Below, piece after piece: positions 1 to 64,000 of a stretch of 64,000 bases of DNA. Source of the DNA: a virus; IMG/VR virus record IMGVR_UViG_3300029951_000020, positions 1-64,000 of that record; one strand, given 5' to 3'. The notes below the pieces were generated by a model. The model was not told the origin of the DNA and did no database searches. It saw only the letters and a program-made list of their open reading frames with translations. The first letter of the stretch is position 1. Each line of letters starts with the position of its first letter. The translations under genes were made by a program, and so were the position numbers.

Positions 1-1409
1 ACGGTGCCGGAGTAGCTGACCTTGAATCGACTAGCGCCGTCCGCTTCCAGGTTCAACAGGTCACCGCTGGTGTGTGCGTTGACGCCCAGGTAGGTGCCCG
101 ACGACCCCCATGTGGCTGAAGCCGTGGCGGCCGTGGGCTGCACAAGCAGGAGTGGGAAGTTGGTGGTTCCTGAGCCCGCCGCGTAAACGGTGCCGGTCCA
201 CAGCGACGCGGGAAGAGACGCTGCACCAACTGTTGATACAGTGAAGGCGACCGAGGGGGATAGATAGTCGGTACTGGCAGTCGCTGCGGTGTCCGCGCTG
301 CCTGCGCCCGCTCCCTTGCGCAGCCCGGTAACGCTCGCTGGAAACCTGGTGTCGTTGCCCTGGGCAGCGGTATTCGACCCGGTGCCGTACACCACGTCGG
401 CGGTGATCGTACCGCTGCTGGTGACCGGCGTGCTGCCGACGCTGATCGTACCGCTGGGGCTCGACAGGCCCACACTGGTGACCGATCCTCCCCCACTGCT
501 CCCTGACGGGGTCTGCCATGTTGCATGCGCCGAATCGACAGCTTGCAGCACCTGGCCCGCAGTCGGCGCTGTAGCGGCGCTGACATTGACAGCCGTAGTC
601 GCTGAGTTCAGTGCGTTTGCTGCAGCGCTCGTGCCTGTCGTATTCGCCGCATTATTCGGGACGTCGCCCGAGACTAGCGCTGGTAATTGAGCATGCGGTA
701 ACGTTCCAGTGACCGATGTAGCGCCCAGAGCGAGAGGTGTCTGCCCCCATGCGGTCGAGGTAGTACCGATGGTGATTGCACCGGATGTCGTCATGCGCCA
801 CGTCGAACCCGAGTAGATGGCGCCCAGTCGCACGAATTCCGTTACGAACTGGAAGGCCTGTGTCGTACCCGCATTGGGGTACCAGGGAGGGCGCGTCCAG
901 GAACCGGACTGCATGATCCAGGGGCCGTTCTGTGAAGCCGTGGTCTGCGCAACGCACAGGACAATGGTTGTGCCTGCAGTACCCGCGACGCTATCGATGG
1001 TCTGCGCACCGCTGAGAGTCACGTTGCTCGCCGCGACGAGTCCGGCCGAGGGCTTTTCGTAGAGGCTCAGGCTCACGTCGGTCAGCGACGGGATCTCGGC
1101 CAGCTTGAGCTGAATGCCCGATGTCAGGCCGGCATAGCCGCTCGCCGCGTCCTTGTTCGCCGTCTGCTCGACGCCCGAGACATCGGTCGCCGTCAGGCTC
1201 AGCGACAACTTCGCCGCGGAGGCGGGACAAGCGGTGGGCGACGCCGTCGAGCCCGTGCAGTTCCCGACGATGGTGTTCGCGGGCTGCGCGACGACGGCGG
1301 TGAGCGGGGTCGTTCCAGGGCGGATCGTCGCGCCGCTGATCGTGCCTGCTTGACCGAGCGCTACGAGGGGGAGGAACAGCGACAAAACGACGAGATATCG
1401 CATCTTCAT
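1..1409 (-). CDS. secreted Thr/Ser/Gly/Ala-rich fibre-like protein, C-terminus beyond window
   Basis: The third minus frame is open from ATG 1407-1409 to the window edge; it is absent from the ORF track because no stop lies in the window. N-terminus MKMRYLVVLSLFLPLVALGQAG looks like a signal peptide. The body has fibre-type motifs (KDAASGYAGL, GNDTRF). Confidence 0.6.
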   Translation of the reverse strand, partial: MKMRYLVVLSLFLPLVALGQAGTISGATIRPGTTPLTAVVAQPANTIVGNCTGSTASPTACPASAAKLSLSLTATDVSGVEQTANKDAASGYAGLTSGIQLKLAEIPSLTDVSLSLYEKPSAGLVAASNVTLSGAQTIDSVAGTAGTTIVLCVAQTTASQNGPWIMQSGSWTRPPWYPNAGTTQAFQFVTEFVRLGAIYSGSTWRMTTSGAITIGTTSTAWGQTPLALGATSVTGTLPHAQLPALVSGDVPNNAANTTGTSAAANALNSATTAVNVSAATAPTAGQVLQAVDSAHATWQTPSGSSGGGSVTSVGLSSPSGTISVGSTPVTSSGTITADVVYGTGSNTAAQGNDTRFPASVTGLRKGAGAGSADTAATASTDYLSPSVAFTVSTVGAASLPASLWTGTVYAAGSGTTNFPLLLVQPTAATASATWGSSGTYLGVNAHTSGDLLNLEADGASRFKVSYSGT

Positions 1410-1471
1410 GGAGGTTCGGCCCAGATCGACGGCGGGTGTGGGCCGATTGTACGCGCTGAAGGTGCTGCGCG

Positions 1472-1708
1472 TCAGCCCGCGAGCGGCAGGATATCCAGCT
1501 TGCTGATGACGCATGGATAGCCGATCAGGAACTGTGTCAACGTCGTCACGTCCTGGAAGACGCGGACGCGGCGCTCGAACCGCTCGATCACGTAGCCGGG
1601 GAGCGTGTCCTGCGACTCGTGGTTGAAGTCCTGCAGGTAGAAGCGCTGCTGCGTGGCCGTAACCTGCTCGCAGATGACGTCGGCCTGGACGTAGGTGCGC
1701 GTGCTCAT
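1472..1708 (-). CDS. hypothetical protein (78 aa)
   Basis: Frame of track ORF 1472..1768, trimmed to ATG 1706-1708, which overlaps the upstream stop as ATGA. Confidence 0.5.
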   Translation of the reverse strand: MSTRTYVQADVICEQVTATQQRFYLQDFNHESQDTLPGYVIERFERRVRVFQDVTTLTQFLIGYPCVISKLDILPLAG

Positions 1709-1983
1709 GTCTCGATCTGTCCTAGGCCCAGCCGACTGCGCAGCTCGGTGATCTCCTGGTTGAGGCATTCCACCTCTTTCTTCATCCGGGTCATCAGGAC
1801 GTCGATGCCGTTAGGCACCGTCTTCGCGCGTTCACGTTGGACGCCGTAAAGCGTCAGCGTCTGGAACGCCCTGTCTATATGGTCGGTGGTCTGCTGGGAC
1901 AGCAGGAAGTTGAACACCTCCTGATCAGCTTTCGACAGTCGGCTAATGAAGTCCGGAACACGGCGTGCTGGGTCACCGTTCAC
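1705..1983 (-). CDS. hypothetical coiled-coil protein (92 aa)
   Basis: Frame of 1705..2163, trimmed to GTG 1981-1983, which overlaps the upstream stop (GTGA). Confidence 0.45.
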   Translation of the reverse strand: MNGDPARRVPDFISRLSKADQEVFNFLLSQQTTDHIDRAFQTLTLYGVQRERAKTVPNGIDVLMTRMKKEVECLNQEITELRSRLGLGQIET

Positions 1984-2240
1984 TCCGGCACCTCGCCGAC
2001 GCCCAGCGCCACGACGGGATGCGCGACGCCGCAAACCCACAGCTTGATCGGCGCCCCGGCGATGATCGCTTTCAGTTCCTCGGGCGACGGTTCCCACAGA
2101 CTGATCATGTACTTGACGCCCGTCGACGGCTCCTCGTAATCGAGGATCGGCAGACCGACGCACGGGCCGTTCTCGGCGTCGTCCCAGTCGGTGGGTTTAC
2201 CGAGGACGCGGGTGGCGTTGCGGATGTGTTTGGGGATCAT
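1980..2240 (-). CDS. hypothetical protein (86 aa)
   Basis: Frame of 1980..2294, trimmed to ATG 2238-2240 (ATGA overlap with the upstream stop). Confidence 0.5.
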   Translation of the reverse strand: MIPKHIRNATRVLGKPTDWDDAENGPCVGLPILDYEEPSTGVKYMISLWEPSPEELKAIIAGAPIKLWVCGVAHPVVALGVGEVPE

Positions 2241-2512
2241 CGCTCCGTCCCGAACGGCTGATAAGCTGAGGTGGTGTGGATCGACATCACACAAACATCA
2301 GGCTGGAGCGCCCATGATTCGCCGCGCAGCACATACATAACCGTGCATAGTAGATGTCGCCCCGTATAGCGATCTCGCGTGATGTCGTACTCGCGCAGAA
2401 ATAACTCATCGTCTTTCTTGAAGCCCCGATCATCCTTGCGCACCTCGAAGCGCTTGAGACCGTCGATGATCGGCTGGAAATACTCGGGCCAGCATTTGAG
2501 TTCGTGTCTCAC
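2237..2512 (-). CDS. ASCH/PUA-like (DUF3850-type) protein
   Basis: HELKCWPEYFQPIIDGLKRFEVRKDDRGFKKDDELFLREYD..YTGR resembles the DUF3850 consensus as I remember it. The GTG start overlaps the upstream stop. Confidence 0.55.
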   Translation of the reverse strand: MRHELKCWPEYFQPIIDGLKRFEVRKDDRGFKKDDELFLREYDITRDRYTGRHLLCTVMYVLRGESWALQPDVCVMSIHTTSAYQPFGTER

Positions 2513-2715
2513 GGCAATACGATCTCCCTCTGTGTGTTGTGCTTCGTGTGAATGATCAGCCTGCCACCGCTGCACTTCGCCGCCTGCGCGACCTGGTATA
2601 GAGCGATCGCACGCCGCACCACGTCGCTGCGGCTCGGCGCGCCGCTGGATTCCTTCAGATCGTCGATCTGGCCAACAAGTTTTGCATCGAATCGGAAGCT
2701 GGTTGGTTCGCTCAT
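2509..2715 (-). CDS. ribbon-helix-helix (CopG/Arc-like) regulator
   Basis: SFRFDAKLVGQIDDL...SRSDVVRRAIALY is an RHH pattern. ATG 2713-2715 lies 7 nt after a TACACT -10, so it is preferred over the 2733 start, which falls inside the promoter. Confidence 0.6.
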   Translation of the reverse strand: MSEPTSFRFDAKLVGQIDDLKESSGAPSRSDVVRRAIALYQVAQAAKCSGGRLIIHTKHNTQREIVLP

Positions 2716-2719
2716 GGCC

Positions 2720-2775
2720 GCAAGTGTAGTCACAAATGCGCTACACTTGCAAGCGAAACGACAGTATGCTCTAAT
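2720..2775. promoter_or_regulatory. back-to-back promoters sharing one palindromic -35 (TTGCAA 2747-2752), plus a 10-bp inverted-repeat operator
   Basis: Rightward: TTGCAA-17 nt-TCTAAT (2770-2775). Leftward: TTGCAA-18 nt-TACACT (2723-2728). Inverted repeat GCAAGTGTAG (2720-2729) / CTACACTTGC (2741-2750). Confidence 0.45.
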
Positions 2776-2865
2776 CCCTCACAGAGATGCCCATGCGCCG
2801 CGCAGCGACACGGCGAACAGGTACGAAGTGAACAAACCCTTCCATGCTACCGATGAGGCATCTCC

Positions 2866-3153
2866 ATGACTGTTCGCGCGAAAGTTGTTTGCGGCTCCAA
2901 GACCCTCTGCGCCCACCAGAAAGCCGACGGCTCGACCGTCGAGGCCGCCACCGTCAACTTCTACGGCGTCCACAAGGGCGTCTACAACGAAGCGGGCCAT
3001 CAGATCCCGGGCAACGCCTACAAGGAGAACGAGATTTTCGGCGAGTATTCGCCCAACGTCTCGTTCAGCATGTACATCACCAATCCCGATGCGCACAAGC
3101 AGTTCGAGCAGGGCGGCTTCTACTACGTCGACTTCTCGCAGGCGCCGGAGTGA
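2866..3153 (+). CDS. hypothetical protein (95 aa)
   Basis: Track ORF with protein-like composition. It is the first gene downstream of the rightward promoter. Confidence 0.6.
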   Translation: MTVRAKVVCGSKTLCAHQKADGSTVEAATVNFYGVHKGVYNEAGHQIPGNAYKENEIFGEYSPNVSFSMYITNPDAHKQFEQGGFYYVDFSQAPE

Positions 3154-3170
3154 GCGAAGGCGTAAACGCA

Positions 3171-3353
3171 ATGGGCTGTCCGGTATGCCCGCGCTGCGGC
3201 GATAGCGGCTGGTTTGGATTTTGCGGGGCTGCGGTGAAGTGTCCCTGCAAGAAACGCGGACCGGACCTATCGTTCATGACCAAAGAATGGCTACGAAAGC
3301 ATCTTGAACGCGATGATGCCCTGGGCATATCAGAGCCTGAAAGCGTGCCGTAA
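3171..3353 (+). CDS. small Cys-rich (zinc-ribbon-like) protein (60 aa)
   Basis: Internal ATG of the 2844..3353 frame. Sequence MGCPVCPRCGDSGW..CPCKK. Confidence 0.45.
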   Translation: MGCPVCPRCGDSGWFGFCGAAVKCPCKKRGPDLSFMTKEWLRKHLERDDALGISEPESVP

Positions 3354-3394
3354 CGAGAGCCCCGCAAAGGCGCTTCTTCCTCGCGGGGCTCTCG
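3354..3394. terminator. bidirectional hairpin between convergent genes
   Basis: 12-bp perfect stem CGAGAGCCCCGC / GCGGGGCTCTCG with a 17-nt loop, followed by GCTTTGG. Confidence 0.5.
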
Positions 3395-3459
3395 GCTTTG
3401 GGGCAGCATGCCCGCTGCCCACACTGCTCTGTCAAAACGGACTGTGTTCGATCTCTTCA

Positions 3460-3987
3460 TCATAGCCCAAACACCTTGCGCGCTTCCTGATCGGCCTTCA
3501 TCCAGTTCTTGATGTCCGCCTTGAACTCGGCGCACGACGCAGGATCTTCCAGCGCGGCGCTCATCCAGGAACCGAGTTTGTCGTTGGCGAGCAGAAGATC
3601 GCGGACAGCGAACTCGCGCTCCGACAAGCGTTGGTTACTTGACTTGTCCTCGGACAAGTCGAAGTTGCCGTAGTGCAACTTCTGCCACTCAACTTCTTCC
3701 TCTGGAGTGCGGGGTAAGTAACCCTTGAAGCTGCCGTTGTTGTTGAAGCGGCTCCGGCACGAATCCAGCGTCTTGTCGTCCCTCTTCGCCCACTCCTGTT
3801 CCTCCGCGTGCAGCAGCGCAATCATCTCCGGGTCGCCCGTTCCCGCAGGGCACATGCTGTGCAGCACGCACTTCTCTTCGACCTGATCGCATGGCGGCAG
3901 CTCGAACCTCAATGGGCACACCACGAGCCTATGCTTCGGACAGGCATTCGGCGTCGGGCACTCGGTGTTGGTGCGCGTGCAGATCAT
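3460..3987 (-). CDS. Cys-rich hypothetical protein (175 aa)
   Basis: Frame of 3460..4248, trimmed to ATG 3985-3987 (ATGA overlap with the upstream stop). Confidence 0.55.
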   Translation of the reverse strand: MICTRTNTECPTPNACPKHRLVVCPLRFELPPCDQVEEKCVLHSMCPAGTGDPEMIALLHAEEQEWAKRDDKTLDSCRSRFNNNGSFKGYLPRTPEEEVEWQKLHYGNFDLSEDKSSNQRLSEREFAVRDLLLANDKLGSWMSAALEDPASCAEFKADIKNWMKADQEARKVFGL

Positions 3988-4283
3988 TGACCGGGATACC
4001 GATTCAGCAACACACAGATTGAATCGACCATCGTCATGGTGGCGATGCGCAGGAAGTAGATTGACTGGACATCGGTGCGAACCGAGGTAACGGCGTAGAC
4101 CGCCATGTCGGTGTTCTCTGTGGCGACATTCCTGGGCGAGTACTGCGGGTCGAAATCGATGGATACTGGCTTTGGCACACGCAGCGCAACCATCTGATAC
4201 CGCTTGTCCGCGACGTATCGCTGCCCATCCAGCGGACCACCGACGCATAGCATGCGGATCTCGTGTTCGTTGGGCATCGACAC
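3984..4283 (-). CDS. hypothetical protein (99 aa)
   Basis: Track ORF, tightly packed in the leftward operon. Confidence 0.55.
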   Translation of the reverse strand: MSMPNEHEIRMLCVGGPLDGQRYVADKRYQMVALRVPKPVSIDFDPQYSPRNVATENTDMAVYAVTSVRTDVQSIYFLRIATMTMVDSICVLLNRYPGQ

Positions 4284-4284
4284 G

Positions 4285-4551
4285 TCAGATCACCTTCACC
4301 AGGCGCACGCTCGGCCCCTGCTCCGCATGCCACTTGACGTGCACCATCTCATCCTCCACACGAATGTGCAACTCGTCGATGTTGCGGCCGACGTGCTGCA
4401 TGAGGGTCTTGGCGTGCAGATTGAGGTCGCGCACTTTCTCGTCGCGGCGGCGCTTCAACGCGCTGATATTCTCGTCCATCGCGTTCAGTTCAGCAGTGAT
4501 CGCGGCGTACTCCTTCGCGGCTACGCGCATCTCGTCGTCTCTTTCGCTCAT
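4285..4551 (-). CDS. hypothetical coiled-coil protein (88 aa)
   Basis: Track ORF; charged, heptad-like sequence. Confidence 0.55.
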   Translation of the reverse strand: MSERDDEMRVAAKEYAAITAELNAMDENISALKRRRDEKVRDLNLHAKTLMQHVGRNIDELHIRVEDEMVHVKWHAEQGPSVRLVKVI

Positions 4552-4566
4552 CTTGATCGGTATCCT

Positions 4567-4842
4567 TCAGTTTGTTGGTTTGGACAGAGGTCCAATGAAC
4601 AGCCCTTCGCAGTCCACCGTGTCGTACGTCATGTCCATGCCCGTCACGGTGATGTAGGCTCTCCCCATGCTGCCGTCGTGGAAGACGATGTGCCAGTTGT
4701 CCGGCTTGCGTCCTTCGATTGAGCCCTTGAACCAGTAGTAGCCGTCGGTGGTCGGAGCGCGCTTGGCCTTCAGCACCTCATCGCCGACGCGGAACTGAGG
4801 TAATAGTAGGTCGCGGACTTGGTCTTCGGCGGTCACTTCCAC
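4567..4842 (-). CDS. hypothetical protein (91 aa)
   Basis: Track ORF. Confidence 0.55.
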   Translation of the reverse strand: MEVTAEDQVRDLLLPQFRVGDEVLKAKRAPTTDGYYWFKGSIEGRKPDNWHIVFHDGSMGRAYITVTGMDMTYDTVDCEGLFIGPLSKPTN

Positions 4843-5141
4843 TTCTCCACCGTCGCCTTATACCCGTGAGTACCGACCGCGTCCAGGTCGGTGATCGGCT
4901 TGCGCTGAGCGATATTCGCCGGCACCAACTCGTCGAATATCCAGTTGTCGTTCTTGCCGCAGGTCTTGATCGCCGCGACGCCGGTCGTGCAGACGTCTGC
5001 TGGCCTCCAGGTGCAGCCACAGGGGCAGGCGTGGCTTTTGTGGTCGGGGTTACTCCACCCTTTCGCCTCATCCGGCGCGTCGATGTGTTGACGGCCACAG
5101 TTCGGGCAGTAGAGGATCATGGGAATGGGGGTTTCGGACAT
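4833..5141 (-). CDS. zinc-ribbon protein (102 aa)
   Basis: Start MSETPIPMILYCPNCG is preceded by GAAAAGGAAAAAGGAGC. Several CxxC motifs. Confidence 0.5.
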   Translation of the reverse strand: MSETPIPMILYCPNCGRQHIDAPDEAKGWSNPDHKSHACPCGCTWRPADVCTTGVAAIKTCGKNDNWIFDELVPANIAQRKPITDLDAVGTHGYKATVEKWK

Positions 5142-5238
5142 CAACTTTGCTCCTTTTTCCTTTTCTGAGTGCGTCCCTGACGATCTCTTCGTGATCGCCA
5201 CGTCCGCACTGGCAAAATAACACTAAAAATCCGGTTTT

Positions 5239-5592
5239 TCAACGACCGTTCATCATTTTGTTCTGCCGAACGACCTCTTCCGCATGCCGCCGAGCCCGAT
5301 CAATCTTGTTGGGGTCGTACTTATTGCCGAAATTGCAGTTTTTTCGCGCCTCGTGGTACGACTCGATCATCTCAAAGACCTTTGAGTCTCTGCCGTAGTA
5401 CGCAATGTCGTCCGCCTTCGCATTGTTGTCGTCCAGGCAGAGTGTCTGGACGTTGACGTCGTAGCTATGACCGCCTTTCGCCTGCGGAATCACATGGTCC
5501 ATCGTCAGGTTCGCACGCGATCCGCACTTCAGGCAGCGGTGACCGTCCCGTTCGAGGATTCGGCGGCGCTGGGTGGCGGTGATGGAGGACAT
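5239..5592 (-). CDS. HNH endonuclease
   Basis: RDGHRCLKCGS..L..DHVIP..GG....N.Q.LC...N..K matches the HNH signature. Confidence 0.8.
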   Translation of the reverse strand: MSSITATQRRRILERDGHRCLKCGSRANLTMDHVIPQAKGGHSYDVNVQTLCLDDNNAKADDIAYYGRDSKVFEMIESYHEARKNCNFGNKYDPNKIDRARRHAEEVVRQNKMMNGR

Positions 5593-5611
5593 GGGACGAG
5601 ATTATCACGGC

Positions 5612-5640
5612 TTGCATCGGTAATCAATTGCCTGTATAAC
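5612..5640 (+). promoter_or_regulatory. sigma70-like promoter TTGCAT-17 nt-TATAAC
   Basis: The -10 ends 8 nt before ATG 5649, which implies a leaderless mRNA. Confidence 0.4.
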
Positions 5641-5648
5641 GTTCCCTC

Positions 5649-5843
5649 ATGAACCTTGAAACACTTGTTGCCCAGTTGAAGAGGCGCTGCGCTGGCAGCA
5701 ACCAGAAGGTGGTCGCCGCGGAGATGGGCATCAGCAACAACTACCTGAGTGTGGTCCTGCGCGGCAAGCTGGAGCCGGGACCGAAGATCCTCGACGCGTT
5801 GGGGCTCGAAAAACGTGTTTCCTACGTGGAGAAGAAGGCGTGA
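5649..5843 (+). CDS. Cro/XRE-family HTH regulator
   Basis: QKVVAAEMGISNNYLSVVLRGK is a helix-turn-helix pattern. The gene is divergent from the HNH block. Confidence 0.7.
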   Translation: MNLETLVAQLKRRCAGSNQKVVAAEMGISNNYLSVVLRGKLEPGPKILDALGLEKRVSYVEKKA

Positions 5844-5946
5844 CCAGCGACCGTCAAGCCCATTACCCCTTCCTCCTCAAGCACCCCTTCGTCGCCGGCA
5901 TCCTGTGCGGCCTCGTGATCGAACTGGTCTATCGGTGGTGTACGTC

Positions 5947-6228
5947 ATGACAGCCTCCGTCAAAGCCCTGTCTTCCCGCATGAAGACCCTCCTCGCTCAG
6001 TACGCCAAGACCTACACGCCCGGCAAGCCCATGCACAACGTCACGCTCGACGCGACGCACGGCATCCTTACCGATGCGCAGGACGTCATCGGGCAGCAGT
6101 CGGACCTGATCTCGCACATGTCCTCGTGCGCCGACTGCGCCGACGATATGGGATCGTGTCAGGTAGCGCAGGGGTTCATGACGGCGCTTTATCCGGAGGG
6201 GTTGCGAGACGCAGGATCTTCGGCGTGA
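5947..6228 (+). CDS. hypothetical protein (93 aa)
   Basis: Internal ATG of the 5749..6228 frame. Confidence 0.5.
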   Translation: MTASVKALSSRMKTLLAQYAKTYTPGKPMHNVTLDATHGILTDAQDVIGQQSDLISHMSSCADCADDMGSCQVAQGFMTALYPEGLRDAGSSA

Positions 6229-6413
6229 CTTCCCAGACTGTCACCGTCATCGTCGATGGTAAGCCGCAGCAGCGCGAGATCGACCACATCTCATACGAGC
6301 AGGACATGAGCCGTGATCATCGCTGGCCGGAGGAGTTTCCGGTGCTGTATAAGGGCGAGAAGCTGGTGCGGACTATAACGGGGGAGATGATCATCGTGAG
6401 GACGGGCGAGTGA
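6225..6413 (+). CDS. hypothetical protein (62 aa)
   Basis: GTG 6225 overlaps the upstream stop (GTGA). Confidence 0.45.
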   Translation: MTSQTVTVIVDGKPQQREIDHISYEQDMSRDHRWPEEFPVLYKGEKLVRTITGEMIIVRTGE

Positions 6414-6655
6414 CCACCCTCACCCTCTACACCTACAACTCCGATACCCGCGTCGCCCAGTTCAACTCGCGCTTCGACCCGGAAATCTGCTTCACCCTGG
6501 CCAACGTCACGTCGGCGCAGGCGCTGTTCATCAATAACACGATCCGCGAGATGGAGAACGCCGCGTACCAGGCGTCGCTGGCGCAGGTCGAGAGGACCAT
6601 CGCGGCGATGCGCGGGTATGCGCCGACGTTGCCGGTGCAGGAGTGGGTGGAGTGA
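6410..6655 (+). CDS. hypothetical protein (81 aa)
   Basis: Track ORF with a start/stop overlap. Confidence 0.5.
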   Translation: MTTLTLYTYNSDTRVAQFNSRFDPEICFTLANVTSAQALFINNTIREMENAAYQASLAQVERTIAAMRGYAPTLPVQEWVE

Positions 6656-6948
6656 GACCGTACCGAGGCCCACACCCGAACTGCACCGCCTGCCGCGGCG
6701 CTGGCGTCATAGGCACGCCTGGCGTTCGATGCCTGCACTGCGAGCTGTTCTGGATCTCACGGGACTTTGGCTTGGCCAAGGCAATGCAGCAGGGGCACCT
6801 TGACGCGGGACTCATCTATGAGGACGACCTGCCCAAAGGGATGGCCGATACCGACTACGAGATATGGTTCGCGCGGTCGGTGCTGGTCGACGGGGTGCGG
6901 ATGGGGCCGAGGTGGCCGTTTATTGAACCGAACGAAGTGAGGGCATAG
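6652..6948 (+). CDS. Cys-rich hypothetical protein (98 aa)
   Basis: GTG 6652 overlaps the upstream stop (GTGA). Contains CTACRGAG..C..C. Confidence 0.5.
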   Translation: MRPYRGPHPNCTACRGAGVIGTPGVRCLHCELFWISRDFGLAKAMQQGHLDAGLIYEDDLPKGMADTDYEIWFARSVLVDGVRMGPRWPFIEPNEVRA

Positions 6949-6951
6949 CGC

Positions 6952-7191
6952 ATGCCGATCCACTCACGCAGCCCCAACGTCAAGAAGTGGCCCGGACCCT
7001 TCGCCGATCCCGGCCCATCGACATCCCCCTTCGAGCGAGACTGGGCGCGGATGTACCTGGCGCTCAAGAGCTTCCATAGCGAGCAGTCGCTGCGCGTGAT
7101 CAACGACCTGGAGTGCGGCAAGGAAAGCGCCGAGCAGACGATCAAGAAGTGCTTCGACTATGCGCGAGCCAGCAAGGGGAAGTTTCCATGA
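6952..7191 (+). CDS. hypothetical protein (79 aa)
   Basis: Track ORF. Confidence 0.5.
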   Translation: MPIHSRSPNVKKWPGPFADPGPSTSPFERDWARMYLALKSFHSEQSLRVINDLECGKESAEQTIKKCFDYARASKGKFP

Positions 7192-7406
7192 ACGTGTCAT
7201 TGCCCACTCCTCCCTGCACCGCGAACGAGATCGTCGTGATCTACTCGACGCAGTGGGGCAAGTACTGGGAGGCTGACGGCAACGGATACACGAACGATGT
7301 GGATCGTGCTGGTCGGTACCACTTCTACGACGCTGTCCTGCGCACGCAGGGATGCGGGCCGGAGAAGGGGTTGCAGATACACAGGGTGGTGGAGAAGCGA
7401 GCATGA
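7188..7406 (+). CDS. hypothetical protein (72 aa)
   Basis: ATGA overlap at 7188-7191. Confidence 0.5.
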   Translation: MNVSLPTPPCTANEIVVIYSTQWGKYWEADGNGYTNDVDRAGRYHFYDAVLRTQGCGPEKGLQIHRVVEKRA

Positions 7407-7603
7407 GATCGCAGCACGACGAAGACGAAGACCCCGAGGACATGGAGATGCCGTGTCCTTGCCCCGGGTGCGGCAGATGGGTCGAGCTGAACGCGATGCG
7501 GGAGCTGCGCCTGTGGGACCGCGCGCCCAAGATGGTGTGCGCGGGGTGCTACGAGGGGAAGATGTTCGAGCTGCGCGAGAATGAGGCGCCGAATAGGATA
7601 TGA
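7403..7603 (+). CDS. zinc-ribbon protein (66 aa)
   Basis: ATGA overlap with the upstream stop. Contains CPCPGCG...CAGC. Confidence 0.5.
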   Translation: MRSQHDEDEDPEDMEMPCPCPGCGRWVELNAMRELRLWDRAPKMVCAGCYEGKMFELRENEAPNRI

Positions 7604-7743
7604 GTGTCTGTCTGTGGGTCCACGCCCACTACGCCGCCGCGTTGTTGTCTGCGGTAGCGACCGGACTCGTATCGGGTGTGGGGATCGTGAAGATTATCGT
7701 CGCCACCTGCCCAATTGACGAACCGAACGAAGTGAGAAAATGA
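7600..7743 (+). CDS. small membrane protein (47 aa)
   Basis: ATGA overlap with the upstream stop; hydrophobic core. Below the track size cut-off. Confidence 0.35.
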   Translation: MSVCLWVHAHYAAALLSAVATGLVSGVGIVKIIVATCPIDEPNEVRK

Positions 7744-7780
7744 CGAACGATGAAGAAGATTTCGGTCTGTGGGTTCGCCC

Positions 7781-7981
7781 ATGAACGGCCCGCACACCGC
7801 ACAGATCGACGCGGCCTTCCTCGCTTGGATGAAGACGCTGCCCAAGGGCAACCAGGTGATCATGTGGGACGCCATCGACAAGGGCGTTCGATCTTACACG
7901 CGGGAGGCGTTCTATGCGGCTTACGAACTCGGCTACACCGAGGGTGTCACCGCGTACGAAGGCGGGGGTATCGACGAATGA
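7781..7981 (+). CDS. hypothetical protein (66 aa)
   Basis: Internal ATG of the 7769..7981 frame. Confidence 0.5.
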   Translation: MNGPHTAQIDAAFLAWMKTLPKGNQVIMWDAIDKGVRSYTREAFYAAYELGYTEGVTAYEGGGIDE

Positions 7982-8169
7982 TCACGCCAACCATTACCGA
8001 GCCTGAGCTATTCTCCTACGGCTTCGCCACCTACGTCTCGATCAAAGATCCGCTGAAGAAGTGGTACGAGCATCCGACGTTCGGCAGGCTGCATGCGTTG
8101 CCCACGCATCGGCAGCTGCTGGATCATGTGTTCAACTTGGCTGTGAAGAGAGCGCCCAATCTACTGTAG
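7978..8169 (+). CDS. hypothetical protein (63 aa)
   Basis: ATGA overlap with the upstream stop; frame of 7750..8169. Confidence 0.5.
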   Translation: MITPTITEPELFSYGFATYVSIKDPLKKWYEHPTFGRLHALPTHRQLLDHVFNLAVKRAPNLL

Positions 8170-8373
8170 CGAAGGCTTTCCGTCTTCCGCTACTACCTGC
8201 GCCGCCAACCACTGGCCGCTCGCCATCTGCCCAACAACTACAACGGCCTCCCTAGCGTCGACCGTCAGTTCGCCGTCCTCCGCGATCATGTCTGTAATCT
8301 CGACGTGCTCGCCAGTCGCCAGGACGACACAGTTGTGAAGGAGGTCGACGTGGTCGATGTCTATCTCGTACAT
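8161..8373 (-). CDS. acidic hypothetical protein (70 aa)
   Basis: Frame of 8161..8469, trimmed to MYEIDIDH. Confidence 0.45.
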   Translation of the reverse strand: MYEIDIDHVDLLHNCVVLATGEHVEITDMIAEDGELTVDAREAVVVVGQMASGQWLAAQVVAEDGKPSLQ

Positions 8374-8573
8374 GCGTGCATCGTAACACCGTTGGTGCGA
8401 TGGGGCACCCCGTACGGTAGCGCCCAGACACGGCGCATGCGCTGAGCGCAGGGTGATGATTGCTGCCACCCTGGAGAACGCCGTGACCTGCCTGTCTAAC
8501 CACCACCTCGCCGATCATCGGCTTGTGTTACCCTTCGCTGTGTCCGGTCCCGTACGCAGCGTTCGTATCCATC

Positions 8574-8771
8574 ATGCCCAACCCCATCGATCCGCGAGTC
8601 CTCAACCGCATGCACAACGCCATGCGGGAGACTGGGTACTTGTGTGGATCTCTGGTGACGCCGCGGCAGATGATCTAGGCGATGGAGTCTGAGGGGCTCG
8701 TCGTGACGGTGAGTGGGGCGGCTACTGTGGTGCGGAAGGTTGTCGCTAAAGACGATGGGTATGGGATGTAG
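8574..8771 (+). pseudogene. winged-helix-like ORF interrupted by an in-frame TAG (8676-8678)
   Basis: The frame reads ..GSLVTPRQMI*AMESEGLVVTVSG.. A wHTH recognition-helix and wing pattern runs straight across the stop. Confidence 0.35.
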
Positions 8772-8947
8772 AGTGAGGGGCTGGTCTTGTTTGTCTTTGG
8801 GCCGAGCGGAGCGAGGGGATGACGTTTACCGCTCAGTATTAACTTGCACGGCGATGACTCGTATCGCCGAATTGCCCAATGGAAACAGCGCTTTCAGGTT
8901 GATCGCGTTTTGGAAAATTCGGTTGCACTTGGCCCAATAACAACGAA

Positions 8948-8963
8948 GGCCCCTTGCGGGGCC
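8948..8963 (-). terminator. GC hairpin GGCCCC-TTGC-GGGGCC
   Basis: On the minus strand it is followed by TTCGTTGTTATT. Confidence 0.35.
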
Positions 8964-9254
8964 GACGAGGATCTTCGGTGATCAATGGCATCTCGCTGAT
9001 GGTCGCGACGGCACGCCGTCCACCACCTTACTTGAAGCAGCGCAGGGCCGAAGCGAGAGCCTTTTTCCTCCAGCCGTAAGTCGTGCTTTGGGCAGGCGGG
9101 TAGCGCTGAGTGGCTCGTTCCATCAGCGTTGGTCCTGGATCGCTACGTCTAGCTACCTGAACGCGTCTCGGTTGCGGACAGTTCCTGGTAGGAACTGTCC
9201 CTTCCGTCTAGCTGATGGTCGGAGGTTTAATGCTATCGCTAATATGGCGAAATG

Positions 9255-9401
9255 TCAATCCCTCTTCACGCGTTCCGCTTCTTTCATCGTGATGATCGCG
9301 TTCGCCGCGTTGAGCGCCGCCTGGGAGAACTTCATGGCGTCGTTTGAGTCTTCCGCCGTAGCGGCCTTGTCGATCAGCTTTGCTACCTGTTCTTTGCTCA
9401 T
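9255..9401 (-). CDS. small hypothetical protein (48 aa)
   Basis: MSKEQVAKLIDKAATAEDSNDAMKF.., with GGAG 11 nt upstream. Below the track size cut-off. Confidence 0.4.
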   Translation of the reverse strand: MSKEQVAKLIDKAATAEDSNDAMKFSQAALNAANAIITMKEAERVKRD

Positions 9402-9706
9402 TGGGTTCTGGCTCCAATAGTGTTTAGGGTGTGTCCCGTGTAGCCGGGACCACGCTGCACTGGTCTCGAATAACTACGACCTGATCATGGTCGTATGTCT
9501 GGCACCGGAATGCGTATGAGGAGTATCGTTTGGGATTGGGGTACTTGTCAAGGCGACATTTTTTATTTTTTGCGGCACTGATCGTGGATGGTTGTACGGC
9601 GGGGGTCGAGGGGAGCGCGGCGCCGGGTCCAAAAACGAGTCACCGGGGCCATAGGGGGTGTCGGCACGTCAGTATATCATAAATATGTCGATATGACAAG
9701 CATAAT

Positions 9707-9748
9707 CCGACGAACGGTCATTTCGACAACATGCCTACCGTTCGTCGG
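9707..9748. promoter_or_regulatory. 12-bp perfect inverted repeat (operator-like) abutting a promoter
   Basis: CCGACGAACGGT-18 nt-ACCGTTCGTCGG, ending 7 nt before the TTGACG -35. Confidence 0.4.
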
Positions 9749-9755
9749 CTAGTGC

Positions 9756-9784
9756 TTGACGCTGTATGTCGAATCGACAATACT
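9756..9784 (+). promoter_or_regulatory. putative early promoter TTGACG-17 nt-AATACT
   Basis: Hexamers read directly from the sequence. Followed by GCACACAGTCAC, which is also seen after the 11.95 kb promoter. Confidence 0.35.
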
Positions 9785-9819
9785 AGGCACACAGTCACTC
9801 AACGCCAGGCAGACATACC

Positions 9820-9966
9820 ATGATCGCAATGCTCCTCATCATCCTAGTAGCAGCAGTGTTCTGCGGCATCGTTCTGGTCATGGACGCACGCGCAGCAGAC
9901 AGCCACTACGAGGCATTGAACAAGCTGCAGGCTGCACGCCAGCTGCGCCGCAACGCCAATCGCTAA
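9820..9966 (+). CDS. small membrane protein (48 aa)
   Basis: MIAMLLIILVAAVFCGIVLVM... Below the track size cut-off. Confidence 0.4.
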   Translation: MIAMLLIILVAAVFCGIVLVMDARAADSHYEALNKLQAARQLRRNANR

Positions 9967-9982
9967 CAGGACACACAGCGCC

Positions 9983-10189
9983 ATGACCACACCACACAAT
10001 CACCCTGTAGTATTCGGCCGCAAGGTCGACGGATGCGCACGTTGCACCGAACTCAAGAACGGTGCCGCGCCGATCATGTGGGCATCAACACGTCGCAAGC
10101 AGGATGATGCGCGCACGATGGCAGCGATTCGCGCGCACGACTGCAATGTGTCACGGTGCGGACCTGTCTGCACAGTGTTTGAATGGTAG
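9983..10189 (+). CDS. Cys-rich hypothetical protein (68 aa)
   Basis: Track ORF. Confidence 0.5.
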   Translation: MTTPHNHPVVFGRKVDGCARCTELKNGAAPIMWASTRRKQDDARTMAAIRAHDCNVSRCGPVCTVFEW

Positions 10190-10227
10190 TAATCGTCTAA
10201 ACGCCAACAACAAACAAGGATCAACAA

Positions 10228-10626
10228 ATGACAACCAAGAAAGTGTACCAAGCCATAGCATCCGCAGTGCAAGCGCGCACCAGCTGCGCCGCACGTAACG
10301 ATCATGGCCGCTGGCATGAATGGGTAGTCAAGCACCAGGATCATGCCGACCAGATTGTCCGCGATCATCTTCCGTCCGGTAGCGGATTCGACAGCGCAAC
10401 AAAGATCGACTGGGACAAGACAACGGCGGATAGGCTGGTGTTCATCGCCCCGTTTCATCATATGGACGATTCAGGCTATGTCGGCTGGACCGATCATAAC
10501 GTCACTGTTCGCGCATCGCTGGTGCATGGATTCGAGCTGCGCATTTCTGGCCGCAATCGGAACGAGATCAAGGATTACATCGCGGATACGTTCCACGCTG
10601 CGCTGTCTGCCGATGTAGCGGAGTAG
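10228..10626 (+). CDS. hypothetical protein (132 aa)
   Basis: Track ORF with protein-like composition. Confidence 0.6.
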   Translation: MTTKKVYQAIASAVQARTSCAARNDHGRWHEWVVKHQDHADQIVRDHLPSGSGFDSATKIDWDKTTADRLVFIAPFHHMDDSGYVGWTDHNVTVRASLVHGFELRISGRNRNEIKDYIADTFHAALSADVAE

Positions 10627-10694
10627 ATTCTCCGCTCGTTCGCTGTTATCCCGTCGCTCCGCTCCGCCAAAATCAAACGTCAAGGATCAACACG

Positions 10695-11060
10695 ATGAAA
10701 AACCTCACACGCGGCAACATCATCCGCCACTATGCCGGCGCTGCCTTGTGGTCTAGCACCGATGGCGAAGACTGCACGCCGCTGGACGATGGCCGCAACG
10801 AAGACGATATAGCGCCGGAAACGCTGCAGCAGATGCGCGACGACTGCGCCGATTTCTTCCGCGCCAATCGTCGCCAGCTGCGCGAGACTGGCGCGGGGCT
10901 GGATCAGCACGCGCATGATTTCTGGCTGACGCGCAATGGCCACGGCGCTGGCTTTTGGGATCGCGGCTATGGTCCGGTCGGCGATGCGCTTAGCGATGCG
11001 GCGAAAGTGTATGGTAGCGTCGACCTGTATGTTGGCGACGATGGGCTGGTGCACGCATGA
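10695..11060 (+). CDS. hypothetical protein (121 aa)
   Basis: Track ORF. The motif HDFWLTRNGHGAGFWDRG looks conserved, but I do not know its function. Confidence 0.6.
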   Translation: MKNLTRGNIIRHYAGAALWSSTDGEDCTPLDDGRNEDDIAPETLQQMRDDCADFFRANRRQLRETGAGLDQHAHDFWLTRNGHGAGFWDRGYGPVGDALSDAAKVYGSVDLYVGDDGLVHA

Positions 11061-11356
11061 ACCGCACCCTAGAACAGCGCATCAAATTCGACGCTGGCCT
11101 ATCGATCGGCAAAAGCCTGGTCTTGCTCCAGCACCAGGACCGTACACGCCGCGCCATCGTCGACATACGGCCGCGCGGCGCGGTCTACGTCTTGCCGATG
11201 CCGCGGTACGAAGATATGTACAGCTGCTGGTCGCGCGTCAAAGGCGATGCGTGTCCGACCGATCCGAAAGCTGGCGTCATCGTGTGGGGCGCGCAAGATC
11301 CGGAGCTGATGAAGCAATTTGACGGTGAAGTGAAAGCGACAATCGAGCTGCGCTGA
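11057..11356 (+). CDS. hypothetical protein (99 aa)
   Basis: Track ORF with an ATGA overlap. Confidence 0.55.
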   Translation: MNRTLEQRIKFDAGLSIGKSLVLLQHQDRTRRAIVDIRPRGAVYVLPMPRYEDMYSCWSRVKGDACPTDPKAGVIVWGAQDPELMKQFDGEVKATIELR

Positions 11357-11435
11357 AACATTGTCCGAATCTAACATTGACTCTCTGTGTTGTTAATTCG
11401 ACAATAGGCCACGGTTTAAGAACGAGGAACACAGC

Positions 11436-11588
11436 ATGAAATACGAACCCGGCCAGACGATCCGCTACATTTCGTATGGCGAAGTGAAAACCGGAGTCGT
11501 CGCGCGCATCGGCGCCAGCGGCATCATCTTTCTGACTACTGGCCGCTTCGTCTTTGCGGCTAGTGTTGTGCCGGATAACGCGCCATGA
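11436..11588 (+). CDS. small hypothetical protein (50 aa)
   Basis: ATG preceded by AACGAGGAAC. Below the track size cut-off. Confidence 0.4.
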   Translation: MKYEPGQTIRYISYGEVKTGVVARIGASGIIFLTTGRFVFAASVVPDNAP

Positions 11589-11719
11589 AGATCCAGCTTG
11601 AAGTACTGGAAGGCGCCAGCCTCACCGAAGCCCGCGAATGGATCAAGGACTGTGACTGGCCGGATCTTGAGTCGGACGAAGTCGATGGAGATTACGCGCG
11701 GGGTGCATCGGCATTATGA
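11585..11719 (+). CDS. small acidic protein (44 aa), possibly frame-split
   Basis: ATGA overlap with the upstream stop. A second short frame, 11685..11765, looks like its continuation. Confidence 0.35.
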   Translation: MKIQLEVLEGASLTEAREWIKDCDWPDLESDEVDGDYARGASAL

Positions 11720-11952
11720 TGGGGGATTGGTAGCGTTTCTTGAGGCGATTGGGGTGCAGGGATGAACACGCATCGTGCTATTCAGTTGTCCACATTGTCA
11801 GACCGCGCCGCGTCCGAACGTGTGCGCTGCTTCATCAATGCCAGCAGCGCGGCCAGGATCGGCAACAGGAACGCCTCCCTGTACTTCTCCGCACGAGCAC
11901 GCCAATGGGAGGCTATCCGTATTCGGGCGGATCGTAGGCTGATAAACGGTAG

Positions 11953-11981
11953 TTGACGCACTGTCAAAACGACATTATTCT
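11953..11981 (+). promoter_or_regulatory. putative promoter TTGACG-17 nt-TATTCT
   Basis: Followed by the leader GCACAGTCACC..CACAGAAAAGGAAACGC before ATG 12021. Confidence 0.4.
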
Positions 11982-12020
11982 ATACGCACAGTCACCAACA
12001 CAGAAAAGGAAACGCAAACC

Positions 12021-12317
12021 ATGTCACGCCAAAACGCCCTCGGCCGCACCAACACCGCAGTATGCACCGTTGACCAGGTGACGCACGTCACCTATCACAA
12101 GACGGCCGTTGTCAGCTTCAACGCCGACAAGATCACACTGCGCACTGGCGGCTGGCGCACTATGACTACCAAACTGCGCATGAATCAGGCGTCGAATCAG
12201 TACGGCTTGGGCTTCGTCGTGTCGCAAAAAGATGGCGACTGGACCGTCACGCTGCGCAACACCGGCAAGGTGCTAGCATTCAGCGATAACGAAATAAGCT
12301 TTCCGCGCTACGGCTGA
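12021..12317 (+). CDS. hypothetical protein (98 aa)
   Basis: Track ORF with a strong A-rich Shine-Dalgarno leader. Confidence 0.6.
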   Translation: MSRQNALGRTNTAVCTVDQVTHVTYHKTAVVSFNADKITLRTGGWRTMTTKLRMNQASNQYGLGFVVSQKDGDWTVTLRNTGKVLAFSDNEISFPRYG

Positions 12318-12320
12318 GCC

Positions 12321-12578
12321 ATGAAAAATATCCTCCTGCTCTGCCTCGTCTTATCCTTCTCCGCGCACGCCCGCGGCGGCATGTCCAGCGGCCACGCCTA
12401 CACAGGCATGCCGTCCAGCACCGTCCGCACGCAGCGAGCGCCGAACTTCGAGTTCGCGCCGATGCGGCGCAAGCGGCCGAATGATCGCGGGTCGGTGCAT
12501 CTGCACGAGATTCCGCTCAGCACCGAGAAGCGGCTGCATCGGGAAGGGCTGGATAATACAACTGCGGTGTTCATCTAG
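12321..12578 (+). CDS. small secreted protein (85 aa)
   Basis: The N-terminus MKNILLLCLVLSFSAHA looks like a signal peptide. Confidence 0.55.
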   Translation: MKNILLLCLVLSFSAHARGGMSSGHAYTGMPSSTVRTQRAPNFEFAPMRRKRPNDRGSVHLHEIPLSTEKRLHREGLDNTTAVFI

Positions 12579-12640
12579 CCTAGCGCTGTACGTCACTTCG
12601 TCCCATACTGATCACCGCTGCACCTAAGGGAGTTTGCCCA

Positions 12641-12835
12641 ATGAACAGCAAGCTGCGCTTCGCCTACCACGACCACGGCAGTTGCGACAAGCGTATCTGT
12701 CCACGCTGCGCGATCGCACTGTGCATCCGGATGGCTCGCCGAGCTGGCCGACACATCGAGCGCCGCGGTGCGCACCACTATGCGATTTTTTGCGGCGGAT
12801 TGAATATCCGCATCATTGAGGGCTTAGCGTCATGA
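12641..12835 (+). CDS. Cys/His-rich hypothetical protein (64 aa)
   Basis: Track ORF. Confidence 0.45.
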   Translation: MNSKLRFAYHDHGSCDKRICPRCAIALCIRMARRAGRHIERRGAHHYAIFCGGLNIRIIEGLAS

Positions 12836-13002
12836 ACGTACCGGCCGTTGTCCTCGTCCACATCGCCGAATCGATCCGGCGCCATGTGCCCGATGAAGCG
12901 CAGCGGCTTGCGCTCGCGGATGATGTGTCGCTGATCCTGGATCGGGACGAGGCTGCAGCGTTCTGCGACTTGGTGACTGCGCCTGCGGATGAAGTGTCAT
13001 GA
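12832..13002 (+). CDS. small hypothetical protein (56 aa)
   Basis: ATGA overlaps at both ends. Confidence 0.4.
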   Translation: MNVPAVVLVHIAESIRRHVPDEAQRLALADDVSLILDRDEAAAFCDLVTAPADEVS

Positions 13003-13133
13003 GCGCCGATGTTCTGTTGTGGGTTGCTGGTGGGTATGTGGCGCTGGTGTCCGCGTTGATATGGCGCATCGCTTACCTTGCGCCTGGCGCTTACCGCAAC
13101 GTGCAAAAGGAGGATGGGACTTACCCCGAGTAG
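12999..13133 (+). CDS. small membrane protein (44 aa)
   Basis: ATGA overlap with the upstream stop; hydrophobic N-terminal half. Confidence 0.35.
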   Translation: MSADVLLWVAGGYVALVSALIWRIAYLAPGAYRNVQKEDGTYPE

Positions 13134-13311
13134 CGCTGTAACTTCTATTTCTAACAGTGCCTTGATAGGCGAGGAGTGTGCATTGCCCAGGTGACTACCT
13201 GCGCTTTACGTCGAATCTCATGAAGTGACCGTTTCGCCGCGCTGCTTCGCTCTACGCCCAATTGATCCGGCGCGTTGAGTCCATCCAAGGCTGTAGCGCG
13301 GTTTTTTCAGG

Positions 13312-13350
13312 GGCCTGCCGATTTTGTCGGTGGGCCTTTCTCGTTTTCTG
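13312..13350 (+). terminator. rho-independent-like terminator
   Basis: Imperfect stem GGCCTGCCGA / TCGGTGGGCC followed by TTTCTCGTTTTCTG. Confidence 0.4.
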
Positions 13351-13394
13351 GCGGTTTGGGATGCCGCGAGTCGCTCAGATTTCACGCAGGGTCG

Positions 13395-13445
13395 TCAGGT
13401 GAATTAGATTCATCCGAAAACTTCAGGTGAATTAGATTCACCTGA
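13395..13445. repeat. 18-bp direct repeat TCAGGTGAATTAGATTCA x2; the second copy forms a 10-bp-arm palindrome
   Basis: Copies at 13395-13412 and 13423-13440. The palindrome TCAGGTGAAT-TAG-ATTCACCTGA runs to 13445. Confidence 0.7.
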
Positions 13446-13451
13446 GACGAT

Positions 13452-13480
13452 CTGCACAGTTTTAGGCTTTAACTGTGCAG
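13452..13480. repeat. 10-bp perfect hairpin CTGCACAGTT-9 nt-AACTGTGCAG
   Basis: Read directly from the sequence. It lies just downstream of the leftward TerS-like gene. Confidence 0.6.
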
Positions 13481-13484
13481 CATC

Positions 13485-13528
13485 CGCTTATCCGCCATGC
13501 CGGATACGCTTATCCGCCATGCCGGATA
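13485..13528. repeat. 22-bp perfect tandem duplication CGCTTATCCGCCATGCCGGATA x2
   Basis: Read directly from the sequence. It spans the stop codon and last codons of the 13510..14187 gene. Confidence 0.8.
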
Positions 13529-14187
13529 CGCTTTTTGCGCTTCAGCCCAGTCGCTGCCGCGGGATCTGCGCTCTGTGGTGACTCGATGGGCGCCGCTTGC
13601 GGCGTAATATCGATTGCCGTTTGCTGGCCAGTGGTCACATCGATGGCGCTGCCTTCGATGATGTTTCCGCTACGATCGATGGTCCTTTCCCAGTCGCTGG
13701 ACTGCATCGGCTGAGCGCTCAAAGCAAGCACGCCTCCGGTGATATTGATGCCTGCTTTTGCGTTCTCGCGATACTCTTCGGGACGTGACGCCTTCAGCAG
13801 CAGTTCATGCAGCCGAGAATCATAGATTTTCTCGTAGGCGATGATCTCGTCTTTATTGCGGCCTCCGATCAGCGGTTTGTCGGTGCCTTCGAGTGCGCGG
13901 CGCCTGGCTTCTTTGACTAGGGTTGTGTCGATGCAGAGTTGCTTTGCTTCTTCGTAGGCGGCGCCGAAGGCTTCGTCCTCCTTCGCGTGGCTCATGATCG
14001 TGGCGCCAGTCACCCCGACTTTCTCCGCGGCCTCGTACATGAGCCCGGATCGCACGAACTCCTCCAAAAACTGGACCTTAAGGTCGTTCGTGAACTTCTT
14101 TTGACCGCGCCAAACGAAGACTTTCGTCTTATCGACGGCCTGTTTGGCGCCGGGGCGCGTCGGATCTCGCAAAAGTTGAGCTGACAT
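13510..14187 (-). CDS. terminase small-subunit-like HTH protein
   Basis: FLEEFVRSGLMYEAAEKVGVTGATIMSHAKEDEAFGAAYEEAKQ...RRRALEG..PLIGG...YDSRLHELLLKASRPEEYRE resembles the phage TerS HTH family as I remember it. It is a lone leftward gene. Confidence 0.55.
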   Translation of the reverse strand: MSAQLLRDPTRPGAKQAVDKTKVFVWRGQKKFTNDLKVQFLEEFVRSGLMYEAAEKVGVTGATIMSHAKEDEAFGAAYEEAKQLCIDTTLVKEARRRALEGTDKPLIGGRNKDEIIAYEKIYDSRLHELLLKASRPEEYRENAKAGINITGGVLALSAQPMQSSDWERTIDRSGNIIEGSAIDVTTGQQTAIDITPQAAPIESPQSADPAAATGLKRKKRIRHGG

Positions 14188-14290
14188 TGGCCCAGTCTAG
14201 CGATTCGGGCGGGCGTCCGCGATGACAAACCGATGGGTTTAGCCCCGACCTCGGCTTCCACGAGTTACCCCATCTTTCCCGCGCCACTTT

Positions 14291-14346
14291 CCTGTCAACC
14301 GAATCACCCTCTAATAAGTTGACAGCCCACAATCCTGTCAACCGAA
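14291..14346. repeat. iteron/operator-like CCTGTCAACCGAA x2 plus an inverted GTTGACAG
   Basis: Direct copies at 14291-14303 and 14334-14346. The inverted core is at 14318-14325. Confidence 0.6.
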
Positions 14347-14545
14347 AGGGTCTCGCCCAGGTATACAGCCGCCCAACTCCACCTACCGCCCATCGGAAAC
14401 ACTTAAAATCAGCCTCTTTTATTCCAACACGGTATAAGAAAACAAAAACCGGCACTTTTCCTATCTAAGGAACAATTTACGACAACCCCCTAATTGAACA
14501 CTGTTTAGGAGACTTTTTCCTCCGGTATTTATTAACCTTTCTTAC

Positions 14546-14699
14546 CTCTAAATCCTATATAAATAAGGGGTAAGTAGGACAGTCTGGGCTAATACGCAGT
14601 CATTGTAGTCGCTTGGAAAAAAAAATTTCCAAGCAATCACTTCGTCTGCGTATTAGCCCACACGATCTCTCCGACGCCTTATTTATATAGGATTTAGAG
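14546..14699. repeat. 154-bp AT-rich nested palindrome with three concentric perfect arm pairs
   Basis: 23-bp arms at 14546-14568 / 14677-14699. 14-bp arms at 14586-14599 / 14646-14659. 9-bp arms at 14611-14619 / 14626-14634. All three pairs are centred on 14622.5. Confidence 0.85.
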
Positions 14700-14711
14700 C
14701 CCTAAATTGTT

Positions 14712-14787
14712 GTCACTTGCCCGAGGAAAAACCTGCAAGTGACCTTTTCGACCGAGATTTGACATCGCCACACATTGCGTGTATAGA
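14712..14787 (+). promoter_or_regulatory. operator-like inverted repeat plus near-consensus promoter of the long early operon
   Basis: Inverted repeat GTCACTTGC-14 nt-GCAAGTGAC (14712-14743), then TTGACA (14759-14764)-17 nt-TATAGA (14782-14787). Confidence 0.5.
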
Positions 14788-14966
14788 GCGACCAAAACAC
14801 AGACCTCAAGTCCAGCCAAGTGGGCCGCGATTCATTCCAGCCCACAACAGACACCACCCGGCACCACGATGTTACCAGTTGGGCTCAACTCTCATAATCC
14901 CTTGCTGACTCCACACAACGCTAGTACTATCCACACAGGTCAATCCATACAGGCACTACTCAGCCA

Positions 14967-15149
14967 ATGACAATAAAACAGCCGAACGACAAGAACCGAA
15001 CGACGCAGCAATGCTCGATAACCCTCCCCAAAGATCAGTACGGGCGCATCGTTTTTCTGGCCACACGCCAGCACCGCCCTGTCTCCAACATGCTGATGGT
15101 CGCAGTGGACTACTACCTGCAGCACGCTCCCGAGGCCACACAGCCGTGA
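14967..15149 (+). CDS. ribbon-helix-helix-like protein (60 aa)
   Basis: ITLPKDQYGRIVFLATRQHRPVSNMLMVAVDYYL is an RHH-like pattern. It is the first gene of the operon. Confidence 0.5.
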   Translation: MTIKQPNDKNRTTQQCSITLPKDQYGRIVFLATRQHRPVSNMLMVAVDYYLQHAPEATQP

Positions 15150-15466
15150 AATACAAGAGTCTTCTTCCCCATACCACTGACGAAGACGACAAGGTGTATA
15201 CCGTCTACAACCCGGACGGCCGAACCTGCTCCCATCGTCATAATTCGACCCAGCGCGCCGAGCTGTGCCTATCCAAGTTGGAGGACCACAAGGGCTTTCT
15301 GGTGGGGCTGATCAAGAGGGGAAAGGTTTGCACCATTGATGGTGTGCCGATCAAGGGTCCACTCGGTCCTGTGTGGCACCTGGTAGGAGCGAACGCCGGC
15401 TTGGCTGGCAGGGTCAGTTCCACGCGCGAGCCGACGCCCTGTCCGCCGCCCACATTCGATGACTGA
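15146..15466 (+). CDS. hypothetical protein (106 aa)
   Basis: GTG 15146 overlaps the upstream stop (GTGA); frame of 15011..15466. Confidence 0.45.
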   Translation: MKYKSLLPHTTDEDDKVYTVYNPDGRTCSHRHNSTQRAELCLSKLEDHKGFLVGLIKRGKVCTIDGVPIKGPLGPVWHLVGANAGLAGRVSSTREPTPCPPPTFDD

Positions 15467-16979
15467 CCCCTCGCCTGCCTGCACCCACCTGCGTTCCGAC
15501 CTCCTCCAGTGCGGCAGGCTGCATCGCGATCAAACCGATGCCCAGCAATGCCCCGCTATCCAGCGAACCCGCCTGCCCTACCGCGCGGTCTTCCTGAGCA
15601 AGCCGGAGTCGCTCCTGCACGAAGATCCCGAACTGGCCCAGCCTATCGAGTGGGCGCCCGGCGTTCCTGCCGTATGGATTCCACAGGATGACACCATCGT
15701 CGACGCGCGGCGCAGGAACGAGATCGCCGAGGTCAAGCGCCAGGGCAACATTCGGCGCGACGCCATCAAGACGATGCGAACCGAGGAAAAGCAGTTCCTG
15801 GACTACGAGCGCCTCCAGAACTCCCCGCATGGCGCCCACTTCAAACAGCCCCACAACGAGCCCCACAATTTCACCGTGTTCCTGGTCGATCCCAAGACCG
15901 CGCACAGCAAGCTGTTCATCGTTAAAGCTGTGCGTCCGGCGCACCTGTGGCACCGTATGGACGCTGCCTTCTTCTTCCCGGCGCGCGACGCCTACGACCA
16001 TTTTCTGGTGCAGGGCGCCGATCCTCGCAGCATGACATCCTGGATGGCGCCCGGCATGATGCCGTGCAAGTATAGCGGCGAGATGACGGACAAGCGCCGC
16101 GGGGTGCGCCACCCCTTCGTTTTACTGGGCAACCAGCACTGTTTTTCGTGGAGGGAACTGGAAGCCGGCAACAAGGAGCGCCACTTCTTCCGCGTCAGCC
16201 CCGAGTACTACCTGCGCATTGGCCATAACGACATCGTAGAGATGCACATAGTGCTTGACCGCCATACCGACCCCATCACGCTCAGCAAGCCGATAGCCTG
16301 CTGCGGTAGCCGCTTCGAGCTGGGCGCGTGGCTTTCGGACAAGCGGCGGCGCAAGCATATGCCCCCTTACTTTCACCTGTCCGAGGAGTTTACCGACGTC
16401 CGGATCAGGGACGTGATCGACAGCTGCCAGCACGCCGATCCTGATGCTACTGGCGGCATCCACACGATGTACAGCTTTCGCCGCAAGACCGAGAATCACG
16501 CGTGGCTAGGCTTCTACAAGGCGCCGCACGCTCCGCTCTACCTACAGCAGACCGACGGCGGCCTGGGCAAGCGCCTCAAGAAGCTGCAGGACCAGCGCGA
16601 GAACATGACACCGCCGCGTCCTGATCCCGACTACGAGTTTGCCACGTCGATCAGTTTTGAGTACTTCGCCCAGAAGATGACCCAGCACTACGCCCTATTC
16701 ACGCTGGGCGGCGGCAAGAAGATGAAGGGGGACGGGCAGGACTTGTCCCGCGGCGAGTTTCAGCAGGAGTGCGACACCTTCTACGAGGATATCCAGTGGC
16801 TCAACGCGCATTCTGAGAACTGGGAGGGGAGTTTTCACCATATCCGATTCTCCAAGTTCGCGAGCCGATGCCGCCTGGTGGCGCACATGTACAAGGGCCG
16901 GTTGATGCTGTGCGACAGACCGATCGGCAACATGGTCTTCGACGACTGCAAGAACGGCTTTTACATATCAAGAGGTTGA
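15459..16979 (+). CDS. large orphan early protein (506 aa)
   Basis: Track ORF with protein-like, non-repetitive composition. I recognise no family signature. Confidence 0.7.
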   Translation: MTDPSPACTHLRSDLLQCGRLHRDQTDAQQCPAIQRTRLPYRAVFLSKPESLLHEDPELAQPIEWAPGVPAVWIPQDDTIVDARRRNEIAEVKRQGNIRRDAIKTMRTEEKQFLDYERLQNSPHGAHFKQPHNEPHNFTVFLVDPKTAHSKLFIVKAVRPAHLWHRMDAAFFFPARDAYDHFLVQGADPRSMTSWMAPGMMPCKYSGEMTDKRRGVRHPFVLLGNQHCFSWRELEAGNKERHFFRVSPEYYLRIGHNDIVEMHIVLDRHTDPITLSKPIACCGSRFELGAWLSDKRRRKHMPPYFHLSEEFTDVRIRDVIDSCQHADPDATGGIHTMYSFRRKTENHAWLGFYKAPHAPLYLQQTDGGLGKRLKKLQDQRENMTPPRPDPDYEFATSISFEYFAQKMTQHYALFTLGGGKKMKGDGQDLSRGEFQQECDTFYEDIQWLNAHSENWEGSFHHIRFSKFASRCRLVAHMYKGRLMLCDRPIGNMVFDDCKNGFYISRG

Positions 16980-16983
16980 GATT

Positions 16984-17385
16984 ATGCAGACGATGAGTGC
17001 GGCTCATAAATATGACAACGAAACATGGGGCCAGGACGCGGTCCACAGTGGCTGCATTTATTGCGGTCCATCGGGTATGACGCCGGAACTCTACGCGCGT
17101 CTCTGGTGGCGCATGCGTAAGATGCGCCTGGGCCATCCAAGAACGGTGTTCGAGGTGTGGGGCAGCTACGACTACAAGCGCGCCAAGAAGCCCGAAATAC
17201 GCTACGCCGATAGGCTGTCGATCATCAAGGATTTCGGCGGCCACGAAGTGTTCGACAAGGTAGTATATCTGTGGCGTATCTATGGCCAGCAGGAGAAAGA
17301 CTGGAAGATGCCGGGGATGAGCGAAGAACACATTGCGCTCGCCAGGGAACTACCAAAATTCATTGAATTGGTGCCGCGTCCATGA
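16984..17385 (+). CDS. hypothetical protein (133 aa)
   Basis: Track ORF. Confidence 0.6.
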   Translation: MQTMSAAHKYDNETWGQDAVHSGCIYCGPSGMTPELYARLWWRMRKMRLGHPRTVFEVWGSYDYKRAKKPEIRYADRLSIIKDFGGHEVFDKVVYLWRIYGQQEKDWKMPGMSEEHIALARELPKFIELVPRP

Positions 17386-17538
17386 CTGACCGTTCGTCTG
17401 CTCATCGTTCCAGCAACTGCGGTCTGGTGCCCATAACGACAAGGTCGCACCGCAGGAACGTCACGTATACGAGACCGTACGCCAGGAAGCGCAGCGATTG
17501 GGCCTGTCGATCAGCGAGATTCGGCGTCGTCGTAACAG

Positions 17539-17571
17539 TTGACACTCCCGTTGTCACTATGACATAGTGAC
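17539..17571 (+). promoter_or_regulatory. putative promoter with a palindromic operator
   Basis: TTGACA at 17539-17544. A 9-bp perfect inverted repeat GTCACTATG-A-CATAGTGAC (17553-17571) covers the -10 region. The leader CACAGAAAAGGAACGC follows. Confidence 0.4.
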
Positions 17572-17607
17572 ACCACACACAGAAAAGGAACGCAGGAGCA
17601 CCCCGAT

Positions 17608-17904
17608 ATGACACGACTATTCACCCGCCACGCCACCACAGTCGAGTTCCTCACCGCCTGCGCCCAGCGCAACTGGGCGACCGACACCGCGCGCTACGAT
17701 GCCGGATGGGACCATATCGCGGTCACATTCAACAAGGGCAACGCCTATGGCCGCTTCCTCTACAACGTCGTCAACGGCCGCTTTTTCGGCTCGGTCGTGA
17801 TCGGCAAAGCGCACGCCGAATTCTCCAGCGACGATCAGCTGGACGGCGAGCCCTGGTTCGACGAGCTGCTGTCGGTGTGCATGCGGGACGAGGTGACGGC
17901 GTGA
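17608..17904 (+). CDS. hypothetical protein (98 aa)
   Basis: Track ORF. Confidence 0.6.
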   Translation: MTRLFTRHATTVEFLTACAQRNWATDTARYDAGWDHIAVTFNKGNAYGRFLYNVVNGRFFGSVVIGKAHAEFSSDDQLDGEPWFDELLSVCMRDEVTA

Positions 17905-18116
17905 AAATCGTCAACACCGACAACCACGGCGGCGACTACCCCGACGAGAAGTTCCTGCAAGTGGGCGACTACCCGCTCGGCTTCTCGATCTACGACAAGG
18001 ACTACGCCGATCGCATCTGCGCTGCCCTCAACAGCCACCCGGCCGCGGACAACTTTCCACGGTTCTACAAGGTCGTCTCCGACGACTACAAGCTGCAGCC
18101 GGGGTTCGAACCATGA
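17901..18116 (+). CDS. hypothetical protein (71 aa)
   Basis: GTGA overlap at 17901-17904. Confidence 0.5.
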   Translation: MKIVNTDNHGGDYPDEKFLQVGDYPLGFSIYDKDYADRICAALNSHPAADNFPRFYKVVSDDYKLQPGFEP

Positions 18117-18307
18117 GCGTGACAAGATGGAAGGACAATATCCGGCGTCGTGCCGCGCCCCTCAGCATCGCCCAGAAGCTCGCACGGGCGGAAGTAGCGC
18201 GTAGGCGCCAGTGTCCTGAGTGCGGCGCGCTTCGCCCAAGCCTCCGGGGCAACGTGGGCGAGTATGGCCCATGCCGCGTATGTACTCCCGGCGGAGGCTG
18301 TCACTGA
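18113..18307 (+). CDS. basic Cys-containing protein (64 aa)
   Basis: Track ORF. Confidence 0.45.
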   Translation: MSVTRWKDNIRRRAAPLSIAQKLARAEVARRRQCPECGALRPSLRGNVGEYGPCRVCTPGGGCH

Positions 18308-18663
18308 TGATCTTCCACTCCCTCCACCAATCCCCAAGCGCCCTCATTACCCTCACGCTCGCCGAGGTCGAAGCCATCCGAACCTGCGCCTCGATGCACT
18401 ACGACGCGAAGTGCAAGGCGTCCGCCGAATGCGGCGGCTTCCTGTGGGGCTGGCGGACTGTGTTCCAGTGGGCCGAGCAGGAGAATGAACCCTGGGCCAC
18501 CGTCACCACCACCTTCCGTGAATGCGACACAGTCCTGAAGATCCTCGAATTCAGTTGTCCCAAGGTCGACTACGCCGTGCGCCGTAGGCTCAGCCGCTTC
18601 TTCTGGGGCGTGTGCGACACGCTCAACAACAGCGTCACGACAACGCAGCACGAGGAAGTATGA
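18307..18663 (+). CDS. hypothetical protein (118 aa)
   Basis: Frame of 18220..18663, trimmed to ATG 18307 (TGATG junction with the upstream stop). Confidence 0.5.
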   Translation: MIFHSLHQSPSALITLTLAEVEAIRTCASMHYDAKCKASAECGGFLWGWRTVFQWAEQENEPWATVTTTFRECDTVLKILEFSCPKVDYAVRRRLSRFFWGVCDTLNNSVTTTQHEEV

Positions 18664-19082
18664 ACAAGGAACTCATCCTGGAGGCCCTGACAGTGGCCAG
18701 GGACGCGATGGACATGTCCGACCCGTGCTTGCCCGCGGGGTCTTCGACCGAGACCGTCGTGCGCGCTGCGGTCACACAGGTTGATGAGGCCATCGCCCAT
18801 ATTGAAACGATGTCTAAGATGGTCTCGCCGGAGGAGGCAGAACTCAAGGAACTACGTGACTACAAGCGCACTGCCGCTGCACTGATGACTCAGGGATCAG
18901 CCAAGATCAACGACCTCATCGAGCAGAAGACCCTGCTGCGTACAGCGCTTGTCGAAGCCAGATCAGCGCAGGACTACGCCGTGTCGTATGGGCACCTGCC
19001 AGAGGCTCGGGAGGATGTTGTTGCCGCATTCGAGCACGCGGACATGCTGCGCGAAGAAGCGTTGCAGAAGGTGCCGGCATGA
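18660..19082 (+). CDS. hypothetical coiled-coil protein (140 aa)
   Basis: ATGA overlap at 18660-18663. Confidence 0.5.
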   Translation: MNKELILEALTVARDAMDMSDPCLPAGSSTETVVRAAVTQVDEAIAHIETMSKMVSPEEAELKELRDYKRTAAALMTQGSAKINDLIEQKTLLRTALVEARSAQDYAVSYGHLPEAREDVVAAFEHADMLREEALQKVPA

Positions 19083-19513
19083 ACACCTGGCAATCCTTCG
19101 CCACCCACTGGCCCACGATCCGCAAGACCGTCAACGGCATGGACCCGAACGCCGAGGCGACGTGCGCCGTCCTGGTCACCAACAACCTCAACGCGCGCAA
19201 CGCCGCCGGCTCGATGAGCCACGTCTGGTGGGCCGTGCCGCACCGCGTCGAGCAGTCCGGCAAGCACGCCGACAAGGGATCGGTGATGGGCTGGGTGGAG
19301 AGCGGCGGATCGGTGTACAACCTGACGCACTTCATGGAGATCCGCGAGGTGAGCGAGCCCGATGTGACACCCAGCATCCACGTCGTTGAGTACGGGGACA
19401 CACTGTCGAGCATCGCCCAGCGTTACGGTGTGTCGGTGGCGCTGCTGCTCCAAAGGAACATGATCGCCGACCCAGAGATGATCTACATCGGCGCCAAGCT
19501 GAGAATACGATGA
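19079..19513 (+). CDS. LysM-domain protein (144 aa)
   Basis: The C-terminal HVVEYGDTLSSIAQRYGVSVALLLQRNMIADPEMIYIGAKLRI matches the LysM pattern. Confidence 0.7.
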   Translation: MNTWQSFATHWPTIRKTVNGMDPNAEATCAVLVTNNLNARNAAGSMSHVWWAVPHRVEQSGKHADKGSVMGWVESGGSVYNLTHFMEIREVSEPDVTPSIHVVEYGDTLSSIAQRYGVSVALLLQRNMIADPEMIYIGAKLRIR

Positions 19514-19707
19514 ACCACACCGACTGCATCACCAAGATCAACACCCTGCTCGCCCCATACAACACGGAGCTGCAGCCCATATTCTCCTTCACTGGCGATG
19601 CTCCGCAGCGCATCGCGGTCTGCACGTCGAAGATCGACGCCAAGAAGCGCGGTCAGCCGAAGATGCTGTTCGCCACGTTCTGCCCGTTCTGCGGCGTGAA
19701 GCTGTGA
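19510..19707 (+). CDS. hypothetical protein (65 aa)
   Basis: Track ORF. Confidence 0.5.
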   Translation: MNHTDCITKINTLLAPYNTELQPIFSFTGDAPQRIAVCTSKIDAKKRGQPKMLFATFCPFCGVKL

Positions 19708-20018
19708 GAACGTACGCACTGCGCGAACCTTCTACCGGCTACTATATGCCGGCGCGACGTGGCCGCGGGTTCACGAACGACGAGCCAGTCAAGAGTGGCG
19801 GCTACTGGGGTCCGCGCTTCTTCAAGTCGGAGCACGCTGCGAAGTGCGCGCTGCGTGCCTGGGAGCGGGGTGTATGGATACGAAAGCGCACAGGTTATAT
19901 GGAAGACTACGGCGAGGAGATCAAGATCAAGCCGAAGGACCACCGGATTGGGCGAGTCGCCGTAGTCTGTTTCTCCCTGCATGAACTGAAGAAGCTGCCC
20001 TATGACCCTTGCGAATGA
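19704..20018 (+). CDS. hypothetical protein (104 aa)
   Basis: Track ORF. Confidence 0.5.
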   Translation: MRTYALREPSTGYYMPARRGRGFTNDEPVKSGGYWGPRFFKSEHAAKCALRAWERGVWIRKRTGYMEDYGEEIKIKPKDHRIGRVAVVCFSLHELKKLPYDPCE

Positions 20019-20202
20019 GTTCCTCTGCTGCTGGTGCTGGCTCTACCGCCCAGCATCCATGCTCGCCAAGCGCATCGGCCCGCGCAAGCGTCCGCAGTGC
20101 AGGACGTGCGCGGATCGGATACTGAATCGGATCGTAGAGGCAACGAGCAGGCCGCAGCGATTTACGCAGGAAATCGTTGTGGACCGCTCCCGAACGAAGT
20201 GA
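20002..20202 (+). CDS. Cys-rich hypothetical protein (66 aa)
   Basis: Track ORF. Confidence 0.4.
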   Translation: MTLANEFLCCWCWLYRPASMLAKRIGPRKRPQCRTCADRILNRIVEATSRPQRFTQEIVVDRSRTK

Positions 20203-20209
20203 GGCGAAC

Positions 20210-20452
20210 ATGAACATCGAACAGGTCAAAGTCGACACGCTCCAAGAGTGGCACCTGTGCGAACCGCCCTGCAACGGTCGTCTCCAGTACAACTATGCTG
20301 CGGTCGGCAGCGCATACCACGACGACAGCAGACCAGGCTTTTACTTCTATCCGCACCAGTGCACCAAGTGCTTTGCCAGTTGGTGGCTGCGCGACACCTC
20401 GCCTAAGATCTCGTACCGCGAGCGCATCTACATCGGAGTTAGATTAAAGTGA
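20210..20452 (+). CDS. Cys-rich hypothetical protein (80 aa)
   Basis: Internal ATG of the 20177..20452 frame, preceded by CGAACGAAGTGAGG. Confidence 0.5.
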   Translation: MNIEQVKVDTLQEWHLCEPPCNGRLQYNYAAVGSAYHDDSRPGFYFYPHQCTKCFASWWLRDTSPKISYRERIYIGVRLK

Positions 20453-20781
20453 CAACCCTCGACCAATCCGCCTGCTACTGCGTCTACTGCGAGACCGTCA
20501 TCCCCGCGATGCCCGGCCTCCTGCTGCGCTACGTCATGATGGGCCACATCGAGTCCTGCGAAAAGCATCCGTTGGCGCTGGTGCGAAAGGAACTCGGCGC
20601 GATGCGGCAGCTGCGCAAGGAAGAGGGCGCGCGACTGCGCCGTATGGTCGTCAGCCTGGAGAACAAGATCGGCGTGCATGATGCAGAGGAGCTGTCCGAA
20701 CTCGCCGACGGTCTGGAGTGCGGCAATCCGTTGGGGGACTGCGGGTGCGAAGGTATGTGTTTTACGAGAGGTGACGAATGA
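20449..20781 (+). CDS. hypothetical protein (110 aa)
   Basis: Track ORF. Confidence 0.5.
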   Translation: MTTLDQSACYCVYCETVIPAMPGLLLRYVMMGHIESCEKHPLALVRKELGAMRQLRKEEGARLRRMVVSLENKIGVHDAEELSELADGLECGNPLGDCGCEGMCFTRGDE

Positions 20782-21275
20782 CCGCCCCCAAAGTAGACGA
20801 GGCCCTTATCGAGCGGCTGATGGAGTTGGATTCGGCGAGGACGCGAGAGGAGTGGTTTGCCTCCGCTCGCAAACTGTTTGAAGGCTTCGTTCTGCTGACC
20901 AAGAGCGGCAAAGCCTTGGGCGCGATGAACTACAAATCGGACGCCGCTTTCGTCGCCGCTGCCCCACAAATGATGCAGGCGATCCGTGCGCTGCTGGCCG
21001 AGCGGCAGGCACGGGCGGCGGAGTGCGACCGTATTGCTGATCTGGAAAGCGCCGTCACCGAATTGCGCGAAGCCTTGGACGATGCCGAATCGCATCTTGA
21101 TTACTGCGGCTGGGGCTCGTTCGCCGGTCAGGTTGATCCAGGACGAGCGCCGCTGGTGCTAAAGTTCCTAAGGGAGCATGGCGTTAAGCCCTTGGCACTG
21201 AAGCTCAACCGGGACGGATCGCCAATCCACCCGCTCTATGTCGGCTATGACGTGATGCCGCAGGTGATGCCATGA
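20778..21275 (+). CDS. hypothetical protein (165 aa)
   Basis: Track ORF. Confidence 0.55.
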   Translation: MTAPKVDEALIERLMELDSARTREEWFASARKLFEGFVLLTKSGKALGAMNYKSDAAFVAAAPQMMQAIRALLAERQARAAECDRIADLESAVTELREALDDAESHLDYCGWGSFAGQVDPGRAPLVLKFLREHGVKPLALKLNRDGSPIHPLYVGYDVMPQVMP

Positions 21276-21309
21276 AGATCGCCGCTTCCCAGGCTGCGGC
21301 GAAGGAGGG

Positions 21310-21513
21310 ATGATGAGTACAAAGATGAAACATGTGATCGGTCTGCGCGGCTACGCTATCGGCAAAGTCGGCGAGGACGGGTTCATTCCGGACACGATTG
21401 CGACAACCAAACAGCTATCCGCAATGCGCTTCCGCCTCTATCACCCTCGTCAGTGGCGATGGATCCATCAGTATCAATATGTTCGCGTCATAATCGCTGA
21501 GTCCCTCAAATGA
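21310..21513 (+). CDS. hypothetical protein (67 aa)
   Basis: Track ORF with GGAGGG upstream. Confidence 0.45.
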   Translation: MMSTKMKHVIGLRGYAIGKVGEDGFIPDTIATTKQLSAMRFRLYHPRQWRWIHQYQYVRVIIAESLK

Positions 21514-21806
21514 CCAAACCGACCGCCGTGCTTACTCCTTCGATGTCCAGAGTGCTTGCCGAGTACCTGCGTATATTTCTGCCAGGCGTGCAGAACCGGA
21601 AGATCGAACAATGCGCTGTAGCCGGCATTGTGGCGACCGACATCATCGCCGGTCTGCTGGCCCTTGCCAACGACCAGGCCCAGGTTGCGGTGAAGTGCGA
21701 GACGTGCGGCGGGAAAGGTTATTTCGGGTCGCGCAAGGTACAAGACAGCGAATGCGCTGACTGCCACAACGGCTGGCGCGTGGTTTCTGAAGGAGAAGGG
21801 AAGTGA
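21510..21806 (+). CDS. hypothetical protein with a C-terminal zinc-ribbon (98 aa)
   Basis: Track ORF. Contains CETCGGKG...CADCHNG. Confidence 0.5.
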   Translation: MTKPTAVLTPSMSRVLAEYLRIFLPGVQNRKIEQCAVAGIVATDIIAGLLALANDQAQVAVKCETCGGKGYFGSRKVQDSECADCHNGWRVVSEGEGK

Positions 21807-22141
21807 GCGACTGGCGTCTGACGTATCTGCACCAAAGACCGCGCGAATTTATTTGGCACATCCGCCAAGAGTTGGACAAGGCATTGAAGCGCCTAACAGA
21901 CGAGCGTGCGTCACGCCCCTTGCACGGATTGAAGGGGTACTATCCGAACGACAGGCGCGTGGTTCCTGAAATGTCTGAGAACCTTTACCCGATCAAAGCC
22001 GCAATGGACTGCTGCGCGACACAGATTGCGCATCTTGAGGGGCTGATCGCTGAGTACAAAGAACACCACGAATGCCTGGGCGCGATGGACTACCTGTTCC
22101 AGCGCGAAATCGACATTGCGATGTGCCGGAGGAAACCATGA
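21803..22141 (+). CDS. hypothetical protein (112 aa)
   Basis: Track ORF. Confidence 0.5.
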   Translation: MSDWRLTYLHQRPREFIWHIRQELDKALKRLTDERASRPLHGLKGYYPNDRRVVPEMSENLYPIKAAMDCCATQIAHLEGLIAEYKEHHECLGAMDYLFQREIDIAMCRRKP

Positions 22142-22295
22142 ACCAAGCCCCTGCGGAAGTGCTGTTGCCGTGAGCGCCTATTCTGATTCTGAGCTGTGGG
22201 AGATTTTCGCCGATGCAACACTTGCTCAATGCCCTGTGGCCGATCTTGTTCTGTTTGATTTCTTTGTTTGGCCTCTGGATAGTTAGGAGAAAGCC

Positions 22296-23000
22296 ATGAA
22301 GTGTATTTGTTGTGGATCATCGCGATTGACTGGTTCCGAATTGTCGTGGCTTAACTGCAACGATTGCGGCGCTCAATGGGACCAATCCAAGCGCACTGCC
22401 GATGCGGTGCCTGAGCGCACTGCTTGTCCGAATTGCGATTGCCCTGAACTGGATTATCGCTGCCGAGGATGCAGCGCCACATTCACCAAGCAGGACTGCA
22501 AGACTGCCACTCCCCAAATCGCCCCGGCCGTGCGCGGGGATGAGTCTGACCCCATCGAAGAACTACAGCGCCCCGCACGCGAGGCCAAGTTCGCGGAATT
22601 CATCGCGTCAGTGCCGGAGGACGCTGCTGCGCCTGCGGCTTCTTCGGATGAGCCTGACGATCTGGGGAATCTGGAATCCTTACGTGATGCCGCGCATACC
22701 GTTCTTGCAGCCTTCGACAACGGGCACAAGAAGCATATGTCGGAAACCGCAATTCCTTATCTTCGTGATGTGCTGGAATCTCTGTCGGAAGCCGATGCCG
22801 AAAAAATTCTCGCCCCTCCCGCCCCTGCGCCACTGGGGGAAGATGAGGAGAGGGCGCGGTTTGAGGTACACCGTAGCCTGCACTGGCCGCATCTGACGCG
22901 GGAACCGGATCACAGTATCGGTAATCAGGTCGCACGGGACTTCTGGAAAGCCCGGGCCCGACTCGGCGGAAAGCGGAAGCCGCAATCCGACGAGCGGTAA
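22296..23000 (+). CDS. multi-zinc-ribbon protein with an acidic linker (234 aa)
   Basis: Track ORF. Contains CICCGS..CNDCG, CPNCDC..CRGC. AGGAG upstream. Confidence 0.6.
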   Translation: MKCICCGSSRLTGSELSWLNCNDCGAQWDQSKRTADAVPERTACPNCDCPELDYRCRGCSATFTKQDCKTATPQIAPAVRGDESDPIEELQRPAREAKFAEFIASVPEDAAAPAASSDEPDDLGNLESLRDAAHTVLAAFDNGHKKHMSETAIPYLRDVLESLSEADAEKILAPPAPAPLGEDEERARFEVHRSLHWPHLTREPDHSIGNQVARDFWKARARLGGKRKPQSDER

Positions 23001-23075
23001 AATAACACTTGTCAAATCGCCAAAGTCGGAGTATCGTTGCACCAGGGATCAACAACGAAGGGACACATACCGATC

Positions 23076-23273
23076 ATGCAGAACCGAATCAACCTCAACG
23101 AGCCCGAACTGGGCGCAGTGATCGCCGGCCTGGTCGTGCTGAGCGCGCAGATGCAGGCGAACCCGCAGATCGTCGTCAGCGTGCGGGACATCCTTGGGCA
23201 GAACGGGCACTGCCTGCCGCTGTCGCACGTCGAGATCCGCGACCTGGCGCAGCGGCTGGATACAGGGGTGTAG
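23076..23273 (+). CDS. hypothetical protein (65 aa)
   Basis: Internal ATG of the 23037..23273 frame. Confidence 0.45.
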   Translation: MQNRINLNEPELGAVIAGLVVLSAQMQANPQIVVSVRDILGQNGHCLPLSHVEIRDLAQRLDTGV

Positions 23274-23277
23274 GACG

Positions 23278-23475
23278 ATGATCCATACGAAGACCCACCA
23301 CAAAACCCTGAACACGATATACGCCTGCGACATACCCGTGCGCCTGGTCCGGATGAAGCAGGAGGCCGTTGATATGGGCCTGTTCAAGACAGCTGCAGCG
23401 CTCGATCTGGCGATGGAGCGCGTCGGCTGGGAGCTGGCCGCCAGGCGCGAGAGGCTGGAGGGGGTGTCGTCGTGA
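23278..23475 (+). CDS. hypothetical protein (65 aa)
   Basis: Internal ATG of the 23194..23475 frame. Confidence 0.45.
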   Translation: MIHTKTHHKTLNTIYACDIPVRLVRMKQEAVDMGLFKTAAALDLAMERVGWELAARRERLEGVSS

Positions 23476-24596
23476 CCCAAGCCACCCAGACCCTCAAAGC
23501 CGTCTCCAACGTTCTCGGCTTCAGCAAGACCTACGAGCTGCCGCTGGCCAAGGGCTACGTGCGCCATTGGGGCATGGCCGAGGCCGTCCGTGAGCTGCTC
23601 CAGAACGCGCTCGACTCGGAGTCGCCGTTCGAGTATGAGTGGATTGACCGGGATGACGCGGCCGGCAGCGACCTGCTGATCCGCAGCCGCTACACCACAC
23701 TCGACCCCTCATCCCTGCTCCTGGGCGCGACGACCAAGGCCGAGCGCACCGACACGATCGGCAGCTTCGGCGAAGGCTACAAGATCGCGCTGCTGGTTCT
23801 CGCGCGCCAGGGCTACGACGTCACCGTCTACAACGGCGAGCGTATCTGGACCCCGCATTTTCGGGAAAGCAGGCAGTTCGGCGCCGAGGTGCTGTGCATC
23901 AGCGACCATCCGTCGCCGCAGCCCAACGAGGGTCTGACATTTCGCGTCAGCGGCCTGTCGCCGGACGACTGCGCGCAGATCATATCGACCTGCCTGCCGA
24001 TGCAGCCGGAGTTGGGCGAGACCATCACGACAACGAAGGGCCGCATCCTTCTAGGCAAGCCGGGCAAGCTGTACGTCGGCGGTCTGTTCGTGTGCGACAC
24101 GAAGATGCGCTACGGCTACGACGTGAAGCCGGAGCACCTTCGGCTTGAGCGCGATAGGCAGACGGTATCGACCTTCGACCTGGCGTTCATAACCAAGGAG
24201 TTCTGGTTCGAGTCCGGCCGCCACGAGGCGGTGGGCCAGATGATCGCCGACAACGTGCCCGACCTGGAGTACGGCAACTACAACTGCCCGGAGCTGGTCA
24301 AGGAGGTGTGCTACAGCATCTTCCGCAAGCGCCATCCAGGCAAGATCATCGCCAACAGCCCGGAGGAGGTTGAGCGCTACGTCAAGCAGGGCATGACGGA
24401 GGTGGTCTACGTTGGCGGCGCCATGTACGGCGCCGTGAAGGAGTCGAACTCCTACAAGACGGAGGTCACCATCAAGCTGAAGTCCCCCTACGAGATCCTC
24501 GCTGACTGGCTCAAGCTGAACCGCAAGCATATGCGGCGCGACGGCATCATCGCCTTTCGCAGGCTGATCGAGGACGCGGTCAAGTGGAAAATCTGA
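23472..24596 (+). CDS. GHKL (HATPase_c-like) ATPase-fold protein (374 aa)
   Basis: N-box RELLQNALDS and G2-box IGSFGEGYK are present. There is no clear DxGxG box. Confidence 0.6.
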   Translation: MTQATQTLKAVSNVLGFSKTYELPLAKGYVRHWGMAEAVRELLQNALDSESPFEYEWIDRDDAAGSDLLIRSRYTTLDPSSLLLGATTKAERTDTIGSFGEGYKIALLVLARQGYDVTVYNGERIWTPHFRESRQFGAEVLCISDHPSPQPNEGLTFRVSGLSPDDCAQIISTCLPMQPELGETITTTKGRILLGKPGKLYVGGLFVCDTKMRYGYDVKPEHLRLERDRQTVSTFDLAFITKEFWFESGRHEAVGQMIADNVPDLEYGNYNCPELVKEVCYSIFRKRHPGKIIANSPEEVERYVKQGMTEVVYVGGAMYGAVKESNSYKTEVTIKLKSPYEILADWLKLNRKHMRRDGIIAFRRLIEDAVKWKI

Positions 24597-24622
24597 GAGA
24601 CCGGGTGGAAAGGGAGATGCGC

Positions 24623-24832
24623 ATGGAAAATATCAAGCATGATCTGTGGTTCCTCGCCGTCGTCCTGGCGATGATTGCCATGTTCTACCTGGTCGGTGTG
24701 CACGTACCGCCAATCCAGTCCCGCGTCCACGCATCGAACAACCTGCACATCAACTGCAGCATCAGCTACGACGAACGCGGCGAGATCGCGCAGTGCGATG
24801 ACGGGACCGTGTATCCGGTGAATCGGGAATGA
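24623..24832 (+). CDS. small membrane protein (69 aa)
   Basis: ATG 24623 lies 6 nt after GGGAG. Contains a transmembrane segment, LWFLAVVLAMIAMFYLVGV. Confidence 0.4.
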   Translation: MENIKHDLWFLAVVLAMIAMFYLVGVHVPPIQSRVHASNNLHINCSISYDERGEIAQCDDGTVYPVNRE

Positions 24833-25044
24833 GCGTGGACAAGTGCCCAATCTGTTCTGGTGACCGCAATGCAGACACCGCTTCTGTGAGGAAGGCCGTG
24901 CATGAAGCGGGCCTGAAGCGCGAGCGTGTTGATCCAGGTGGCAGAGTGCTGACGTTCTATGACGGCGGCGAATTGCGGCTGAGCGATCAGTGCAATACCT
25001 GTGACAGCAAGGAAATACTTCATTTTCTGGCGGTGCGCGGATGA
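24829..25044 (+). CDS. hypothetical protein (71 aa)
   Basis: Track ORF. Confidence 0.45.
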   Translation: MSVDKCPICSGDRNADTASVRKAVHEAGLKRERVDPGGRVLTFYDGGELRLSDQCNTCDSKEILHFLAVRG

Positions 25045-32328: not shown

Positions 32329-32678
32329 GGCGCCTTCTCCATCGTCTCGAACTCCACCTTCGGATCGAACCAATCGTCCTTCAGAATGTGCCCGACGGCG
32401 TGGACGCGCGAATGCTCGCAGCGCACGCGGATCGTGCGGCCCGGCAGTTTGCCCCAGTCCTCCACGCCCGCGATCTCCATGCAGCGGAAGATGAAGTGGC
32501 CGGCGTAGTTGCGCTGGTTGACAGCTTTCTTGAAGTCCTTCGGCAGGTACAGCGAGTAGCCGCCGAATCCCTGCCCACTGCCGCCATAGTCCAGGTACAG
32601 CCAGCCGCTCAGGCAGCCGTGGTCGGCGGTGCTGAGCGACGTTGATTCGATGATCGCGTTTCGTACTTCGATGGTCAT
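32325..32678 (-). CDS. hypothetical protein, paralogue of 27289..27783
   Basis: Track ORF preceded by AGAAAAGGAAG. See the alignment under 27289..27783. Confidence 0.6.
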   Translation of the reverse strand: MTIEVRNAIIESTSLSTADHGCLSGWLYLDYGGSGQGFGGYSLYLPKDFKKAVNQRNYAGHFIFRCMEIAGVEDWGKLPGRTIRVRCEHSRVHAVGHILKDDWFDPKVEFETMEKAP

Positions 32679-32735
32679 GGTATATCTTCCTTTTCTAGTT
32701 GGACGCTTCGATCTATTATAGATCGGAGTGGACGA

Positions 32736-32975
32736 CTACGCTTTGCGATCTTCTGCAAAGCGCACTGCTTCTTTATCCCAGATGATGTCTCGATACCGAT
32801 AGATCAGCCGATACACCGTCAGCTGATCCTGCATCGTCAGCACCGTGCTCGACTCCAGGATGCGCTTCAGGCGCAGGATGTTCGCGTCGTCGTCCACGTC
32901 CGCGGCGATCAGCGCCAGATACTTGGGCGCGCGGCGGTTGAACTCGGTTTGGTTCATGGGAGGTGCGCCGATCAT
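32736..32975 (-). CDS. hypothetical protein (79 aa)
   Basis: Track ORF. Confidence 0.45.
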   Translation of the reverse strand: MIGAPPMNQTEFNRRAPKYLALIAADVDDDANILRLKRILESSTVLTMQDQLTVYRLIYRYRDIIWDKEAVRFAEDRKA

Positions 32976-32976
32976 G

Positions 32977-33444
32977 TCAGTGCAGTTTCCCGATGCGCTG
33001 GGCCTCGTTCATGATGCACTCCTTGAAGCTCTCCGAAGCCATGCGGATCGCATCCTGGGGATCGAGGGTGTCCTTGTACTCGGCGCAGTGCTTCTCCGCC
33101 AAGGCCGCCGCGCAAAGGAATATTTTTTGACGTAGCGACTCGGTCGTCGGCATCGACTCCGGCGCGATGTCGATGTGGCTCGCGTGGCGCGGATCGATCT
33201 TCCAGCGAACGTTGACGCGGAACACACGCTTGCCGGAGTCGAGTAGTTCGAGCGTCACGTCAACCAGTTTCTTCTTCGGACCTAACAAACCGACTGCCTT
33301 CATCACCATGACTCCGATCCACAATGGAAAGAATATTACGACTAAAACGAGATGCCAGAAAGGCATCTTGGGAACATATCGACTGAAGAGGAACCCGGTG
33401 TTGGCGCCCAATATCAGCCAGACGATGGCGAGGTCAGCGATCAC
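32977..33444 (-). CDS. membrane protein with two N-terminal TM segments (155 aa)
   Basis: Track ORF with a GTG start. Sequence IADLAIVWLILGANTGFLF .. WHLVLVVIFFPLWIGVMVM. Confidence 0.55.
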   Translation of the reverse strand: MIADLAIVWLILGANTGFLFSRYVPKMPFWHLVLVVIFFPLWIGVMVMKAVGLLGPKKKLVDVTLELLDSGKRVFRVNVRWKIDPRHASHIDIAPESMPTTESLRQKIFLCAAALAEKHCAEYKDTLDPQDAIRMASESFKECIMNEAQRIGKLH

Positions 33445-33596
33445 TGATTCGCCATCTCGCGCAAACTGCCGGGTTGCTCCGGATCAAAAAGCCAGTAGAT
33501 CGGCTTGCCGGCGATCACGTCGAGGATCACCCAGCACACGATCCTGGGCGTCGGGCGCATCGGCAAGACGGGCAACCCATCCTTCATCTCGGTCAC
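33441..33596 (-). CDS. small hypothetical protein (51 aa)
   Basis: GTGA overlaps at both ends. Below the track size cut-off. Confidence 0.3.
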   Translation of the reverse strand: MTEMKDGLPVLPMRPTPRIVCWVILDVIAGKPIYWLFDPEQPGSLREMANQ

Positions 33597-33910
33597 GGCT
33601 TGTTGTCTCCGAGCAGCTGCAGTACCACGTCACGCAGGCGGGACTGTCTGGGCGACAGATCGATGCAGTCCTGCGAGAGTAACTGAACGATCTCTGTTCT
33701 TTCGGCGTGTACGACAGGTTCCTTCTGCCACACAATTGTGGCCGCGATGTTCGCCTTCGCGTCGTGCTCCAGACAATGATTCTTGCACATGCGCGCGGTC
33801 TTCGATATCGTCGCGCCGACCTGGCGAACCCACTGCGGTTCGATGGCCTGCAGATACTGCAGCAGTTCGCCACATCCGCGACAGTAGACATGCGCTGCAA
33901 ACGTCGTCAT
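33593..33910 (-). CDS. Cys-rich hypothetical protein (105 aa)
   Basis: Frame of 33593..34126, trimmed to the ATGA overlap at 33907-33910. Confidence 0.45.
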   Translation of the reverse strand: MTTFAAHVYCRGCGELLQYLQAIEPQWVRQVGATISKTARMCKNHCLEHDAKANIAATIVWQKEPVVHAERTEIVQLLSQDCIDLSPRQSRLRDVVLQLLGDNKP

Positions 33911-34110
33911 GGTGCCGCGTCCAGCGCAACAAGCTGGTGCGACCATCGCCCCTTGATGATGCGCTCTTGGCCGTCGTCGAGCACGAGGGTGATCGCGTAT
34001 CGGTCGACGTAGCGTAGGTCGACGACCTTGGCGTTCTCTTCGCAGCAGAATGCGAGTGGAGCGTCGTCGAGGTACTGCTGGGCTTGGGCGAGTGCGGCTT
34101 GTCTGCTCAT
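33907..34110 (-). CDS. hypothetical protein (67 aa)
   Basis: Track ORF. Confidence 0.45.
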   Translation of the reverse strand: MSRQAALAQAQQYLDDAPLAFCCEENAKVVDLRYVDRYAITLVLDDGQERIIKGRWSHQLVALDAAP

Positions 34111-34147
34111 GGGGTGATCCTCTCATAACAATGTCGTATTGTCAACA

Positions 34148-36634
34148 TTAAAAAACCTGCGCCTGCTTCATCTCGCTCTCGGCCTCCGAATCCACCGCCC
34201 ACTTCGTCCCGCCGCATATCTTGTCCCACCGCTCTCTGGCGGATGCCAGCAGTGGCAGCACGAAGCACGGCTGGCGCGCCTTCACCTTCGTCCCGTAGCC
34301 GCCGTCGTCCCGCATGCGCTCGACGGTCGCGTAGGTGTCCTGTGGGAACCCTGGCGGCAGCACCTCGCCGAGGAACTTCGCCAGTGCGACGCGCGACATG
34401 CGGTAATTGCGACCCTGGTTCTTCATCTCCTCCACGTAATCCTCGTACATCTCCTCCTTCGACAACTGCTGCACCCACTTGCTGTGCGTCGGCAGCACGC
34501 GGCCGTCGACCAGTTTGCTCAGCCACCACTGACGCTCCGGCGACATCGACAACATCTTTTGGTCGTTCAGCGCCTCGGTGACGGGCGCGCGGCGCACCTC
34601 GAAGTCGGACAGGTCCAGGTGCATCAGGTAGTAGAGCAGGTGCTGCCTGCCCGTCTTGTCCATCTGCTTCTGCATCTTCCCGAAGAACGACATGTCCTGC
34701 TTGTTCTCCTCGCCCACGTCGAGCACGAAGTAGCGGCGCTCGTCTTCGCCTGCAGGCACTACCCACGCCTCGTTCGACGCCATCATGATGTGGACGCAGC
34801 TGCGGGCCTGGCGCGCGTCGATGCCCTTCAGCTCGACCATCAGCGTGTCCTCGGTGACCAACCCCTTCAGCACAGCCTCGTGCTTCTTGTCGCCCGCGTA
34901 GAACGCCTCGTCCGCGTAGAGCAAAACGGTGTCGCGCAGATGCCCGTTGAACTGCCCGACGAGGTGGTTCGCGTTGGTGATGTACAGGTAGTGGCGCCCG
35001 AACAGGTTGCCGAAGTTCTTGATGAAGAAACTCTTGCCGGTGCCCTTCTTGCCGCGCAGGATCACCGCGACCTCGCCCTGCAGGCCGGGTTGCTGGACGG
35101 CGCGCGCCATCCACTTGATCATGTACTCGTAGTAGGTCGCGTTGTTCTTGCAGATGTTGCGCTTGGCGTGCTCCAGGAAGGGCAGGTGGTCGTCGCCGGG
35201 GATCGCGTCGCAGGCGAACCCGCGCCACATGTTGTAGACCTCGTCGTTGTCCACGTTGGGCAGGAAGCACATCGACTCGCGCTGGTTGCGCCGAGGGTTG
35301 GCGAGCCAGTAGCTCCCGGCGTCCATCGTCAGCGCCTTACCCTTCCCGTTGGTCCCGCAGGTGACCAGCACGTTCGAGTACCGCGCCCTGAAGTCGTCGA
35401 AGGTCTGGGCACTGATCTGGGATCTGTTGAGCGAGTGATCGAACGACTCGCTGATGACCCGCACCTTGCCGCCCATGTCCGCGATGACGCAGTGCTTCTC
35501 GTTGAGCATGCGCAGCCAAGGCTCCTCGACCTCCTCCTTCGCGCGCTCGATCTGCCGCATCGCGTAGGACTCCCAGTTGGGCTTCTCCTTCACGCTGACG
35601 GCGATCTCGTTGTTGCCGGTGATGACCGAGAAGATCATGTCGTCCGGCACCTCGTTGCGGGTCAGCTCGCAGCAGACGCGGAACAGGGCTTCTGATCGCG
35701 ACGGGTACTTGCCTGGGTCGAGTGGGTCGGTCGCCGTGGCGATCAGCGCGTAGCAGTGGTCCGAGATCGACTTCTTGTTGTCGGCGGCCCAGTGCTGAAG
35801 TTCCTCGACGCCGATCGACGTGACGTTGCCCGAGACGCGCATCCTCGACGGCTTGCGGCCGATGATCGACGTCACCTCCTGCTGCACGCGCACGGCCGGG
35901 ACGAAGCGGTCGAGCGGGTAGACGTTGTCGTTGAACTCGATCACCGTTGCCAGTTCCATCTGGCGACCCTTCTTGCGCTTCTTCGCGTCCGGGACGTTGA
36001 TCGTGCCTGGCAAGCGCAGGATGCGGTCGATGTTGTGGCAGTTGTCGGCCTGCATCTGCCGCTCGATCTGGCGGTTATACGCCTCGATCTGCTCGCACTT
36101 GTCGACGTTGCCCTCGACGACGAGGCGGTCGTCCTCCTCAAGCTGCCACAGCGCCTGGTAGCCGCCGCCGGAGAAGATGATGACGGTCGGCGCCGGCTGG
36201 AACGCGCCGAGCATCCTTAAAATGCGAGACCGATCGCCGATCAGGTACTTCTTGGTGTGCGCCTTCAGCGCATCGTCGTCGAGATCCTTCGGCGCGTCGA
36301 TATCAACGCGCGGATCGACGTCGACGTGAAGGTGCGTCATCGCGCGCACGTCCTCCTTGTGCGCCTTGTTGAACTTGTCCCCGTTGGCCCGCGTGCCCAG
36401 CGGTGCCATCAGGGCGTTGAGCTGAAAGTACAGGTTACGCTTGCCCTGCCAGCGCTCGATCCAGTCGAAGCACGCTTGACGCTGATCGACGGTGAACGAG
36501 ATGCCGGTCGGATATGAGGGCTTCTCGTCGGGCTTGATCGCGGTGAGGTTCCACGGTCCTGCCGGGAACATGCGCTCCAGGAACGCTATCGCAGCGGCGG
36601 TGTCCGGGACGACGGAGAGGGTGATGTTGGTCAT
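34148..36634 (-). CDS. primase (RepB/AEP-like N-terminus) fused to an SF3 (P4-alpha/D5-like) helicase
   Basis: N-terminal NLYFQLN..HVDVDP..SGGGYQALW is primase-like. Walker A ILRGKKGTGKS and LLYADE (Walker B-like) lie in the C-terminal half. Confidence 0.85.
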   Translation of the reverse strand: MTNITLSVVPDTAAAIAFLERMFPAGPWNLTAIKPDEKPSYPTGISFTVDQRQACFDWIERWQGKRNLYFQLNALMAPLGTRANGDKFNKAHKEDVRAMTHLHVDVDPRVDIDAPKDLDDDALKAHTKKYLIGDRSRILRMLGAFQPAPTVIIFSGGGYQALWQLEEDDRLVVEGNVDKCEQIEAYNRQIERQMQADNCHNIDRILRLPGTINVPDAKKRKKGRQMELATVIEFNDNVYPLDRFVPAVRVQQEVTSIIGRKPSRMRVSGNVTSIGVEELQHWAADNKKSISDHCYALIATATDPLDPGKYPSRSEALFRVCCELTRNEVPDDMIFSVITGNNEIAVSVKEKPNWESYAMRQIERAKEEVEEPWLRMLNEKHCVIADMGGKVRVISESFDHSLNRSQISAQTFDDFRARYSNVLVTCGTNGKGKALTMDAGSYWLANPRRNQRESMCFLPNVDNDEVYNMWRGFACDAIPGDDHLPFLEHAKRNICKNNATYYEYMIKWMARAVQQPGLQGEVAVILRGKKGTGKSFFIKNFGNLFGRHYLYITNANHLVGQFNGHLRDTVLLYADEAFYAGDKKHEAVLKGLVTEDTLMVELKGIDARQARSCVHIMMASNEAWVVPAGEDERRYFVLDVGEENKQDMSFFGKMQKQMDKTGRQHLLYYLMHLDLSDFEVRRAPVTEALNDQKMLSMSPERQWWLSKLVDGRVLPTHSKWVQQLSKEEMYEDYVEEMKNQGRNYRMSRVALAKFLGEVLPPGFPQDTYATVERMRDDGGYGTKVKARQPCFVLPLLASARERWDKICGGTKWAVDSEAESEMKQAQVF

Positions 36635-36641
36635 GAGTGGA

Positions 36642-36974
36642 TCAGGACCAATACGCCAGCAGCTTCTCCACCTTGACCTTCCCCTTCTCCATCATGTTCA
36701 CCCACACGCGCGATACCCCGATCGCATCACCGATCTCGTCCTGCGTCATGCCGTAGCGCATGCGCATCAGCACGCAGTACTCCTGTTCGGTCAGGTCGGT
36801 CTGCGGGTCGAACGCGAAGTCGATGCCGCGCTTGGCTTCCTCGCACAGCTGGTACACGCTGCGCTTCAGGCCGAATTCTTTTGCAGCATCGGTCTGCGAT
36901 AGCTTCTCGCGGCGGCGCCATAAAAAAAGATGTTCGTGGTCGTCGATCTCGAAGGCAGTCAGGGGCGTAGACAT
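36642..36974 (-). CDS. HTH regulator (110 aa)
   Basis: MTQDEIGDAIGVSRVWVNMMEKGK is a helix-turn-helix pattern. Trimmed to ATG 36972-36974. Confidence 0.55.
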   Translation of the reverse strand: MSTPLTAFEIDDHEHLFLWRRREKLSQTDAAKEFGLKRSVYQLCEEAKRGIDFAFDPQTDLTEQEYCVLMRMRYGMTQDEIGDAIGVSRVWVNMMEKGKVKVEKLLAYWS

Positions 36975-37354
36975 TCTAGTAGTTCTTTTCCATTGACGCT
37001 GCGTTCCCACTTCCTGTGGGCCGCAGCAATCGTCTCCTCAAGCGAGCATCTGCCCACCACCGTTGCAGCGACCTCCCCCTTGAACAACAGCCAGACGTGT
37101 CCGATCTTCAGCAGGAACCACACCTTGCCGCCGTGACGATGTCTCTGCACCGCCCAGACGCGCTGCTCCTGCACGTACTTCGGTACCTTCAGGATCGGCG
37201 CCTTGCGCTTGGGCATGACGATCTCTTTCAGTTCCATCCAGCCGCCAATGAACTCGGTGTCCGGGCAACCCGGAGTGCAGGAGTTCTCGACGCGCTGGGG
37301 ATCGAGCGAGACCAGGTGCGGTCGCAGCGTCTCCCACATAGCCTTCTCGGACAC
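36959..37354 (-). CDS. VRR-NUC-like PD-(D/E)XK nuclease
   Basis: GCPDTEFIGGWMELKEIV fits the G.PD...(n)E.K motif. Confidence 0.5.
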   Translation of the reverse strand: MSEKAMWETLRPHLVSLDPQRVENSCTPGCPDTEFIGGWMELKEIVMPKRKAPILKVPKYVQEQRVWAVQRHRHGGKVWFLLKIGHVWLLFKGEVAATVVGRCSLEETIAAAHRKWERSVNGKELLECLRP

Positions 37355-37361
37355 GGTGCGG

Positions 37362-37652
37362 CTACTCGCGTACGGCTGTTTTCAGTTCTCCGCTGGGCGC
37401 GAACTTGACCTTGTAGTGGGCGTCGACGACGATGGCCTCGCCTGTGCGCGGGTTGCGCGCATGACGGATTTCCGTGAAGACCTTCTTGATGCGGCCGAGC
37501 CCTGGCACGACGACCATCTCGCTGCCGCTCTTGAGCAGCGACTGCACGGCGGGGCCGAGCGCGTCGATCACTACGGCGACGTCCTGCTTGCGGAGATTCG
37601 TGTCTTTCGGCAGCACATCGTAGATAGCGCGGACCAATACTTCTTTGTTCAT
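37362..37652 (-). CDS. HU/IHF-family DNA-binding protein
   Basis: GLGRIKKVFTEIRHARNPRTGEAIVVDAHYKVKFAPSGELK matches the HU/IHF arm signature. Confidence 0.85.
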   Translation of the reverse strand: MNKEVLVRAIYDVLPKDTNLRKQDVAVVIDALGPAVQSLLKSGSEMVVVPGLGRIKKVFTEIRHARNPRTGEAIVVDAHYKVKFAPSGELKTAVRE

Positions 37653-37692
37653 TGATAGTGTTCCTGTTGGTTATTGTCAGTGCAGCGGTTCT

Positions 37693-39684
37693 CTATGCCA
37701 CATCCTTCCATACATGCCCCATGCTGCCACCCCACGACTCCCCGATCTCAATGTCAACCCGCATGTCCATCTCGATCTTGATTGCGCTGCACATGATCTC
37801 GGCGATGGCGTCGGCTTCCTTGCGGCTCTTGATGGAGTTCGCGATCTCGTCGTGGACGGGGAAGAGGATACGATAGCCCTCGCGGTCTATGTTCACAAGT
37901 GCCTGCTTTGTCTGATCGCCGGCACTTCCCTGGATGCGCCGGTTGAGCGCACGATAGGTGAACTGGTAGTTGCCGTTCTCGTCCTGCTCGAAGTGGCAGC
38001 GGCGCCCGCTCTCGGTGCGCACGAAGCCGTTGGCCTTGGCGTGCTTCTCGGCCTTCTCCGACAGTTCCCTGACGAACGGCATCTCGGCGTCGATCTTGCG
38101 GACGTACTCCTCCACCTCCTCGCAGGCGCCGACGAACTTCTTGTTGCCCTGGCCGACCAGTTGCCTGCCCATGTCGCTGTCGACGGGGTAGGAGGTGCCG
38201 CGCGGGCCGTAGACCATCAGGCGCGTCGGCTTGCCCAGGTCCACGGCCAGCTTCTTCGCCTGCATGTTGTAGGCGCGGCCCAGAAAGATGATCTTGCTCT
38301 GCTTGCGGCCGACGTTGATGAAGCTGTCGACGACTTGGTAGATGTCCGACTTCGGGTCGCGGCGGTACTGGTCCGCGCACTCCTTTGCGCCGCGCAGTCG
38401 GAGCCGCTCGGCCAAGGATATGATCCACATGGGCTCCTGCTTGGAGTAGTCGATCGAAGCCCACTGCTCGTCCTCCTCCGGCAGGTAGATCGCGCGCCAC
38501 ATTGCCGAGAAGTCGTCGCGCGAGGGCTGCTGCTGGAGGTTGAGCTTGCTGCTGCTCATGCGGCCGAAGCGCGCGCCCTCGCCCTCCTCATCGCTGTCGC
38601 TGCTGGAGTCATCGCTCCGCGGCAACTGATTGAACTGGCAGTGCAGCCGTCCTTTGACCTGGTGCTCGCGCACCGACGCGGCGAATGTCGTGCGCAGTTT
38701 GTTCACTTTGCGGGCGCGCTTGATGGCGTCGGCGACGGGGTGGTGAAGGCCGTCGAGCATCGCGGCCGTGATCGACGGCGCACCCTTCTCGGTCTTGGGC
38801 GGCTCGACGCCGATCTGGCGCAGGGCCGGGGCAATCGCCTCGGCCTGCCATATTTGACCTTCTCGGTCCATCGTGCCGGCGCGGATCAGGACGCCCGTCT
38901 GACGGTGCACCTCGTCCAGCGCCCGCGCCTCCTCCAGCACCGACCACCGCTCGATCTGGGCAAGCCGCTGCAGGTTCACCCGCACGCCGCGGCGCTTCAT
39001 GCGCACCAGCACCGGCAGCAGCGACGTCTCCAGCGCGTAGACGCGCTCCAGCTCGTCCTCGACGATCTTGCGCTCTTGCCGACGCAGCACGCGCAGAGGA
39101 AGATCTGCATCTTCCTCCGCGTACGCGCCGACGTATCTCGCAGGCAGTTCCCACAATCCTTCTTTCGGATGCACTCCGTATTGCGCCGCCGCCTCTTTCA
39201 ACAGTGTCTCATCTTTCCCGTCGAACCCCCAGCGCTTGGAGATATTCTGCACACTGTAGGATCGGTGCAGCTCGTAGATCAGGGGATCGGCGACCATGAT
39301 GTCGCGGAACGCCTTTACCCTGGGGAACTTGATCCCGTGCTCCTCACTCCAGTCGAGGTCGTAGGGGAGATTGCCGCCTACGAGGTCCCCTTCAAAATAC
39401 GCAGCTTGATCGCGTATGTAATCGAGTACGTGATCACGTTGCAGGTTATCACCTCCGGCATGTCCGAATGGTAGATAGTGACGCGGACCGTCTTCGATGG
39501 CGAATGAGATGCCCACAAGCCTTGCATTACTACGGCGCACTCCGGCACCAAGCCGCTTGAGATCGGGATCGCAGGTTTCAACGTCATAGCCTATCCTGCC
39601 TTGCTTGGGCCATACGGGGAGGTCGCAGACGGGCGTGGGGCGCCAGGATGAGTCCGGCGGGAATAAGGGTGCGGTTGCGGGCAT
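37693..39684 (-). CDS. family A DNA polymerase with a 3'-5' exonuclease domain
   Basis: ExoI YDVET; motif A-like IDYSKQE; motif B RKQSKIIFLGRAYNM; IQGSAGD; motif C VHDEI. Trimmed to ATG 39682-39684, 5 nt after the upstream stop. Confidence 0.85.
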   Translation of the reverse strand: MPATAPLFPPDSSWRPTPVCDLPVWPKQGRIGYDVETCDPDLKRLGAGVRRSNARLVGISFAIEDGPRHYLPFGHAGGDNLQRDHVLDYIRDQAAYFEGDLVGGNLPYDLDWSEEHGIKFPRVKAFRDIMVADPLIYELHRSYSVQNISKRWGFDGKDETLLKEAAAQYGVHPKEGLWELPARYVGAYAEEDADLPLRVLRRQERKIVEDELERVYALETSLLPVLVRMKRRGVRVNLQRLAQIERWSVLEEARALDEVHRQTGVLIRAGTMDREGQIWQAEAIAPALRQIGVEPPKTEKGAPSITAAMLDGLHHPVADAIKRARKVNKLRTTFAASVREHQVKGRLHCQFNQLPRSDDSSSDSDEEGEGARFGRMSSSKLNLQQQPSRDDFSAMWRAIYLPEEDEQWASIDYSKQEPMWIISLAERLRLRGAKECADQYRRDPKSDIYQVVDSFINVGRKQSKIIFLGRAYNMQAKKLAVDLGKPTRLMVYGPRGTSYPVDSDMGRQLVGQGNKKFVGACEEVEEYVRKIDAEMPFVRELSEKAEKHAKANGFVRTESGRRCHFEQDENGNYQFTYRALNRRIQGSAGDQTKQALVNIDREGYRILFPVHDEIANSIKSRKEADAIAEIMCSAIKIEMDMRVDIEIGESWGGSMGHVWKDVA

Positions 39685-39688
39685 CGGA

Positions 39689-40000
39689 TCAGCCCAGACG
39701 GTCGATGCGTTCGATCTCGGCAAGCAGCAGCGCGGTAGCCTTGACGAGGTCACGGCGCGGGCTAGTCGTCTTGAATTCACCATGCTCCCACGGCCAGTAT
39801 GAAACGGTAGGAAAACCAGCAGCCGACAGGGCATAGCAGGCAGCGGCTGCGGCCATCTCTCCCGCTGCGTGCTCGTCATCATGCAGCGGTGTCCAACCCT
39901 CCTCGGCGACCTGCCGCTGCCGCTCGACCAGAACGTCCAGCGCAGCGCGGCCCACAGTGACCTGATAGGCCTGATTCGACGGATGGTTTAGGTCTTTCAC
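39689..40000 (-). CDS. hypothetical protein (103 aa)
   Basis: Track ORF. EEGWTPLHDDEH..GEMAAAAACYA looks conserved, but I do not know its function. Confidence 0.55.
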   Translation of the reverse strand: MKDLNHPSNQAYQVTVGRAALDVLVERQRQVAEEGWTPLHDDEHAAGEMAAAAACYALSAAGFPTVSYWPWEHGEFKTTSPRRDLVKATALLLAEIERIDRLG

Positions 40001-40839
40001 TTCTCCGTCTCCTGCACCACATATGCCGCCCGATAGGCGCTGATCACCGCGCGCAGTTCCCCGGCGGTGATCGTGAACGTCGCTTCGGCATCCTTCGACG
40101 CCAGCACCCGGTCGCCGTACACCGCATCCAGTCTGCCCATCAACTCCAGCGAATGGTCAGAGAACACGCGCTTGGGCGACTTGGTCTTGACCGCTTTCGG
40201 CAGATCCTTCGCTGCTTCTTTCGCCTCGGCCTTGTCGATCTTTCCCTGCAGGAATTCGCCGGCCTTCTCGCCGTGCTTCAGGATCGTGCCGATGGCTTCG
40301 CCGACCGGCACGCTGCCGTTGCGGACCATTTTGCGTACCGCCGCATCGGCGGCGCTCAGCACCAGCAGGTTGTGGACGTGCGTCGGCGTCTTGCCGCTGC
40401 GCTGCGCGACCTTCTCCTCGCTCCAGCCCAGGTCGATCAGGCGCTTGTAGGCGTCGGCGGTCTCCAGCGGCGTCAGCGCCAGGCCGGAATTGCTGGTGAT
40501 GTTCGCCGCGGCCTGTTCGACCTCGTCGCCCTTGAACGGGATGCAGGCGACGCTGGTGATGTCGAGGCCCGACTCTTTGGCGAGCAGGTAAGCCTCACGC
40601 CGGCAGTGCCCGACGACGATGAAGATCGACTGGTCGTCCTCGACCACGACCTCCAGCGGCGGGACGCTGCCGCCGTCGATCAGCGTCTGCGCGATGGACT
40701 TGATGTGGGCGCGCGTCTCGGCGCTGCGCATGTCGCGCGGGTTGAAGCCGGGGCGCACTTTGAGGGCGTCGAGCGGCACGTTGAACGCGTCGAATTTCTT
40801 GACGGCGCCGGAGCGCGCCATGTTGGAGAGGGAGGCCAT
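39997..40839 (-). CDS. ParB/sulfiredoxin-like nuclease-domain protein
   Basis: FNPRD ... PPLEVVV ... VVGHCRREA matches the ParB N-terminal signature. Confidence 0.8.
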   Translation of the reverse strand: MASLSNMARSGAVKKFDAFNVPLDALKVRPGFNPRDMRSAETRAHIKSIAQTLIDGGSVPPLEVVVEDDQSIFIVVGHCRREAYLLAKESGLDITSVACIPFKGDEVEQAAANITSNSGLALTPLETADAYKRLIDLGWSEEKVAQRSGKTPTHVHNLLVLSAADAAVRKMVRNGSVPVGEAIGTILKHGEKAGEFLQGKIDKAEAKEAAKDLPKAVKTKSPKRVFSDHSLELMGRLDAVYGDRVLASKDAEATFTITAGELRAVISAYRAAYVVQETEK

Positions 40840-40914
40840 GCGGGTGCGTTCCTTTGGTGAACGGTATGGAGTGGTGACAATACGACAGACTGAGGCAGAA
40901 GTAAAGCGACAGAA

Positions 40915-41316
40915 CTACATTATTTCGCCGACCATACACTGCGTAAAATACTGGATCGCGTAAGCCTCGACCTCGTCACCAGAGATGCCCGTCTGCCGCA
41001 TCGCCTCCAGCGCGGTCTGCCAGACGTGGACAGCCTCGTGGGCGAGCGTCGCTACGGTCTGCGCTCGGGATAGTCCCCGCTGGTCGCCTAGACTTACGAT
41101 ACACACCAAGCGCGGCGCTTTGCCGTCTGCGCGTCGAATAATGTGGGTGCACGCTCCGGTACCATCCAGTTCGTACCTGTCTGGTTCTTTGACGCACATC
41201 TTTTTTAGCGCTGCGTAGTACGCGCGCTCGCACATCGTGAAGCCGAAAGCGATAGGCAAGAATCCTGTATCGAACCACACCACCTTACGATCTACAGCGC
41301 GCATGCTTTCTCCCAC
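40915..41316 (-). CDS. putative HExxH metallopeptidase-like protein
   Basis: Contains an LAHEAVHVW motif. The start may instead be at 41304. Confidence 0.45.
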   Translation of the reverse strand: MGESMRAVDRKVVWFDTGFLPIAFGFTMCERAYYAALKKMCVKEPDRYELDGTGACTHIIRRADGKAPRLVCIVSLGDQRGLSRAQTVATLAHEAVHVWQTALEAMRQTGISGDEVEAYAIQYFTQCMVGEIM

Positions 41317-41454
41317 GCAGCTTTGGCCTTGTCCAGCAGTTCCCCGATCTCCTTCAGCCCCTGTCGGCTCGCCTTCCCGCGGAACAGCATCTCCGAGGCG
41401 ATGAAGGCGATGCGGGCGCAGTTTTTGCGGAGTTCGGTGAGGTGTGTTTTCACA
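41292..41454 (-). CDS. small hypothetical protein (53 aa)
   Basis: GTG 41452-41454 overlaps the helicase stop (GTGA). Confidence 0.3.
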
Positions 41455-42679
41455 GTTTGATGATGTCGACTTCGCGCTCGGCGCGGGTCACGGCAGTGTA
41501 CATCCATTTGTCCCAGTCGGCGCCGGGCCACTCGTCGAGGATGGCGACGCGCTTCCACTGCGAGCCCTGCGCCTTGTGGCAGGTGATCGCGAAGCCGTAC
41601 GTGAACATCTGGCTATCCTTGATCGCCCAGGGTGATACCTCTTTGCCCAAAAAGGGCTCCTGGTGGGCCTCGACGAACATGCGCTCGTCGTCCTCGCCGC
41701 GCAGGTTGAGCTGGACGTAGCGACCCTCGACGTAGGAGTCCTCCTCGCAGAACCACAGCTGCCCGTTCAGTAGTCCGATCTCGCGGTTGTTGCGCAGGCA
41801 GATCAGCTTGTCGCCCTTCATCGGCAGCGGCTTCGTGTGACCCAGCAGCGCGCGAATACGGGCGTTGGATGTGTGCCGCGTAGCGTTGCGGCCCACGATC
41901 AGCTGGTCCGCAGCCATCACGATCTCGCCGATCCTATCCTTGCCCAGATCGCTACCACGCAGCACGCGGCTCAGCACGGCGTTGCCCTCTTCATCCTTGC
42001 CGTGGTGGTCGCCCATCGTGAGGCCGCGTTGCTCGCGAATGTCGGTCGCCAGGCGGATGATCGAGTTGTCCTTCGACTGACGGTGGATCTCGGTCAGCAG
42101 CACCTCCGGCTTGTGGATCGGGAAGTAGCTCGGGCCGTAGATCGGTTGCAGCTGGAACGGGTCGCCCAGCGCGAGTATCTTGACGCCGAACGACGCCATG
42201 TCCGCGCCGACGGTCTTGTCGATCTGGCTGCACTCATCTGGCACCAGCAGCTTCGCGGTCTTGGCGGGGCTGTCGAGGTTCAACGAGAACATCGGCCGCA
42301 TGACGTTGGCCCGCTCCTCGGTGATCTTGTGTGTGATCGAGATCAGCTTGATGCGGTTCTCGTGCGGCTCCTTCTCCAGGAGCAAGCGCTCGGCCTCAAG
42401 CTGCCGCAGCCGCTCCTTGCTCTTGTCCTTCGGGCTGTAGATCGCCGAGTGGATCGTGCTGGCGTTGGTGCAGCCTTTCTTGTGCAGGACGTGCGCGGCT
42501 TTACCCGTGGGCGCCATGAATAGCACCTCTCCGTCCACGTCCTTCGCGAAGTGCCTTGCGAGCGACGTCTTGCCGCTGCCGGCGGGACCGAAGAAACGGA
42601 AGACCTGTGGGGCGTGGGGGTCGGCGAGCCAGGCGGCGACTTTGCGCAGGGCGGTGTCTTGTTGGGGGGAGAGGTCCAT
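41450..42679 (-). CDS. RecD/Dda-like SF1 helicase
   Basis: Walker A GPAGSGKTS; LLVPDECSQ; ALGDPFQLQPI; C-terminal TCHKAQGSQW..YTAVTRA. Trimmed to MDLSPQQ at 42679. Confidence 0.8.
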   Translation of the reverse strand: MDLSPQQDTALRKVAAWLADPHAPQVFRFFGPAGSGKTSLARHFAKDVDGEVLFMAPTGKAAHVLHKKGCTNASTIHSAIYSPKDKSKERLRQLEAERLLLEKEPHENRIKLISITHKITEERANVMRPMFSLNLDSPAKTAKLLVPDECSQIDKTVGADMASFGVKILALGDPFQLQPIYGPSYFPIHKPEVLLTEIHRQSKDNSIIRLATDIREQRGLTMGDHHGKDEEGNAVLSRVLRGSDLGKDRIGEIVMAADQLIVGRNATRHTSNARIRALLGHTKPLPMKGDKLICLRNNREIGLLNGQLWFCEEDSYVEGRYVQLNLRGEDDERMFVEAHQEPFLGKEVSPWAIKDSQMFTYGFAITCHKAQGSQWKRVAILDEWPGADWDKWMYTAVTRAEREVDIIKL

Positions 42680-42724
42680 GAATGGCCGGTGGGTCACTGC
42701 GAAAACAGCGGATACCTCCAAAGA

Positions 42725-42809
42725 GCGGCACCCGGTGAAGGGTGCCGCATCTGCGTTCGTAAACGATGCAGTAAAGACGATTTTGGAAATCGTCTTCACA
42801 GCATCGTTT
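42725..42809 (-). promoter_or_regulatory. two tandem hairpins in the 128-nt gap upstream of the helicase gene
   Basis: A 23-bp-arm inverted repeat (21/23 matches) at 42761-42809 overlaps the upstream stop. A 9-bp GC stem GCGGCACCC/GGGTGCCGC lies at 42725-42748. Confidence 0.5.
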
Positions 42810-43629
42810 AGAACACCGCTTCTGCATCCTTCGTCGCGGGGCGCTCGCTGGTCGCTTCCGCCGTCTTCACCGCGCCCTGCCGGATCATCTGGTTGAAGCC
42901 CTTGGCGTCCTGGTAGAGGCTGTCGTCGGGCGACAGGCGGACGGCGGTGGCGTCGGCGCCGTTGAAGCCGACCGGCTGGAAGTTGAAATACTTGAAGCCG
43001 TCCTTCTCTTCCTTGATGGTCTTCAGGCGGTAGACGTGGCTGAACAGCGGCGGGTTGATGCGGCGGCCGTCGCCGACCACGACCTGGACCATTTTGGCCT
43101 TGGTGATGAAGTTCTTGTATATCTTCACCTTCATCGAGGTGAACGCGATGGCCGCGTACTCGGTGGTGCCGTCGGCCTTGAGGACGATGACGTACAGGTA
43201 GTAGGTCTCGACCAGGTCGTTGCCAGCCTCGGTCTTGTACTCGCCGAACTTCTCGCTCGCGGCCTGCGCCTTTTTCACCACGTCGCTGTCCAGTTCGTGC
43301 TTGCCGACGAAGCCACCGCCGTCGTCGCGCGGCTTCCACTCGACGAAGATGTGCTGGGAGAAGCACGGGATCAGCGCGATGCCGTCGGTGCCGGAGTAGG
43401 GCTCATTGGTGACCGTATTGAGAATATCACCGGCCTTCGCTGCGGGATTCAGGTCCAGTTTCTTGGACTGCGGCTGCAGGACTTCCAGGAACGGGATGAC
43501 CAGATCGGTCTGGGAGACGCCCTCGAATCCGGCGCCGACGTCATCGCCGTAGTCGATCACGGCCACGTTGGTGCTCTTCGGCTTCTCGGCCACTTCGCCC
43601 TTCGGCGCTGTTGCGGTTTTCTGATTCAT
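42808..43629 (-). CDS. conserved DNA-metabolism-module protein (273 aa), function unknown
   Basis: Track ORF between recombination-like and helicase genes. The acidic C-terminus ends in Phe, which is a weak hint of an SSB-like role. Confidence 0.55.
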   Translation of the reverse strand: MNQKTATAPKGEVAEKPKSTNVAVIDYGDDVGAGFEGVSQTDLVIPFLEVLQPQSKKLDLNPAAKAGDILNTVTNEPYSGTDGIALIPCFSQHIFVEWKPRDDGGGFVGKHELDSDVVKKAQAASEKFGEYKTEAGNDLVETYYLYVIVLKADGTTEYAAIAFTSMKVKIYKNFITKAKMVQVVVGDGRRINPPLFSHVYRLKTIKEEKDGFKYFNFQPVGFNGADATAVRLSPDDSLYQDAKGFNQMIRQGAVKTAEATSERPATKDAEAVF

Positions 43630-44069
43630 TTGCTTCTCTTACCTCGCTTGCTCTTGGATTTTGGGCCGTTTTTTTGAGTGCCGGCGCGCGGTGCACTTTG
43701 CTTTGACCCCTTGACCGGGGTCTTCGGTAAACGGGTAGCCGTTGCAGCCACGACGCCATTCTTTTTCTTCTTCGGCGTCATGGCTGCAACAGCTTCAGGA
43801 CTATCTTCGGCACGTAAAAATTTCGGCGTAGGTTCGTAAACGGGAGCATCGAACAGATCGTCCAGGAGTGCGCCCACCGCATGCACTACCAGCGCGTCCA
43901 TCGGCCCACCGAATAGTCGTTCGCCACGCTTCGGCCAAAGCCAGATGAAGAACCGGATCACCTTCTCGATCGGCGCGCTGAGGAAGTAAGCTAACACCGG
44001 GGCGCCGACGCAGAGCGCGACGACGAGAATGGCGGTGACGAAGGGAGAAAACTGATAGGGGTCGCTCAT
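43626..44069 (-). CDS. membrane-anchored protein with a Lys-rich tail (147 aa)
   Basis: Track ORF with an N-terminal transmembrane segment. Confidence 0.5.
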   Translation of the reverse strand: MSDPYQFSPFVTAILVVALCVGAPVLAYFLSAPIEKVIRFFIWLWPKRGERLFGGPMDALVVHAVGALLDDLFDAPVYEPTPKFLRAEDSPEAVAAMTPKKKKNGVVAATATRLPKTPVKGSKQSAPRAGTQKNGPKSKSKRGKRSK

Positions 44070-44260
44070 GGTATTTTTACATCCATCTTGTACATGACGT
44101 GGTCGTAAACGACATAGCCGGAGTTATCGACGATATGCCACCAGTCGCCCCCACCTCGGCTCTCGACGGCTTCACTGACCGTGTCGAATGATCCTTTGAA
44201 GTCGCCCCAGCCTCCACTCGGATAGTAGTTGTCGCCACCGAATAGTAAGAACTGCTTCAC
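44066..44260 (-). CDS. hypothetical protein (64 aa)
   Basis: Track ORF. Confidence 0.45.
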   Translation of the reverse strand: MKQFLLFGGDNYYPSGGWGDFKGSFDTVSEAVESRGGGDWWHIVDNSGYVVYDHVMYKMDVKIP

Positions 44261-44832
44261 TTCCCGATCTCGATCACCGATTTGCGCTGCCGGAACACGC
44301 CCAGCAGATCCATCGGAATCTCCTTGCCCTCTGCAAGCGCCTCGCGCACGAACGCGGCGAGTGTTTGGGTGTGGACGTTGGCCTCGTCCTCGACGATCAG
44401 GCCGCGGTTCAGCAGCTCGTCGGCCAGCGCCTTCGCGGCGTCGTCATCATCGCGCCCGAATTCGATGCTGACGCAGCGCTTGATCAGGGCAGCGTGGCCA
44501 TGCTCGCGCAGCCACTGCAGCGCGCGGCCCTTCGAGTTCTTGGGGATCGAGGCGCGGATCGACTCTTTGATCTTGATGACCAGGCCGCTGGAGGTCTGGA
44601 ACATCTCCATGCCCAGTTCCTCCATTGCTTGGGGCAGTTCGCGCTCGGCGATCTGGTCGACCGCCTTCTTGGCGATCTCGACCGCTTCCTGTGCCTTCAG
44701 CAGAACCTGCTCGGCGTCGGCCTGCTTCTCGGCCAGTTTGCCCAGGCGCACCATGACGTTGTCGGCCTTGGGGCCGTCCGCTTCGGCGGCGTCTGATGCG
44801 TATTCGTTTGCGAGATCGTTGATGTCAACCAT
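44257..44832 (-). CDS. coiled-coil protein (191 aa), possibly Gp157-like
   Basis: Frame of 44257..44874, trimmed to ATG 44832, 8 nt after AAGGAA. Confidence 0.5.
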   Translation of the reverse strand: MVDINDLANEYASDAAEADGPKADNVMVRLGKLAEKQADAEQVLLKAQEAVEIAKKAVDQIAERELPQAMEELGMEMFQTSSGLVIKIKESIRASIPKNSKGRALQWLREHGHAALIKRCVSIEFGRDDDDAAKALADELLNRGLIVEDEANVHTQTLAAFVREALAEGKEIPMDLLGVFRQRKSVIEIGK

Positions 44833-44872
44833 ATTGGGTTCCTTCGTTCCTTTTCTGTGCTTCGATAGTGTC

Positions 44873-44901
44873 AAATTAGCAGGGGTTTAAGCAGATGTCA
44901 A
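44873..44901 (-). promoter_or_regulatory. internal promoter TTGACA-17 nt-TAATTT
   Basis: Read on the minus strand. Followed by the leader GCACAGAAAAGGAACG (44845-44860). Confidence 0.4.
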
Positions 44902-45263
44902 ATACTATTTCCAACGGCGCGAAACACACCGTCCACCAGGATCGGCATGTAGCGCTGATCCTTGCCTGACCACTGCAACACCTTGACGCGGCCGTCGTTA
45001 TAGTCGGCGGCGATGGCGAAGCAGATACTCATCAGCACGGGGTTGCCCACCAGCAGCAGGTGGTCATCGTCGCAGAAGTCGGCGAGCTTGCGGTGCAGAT
45101 CGTCGAGGAAGCGGTCGGGGGTCCAGGGCGGGACGTTGCTCCCTAATAGGTAGATGATCTCGTCGCCGTGTTCGAGCGCCCCGGACAGGTCGAACTTTGG
45201 GACCAGTTCCATCGTTTGGGGGTCGCGGTGGAGCTGGTTTTGGACGGCGAAGATGCGGCTCAT
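44898..45263 (-). CDS. hypothetical protein (121 aa)
   Basis: Track ORF. Confidence 0.55.
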   Translation of the reverse strand: MSRIFAVQNQLHRDPQTMELVPKFDLSGALEHGDEIIYLLGSNVPPWTPDRFLDDLHRKLADFCDDDHLLLVGNPVLMSICFAIAADYNDGRVKVLQWSGKDQRYMPILVDGVFRAVGNSI

Positions 45264-45673
45264 TCTGGGCTCTTTGGGTTCAACACGAAGCAGGCGATAT
45301 GTCGGCCGGTTCCTTTGCCCTGAGAACGGTCCTCGGTGGCAAGCCAGCGCACATCGCCCAGATTACGCACTTCAGCGCCGGCTGCCAAGAGCATGAGCAC
45401 CCACTTGTCGATTGGGTACACGAGGACGACTCGCTTGCCTTTCTGCTGCTCGGCGATGGCCTTGCGCACCCATGCGGTCGGACCTTTCTTCTTGCCTTGG
45501 TGGATGATGGAACCAAACGGCGGATTGACGTAGTTCGACGTGCCCCACTCATCGGTGAGACCGTCGAATCCCTCCGGCTTCGGGTACGGGCACGGATCGA
45601 AGTTGAAGCCGAACTCCAGATCAAGCTGTTCGTAGAGAGGACGGCGTGAGCCAGTAGTGCTTGCCGTCATCAC
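45260..45673 (-). CDS. Dam-like N6-adenine DNA methyltransferase (phage Dam family), N-terminus frame-split
   Basis: LDLEFGFNFDPCP ... NPPFG. The W-x-T-P motif expected just upstream (HYWLTP) sits in a different frame, 45621..45737. Confidence 0.65.
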   Translation of the reverse strand: MMTASTTGSRRPLYEQLDLEFGFNFDPCPYPKPEGFDGLTDEWGTSNYVNPPFGSIIHQGKKKGPTAWVRKAIAEQQKGKRVVLVYPIDKWVLMLLAAGAEVRNLGDVRWLATEDRSQGKGTGRHIACFVLNPKSPE

Positions 45674-45814
45674 CGTTACCGACGTGGAACTTATTGTCGG
45701 ACGGTGCGAGTTGCGACTGATGCATTACTTGAACCATAGGACGAGCGATCCAGAAAGAAAACATAAAGAGCCGAAGATATATAAGAGCAACGCTATTTTA
45801 TCAGCGGACATGTG

Positions 45815-48214
45815 TCAGATCCACCCCTTGATCACGTCGCCATTGATTTCGCCGGCCACATCGAATTTGGATCGCAACGCCGGGATGATCCGCTCGTCCA
45901 CCGTCCCCGTCCCCACGATGTCGATGATCTCCAGCGCATGCTTCTTGCCGATCAACTGTGGACGATCTTCGCTCTGTAGGCGGTCGATCAATCGGAAGGT
46001 GTTGGTATGGTAAATCGCGGTCTTCGCTGCGTAGAGCGGAAGACCAGAGCCGCCGACCTGGGCCTTGGACAGGAACCAACATACGTCCTCGGGATCATTC
46101 TGGAAGCGATGCTTGGCCGCAGCCCGATCTTCATCGCTCACCCGTCCATCATACTGCACGAACGGGATGCCCTTCTTCGTCATCTCGATCTTGAGCAGGT
46201 CGATGTCCATGTCGAAGCGGCACCACACGATGCCTTTATGCCTGCGATCCTCGATCACCTCCATCGTCGTATCAACGCGGGGGTTGCGACCAGGCATGAC
46301 GTGGTGGACCTCCTCGATCTCGGATGGCAGGTAGCCTGATGCGATCTGTTGGAGACGCAGCAACCGAACGATGGGCAGCACGCTGGTTACCAACTCACCG
46401 TCCACCTCGACCATGTACTCGTCGCGCAGCGCTTGGTAGATGCGGTCCTGCTCCGGCGTCATCTCGAAGTACCGCTTCGAGTACAGCTTCTCCGGCAGGT
46501 TGATGTCGGCGTCATCCTCGGTGACGCGAGAGAAGATCGGCTGGATGATCTGGTTGAGGTAGTCGAGTCGCTTGTACCCCTTCAGCAGCGGGAACTCGCG
46601 ACCGCCGTCCTTCGGCTTGATCTTGACCCATACGCCGAAGTGCGTCTTGAACTCGACGTAACTGTCGAGATGGTGCTTCAACCAGAAGTCGGCGTCGAGG
46701 AACTTGAACTGGGAGTAGAGATCGAAGGGGCCGTTGGCGACCGGGGTTCCATTGAGTCCAGTTCGATAAGGGGCGAAGGGACCAGCAGCGACCAGCGTTT
46801 TACTCAGCTTGCCGATGTTTCGACCAGGGGGGCTCTTGGCTCGCCAGCAGTTATGGACGAGGTATCCGTTTGCGAAATAATGCGGGCATCCTTCAACTTC
46901 GAGATTATAGACGGTGACAGGCACTCTTCGTTCTTGAACCTGAACACAGTCCACCCGAGTTCTTCCAGTTTGGTTTGCTTCTTGATGTCCTTCGCCCTGA
47001 TCGCATGGGCCAGATGACTCAGACCGTCCACTTCGATTGCGATCATCCGTGCGGGATGTGCCAAATCGGGCTTGTAGTTGGTGGGATAGCCAGGCTGCTT
47101 TCCGCCCAACTTGATCGGATACTCGGGAACCCACTCCGAGCCCAGGATGTTCCACAGTTCCTGCTGTGCAGGCGTCAAACCACGACCGTTCCCACCACGG
47201 TTCGCCGCTCCCACACAGTCCTTGCCCTGAAGTGCTGCGCTGATCCGTGCGCGGGTTTCGTCCGAACGTGGCTGGCCCTTGTTGGCGGGTGGGCGACCTT
47301 TGTTCTTGCCCATCATCGCCTTGCTGACTTTCGCGTAGGTCTCCGGCTTGAACACTTTGGCCCTGTGTTCCGGAGTATTCATTCTCCACTTCGCTGAGCA
47401 GGATCGACCGCAGAATCTGCCTCTGTTCGGTTATTCCTTCTTCAACTTCGGAACAAACAGCGCCCCGCAAATCTGACAGGGCCTCTCCGGTAGTCGAAAG
47501 TAATAGACCCTGTGTCTTTTCGGCATGTTCCCACCCTAAATCGGTAAACAGCGGATGATCCGCCGTACATTCAATGAGCAACTTATCTTTCGAGAAAAGT
47601 TGCACCGTTTGCTGTGTCTTCGACACATGAACATATGAGATGGGCCGAAGACCATTTGAGGTAAGCACCGAGTCGCCCACCCTCAGCGACTCAATAGGTC
47701 TCTCACCAGTTTCGGTGGAGATCATCGTGCCTGCAACAAAGCACTCATCGGCTACGAAGTTGGATCGATGTCGCTGCAGAAACTCCTTCGCTGTAGCCTT
47801 GCCACGATCCGTCATAAACGCATCGTAACTCATTGTTAAAACAGCGAAGTCCTTATGCTTCACCACCCGCTCGATCTTCTCCTGGTGCTTCAGGGTGTTC
47901 GCCTTCGGCGACTCGTAGTAGGCCGCGCGCGTCTTGCGCATAATGCGATCGGGAACGTGTCTGCCCAGCTCATCCTCGACCCAGGACCGCTGCACGCCGT
48001 TGGGCGCCAGCACAAACAGCCCGTCTACCTTCCCCTGCTCGTACAGGTAGCAGGTCTTGTCGATGGTCGCCTTGGTCTTGCCGGTGCGCGGCACCCAACC
48101 CAGGAAGCGCGCGACGTCGTCGCGGTGCTCCTCGAACTCCTTCAGCTGGTGGGCGAACGGCTCGGACTTGAACTCGTAGCGGTATTCCAAGACAGCTTCC
48201 TTTTCTATTGACAA
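45815..48214 (-). CDS. SNF2-family helicase interrupted by an intein
   Basis: Motif I PRTGKTKA; DE|C...HN|CWRAK (DExH split by the intein); C-terminal SNF2 domain. The start may be TTG 48190, after AGAAAAGGAAG. Confidence 0.85.
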   Translation of the reverse strand: MSIEKEAVLEYRYEFKSEPFAHQLKEFEEHRDDVARFLGWVPRTGKTKATIDKTCYLYEQGKVDGLFVLAPNGVQRSWVEDELGRHVPDRIMRKTRAAYYESPKANTLKHQEKIERVVKHKDFAVLTMSYDAFMTDRGKATAKEFLQRHRSNFVADECFVAGTMISTETGERPIESLRVGDSVLTSNGLRPISYVHVSKTQQTVQLFSKDKLLIECTADHPLFTDLGWEHAEKTQGLLLSTTGEALSDLRGAVCSEVEEGITEQRQILRSILLSEVENEYSGTQGQSVQAGDLRESQQGDDGQEQRSPTRQQGPATFGRNPRTDQRSTSGQGLCGSGEPWWERSWFDACTAGTVEHPGLGVGSRVSDQVGRKAAWLSHQLQARFGTSRTDDRNRSGRSESSGPCDQGEGHQEANQTGRTRVDCVQVQERRVPVTVYNLEVEGCPHYFANGYLVHNCWRAKSPPGRNIGKLSKTLVAAGPFAPYRTGLNGTPVANGPFDLYSQFKFLDADFWLKHHLDSYVEFKTHFGVWVKIKPKDGGREFPLLKGYKRLDYLNQIIQPIFSRVTEDDADINLPEKLYSKRYFEMTPEQDRIYQALRDEYMVEVDGELVTSVLPIVRLLRLQQIASGYLPSEIEEVHHVMPGRNPRVDTTMEVIEDRRHKGIVWCRFDMDIDLLKIEMTKKGIPFVQYDGRVSDEDRAAAKHRFQNDPEDVCWFLSKAQVGGSGLPLYAAKTAIYHTNTFRLIDRLQSEDRPQLIGKKHALEIIDIVGTGTVDERIIPALRSKFDVAGEINGDVIKGWI
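46804..47382 (-). CDS. NUMOD3 + DUF559/Vsr-like homing endonuclease, nested out of frame in the intein
   Basis: Track ORF. Contains ETYAKVSKAMMGK and ETRARISAALQGK (NUMOD3-like) and YKPDLAHPARMIAIEVDGLSH...KD..K...LGWTVFRF (PD-(D/E)XK). Confidence 0.65.
   Translation of the reverse strand: MNTPEHRAKVFKPETYAKVSKAMMGKNKGRPPANKGQPRSDETRARISAALQGKDCVGAANRGGNGRGLTPAQQELWNILGSEWVPEYPIKLGGKQPGYPTNYKPDLAHPARMIAIEVDGLSHLAHAIRAKDIKKQTKLEELGWTVFRFKNEECLSPSIISKLKDARIISQTDTSSITAGEPRAPLVETSAS
46850..47743 (-). mobile_element. intein (298 codons) in helicase motif II
   Basis: Begins CFVAGTMIS (block A) and has TADHPLFT (block B). Ends VYNLEVEGCPHYFANGYLVHN, followed by a +1 Cys. Confidence 0.8.
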
Positions 48215-48231
48215 AACGACTCTATCACAGC

Positions 48232-48681
48232 CTACTTCCTGCGTCTATCCCCGGTCTTCCTCGGCGCCTTGATCACAGTGGCCTCGTAGTGGTAGGTCTC
48301 CGTATCCTCCTGAAACGACAACGTCCCAACACTGCGCCGGCCGGAGATCCGTACGAGATCGCGGTACAGATTGATGATCGTCGCGTTGAGGTGGCCAGCG
48401 CGCGCGGCCGAGGCGTGCTGCAGTTTGGTAATGTCCGTGCGGCAGGACTCGTGCTCGTGCTTCATGTCATCCAGCAGCTGACGCAGCCCCTCGATTGCGC
48501 GCTTGTTCTGGTACCACACGATGACGCCCATGAACGCTGCTGCGCTGAGAAACAGCACTTCGTAACGCCTCTCGCTGCTGAACAACTGCGTGATCGCCGG
48601 CAGCAACGCCACTGCGGCCCCGGCGACGGCCGTCAGGACCGTCGAGATGGGCGTCTTCTCGCTATGCAGTTTTACCTCCAT
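48232..48681 (-). CDS. membrane protein (149 aa)
   Basis: Frame of 48232..48843, trimmed to MEVKLHSEK. Two transmembrane segments. Confidence 0.5.
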   Translation of the reverse strand: MEVKLHSEKTPISTVLTAVAGAAVALLPAITQLFSSERRYEVLFLSAAAFMGVIVWYQNKRAIEGLRQLLDDMKHEHESCRTDITKLQHASAARAGHLNATIINLYRDLVRISGRRSVGTLSFQEDTETYHYEATVIKAPRKTGDRRRK

Positions 48682-49094
48682 CGCGGATAATCCTTGTGCT
48701 TGTCTTCCTTGCGCCGGTTGTAGTCGACTGGCCGGTATTGGGCGTCGCCCGTGTTGTTCTTCTCCAGTTCGGTCAGGAAGGCGTTGCGCACGGCCTGCAT
48801 GGCGAAGGCCCAGAGAACGCGCCACGGCGTCCAGAAGGTCCACACCCGGATACCGGGCACTTTGTAGCGCGCTTCGATCGCGTAGGGGGCCTTGCGCTCC
48901 TCGCTGCTGGTGCGCAGCGCCAGGCGGCGTTCACGGCCTCCGAGCCATATCCAGCCCATGATCGTGAGGAAGACGATCATGGAGCCGATGGTCCAGATCG
49001 ACCAGCCGAACAACGGGCTGAGCGACGTGATCAGCGTGGCGAAGAGGGAGTTAAGCAGGTGCCTCAGTTTCATGGCGACGGCGACCCATAACAA
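48672..49094 (-). CDS. membrane protein (about 133-140 aa)
   Basis: Track ORF. An alternative start lies at 49073. Confidence 0.5.
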   Translation of the reverse strand: MLWVAVAMKLRHLLNSLFATLITSLSPLFGWSIWTIGSMIVFLTIMGWIWLGGRERRLALRTSSEERKAPYAIEARYKVPGIRVWTFWTPWRVLWAFAMQAVRNAFLTELEKNNTGDAQYRPVDYNRRKEDKHKDYPRWR

Positions 49095-49467
49095 TCAGGA
49101 TGGTAAGTGCCGTCGCGGCACCTATGAGATTAGGCCAAGGCCCGAAGGCTTGGGTGCAAAGCTTCAACGATGATGCCTGCGTACCGAACAGCGCGGTACC
49201 GCAGATGCCGATCTCCGACTCCTCCATTATCGCAATAATTGCGGCCAAGCATAAGAGTGTGCGCCAGGGCTCGGGCCACGAGCGAACTGTGAACAGCGTC
49301 ACAGTCGCGAAGACGATGACCTCCGGTGCCCTACCGACGTACTGAATCCAGCGGTACGCCTCATCCGGACGCGCGAACATATCTGCCCACCAGTTCACGC
49401 CGTAGTGGACCACAAAAACAATGGCCGCTGCGAACAATGCAGCGGCCATCTGTAGGCGTCGGGCCAT
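49051..49467 (-). CDS. polytopic membrane protein (138 aa)
   Basis: Track ORF with about four hydrophobic segments. Confidence 0.55.
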   Translation of the reverse strand: MARRLQMAAALFAAAIVFVVHYGVNWWADMFARPDEAYRWIQYVGRAPEVIVFATVTLFTVRSWPEPWRTLLCLAAIIAIMEESEIGICGTALFGTQASSLKLCTQAFGPWPNLIGAATALTILIVMGRRRHETEAPA

Positions 49468-49554
49468 CGGTCGACTAGCCGCCGGGAGGACCCTTGCCGC
49501 CGCCGTCCAGCGGCTTCGCGCCCTTCTTCACGGGCTTCGCTTTCGCCTTCTTCT

Positions 49555-50055
49555 TCATGGTGTCGCTCCTACTGGGGTGACGGGGGCACCGCCGTTGGCG
49601 ATGACGGCTTGTTCGAGTCCGCCGAGGCCGACGGACTCGACGCTACACTGGGAAAGGATTGCGGATAGTCGGTCAGCAAATCCTGGATCATTTGGTGCGC
49701 TTTGGGCGGCTGCATCAGTGCCGCCGGGAACGGCGGGCAGCTTTGCACCACCGCTTGCTGTGGCTGGCTTGCGCACCCGACGCACAACAGGCTGAGCATC
49801 ATCGCAGTGGCCAGCAACGACGGCCTGAACTGCGGGCTTCTCTTCCGCGACCACGACTTGCTGCTGGGATTCATTGCTGACGACTCCGGTTGTTGCCTGG
49901 GCCTGTGAGATGGCCAATTTGGACGCGTCGATCTGTGCCTGCGCGACCGCGGCGTCCCATTCGTTCTTCTCGTAGTGCTTGCCGACGAAGAAAGCACCGC
50001 CCGTTGACGCAAGCCAGAACAGGACCGCGCCGAGCATTACGTAGGGGTTGAGCAT
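49555..50055 (-). CDS. i-spanin (Rz-like) candidate
   Basis: An N-terminal transmembrane segment (VMLGAVLFWLASTGGAFFV) is followed by a coiled-coil periplasmic part. Confidence 0.5.
   Translation of the reverse strand: MLNPYVMLGAVLFWLASTGGAFFVGKHYEKNEWDAAVAQAQIDASKLAISQAQATTGVVSNESQQQVVVAEEKPAVQAVVAGHCDDAQPVVRRVRKPATASGGAKLPAVPGGTDAAAQSAPNDPGFADRLSAILSQCSVESVGLGGLEQAVIANGGAPVTPVGATP
49569..49802 (-). CDS. embedded o-spanin (Rz1-like) candidate
   Basis: A +1-frame ORF inside the Rz-like gene. It starts MMLSLLCVGCASQPQQ, which is an imperfect lipobox, and the mature part is Pro-rich. Confidence 0.4.
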   Translation of the reverse strand: MMLSLLCVGCASQPQQAVVQSCPPFPAALMQPPKAHQMIQDLLTDYPQSFPSVASSPSASADSNKPSSPTAVPPSPQ

Positions 50056-50334
50056 TTAGTTCTCTTTCACTGTGACGGTGCTACCGCCGGCCTGGACGCG
50101 GATGTCCTGCGCCATTGCGGGGTCTTTCGGCTTCAGGGCCATCGCTGCGCCCATGCCGGCGAGCGCCGACCCCAGACCGATGCCGAAGGTCTGCGGGTCG
50201 AACTTCGTGTAGTTGGCGATGGCCAGGCCCAGGAACACCAGTACCCCGAGGAAGGTCAGCATCTGAGCCATCTCGTAGGTTTCATTGTCGTTTCCCGTGA
50301 GGGTATTTCTCAGGAGACGACCGAGGATGTTCAT
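50056..50334 (-). CDS. holin-like two-TM protein (92 aa)
   Basis: Track ORF. Transmembrane segments MLTFLGVLVFLGLAIANY and FGIGLGSALAGMGAAMAL. Confidence 0.45.
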   Translation of the reverse strand: MNILGRLLRNTLTGNDNETYEMAQMLTFLGVLVFLGLAIANYTKFDPQTFGIGLGSALAGMGAAMALKPKDPAMAQDIRVQAGGSTVTVKEN

Positions 50335-50349
50335 GGGCCTGCGACCCGA

Positions 50350-50544
50350 TTACGCCAGGAAGTGGACGCACAGGCCCATGCCGAAGCCTGCGCCGAGTGC
50401 GATCACCCACGGCAGATGGGTCTTGACGAAGGTCTCGACGGTACTCTCGGTCTTGACCGCTACGCCAAGGATGGGGGTGACAAGCGCCTTATACTCGGCC
50501 TGTGCCTCGGCGCTCAGCGTGGTGATCTCGGTCTTCAGTGTCAT
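50350..50544 (-). CDS. small C-terminally anchored membrane protein (64 aa)
   Basis: Track ORF. Contains LPWVIALGAGFGMGLCVHFLA. Confidence 0.45.
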   Translation of the reverse strand: MTLKTEITTLSAEAQAEYKALVTPILGVAVKTESTVETFVKTHLPWVIALGAGFGMGLCVHFLA

Positions 50545-50608
50545 GGTTGTCTCCGGTTTCCTGTCGATTCTACAGCGCTTATCTGGTATACGCTATGGTG
50601 TTTTGACC

Positions 50609-51007
50609 CTACAGGATCAACCCCAGCGCCGCCTGTCCGGTCGACGCTGCGGCCGTGATCGCCTGGCGGATATCAACGTGCGCCTTGTACTGATCGCTGA
50701 CGCTGATGGTAGACGTCTCGCCCAGAGCCAGCATGATGACCTGTTTCGTGACTCCGTCGATACCCCCGTTGGCCGCGATCTCCGCGTCCGAGGTAGTGTG
50801 CGTGAACTCGGTCAGGATCGGGTGCTTGTTGGCGTCGACGGTGGTCGTGCCATCGGCACCGACCTGGCGTGTCGTCACCGTCAGCACGAGTGCCTGGGTA
50901 TTGGCATTACGCTGAATCGAGCAGACGACGCCTACGGTCGCCCCCGTGTCCAGGAGTAGGAACTGGTCGGGCCAACTGCCTGTGACCGTTGTCTTCGTAT
51001 AGGACAT
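50609..51007 (-). CDS. hypothetical tail-associated protein (132 aa)
   Basis: Track ORF immediately after gpJ. Confidence 0.5.
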   Translation of the reverse strand: MSYTKTTVTGSWPDQFLLLDTGATVGVVCSIQRNANTQALVLTVTTRQVGADGTTTVDANKHPILTEFTHTTSDAEIAANGGIDGVTKQVIMLALGETSTISVSDQYKAHVDIRQAITAAASTGQAALGLIL

Positions 51008-51016
51008 AGTGTTCGC

Positions 51017-54000
51017 CTAGACTCCGCCCGATTCGGGGAGCGTCTTGATGTTGTGGTGGAGGATGTACGCGCCCTCGATGTCGCCGGCCCAGAAACAGCG
51101 GTCTCCAGCGTTGATGCCCACGATTCTGCGAAGGCCAACAGGGGTGACGAGAATCACCTCCTCGAAGTGTATGTCATCGCCGCGCATAACGGTCACCACG
51201 TTGCCTAGCGCCTCGCTGGCATAGACGTAGGAACCGTCGATGCGCCGCAGCGGTGCGTCGAGCGAACAGGTCAGCGTGATGCCCGACTTGGTCAGTACGC
51301 GCACGCACAGTTGCGGCACGCGCACCGCGTGCACCACCGCGTGTGTCTCGTTGGCCAGGGTCGTCTCATTGACGCAGAGGATCGGCGTGCAGCACTCGAC
51401 GTCTGCCGCCAGGCCGAGCGGCAGGAAGCACTCGTCGGATACGCATGCGCCACCGCCCCCACTGCCGCTACCCCCGCCACTGCTTCCTCCCGATGCGGGA
51501 TAGGTAATGGCTACACTGCCCACGTAGACGACGCCATCGGTCGTCGTCAGTCCGAGGCCCGTCGTGTCGGAATTCAGTATTAGGGAACCGCCCTTGAAGC
51601 CAGGATCGTCGTACCACAGGAAGTAGGTGACGGTGGTGGAGGGCGTTCCCGTCAGGGTGAGGCTGCTGGCGTTGTAGGACGTTGTTGCACTGCCGGCGAT
51701 CAGGGTCGCCGCGCTGACGCTGATCGTCGCGCCGACAGGAGGACCCCCTGTCGTGGTGTACGAGATGGTCAGCCCGGACCATGTGCTACGGATGCTTCCC
51801 ACCGTGGTAGAGGACGAGTTACCCTGCGGCGTCTGCAGCACCAGCGTCGAGCCGTTGAAGTACGCAGTCTCCACCAGCGGCGCGCTCTTTTTGCCCTGCA
51901 GGTTGATGCTCTGGACCTGCACTGTGTAGGTGCCAATGCGGCCCAGCGGGATCGATGAGTAGGGGACGCGAACGTTCGGTAACTGGACCGGATTATCACT
52001 GTCCACGAAGTACGACACGATATAGCCGGCGACCCCCAGAACGGTGGCCCAGCTCGCGTTGATCTGCAGGGCGTAAGCGCTACCGCTGGGCGCTACCGAC
52101 TCGGTCAGCGTCATGGAGGCAGGTGCCGCCGGCAGCGCGGCGTTGATCGACACCGTCCGAGGCACGATGGCGAGGCCAAAGTCGATGCTGTCGTACTTGG
52201 ATGGGTTGTTGGCGACGCCCTGGATCTGATAGATATTCTTGTCGGACTCGACGACCGAGATGATGCGGAACAACTGCGGTACAACCTCGGTGCCTGAAAG
52301 TATCCAAATCGTCCCCGCCTTCGGCAGTTCGCCCAGGGGCAGCGTGAGGATCACTGTGCTGTACTGGCCGTCGGAGGGGACAGCGGCAACCGGATAGGTG
52401 GCGATGCCGCCGTTGCTTGTGATCAGCGACAGCGTATAGGTACTCGCCGCCAGCATCTGCGCGGGCGCGTCGAGTGTGAGGATTGCGCCACCGACGGAGA
52501 AGTTGAGGAGCGGCAGAAGACCGCCGTCGAGGAAGACCGCGGCCAGTTCGCCGTCGGGCGCGTAGGGGATCGGGTAGGGACCGAGTCCCGACACCGCGCT
52601 CTCGGTGCGCTCGTAGCCCGAGACGATGCTGCCATAGCTGGCCACCACGATCAGGTGCTGGTAGTCGGACGTGGTAAGGCCGACCAGCATGACGCCGACG
52701 CCAGACACGGAGTAGTTCGGGCTTGGGATCAGGCGCCCGTCCAGAAACACCATTGTGACGGTGCCGTCCGGAGCCTGCGGCAACGCGTAAGGACCGTTCC
52801 CACTAACCGCCGCCTCGTAGCGGAAGAAATGTGCCGTTGTGCCACCCTGGCTGAAGAGCACCACGAGCTGGTTATAGTTGGGGGCAGCGATGCCCCCCAG
52901 CGTCAGGGTCGACCCAGACAGTGAACAGTTCGCGCTGGGAAGCAGACCGCCGTCCAGGAAGGCCATGACCAGCAGGCCATCCGGCGTCCCGTTGAGCAGG
53001 TAAGGACCGAGCCCCGACACCATCGCCTCGTAGCGGCCAAAGTTGTTGGGTGCCAGGGAGCCGTAAGTGAACAGCGAGACGAACTGCTCATAACTTCCCG
53101 AGTTGACACCGACGAGGGTCACGCCAACGGTGCCGCTGGGAACCAGATTCGTCGCGTTGGTGAGCAGGCGGCCGCCGAACCGCTTACCGGCGCGCAGCGG
53201 ATCGAGCACCTGCACGATCTGTCCCGGCCTGCCGACGGCGCCTTCGAGTCCGGTCGACCACGTGCATATTTCGGACTCCATGCGCTCGGAGTAGAGTATC
53301 CAGCGCCCGACGCGCTCAGCCTGTCCCTGCGACGTGCAGCCGACGGCGACGACCTGCGTCGAGATGACACCATAGAGGGAGATACCGGCGGTGTCCTCGA
53401 CGTACTGCACGTCCTGCGCGTAGAAGTTGTTGGGGTTGTTCCACGTCACCAGGGCGACGGTGTGGCGCGCACTCGACGATGCTCCAGCGTAACTGAAGAC
53501 ACCGCCGATGACGTTGGCTGCTGTGTATTGGTAGATCGGGTCGGCGGGTGCGTCCTGCGCTGCGGTGATCGTACCGCCGGCCCAGAACACCATGCCGCGG
53601 AAGATGCTGGCCATCTGCTGTAGGACGGTGTACGCCTCGTTCAGCGTCTGGATGTAGACGTTGCAGGTGAACCGGGGCTCCGTGCCGCCGGTCCCGTTGT
53701 CCACCAAGCCATCGCAGTACTGGGCGATGGTGTAGAGCGACCACTTGTCCACCGCCGTCGCGGGGATGTACCTGCCCAGGCCGTAGCGGCTGTTGGTCAG
53801 CAGATCGTAGTAGCACCAGGCGGGATTATCGCTCCATGCGATCTGGAAGGTGCCGTCCCAGACGCCCGTGTAGGTGCGCGCCACAGGATCGTAGTTGCTG
53901 GGCACCTGGATGCGCAGCAGCTTCATATCGTAGGCGCGGGTCGGGATCTCGTCGAACTGCGAGCTGTCGATGGTGGTGCCCAGGACCGCGCTGTTCGGAT

Positions 54001-54667
54001 AGCCCAGCTTGACGTCCTCGATCTCGTCGTAGGTGTCCCAGTACAGGTCGTTGGCCAGGGTGGTGGTGACGTTGTCCGAGGTCAGGCGTGTCAGACGGAT
54101 GTCCCACGGCGCCGAGCCGGTCAGCGCGATCTTGTATGCCTTCTGGACCTGGACATCGCTCTTGCCGCTGATAGTGTCATTGACCACGTTGACGTAGCCG
54201 GCACCATCACTCTGCACGTCGATGGTCAGGCTGATGGCTGTGCCAGTGATCGATCCGTCGCTGTTAACGATGTAGAGCTGCGGGATACCGATGGTGACGC
54301 GCACCTCGTCCACATCGGTGTCGGTAATGGTACGGATGATCGGCGACGCCTGGAACACCTTGACGTTGACGGTGAACTCGTTGGCTACGTCCTCGAAGCC
54401 GGGCAGGTAGCTCTGCCCCTGCGTGCCCGCCTGGAAGTAGACGTTGACGCCGTTGAAATTGAAGCTGCCGTCACCGTTCTGCAGCGGGACTTGGTCGTAG
54501 TAGATCGACTGCATCCCATTGACCAGTCCCTCAACCTCGCCTTCGCAGATCAGGTCGACGAACTGCGCAAAAGCGATGGACTTGAGGGTGGTGGGGCCTT
54601 CGTTGATGCCACCTGCGGAACCACCCTTGCCGCCGGCACCGATGATGGATAACCGCTTATCGGTCAC
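51017..54667 (-). CDS. tail tip / host-specificity protein (lambda gpJ-like), 1216 aa
   Basis: GTG 54665-54667 overlaps the gpI stop. The N-terminus ..GAGGKGGSAGGINEGPTTLKSIAFAQFVDLICEGEVEGL is typical of gpJ. The position after gpI also fits. Confidence 0.85.
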   Translation of the reverse strand: MTDKRLSIIGAGGKGGSAGGINEGPTTLKSIAFAQFVDLICEGEVEGLVNGMQSIYYDQVPLQNGDGSFNFNGVNVYFQAGTQGQSYLPGFEDVANEFTVNVKVFQASPIIRTITDTDVDEVRVTIGIPQLYIVNSDGSITGTAISLTIDVQSDGAGYVNVVNDTISGKSDVQVQKAYKIALTGSAPWDIRLTRLTSDNVTTTLANDLYWDTYDEIEDVKLGYPNSAVLGTTIDSSQFDEIPTRAYDMKLLRIQVPSNYDPVARTYTGVWDGTFQIAWSDNPAWCYYDLLTNSRYGLGRYIPATAVDKWSLYTIAQYCDGLVDNGTGGTEPRFTCNVYIQTLNEAYTVLQQMASIFRGMVFWAGGTITAAQDAPADPIYQYTAANVIGGVFSYAGASSSARHTVALVTWNNPNNFYAQDVQYVEDTAGISLYGVISTQVVAVGCTSQGQAERVGRWILYSERMESEICTWSTGLEGAVGRPGQIVQVLDPLRAGKRFGGRLLTNATNLVPSGTVGVTLVGVNSGSYEQFVSLFTYGSLAPNNFGRYEAMVSGLGPYLLNGTPDGLLVMAFLDGGLLPSANCSLSGSTLTLGGIAAPNYNQLVVLFSQGGTTAHFFRYEAAVSGNGPYALPQAPDGTVTMVFLDGRLIPSPNYSVSGVGVMLVGLTTSDYQHLIVVASYGSIVSGYERTESAVSGLGPYPIPYAPDGELAAVFLDGGLLPLLNFSVGGAILTLDAPAQMLAASTYTLSLITSNGGIATYPVAAVPSDGQYSTVILTLPLGELPKAGTIWILSGTEVVPQLFRIISVVESDKNIYQIQGVANNPSKYDSIDFGLAIVPRTVSINAALPAAPASMTLTESVAPSGSAYALQINASWATVLGVAGYIVSYFVDSDNPVQLPNVRVPYSSIPLGRIGTYTVQVQSINLQGKKSAPLVETAYFNGSTLVLQTPQGNSSSTTVGSIRSTWSGLTISYTTTGGPPVGATISVSAATLIAGSATTSYNASSLTLTGTPSTTVTYFLWYDDPGFKGGSLILNSDTTGLGLTTTDGVVYVGSVAITYPASGGSSGGGSGSGGGGACVSDECFLPLGLAADVECCTPILCVNETTLANETHAVVHAVRVPQLCVRVLTKSGITLTCSLDAPLRRIDGSYVYASEALGNVVTVMRGDDIHFEEVILVTPVGLRRIVGINAGDRCFWAGDIEGAYILHHNIKTLPESGGV
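51020..51445 (-). other. C-terminal Hint / bacterial-intein-like domain of gpJ
   Basis: A poly-Gly linker is followed by CVSDECFLPLG ... CFWAGDIEGAYILHHN, then only 10 more residues (IKTLPESGGV). Confidence 0.55.
52457..53095 (-). repeat. three tandem ~70-aa repeats inside gpJ
   Basis: The pattern Y..L.V....G...F.RYEA.VSG.GPY.L...PDG.....FLDG.L.P..N.S..G....L occurs three times. Confidence 0.7.
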
Positions 54668-55284
54668 GGGACGTTGACCTGTATATTGCCGCCAGCGCCG
54701 CCATTGGTCGGCGGCACGTAGTTGACCGCTACCGGGGAGATGGTGATCTCGGCACTGATCACCACGCTGCCCACAATCAGGCGCCCGTAACCGACCGGGA
54801 CGGGGTTGCCTTGGGCAGTTGTGTTGATAGCGCCGTTGAACCCGAAAGCCTGGTCTGATCCGCCGTTGGTCTGCGGAAGAGGGGTGAGCAGTTGGATGAT
54901 GCCGCCGATCAGCATTGCGCCACCGGCCACGATGAGCTGGTTGCCTGCGGTGCCGTAAGAGAAAGCATCCAGCACGACGCCGACGACGATGAGTACCGCA
55001 CCCAAGATGATCTGTAGGACGCCGCCTTTCTTGCTGCCCATCACGACGGGCGAAATGTAGATGCGTCCGCTGCCTGTGAACTTCAGCTCGCTCTCGCCAA
55101 TATTGTGGCCATTGCTCCACACGTTGTAGCCGATGCCGCGCTTCTCGGAATCGACCATGTACTTCTCGAAGTCCCGGAAGTTGGCGTTCAGCGCGCGAAT
55201 CGCCTCGGCCGGCGACTTGACGTCCAGCAGATGGTTCTTGCCATAGCGCTTGGCCAGTTCGCCGTGTAGGACTACTTCGCGCAT
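54664..55284 (-). CDS. tail assembly protein (lambda gpI-like)
   Basis: The order K-I-J fits lambda. A Gly-rich hydrophobic middle segment is followed by PVPVGYGRLIVG. Confidence 0.75.
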   Translation of the reverse strand: MREVVLHGELAKRYGKNHLLDVKSPAEAIRALNANFRDFEKYMVDSEKRGIGYNVWSNGHNIGESELKFTGSGRIYISPVVMGSKKGGVLQIILGAVLIVVGVVLDAFSYGTAGNQLIVAGGAMLIGGIIQLLTPLPQTNGGSDQAFGFNGAINTTAQGNPVPVGYGRLIVGSVVISAEITISPVAVNYVPPTNGGAGGNIQVNVP

Positions 55285-55982
55285 AGCTTCTCGTGCCGAA
55301 TGATCATCAGTGTGTGTTTTTTGTAGTAGCCGCCGATGTAGGGCTCACGCGACGACAGTCGACCGTAGAGGTGGTGCAGCATAACACCGTCACCCAGATA
55401 CAGGGCAGCGTGGTTCGCGACGTTCGCGCACACCTGCATCAGAATTACATCGTAGGGCTTCGGTCCCTCGTAGACGCGCACAAATCCCGCCTTAGTGAAG
55501 TTCTCCACGTACAGGTTGTCGCCCTTCTTCCACCACTCGTCGGGGCGCTCGAAGTCAGGGATGTCGATGCCGCAGTACTCCATCATGCCGTCCCGAATGA
55601 TGGAATAGCAGTCGTGAATGCCGTGGGTGAAGTTGCGCCCGATCAGCGGCGCGCGGAAGCCGCTCGGCGCGCAGTATGCCCACTCGATGTTCGGCAGGCT
55701 GAGGATGTGCCACGGTAGTCCCGTCGATTCGCAGGAGGACAGGTCGGCTATCGACGGCTTGGCGCGGGCGTAGGGATGGGAGTGGAACACCGCGACGATC
55801 TTGCCCATCTCCTCGCAGGCGGCGTAGTCGCGCGCGCCGATCTTGAAGTGATCGGCGTGTCCGCTCAAGTTCTTGCAGGGATAGTAGTGCGCGTCGTCGC
55901 CGACAGCGTAGACCAGTCCGCACGCCTCGGCGGGGAACACCGACTGGGCGTGGGCGAGAGCGTCGTCCTTCCAGTAAGTCAT
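55272..55982 (-). CDS. tail tip assembly protein (gpK-like, JAB/MPN + NlpC/P60)
   Basis: EACG...HSHP..S..D is a JAMM motif. DCYS....H...H is NlpC/P60-like. Confidence 0.85.
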   Translation of the reverse strand: MTYWKDDALAHAQSVFPAEACGLVYAVGDDAHYYPCKNLSGHADHFKIGARDYAACEEMGKIVAVFHSHPYARAKPSIADLSSCESTGLPWHILSLPNIEWAYCAPSGFRAPLIGRNFTHGIHDCYSIIRDGMMEYCGIDIPDFERPDEWWKKGDNLYVENFTKAGFVRVYEGPKPYDVILMQVCANVANHAALYLGDGVMLHHLYGRLSSREPYIGGYYKKHTLMIIRHEKLCAK

Positions 55983-55984
55983 TG

Positions 55985-56686
55985 TTATTGTTGAATAAGT
56001 CCAGCTGCCGGAAATCCGCCGTAAGGCAGCTGGCTCGCAGCCCCGAACCGCGCCTTACAGCTCGACAGCCTCTTCCCGCACACATCGTTCGCCAGCGTCG
56101 ACGGATTGTCGTTCGCATCGAAGTACAGCCCCGGCACCGGAATCCACGTGCACTCCGCGCCCCTGTAGAGCCACGGACACACGTTCTGGATGATCTGTCG
56201 AAACGGCAGATTCACCCCGGCCAGATCGAAGATCGAGGCGAGCGTGAATACCACTGACGTCTTGTCCTCTGAAGACTTCTGGAAAATGTAGTAGACCTCA
56301 TCCGGCAGGAACTGGTCCGGATCGGCCGTCGGATTCACACCGCCAGGGAAGTTGACCGCGTCGAGGTACTTCACCATCGTGCGGTGCCGGATCACTTGCG
56401 CCTGCAGCAGGTCGCCGTAGGACGCGATGTAGGACGAGAACAGACCGCCCACATTCGACACGGTCAGTTTAGGCTGCGGCAGCGTGCCATGGCCGCTGTA
56501 CTCGAAGCCGTTGGCCTCGATCGGGTAGGGCTGGTAGGTGTTGCCCTGCCACACGACCGGCGCGCCCAACTGGTTCACACCAGAATGGAAGTAGATCACC
56601 GACGCGCCGAACGAGGTCAGATCGACCTCGAACAACTCGACCATGAAGCCAGCGTTGAGCTGGCTGATGTCGGTAAGGATCGGCAT
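55985..56686 (-). CDS. minor tail protein (gpL-like)
   Basis: Contains CPWLYRGAECTW...CGKRLSSCKARF, a Cys cluster typical of gpL. Confidence 0.8.
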   Translation of the reverse strand: MPILTDISQLNAGFMVELFEVDLTSFGASVIYFHSGVNQLGAPVVWQGNTYQPYPIEANGFEYSGHGTLPQPKLTVSNVGGLFSSYIASYGDLLQAQVIRHRTMVKYLDAVNFPGGVNPTADPDQFLPDEVYYIFQKSSEDKTSVVFTLASIFDLAGVNLPFRQIIQNVCPWLYRGAECTWIPVPGLYFDANDNPSTLANDVCGKRLSSCKARFGAASQLPYGGFPAAGLIQQ

Positions 56687-56687
56687 G

Positions 56688-59600
56688 CTAGGTCTGGTTG
56701 TTCAGGGTGCCCGCGATAACGCGTCCAACGCGTATGCCGCCACCGCTGCTGTTCCAGTGCAGGCCCTCGATGGTCCACAGGTAGACGTTCGCCGAATTGA
56801 TGTTCGAGTCGTTGCGCAACTCGACATAGGGGATCGCATTCGCCTGGGCGAAGGCACGCATTGCATCATCGATGTTCTTGCCGGTAAGACCCTGCGCGTT
56901 CGGCGTCGTGTCCGCCGTATATACAACGCTGCTGATCGTGCAGGCGCCGCGGTAAGACGGCCCCGCGAAAACAACCAGCAGATTCGCGTTGAGCGCGTAT
57001 ATCCCATTCAGCAGCTTCTGCATTTGGCCGTAGGTCGAATTGACCGTCGCCGCGTCGCCGAGTGCGCCGAGCGGTCGTGCCGCCCCGCCCCACTCGTTGT
57101 GTCCTTCCTGGAAGAACAGGATGTCGATGTTGGCGAGCTGGTTGACGCCGGACGGGTTGTAGGGATTCGCGCCCGAGGTGATCTTGGTCGCTAGTGCCGC
57201 GATGTCGTAGCCGGGATTGCCGTCGTTGAATACCTCGATCAGCCCGGTCTGCTGGATGACGGTGCCCTGGTAGTTGTTGTTGTTGGTTTGGCTGTTGCCG
57301 AAGAAACCGATGCGCTTACCCGCGTTCGCGTAGACGGCTCCCCCACCACCATAGCTTTTGCCCGCCACCAGCGAAGAGACGCCGCCATACATGGTCGTGT
57401 CCGTCGACACCGTCGAAGGGACGCTGATGTTGTAGGTGCCCGTGCCGCCTGTTCCCGTGCCCAAGGAGGATATCGTCGTACCCGGAGTGACTCCGGGACC
57501 GCTGATCGAGTCCCCGATGAGAACCTGACCGCTGGCAACGGCCGAGATCGTAAGCACCGTCCCGGCGATCTGGGCAGTAAACTGGGATCTGTTGACGATG
57601 GCCGTGCGGCCCTGGCGCACGGTGCAGGCGGGCAGATCGGTGAGGTTCGGCCGGTTGAACTGGGCGAAGTAGCAGGTGGCCGGAACAGGTACCCATGTGT
57701 TGGCGGAGCAGGTGCCCTGCGTCGCCGTGAGCGTGCCGCTGGCGAAGGTCTGCGCCACGTCCATCAAATAGGTGCCCGCAGCGCCAGTCGTGCCGCTCAG
57801 TTGCTGCAGGACATTGGTGACGGAGGTGGCCCCGTTGAGGCGCTGGCCCACCTGCACGACGCCGCTGCCGACGGCCGACACCGTCATCACGTTGCCGGTG
57901 ATCGACGCGGTGATCGATGCGGCGGACGGCGACGATACGTAGGTGTTGCCGGTGATGTCGTAGAAGACCAGAGAGCTGAAGTTCACCGAGCACGCGATGT
58001 AGTCGCCCGGATTCACCTCAAACTTACCGGATAGGGAGAAACCGGACGTGGTGCTGATCGCTCCGTTCACCGCGCTGATCGACTTGTTGTAGACGATCTT
58101 GCTGGGGTTCAGGATGTTGGCGTCGTCCGCACGCATGTCCGTGACGGCCGCACGCGCCTGCTGCAGCGCCGTCAGGTTCATCGTCGTGAAGGTCGGGTAT
58201 CCGAACGACGTGTACGGCGATGGCAGGGTGCTCCCCCAGGAGAACTGGTGGGTCGCCTGGTTCGTGATAAGCAACTGGAACCTGAACCAGTAGGCTCCGG
58301 CGGGGCGAGCGAACGGTGTCGCGGCGCCTACGGTCGTCGAGGACAGGAAGTTCTGGAAGACGTCGTAGTAGCCCACGACGGCGCCATTCGTCATGATGTT
58401 GTTGGAAGGGTCGAGCAGGATGAAATCGCTCACCGAGTAAAGCGAGTTGGTGACGTTCGGCAGACCGCTGGCTGTATTGAGCGCGAAGCCGTTGGTTGCT
58501 TTGGTCAGGTCGTACAGATTGAAGGGCAGCAGCGGCGAGATTAGTTTCGCGGTCAGGCGCGCCGAGTCCAGTGACATGCCATTGGAGGCAAACGCGTCCA
58601 CCCAGCCGAACGCCATGTAGGTCGTGGGAAGAACCGACCCTGGGACCAGTTCCTGGTTCGTTGAGCCGGAGGCGATCGTCTGGCTGAACTGCAAGGTGAA
58701 GCAGCCCGCGGGGACCGTAAAGGGGGTATTGGTAGCGACGCCCGCCACGTAGGAGACGAAGGTACCATTCTGGTCGAAGTACGCCAGCTGGCTGCACGAT
58801 AGGTTGAAGGTGTATGTTGCGCCGGGGGTAACGGCGATGCGGGCGCTCGCGAAGTAGCTCGCGTTTGTGCCAAGCGTTCCGTTGGTGTTCACAACCATGC
58901 CGGTGGTGATCCGGTTTTTGTCGAATATATTGATGACCTGGGGTGGCTGCGCGAACGACGCGGCGGAGACCGCGATTGCCTGATTACGGGCCACGACCTC
59001 GCCCGACAACGACGCCGAACTGCTGCTCGGCACGATCGTGATCGCGGTGGTGCCGATGGCGCTGATGCCGGCGGCGGTCTGGACCACGTAGAAGGAGTAT
59101 CCCGACAGCGTGTTTCCGTCCGTCACCAGCACGCATGCGGAACCCAGGCCGGGAATCATATTCTCCGGAGAGCGTCGCGTCAGGACGGCGGCCACGCTGA
59201 CGGTACCGGCCGTGGTGCAGGTCGCAATGCCGTTGTTGGCGGCCGTCGCCTCTCCCGGAATGACGACGGAGTCGCCGAGAGCGACGGCCTTTCCGTCTAG
59301 CGTAAGGACGCCCACCGATGTCATCGTCCACGTCGCGCCGACGCCACCACTACCGTTGTTGTAGGTGTTCGCGGGAAGCGGGGCAGGAACGAAGTTCCCC
59401 GCGACAACGGCGCCCGACACGAGGCGCACAGAACTGCGGTTCGGGGTGCCCACCTGGGCGCTGGCTGCGGAGATGGCCGCATTGCCGGCCGAGGTTGCTG
59501 CTGCATTCGCCGATGACAGCGCGCTGGTCGCCGATGAACTGGCAGAGGTGGCGGAACCCGTTGCAGACGTCGCTGCGGTGGTCGCGGTCGCGGCGAGTGC

Positions 59601-59861
59601 AGCGACGTCGAACACCGGGATTGCGTCTCGTGTGAATGTGGTGCTGTCGGGCAGTATGCCCGTCGCGTCGTAGACGCCGTCGGGCGCCGCGAAACTGGCA
59701 TAGCCGTTGACGTCGCTGAAGAAGGGGTTCGACAAGCTCGTCACGCCGTCCTGCTCGTAGAGCGTCGCGAGGGTCGTGGTCTGCGTCACGAAGACGGAAA
59801 CGGAGACGCCCGGTTGCACGTTACCCGAGCGATCCTGCACCAGGAAGGATACGTATCTCAT
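56688..59861 (-). CDS. 1057-aa fibre-like protein with a C-terminal SGNH/GDSL-type esterase domain
   Basis: An Ala/Ser/Thr-rich stalk is followed by two ~65-aa repeats (57384-57587 and 57726-57920). SGNH blocks: FFGNSQT, GNPG, QEGHNEW, EGLHW. Confidence 0.7.
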   Translation of the reverse strand: MRYVSFLVQDRSGNVQPGVSVSVFVTQTTTLATLYEQDGVTSLSNPFFSDVNGYASFAAPDGVYDATGILPDSTTFTRDAIPVFDVAALAATATTAATSATGSATSASSSATSALSSANAAATSAGNAAISAASAQVGTPNRSSVRLVSGAVVAGNFVPAPLPANTYNNGSGGVGATWTMTSVGVLTLDGKAVALGDSVVIPGEATAANNGIATCTTAGTVSVAAVLTRRSPENMIPGLGSACVLVTDGNTLSGYSFYVVQTAAGISAIGTTAITIVPSSSSASLSGEVVARNQAIAVSAASFAQPPQVINIFDKNRITTGMVVNTNGTLGTNASYFASARIAVTPGATYTFNLSCSQLAYFDQNGTFVSYVAGVATNTPFTVPAGCFTLQFSQTIASGSTNQELVPGSVLPTTYMAFGWVDAFASNGMSLDSARLTAKLISPLLPFNLYDLTKATNGFALNTASGLPNVTNSLYSVSDFILLDPSNNIMTNGAVVGYYDVFQNFLSSTTVGAATPFARPAGAYWFRFQLLITNQATHQFSWGSTLPSPYTSFGYPTFTTMNLTALQQARAAVTDMRADDANILNPSKIVYNKSISAVNGAISTTSGFSLSGKFEVNPGDYIACSVNFSSLVFYDITGNTYVSSPSAASITASITGNVMTVSAVGSGVVQVGQRLNGATSVTNVLQQLSGTTGAAGTYLMDVAQTFASGTLTATQGTCSANTWVPVPATCYFAQFNRPNLTDLPACTVRQGRTAIVNRSQFTAQIAGTVLTISAVASGQVLIGDSISGPGVTPGTTISSLGTGTGGTGTYNISVPSTVSTDTTMYGGVSSLVAGKSYGGGGAVYANAGKRIGFFGNSQTNNNNYQGTVIQQTGLIEVFNDGNPGYDIAALATKITSGANPYNPSGVNQLANIDILFFQEGHNEWGGAARPLGALGDAATVNSTYGQMQKLLNGIYALNANLLVVFAGPSYRGACTISSVVYTADTTPNAQGLTGKNIDDAMRAFAQANAIPYVELRNDSNINSANVYLWTIEGLHWNSSGGGIRVGRVIAGTLNNQT

Positions 59862-59864
59862 GTC

Positions 59865-64000: not shown

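Follow-up and report, generated by a model that had tools for sequence, protein, structure and literature searches.

An intein in a phage helicase gene appears to carry its homing endonuclease in a different reading frame, and the question is what such a locus is. It could be one gene read in two ways, two genes sharing the same DNA, or a fractured gene, in which split inteins surround a free-standing Vsr-like or GIY-YIG endonuclease gene (Dassa et al. 2009, PMC2677866). The locus lies in IMG/VR record IMGVR_UViG_3300029951_000020; the whole 64,000-nucleotide stretch of viral DNA that was analysed is called the window. The evidence below makes it very probable that the locus is a two-gene mobile element, with a class-1 intein in frame 0 and a homing endonuclease in the +1 frame, seated at the codons for the Walker-B/DExH motif of a phage SNF2 helicase. 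The coordinates are collected in Table 1. In sequence text, a slash marks the insertion site or a splice junction.

Table 1. Features of the helicase, intein and endonuclease reading frames in the window.
Feature	Position	Strand	Description and basis
SNF2-family helicase precursor ORF	45815..48214	-	799 codons, TTG start at 48214; ORF list, Pfam
N-extein	47744..48214	-	Ends with motif II residues D-E (FVADE); alignments to intein-less LKO4 and L144
Class-1 intein, Cys1...His-Asn	46850..47743	-	298 codons, 894 nt; Cys1 codon 47743-47741, terminal Asn codon 46852-46850; profiles and intein-less allele alignment
N-terminal Hint lobe	47492..47743	-	Block A CFVAGT, block B CTADHPLFT; Hint_2, custom N-Hint HMM
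Helicase-frame linker	46931..47491	-	Hydrophilic, low-complexity, stop-free, dual-coded with endonuclease; stop avoidance, substitutions, conservation
C-terminal Hint lobe	46850..46930	-	Blocks F/G, VTVYNLEVEGCPHYFANGYLVHN; TIGR01443, custom C-Hint HMM
+1 Cys codon	46847..46849	-	TGC, C-extein residue 1; Ser (TCG) in intein-less allele
C-extein	45815..46849	-	CWRAKSP... through stop; alignments to intein-less helicases
Endonuclease ORF	46804..47382	-	192 aa, intact, +1 frame relative to helicase; NUMOD3 and Vsr-like/DUF559 (EDxHD-type)
NUMOD3 DNA-binding motif	47221..47277	-	PF07460; residues 36-54 of the 192-aa ORF
Vsr-like nuclease core	46918..47178	-	Pfam DUF559, custom HMM (E 2e-45), alignment A2, AF2
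Ancestral endonuclease 5' part	47431..47526	-	ATG 47526-47524, CQIC first zinc knuckle, in-frame TAA 47433-47431
Endonuclease-frame codons between TAA and ATG 47382	47383..47430	-	Second zinc knuckle, RFCGRSCSAKWR

The helicase frame reads FVADE/CFVAGTMIS...GYLVHN/CWRAKSP, with the intein between D-E and C-W of motif II, and the Pfam domains SNF2-rel_dom and Helicase_C lie on either side of it. The precursor is identical to a protein (P0012) found on 8 JGI contigs. Public gene calls place its start at 48190, 8 codons downstream of the TTG. At the end of the N-extein, FVADE aligns with YVLDE in the intein-less LKO4 helicase and with FVADE in the intein-less allele of the related phage L144. This allele is syntenic and 83% identical at the amino acid level, and its motif reads DE/SW. 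GAT GAG/TCG TGG in L144 corresponds to GAT GAG/intein/TGC TGG in the window, an exact 894-nt insertion, and the spliced window helicase aligns without a gap at the junction to the DEAH motif of the LKO4 helicase. The insertion was found neither in L144 nor in 681 GenBank phage homologues.

Both Hint lobes are recognised by profiles. Pfam Hint_2 matches residues 158-200 of the helicase ORF (E 3e-9, 38 bits; cut-off 28.4), and our custom N-Hint HMM matches the N-terminal lobe with an E-value of 4.5e-32. The Cys1 column and the His of block B (C-T-A-D-H-P) are both invariant across 51 family precursors. The C-terminal lobe is matched by TIGR01443 intein_Cterm (21.7 bits; cut-off 15.6) and by a custom C-Hint HMM (E 1.1e-18), and it closes with the class-1 ending, GYLVHN/C, that is, His-Asn followed by a +1 Cys. 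The Intein_splicing and intein_Nterm profiles fall below cut-off in the window and match 47 of the 51 family precursors. By its nucleophile, block B, HN/C ending, profile matches and exact insertion, the element fits a class-1 intein. Splicing is predicted from the sequence, since the catalytic residues are intact and the open frame is under selection. An earlier note, made from the letters of the DNA alone, had placed a 298-codon intein with a +1 Cys exactly in the DExH box. The Pfam and TIGR profiles and the intein-less allele agree with that placement, and the comparison of helicases with and without the insert that it had called for gave the exact difference from L144 described above.

The middle of the intein is of a different nature. 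Here the helicase frame encodes the hydrophilic, low-complexity text that the earlier note had remarked on, and across the 51 precursors its protein sequence is not conserved except for LQxR and RSGR, which are the endonuclease motifs YKxDL and IEVDG read out of frame. Composition and absent conservation suggest that this linker is disordered. The AF2 model of the intein frame, built on a 4-sequence alignment, was uninformative (pLDDT 31.6).

The endonuclease is found in the +1 frame over the same nucleotides. The 192-aa ORF is identical to a protein (P0001) on 6 public contigs. It matches DUF559 above cut-off (E 1.2e-7) and NUMOD3 with an E-value of 3.2e-6 (27.4 bits; cut-off 20.4). The catalytic residues E117 (47034-47032), D119, H123 and D132 are all intact in the window and invariant in alignment A2, and the H-to-D spacing of 9 residues matches H213/D222 of I-Bth0305I. 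In the AF2 model of the endonuclease, most blocks of the core have a pLDDT of 73-89. With this model, the best specific matches in Foldseek were 3hrl (DUF559; probability 1.00), 3r3p (I-Bth0305I; 0.96-0.99) and 1vsr (0.87), all with weak E-values (0.02-0.17). In its Vsr-like fold, of PD-(D/E)XK derivation, its E/D/H/D motif and its NUMOD-type N-terminal region, the protein corresponds to a Vsr-like/EDxHD endonuclease. For site-specific cleavage, a candidate target is the intein-less L144 allele, ...GCC GAT GAG TCG TGG CGC.... In helicase frame 0, no profile matched a nuclease domain.

These results bear out the structural claims that had been made for the overlapping gene. The only recognisable endonuclease is indeed out of frame and not fused to the intein, and the profile search of both frames that had been suggested returned Hint_2 and TIGR01443 in frame 0 and DUF559 and NUMOD3 in +1. 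The predicted DUF559/Vsr-like core was recovered; of the two NUMOD3-like motifs, HMMER detects a single stretch and the second is visible by eye only. The endonuclease stop ends 46 nt past the last intein base, inside the C-extein, exactly as had been read. The dual coding, put at about 530 nt, measures 533 nt within the intein, plus the 46 nt in the C-extein.

We then asked what keeps the helicase frame open. It contains no stop from 48214 to 45815. When the synonymous codons of the endonuclease ORF were permuted and helicase-frame stops counted in 1000 trials, the mean was 8.3 stops and 0/1000 trials were stop-free (P(0) < 0.001). The same permutations across the family gave 1.5-20 expected stops per locus, with P(0) <= 0.002 in 54 of the 56 contiguous loci tested. 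The openness of the helicase frame across the endonuclease, noticed earlier, is thus held by selection. With an endonuclease at +1, stops are avoided if the codons before AA-, AG- and GA-initial codons do not end in T. Such avoidance is always reachable synonymously, because each NNT codon has an NNC synonym in the genetic code. In the stop-free loci, whose GC ranges from 0.32 to 0.65, 24% of the endonuclease codons at non-risky positions (2354/9715) end in T and 0/3834 do so at risky ones, the latter necessarily because these loci were chosen as stop-free. In the fractured loci, which are unconstrained, the share of T-ending codons is 17-30%.

Substitution periodicity was measured in 8 related pairs of family loci. 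In the Hint lobes most variation falls at intein codon position 3 (0.43 and 0.27), and in the middle it falls at intein position 1, the third position of the endonuclease codons (0.40 and 0.38, the other two positions being about 0.15). For the family, this shows that selection follows the endonuclease frame in the middle and the intein frame at both ends. The statement applies to the family rather than to the window copy, because the window lineage is invariant (no sequence variation among at least 13 contigs) and has no close relative (no intein relative above about 48% endonuclease identity was found). In the family as a whole, amino-acid selection in the overlap acts on the endonuclease frame alone, and the helicase frame needs only to stay free of stops.

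The census places the window within a large group. About 77 loci are contiguous: N- and C-Hint share a frame, the endonuclease lies at +1, and no stop separates the two lobes. They comprise 56 + 7 viral/phage loci and 14 genome or MAG loci; the window is one of the 63 viral/phage loci, and the GenBank phages MR14 and Vibrio phage 24 supply two more. Six loci are fractured in the sense of Dassa et al., each with 15-26 stops in the intein frame, and the census contained no locus with 1-14 such stops. The hosts are P-loop NTPases, mostly SF2 helicases, interrupted at DE/C. Many relatives have an endonuclease ATG preceded at 5-10 nt by GGAG or GAGG. The endonuclease was in frame with the intein at none of about 83 related intein-associated loci. 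A canonical large intein with an in-frame LAGLIDADG or HNH domain was considered and rejected: in the window the endonuclease lies at +1, and family-wide it is never in frame. The contiguous two-frame state is the predominant and stably selected form of this element family (about 77 loci versus 6). The locus had earlier been likened to an intermediate between a mini-intein invaded by a free-standing endonuclease gene and a fractured gene. Its kinship with fractured genes stands, and the idea of a rare transitional form does not.

Several other readings of the locus were weighed. Two compensating indels from sequencing or assembly might mask an ordinary in-frame fusion of intein and endonuclease; no evidence for this was found, and the unusual geometry alone prompts the idea. 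However, ENA, Logan and JGI contigs covering both frames match the window at 100% identity along 1.6-4.0 kb (some of them may be re-assemblies of the same reads), and the +1 geometry, never replaced by an in-frame endonuclease, is repeated in about 77 independent, highly diverged loci and seen in the finished phage genomes MR14 and CP-T1/Vibrio phage 24. An artefact is hardly conceivable and this reading is effectively refuted. The +1 ORF might also be a non-coding frame left open by chance in GC-rich DNA, as the window has a GC content of 61% and many spurious long ORFs lie nearby. That reading is already refuted, and its probability is negligible: the ORF matches two Pfam families above gathering thresholds, has homologues in hundreds of sequences, shows third-position periodicity in its own frame among relatives and has a confident Vsr-like fold.

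Two further alternatives concern how the frames are expressed. A fractured gene would deliver the helicase as two polypeptides with split-intein halves, joined by trans-splicing. The endonuclease family and the 3' overlap are shared with such genes, and some gene callers give only a C-terminal piece starting at a GTG (VDCVQ..., 379 aa) or a 288-aa piece. Against this, the helicase frame is stop-free through the whole intein, stop avoidance is statistically strong in the window and its relatives, and genuine fractured relatives carry 15-26 stops. The window does have the endonuclease between the two halves with the 3' overlap, but its host ORF is not terminated (0 stops), and we rejected the assignment as highly improbable. 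Programmed +1 ribosomal frameshifting, perhaps with a shift back, would produce an intein-endonuclease fusion instead of a free-standing enzyme. Both frames do overlap on the same strand, and at some loci, such as L140, the endonuclease frame stays open a long way upstream of the first ATG. In most relatives, however, the endonuclease ORF begins with an ATG behind a good Shine-Dalgarno sequence, a second shift would be required for the return to frame 0, stops close the window endonuclease frame upstream of 47526, and no slippery site was evident on a non-systematic view. Frameshifting is very unlikely on these grounds.

The two-gene mobile element is therefore the reading that we retain for the architecture, and the condition of the endonuclease in this particular copy is a separate matter. 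The 192-aa ORF represents the 3' four-fifths of what was ancestrally a longer endonuclease gene, of about 240 codons, whose ATG at 47526-47524 is preceded by GGGTGGGAAC. The TAA at 47433-47431 falls within the CxxC...FCxxxC zinc ribbon, and the homologous N-termini are intact in relatives (L001, L002, L003, P0002, P0003 and P0005). Unless the stop is read through, the endonuclease codons between this TAA and the ATG at 47382 are now untranslated. The window endonuclease gene is truncated or starting to decay. At best, the window would make an N-terminally truncated 192-aa enzyme from ATG 47382. It is possible, with a probability only a little short of one half, that the endonuclease of this copy is already dead and that the locus is a mini-intein with a long junk linker, the 192-aa ORF being a recent relic. 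This concerns activity, not architecture. Besides the stop in a conserved ribbon that is intact in relatives, GGAG lies just 1 nt upstream of ATG 47382, a poor Shine-Dalgarno spacing, and the window encodes no suppressor tRNA. Stages of decay are also known in the family: in L067 an intein of 196 aa retains a 101-aa remnant of the endonuclease, and the frames of L077 and L032 are broken. On the other hand, there is a single lesion only, the NUMOD3 motif and every family-invariant catalytic residue are intact, the conserved Met of AKWRM offers a possible restart 48 nt past the stop, and some called family members are similarly short (P0006, 190 aa; P0007, 130 aa). The chance that the truncated enzyme is still active is roughly even.

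For the two-gene element we propose the following course. In frame 0, ribosomes would traverse the whole intein ORF without a break; the N-lobe (about 85 residues) and C-lobe (about 28) of the Hint fold would associate while the hydrophilic linker of about 185 residues loops out, and protein splicing would yield a 501-aa helicase with motif II reading DECW. The +1 frame would supply a free-standing homing endonuclease, built from a zinc ribbon, a NUMOD3 motif and a Vsr-like nuclease core, which in relatives is probably translated from its own ATG and Shine-Dalgarno sequence inside the intein coding sequence. By analogy with I-Bth0305I, the enzyme would be expected to cut intein-less helicase alleles such as the DE/SW of the related phage, and recombinational repair would then copy the whole unit of intein and endonuclease into the cut allele. 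The L144 allele is a concrete target for cleavage and homing assays.

We tentatively suggest, at slightly less than even confidence, that sense-strand +1 Vsr-like/EDxHD genes nested in contiguous Walker-B (DE/C) inteins form a large, actively selected and so far unrecognised class in phages and many bacterial phyla, which may also be the source pool of Dassa-type fractured genes and hence of natural split inteins. Because the geometry is identical and the sole difference is the tolerance of T at endonuclease third positions before AA-, AG- and GA-initial codons, C-to-T drift in AT-rich genomes would turn one state into the other. Among phage and bacterial helicases and other P-loop NTPases, many insertions taken for mini-inteins or decaying inteins may be fully armed mobile elements with a nuclease that annotation in a single frame does not show. 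At the window locus, public gene callers report the endonuclease with a helicase fragment, or ignore the endonuclease. The family is also a clean natural case of long same-strand dual coding (0.5-0.7 kb), in which selection acts on the protein sequence in one frame and on freedom from stops alone in the other; the +1 offset comes at no cost, as a simple rule of the genetic code (NNT to NNC) suffices. Homology and geometry link the contiguous state to fractured genes and split inteins, and so the proposed route, from a free-standing endonuclease invading a mini-intein, through an overlapped intein, to a split intein, can be tested with real intermediates.

Out-of-frame intein endonucleases have already been published (Gorbalenya 1998; Gogarten-laboratory preprints 2025-26), and the novelty is for this reason narrower than the earlier note assumed. 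The sense-strand +1 Vsr-like version at Walker-B sites appears to be undescribed. Gosselin, Arsenault & Gogarten (bioRxiv 10.1101/2025.01.02.630785) reported actinobacteriophage inteins with out-of-frame or antisense endonucleases, proposed that a free-standing endonuclease gene had invaded a mini-intein, and noted that Vsr-like endonucleases are otherwise known only alongside split inteins. Their inteins resemble the window in being contiguous, with an unstructured in-frame middle and the endonuclease in another frame. Their sense-strand case, however, is endonuclease VII-like and in frame 3, and their Vsr-like cases are antisense, whereas the window has a Vsr-like endonuclease on the sense strand at +1. 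The proteins that their inteins interrupt are terminase, minor capsid protein, DNA polymerase and thymidylate synthase; the window site is Walker-B DE/C. The cyanobacterial dnaX intein with a +2-frame LAGLIDADG endonuclease (Phillips, DeSimone & Gogarten, bioRxiv 10.64898/2026.09.14.751524), first noted by Gorbalenya in 1998, likewise has overlapping sense-strand ORFs and an intein-frame middle predicted to be disordered. Purifying selection there acts on the endonuclease frame and the host frame is relaxed, the same result as that given by the periodicity of our family. It differs from the window in its LAGLIDADG enzyme, its +2 offset and its cellular dnaX host.

I-Bth0305I, the prototype of the EDxHD homing endonucleases (Taylor et al. 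2011, PMC3239194; PDB 3R3P), resembles the window enzyme in pairing a NUMOD-type DNA-binding region at the N-terminus with a Vsr-like nuclease at the C-terminus. The window family profile matches 3R3P in the PDB with an E-value of 0.0018, and Foldseek gives a TM of 0.61-0.70 relative to the target; by sequence, the window endonuclease is closer to DUF559 (3hrl, E 2e-10). I-Bth0305I sits in a recA group I intron, whereas the window enzyme sits in an intein and its family has the additional CxxC...FCxxxC zinc ribbon. [quoted passage not shown] As in the window, the insertion is open in the host frame and the homing endonuclease is concealed in another frame, but it is not recognisable as an intein and its endonuclease is HNH-type.

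Fractured genes (PMC2677866) are likewise kin of the window locus. In both, a Vsr-like core is joined to NUMOD-type motifs, the parts all share one strand, the 3' end of the endonuclease overlaps the C-intein (in the window, blocks F/G), and the hosts are phage DNA-metabolism enzymes. In the six fractured loci that we retrieved, the N- and C-Hint also share one frame with the endonuclease at +1. Unlike fractured genes, the window has a host frame without a stop, an intergenic spacer or a separate start for the C-terminal part, and encodes one contiguous precursor. Dual coding extends over about 530-720 nt in the contiguous loci, against 6-69 nt in fractured genes, and only in the contiguous loci is stop avoidance under selection. 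The window thus carries a non-canonical intein, contiguous and without an in-frame endonuclease domain, whose endonuclease domain lies in the overlapping frame.

The SNF2 helicase gene of this phage carries an intein inserted exactly in motif II, and a Vsr-like endonuclease gene overlaps the middle of that intein in the +1 frame; the splicing residues of the one and the nuclease residues of the other are intact. The arrangement described in the earlier note is real and was correctly read. In translation the helicase product reads ...SNFVADE/CFVAGTMIS......ANGYLVHN/CWRAKSP... (a slash marks a splice junction or insertion point), and the intein has the T-x-x-H of block B (CTADHP). Profile searches placed SNF2-rel_dom and Helicase_C on either side of the insert. 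The Hint, NUMOD3 and DUF559 domains that had been proposed were all recovered above the Pfam cut-offs: Hint_2, together with TIGRFAM intein_Cterm, in the helicase ORF, and NUMOD3 and DUF559 in the 192-aa ORF.

Coordinates of the features at the helicase locus, in the rest of the window and in the intein-less relative
Feature	Position	Strand	Remarks
Helicase precursor ORF	45815-48214	-	799 codons
Intein	47743-46850	-	298 codons; Cys first, His-Asn last
+1 Cys codon	46849-46847	-	directly after the intein
Endonuclease ORF	47382-46804	-	192 aa; +1 frame, shifted one base downstream relative to the helicase
Ancestral endonuclease 5' part	47431-47526	-	ATG 47526, zinc knuckle CQIC, cut off by TAA
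tRNA-Ile(GAT)	29700-29776	-	single tRNA of the window
Empty helicase gene	L144 1501-2979		Logan SRR34093456; syntenic 41-kb contig

The 501-aa spliced product could be aligned over its whole length with the helicase of Pseudomonas phage LKO4, which has no intein. Since FVADE-CWRAKSP lies opposite YVLDE-AHYIKTP of LKO4, the insert is within motif II (DExH). The GenBank phage homologues covering at least 80% of the query (n=681) each gave a single match place, with one aligned piece for every match listed, which indicates that these homologues lack the insert. A search with the spliced protein identified a far closer intein-less allele (P0013, 492 aa, 83% identical) on the relative contig L144. 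The comparison of helicases with and without the insert, which the earlier note had proposed as a check, was clean: the two genes are 80% identical in nucleotides, and apart from a gap of exactly 894 nt they show no large difference. The empty allele reads GCC GAT GAG/TCG TGG CGC (...CATTTTGTTGCCGATGAG/TCGTGGCGCGCGAAAGCT...), and the window GCC GAT GAG/intein/TGC TGG CGA, so that the empty DE/SW site has Ser (TCG) where the window has the +1 Cys (TGC). It is plausible that this empty allele is a candidate homing target. After splicing, motif II (46841-46849, minus strand) is DECW, where DEAH or DEGH is usual in SNF2 proteins; L144 has DESW. Because Trp replaces His in the empty relative as well, this is a trait of the lineage and is not caused by the intein. 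A protein search with the intein alone gave three weak matches, its word prefilter having missed even the identical precursor P0012. An AlphaFold2 model of the intein in the helicase frame had a pLDDT of 31.6 from a four-sequence alignment and was not taken as evidence of disorder.

The Vsr-like/DUF559 identity that had been assigned to the endonuclease is correct. In addition to the Pfam matches, a profile built from the 192-aa protein and seven database homologues gave matches to 3hrl, a DUF559 structure (E 2e-10), and to 3r3p, the structure of the homing endonuclease I-Bth0305I (E 0.0018). In the AlphaFold model, residues 71-160 form blocks of mostly high confidence (pLDDT 73-89), and the best meaningful Foldseek matches were 3hrl, 3r3p and E. 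coli Vsr (probabilities 0.87-1.0, E-values 0.02-0.17). The residues that are invariant in the family, E117, D119, H123 and D132, are all kept, and H and D have a spacing of nine, as do H213 and D222 of I-Bth0305I. The window enzyme belongs to the Vsr-like lineage that was found in fractured genes by Dassa et al. 2009, and which Taylor et al. 2011 (PMC3239194) named the EDxHD group.

A sequencing or assembly artefact would be one explanation of two open frames in one stretch, and it is ruled out by identical contigs from JGI, ENA and Logan. Of the other rival readings that were weighed, a chance ORF, a split gene and a fusion by frameshifting are each very unlikely. The endonuclease (P0001) and the precursor (P0012, P0132) are present on at least 13 public contigs from several differently named samples, part of which may be re-assemblies of the same reads. 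The six loci that were fetched have 100% identity with the window across 1.6-4.0 kb, including both frames and the TAA codon that interrupts the endonuclease frame. Members of the precursor cluster have one sequence and differ only in the start of the gene call (791, 379 and 288 aa), and the lineage is therefore clonal in the databases. A metagenome scan with the window endonuclease found only an identical contig and one distant match; this left no material for a selection test specific to the lineage. Three of the short contigs (L083, L084 and L085, from Logan, ENA and JGI) end exactly at window position 46750, 100 nt past the C-terminal splice junction, and their other ends differ. This common end could be a branch point in a population with co-existing alleles, or the same reads could have been assembled three times.

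The frame that is read as protein changes along the insert. Mismatches were counted by codon position in eight related pairs (67-88% nucleotide identity), where position 1 of the intein is position 3 of the endonuclease. At intein positions 1, 2 and 3 they amounted to 0.21, 0.15 and 0.43 in the N-Hint lobe, 0.40, 0.16 and 0.15 in the linker/NUMOD region, 0.38, 0.16 and 0.14 in the Vsr core, and 0.10, 0.06 and 0.27 in the C-Hint lobe. The peak is thus at intein position 3 in the Hint lobes and at intein position 1 in the middle. The few residues conserved in the intein frame of the middle part, LQxR and RSGR, are shadows cast in the -1 frame by the endonuclease motifs YKxDL and IEVDG. In alignment A5, helicase residues 380-397 of the window (L380, Q381, R394 and 'RSGR') are likewise a frame shadow and not a protein motif. 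These mismatch peaks and shadows indicate that the middle of the intein is unconstrained filler, the real gene of this part being the one in the endonuclease frame; the +1 frame is under protein-level selection. Many of the endonuclease ORFs begin with an ATG that has GGAG or GAGG 5-10 nt ahead, placed within intein codons such as D-E-V-L, which argues for independent initiation in these relatives.

It might be supposed that the helicase frame stays open across the endonuclease by chance. We permuted synonymous codons within each endonuclease ORF and counted the stops in the intein frame; 1.5-20 stops per locus were predicted, and the probability of none was 0.002 or lower in 54 of the 56 loci of the contiguous class (8.3 expected in the window, P < 0.001). 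The GC content of the stop-free loci ranges from 0.32 to 0.65. An intein-frame stop requires a T-ending endonuclease codon followed directly by one that begins with AA, AG or GA. In stop-free loci, T-ending codons make up 24% of the non-risky positions, their absence from risky positions following from the definition of the class; in fractured loci, to which the stop constraint does not apply, they occupy 17-30% of the risky positions. Selection, and not chance, keeps the host frame open. Since each NNT codon has an NNC synonym, the +1 offset allows this without any effect on the endonuclease amino acids. It follows from the genetic code that with a +2 offset any Met followed by Ile, Met, Thr, Asn or Lys would force a TGA, and such pairs are present in the window (M-N, M-M and M-I).

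In the window copy the endonuclease gene is damaged. The 192-aa ORF of the earlier note was confirmed; what had been missed is that it is the remainder of a longer gene. Upstream of ATG 47382, the endonuclease frame reads MPKRHRVYYFRLPERPCQICGALFVPKLKKE, a stop codon, and PNRGRFCGRSCSAKWR-M..., which is a CxxC...FCxxxC zinc ribbon interrupted by an in-frame TAA (47433-47431). The relatives are intact at this point, and the zinc ribbon is unbroken at the N-termini of the homologues from MR14, Vibrio phage 24, L003, P0002, P0003 and P0005; it follows that ATG 47526 was the start of the ancestral gene, which was about 240 codons long. The remaining ORF starts at the conserved Met of 'AKWRM', with a GGAG only 1 nt upstream. 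Readthrough of the TAA by a suppressor tRNA was rejected, as the window encodes only the tRNA-Ile. In this copy the endonuclease thus either lacks its N-terminal part or has recently been inactivated, and the nonsense codon makes its present activity uncertain. A terminator-like hairpin with a T-run (GCCCTGTCAGATTTGCGGGGC GCTGTTTGTT; 47462-47482, minus strand) lies inside the intein, between the ancestral ATG and the TAA. Promoter and terminator counts from 45.6 to 48.5 kb were not above the shuffled expectation, and RNA folding around the endonuclease start (z-score -2.5) gave no specific structure that could be linked to the ribosome-binding site.

The arrangement is widespread. A tblastn search of GenBank phages with the endonuclease gave matches inside genes annotated as helicases in Pseudomonas phage MR14 and in Vibrio phages 24 and CP-T1. 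There, a +1 ORF of 241 or 249 aa with a zinc ribbon, a NUMOD-like region and a Vsr-like core lies within an intein (DE/CFPAGT...VVVHN/CHH) whose helicase frame is open. The endonuclease alignment retrieved 78 IMG/VR loci, and small HMMs of the Vsr core and of the N-Hint and C-Hint lobes were run against the three forward frames of each. The two Hint lobes share one stop-free frame, with the endonuclease in +1, at 56 loci (window, MR14 and Vibrio phage 24 included). Seven more contiguous loci, also free of stops, were missed by the C-Hint or the N-Hint HMM, among them the nearest relatives of the window (intein ...LVHN/SS). Six loci of the same geometry are fractured, with 15-26 stops in the intein frame, two have broken frames, and about 10 have no detectable intein. 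No locus in the census had 1-14 stops, and none had the endonuclease in the frame of the intein. Scanning one genome per GTDB species (alignment A1) added 14 contiguous +1 loci spread over many phyla; they lie in MAGs and in genomes, among which is that of the isolate Ktedonobacter racemifer DSM 44963, and an additional overlapped example was found in a RecD-like helicase. According to a Pfam scan of the host precursors (n=51), these are mostly SF2 helicases (ResIII, DEAD, Helicase_C), and they include SNF2 helicases, clamp-loader-like AAA proteins and terminases; the insertion point is almost always Walker-B DE/C.

Some loci deserve separate mention. At L067 (2721-3311), a 196-aa intein has a +1 ORF of just 101 aa that keeps the catalytic core and has lost the DNA-binding region. 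It looks like an intermediate of endonuclease deletion or decay, and it is clear that decay stages such as this one are present elsewhere in the family. At L005 (5199-6182; also L004 and L006), the 1390-aa host ORF, of SNF2/methylase type, has a second intein downstream of the endonuclease-bearing one (N-Hint match 5199-5414, C-Hint match 6111-6182). At L003, a stand-alone DUF559/Vsr-like gene (1744-2268) adjoins the intein-bearing helicase on its upstream side, so that two Vsr-like nuclease genes lie side by side. The window phage itself is uncultivated and siphovirus-like, a distant relative of the Yuavirus/PaMx11-like Pseudomonas phages and of Bordetella phages (helicase about 43% amino acid identity), and megablast of the window gave almost no matches. 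Just downstream of its helicase, a 137-aa ORF (45260-45673, minus strand) has the sequence ...NYVNPPFG..., similar to a motif of N6-adenine methyltransferases, and a weak Pfam Dam match was obtained for the syntenic gene in L144.

The locus has at least three incompatible public annotations (L081-L085, L143; P0001, P0012, P0132-P0135): the full 791-aa precursor without the endonuclease, the endonuclease with a 288-aa helicase fragment, and a 379-aa fragment starting from GTG 'VDCVQ'. The mis-annotation of such overlapped inteins is thus systematic.

These features are consistent with a mechanism in which the precursor would splice in cis with the linker looped out, and the endonuclease would be made separately. 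The enzyme might then cut empty DE/S, DE/C or DE/A alleles, and repair would copy the whole intein-plus-endonuclease unit.

Out-of-frame or antisense intein endonucleases have been reported by Gorbalenya 1998, Gosselin et al. 2025 (10.1101/2025.01.02.630785) and Phillips et al. 2026 (10.64898/2026.09.14.751524); these cases comprise an endonuclease VII-like gene in frame 3, antisense LAGLIDADG and Vsr-like genes, and a +2 LAGLIDADG gene in dnaX. According to Gosselin et al. 2025, Vsr-like endonucleases are otherwise known only with split inteins. Our full-text searches, whose coverage was incomplete so that an earlier description is possible, found no account of the sense-strand +1 Vsr-like form or its prevalence, and this variant appears to be undescribed and surprisingly common. 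Dassa et al. 2009 (PMC2677866) described the fractured form, in which split intein halves flank a free-standing endonuclease gene, and proposed in-frame capture as the alternative outcome; the overlapped contiguous form is absent from their work. The fractured loci in our census (L061, L063, L065, L066, L068 and L070) have a GC content of 0.26-0.34 and insertion sites DEAHS/C or DEHHR/C. Their endonucleases are of the same Vsr-like lineage as that of the window, and they share the layout of the contiguous loci, with both Hint lobes in one frame and the endonuclease in +1. This common layout suggests that fractured loci arose from contiguous ones or that the two forms change into each other, and the sense-strand +1 Vsr-like variant is a direct link to the fractured genes.
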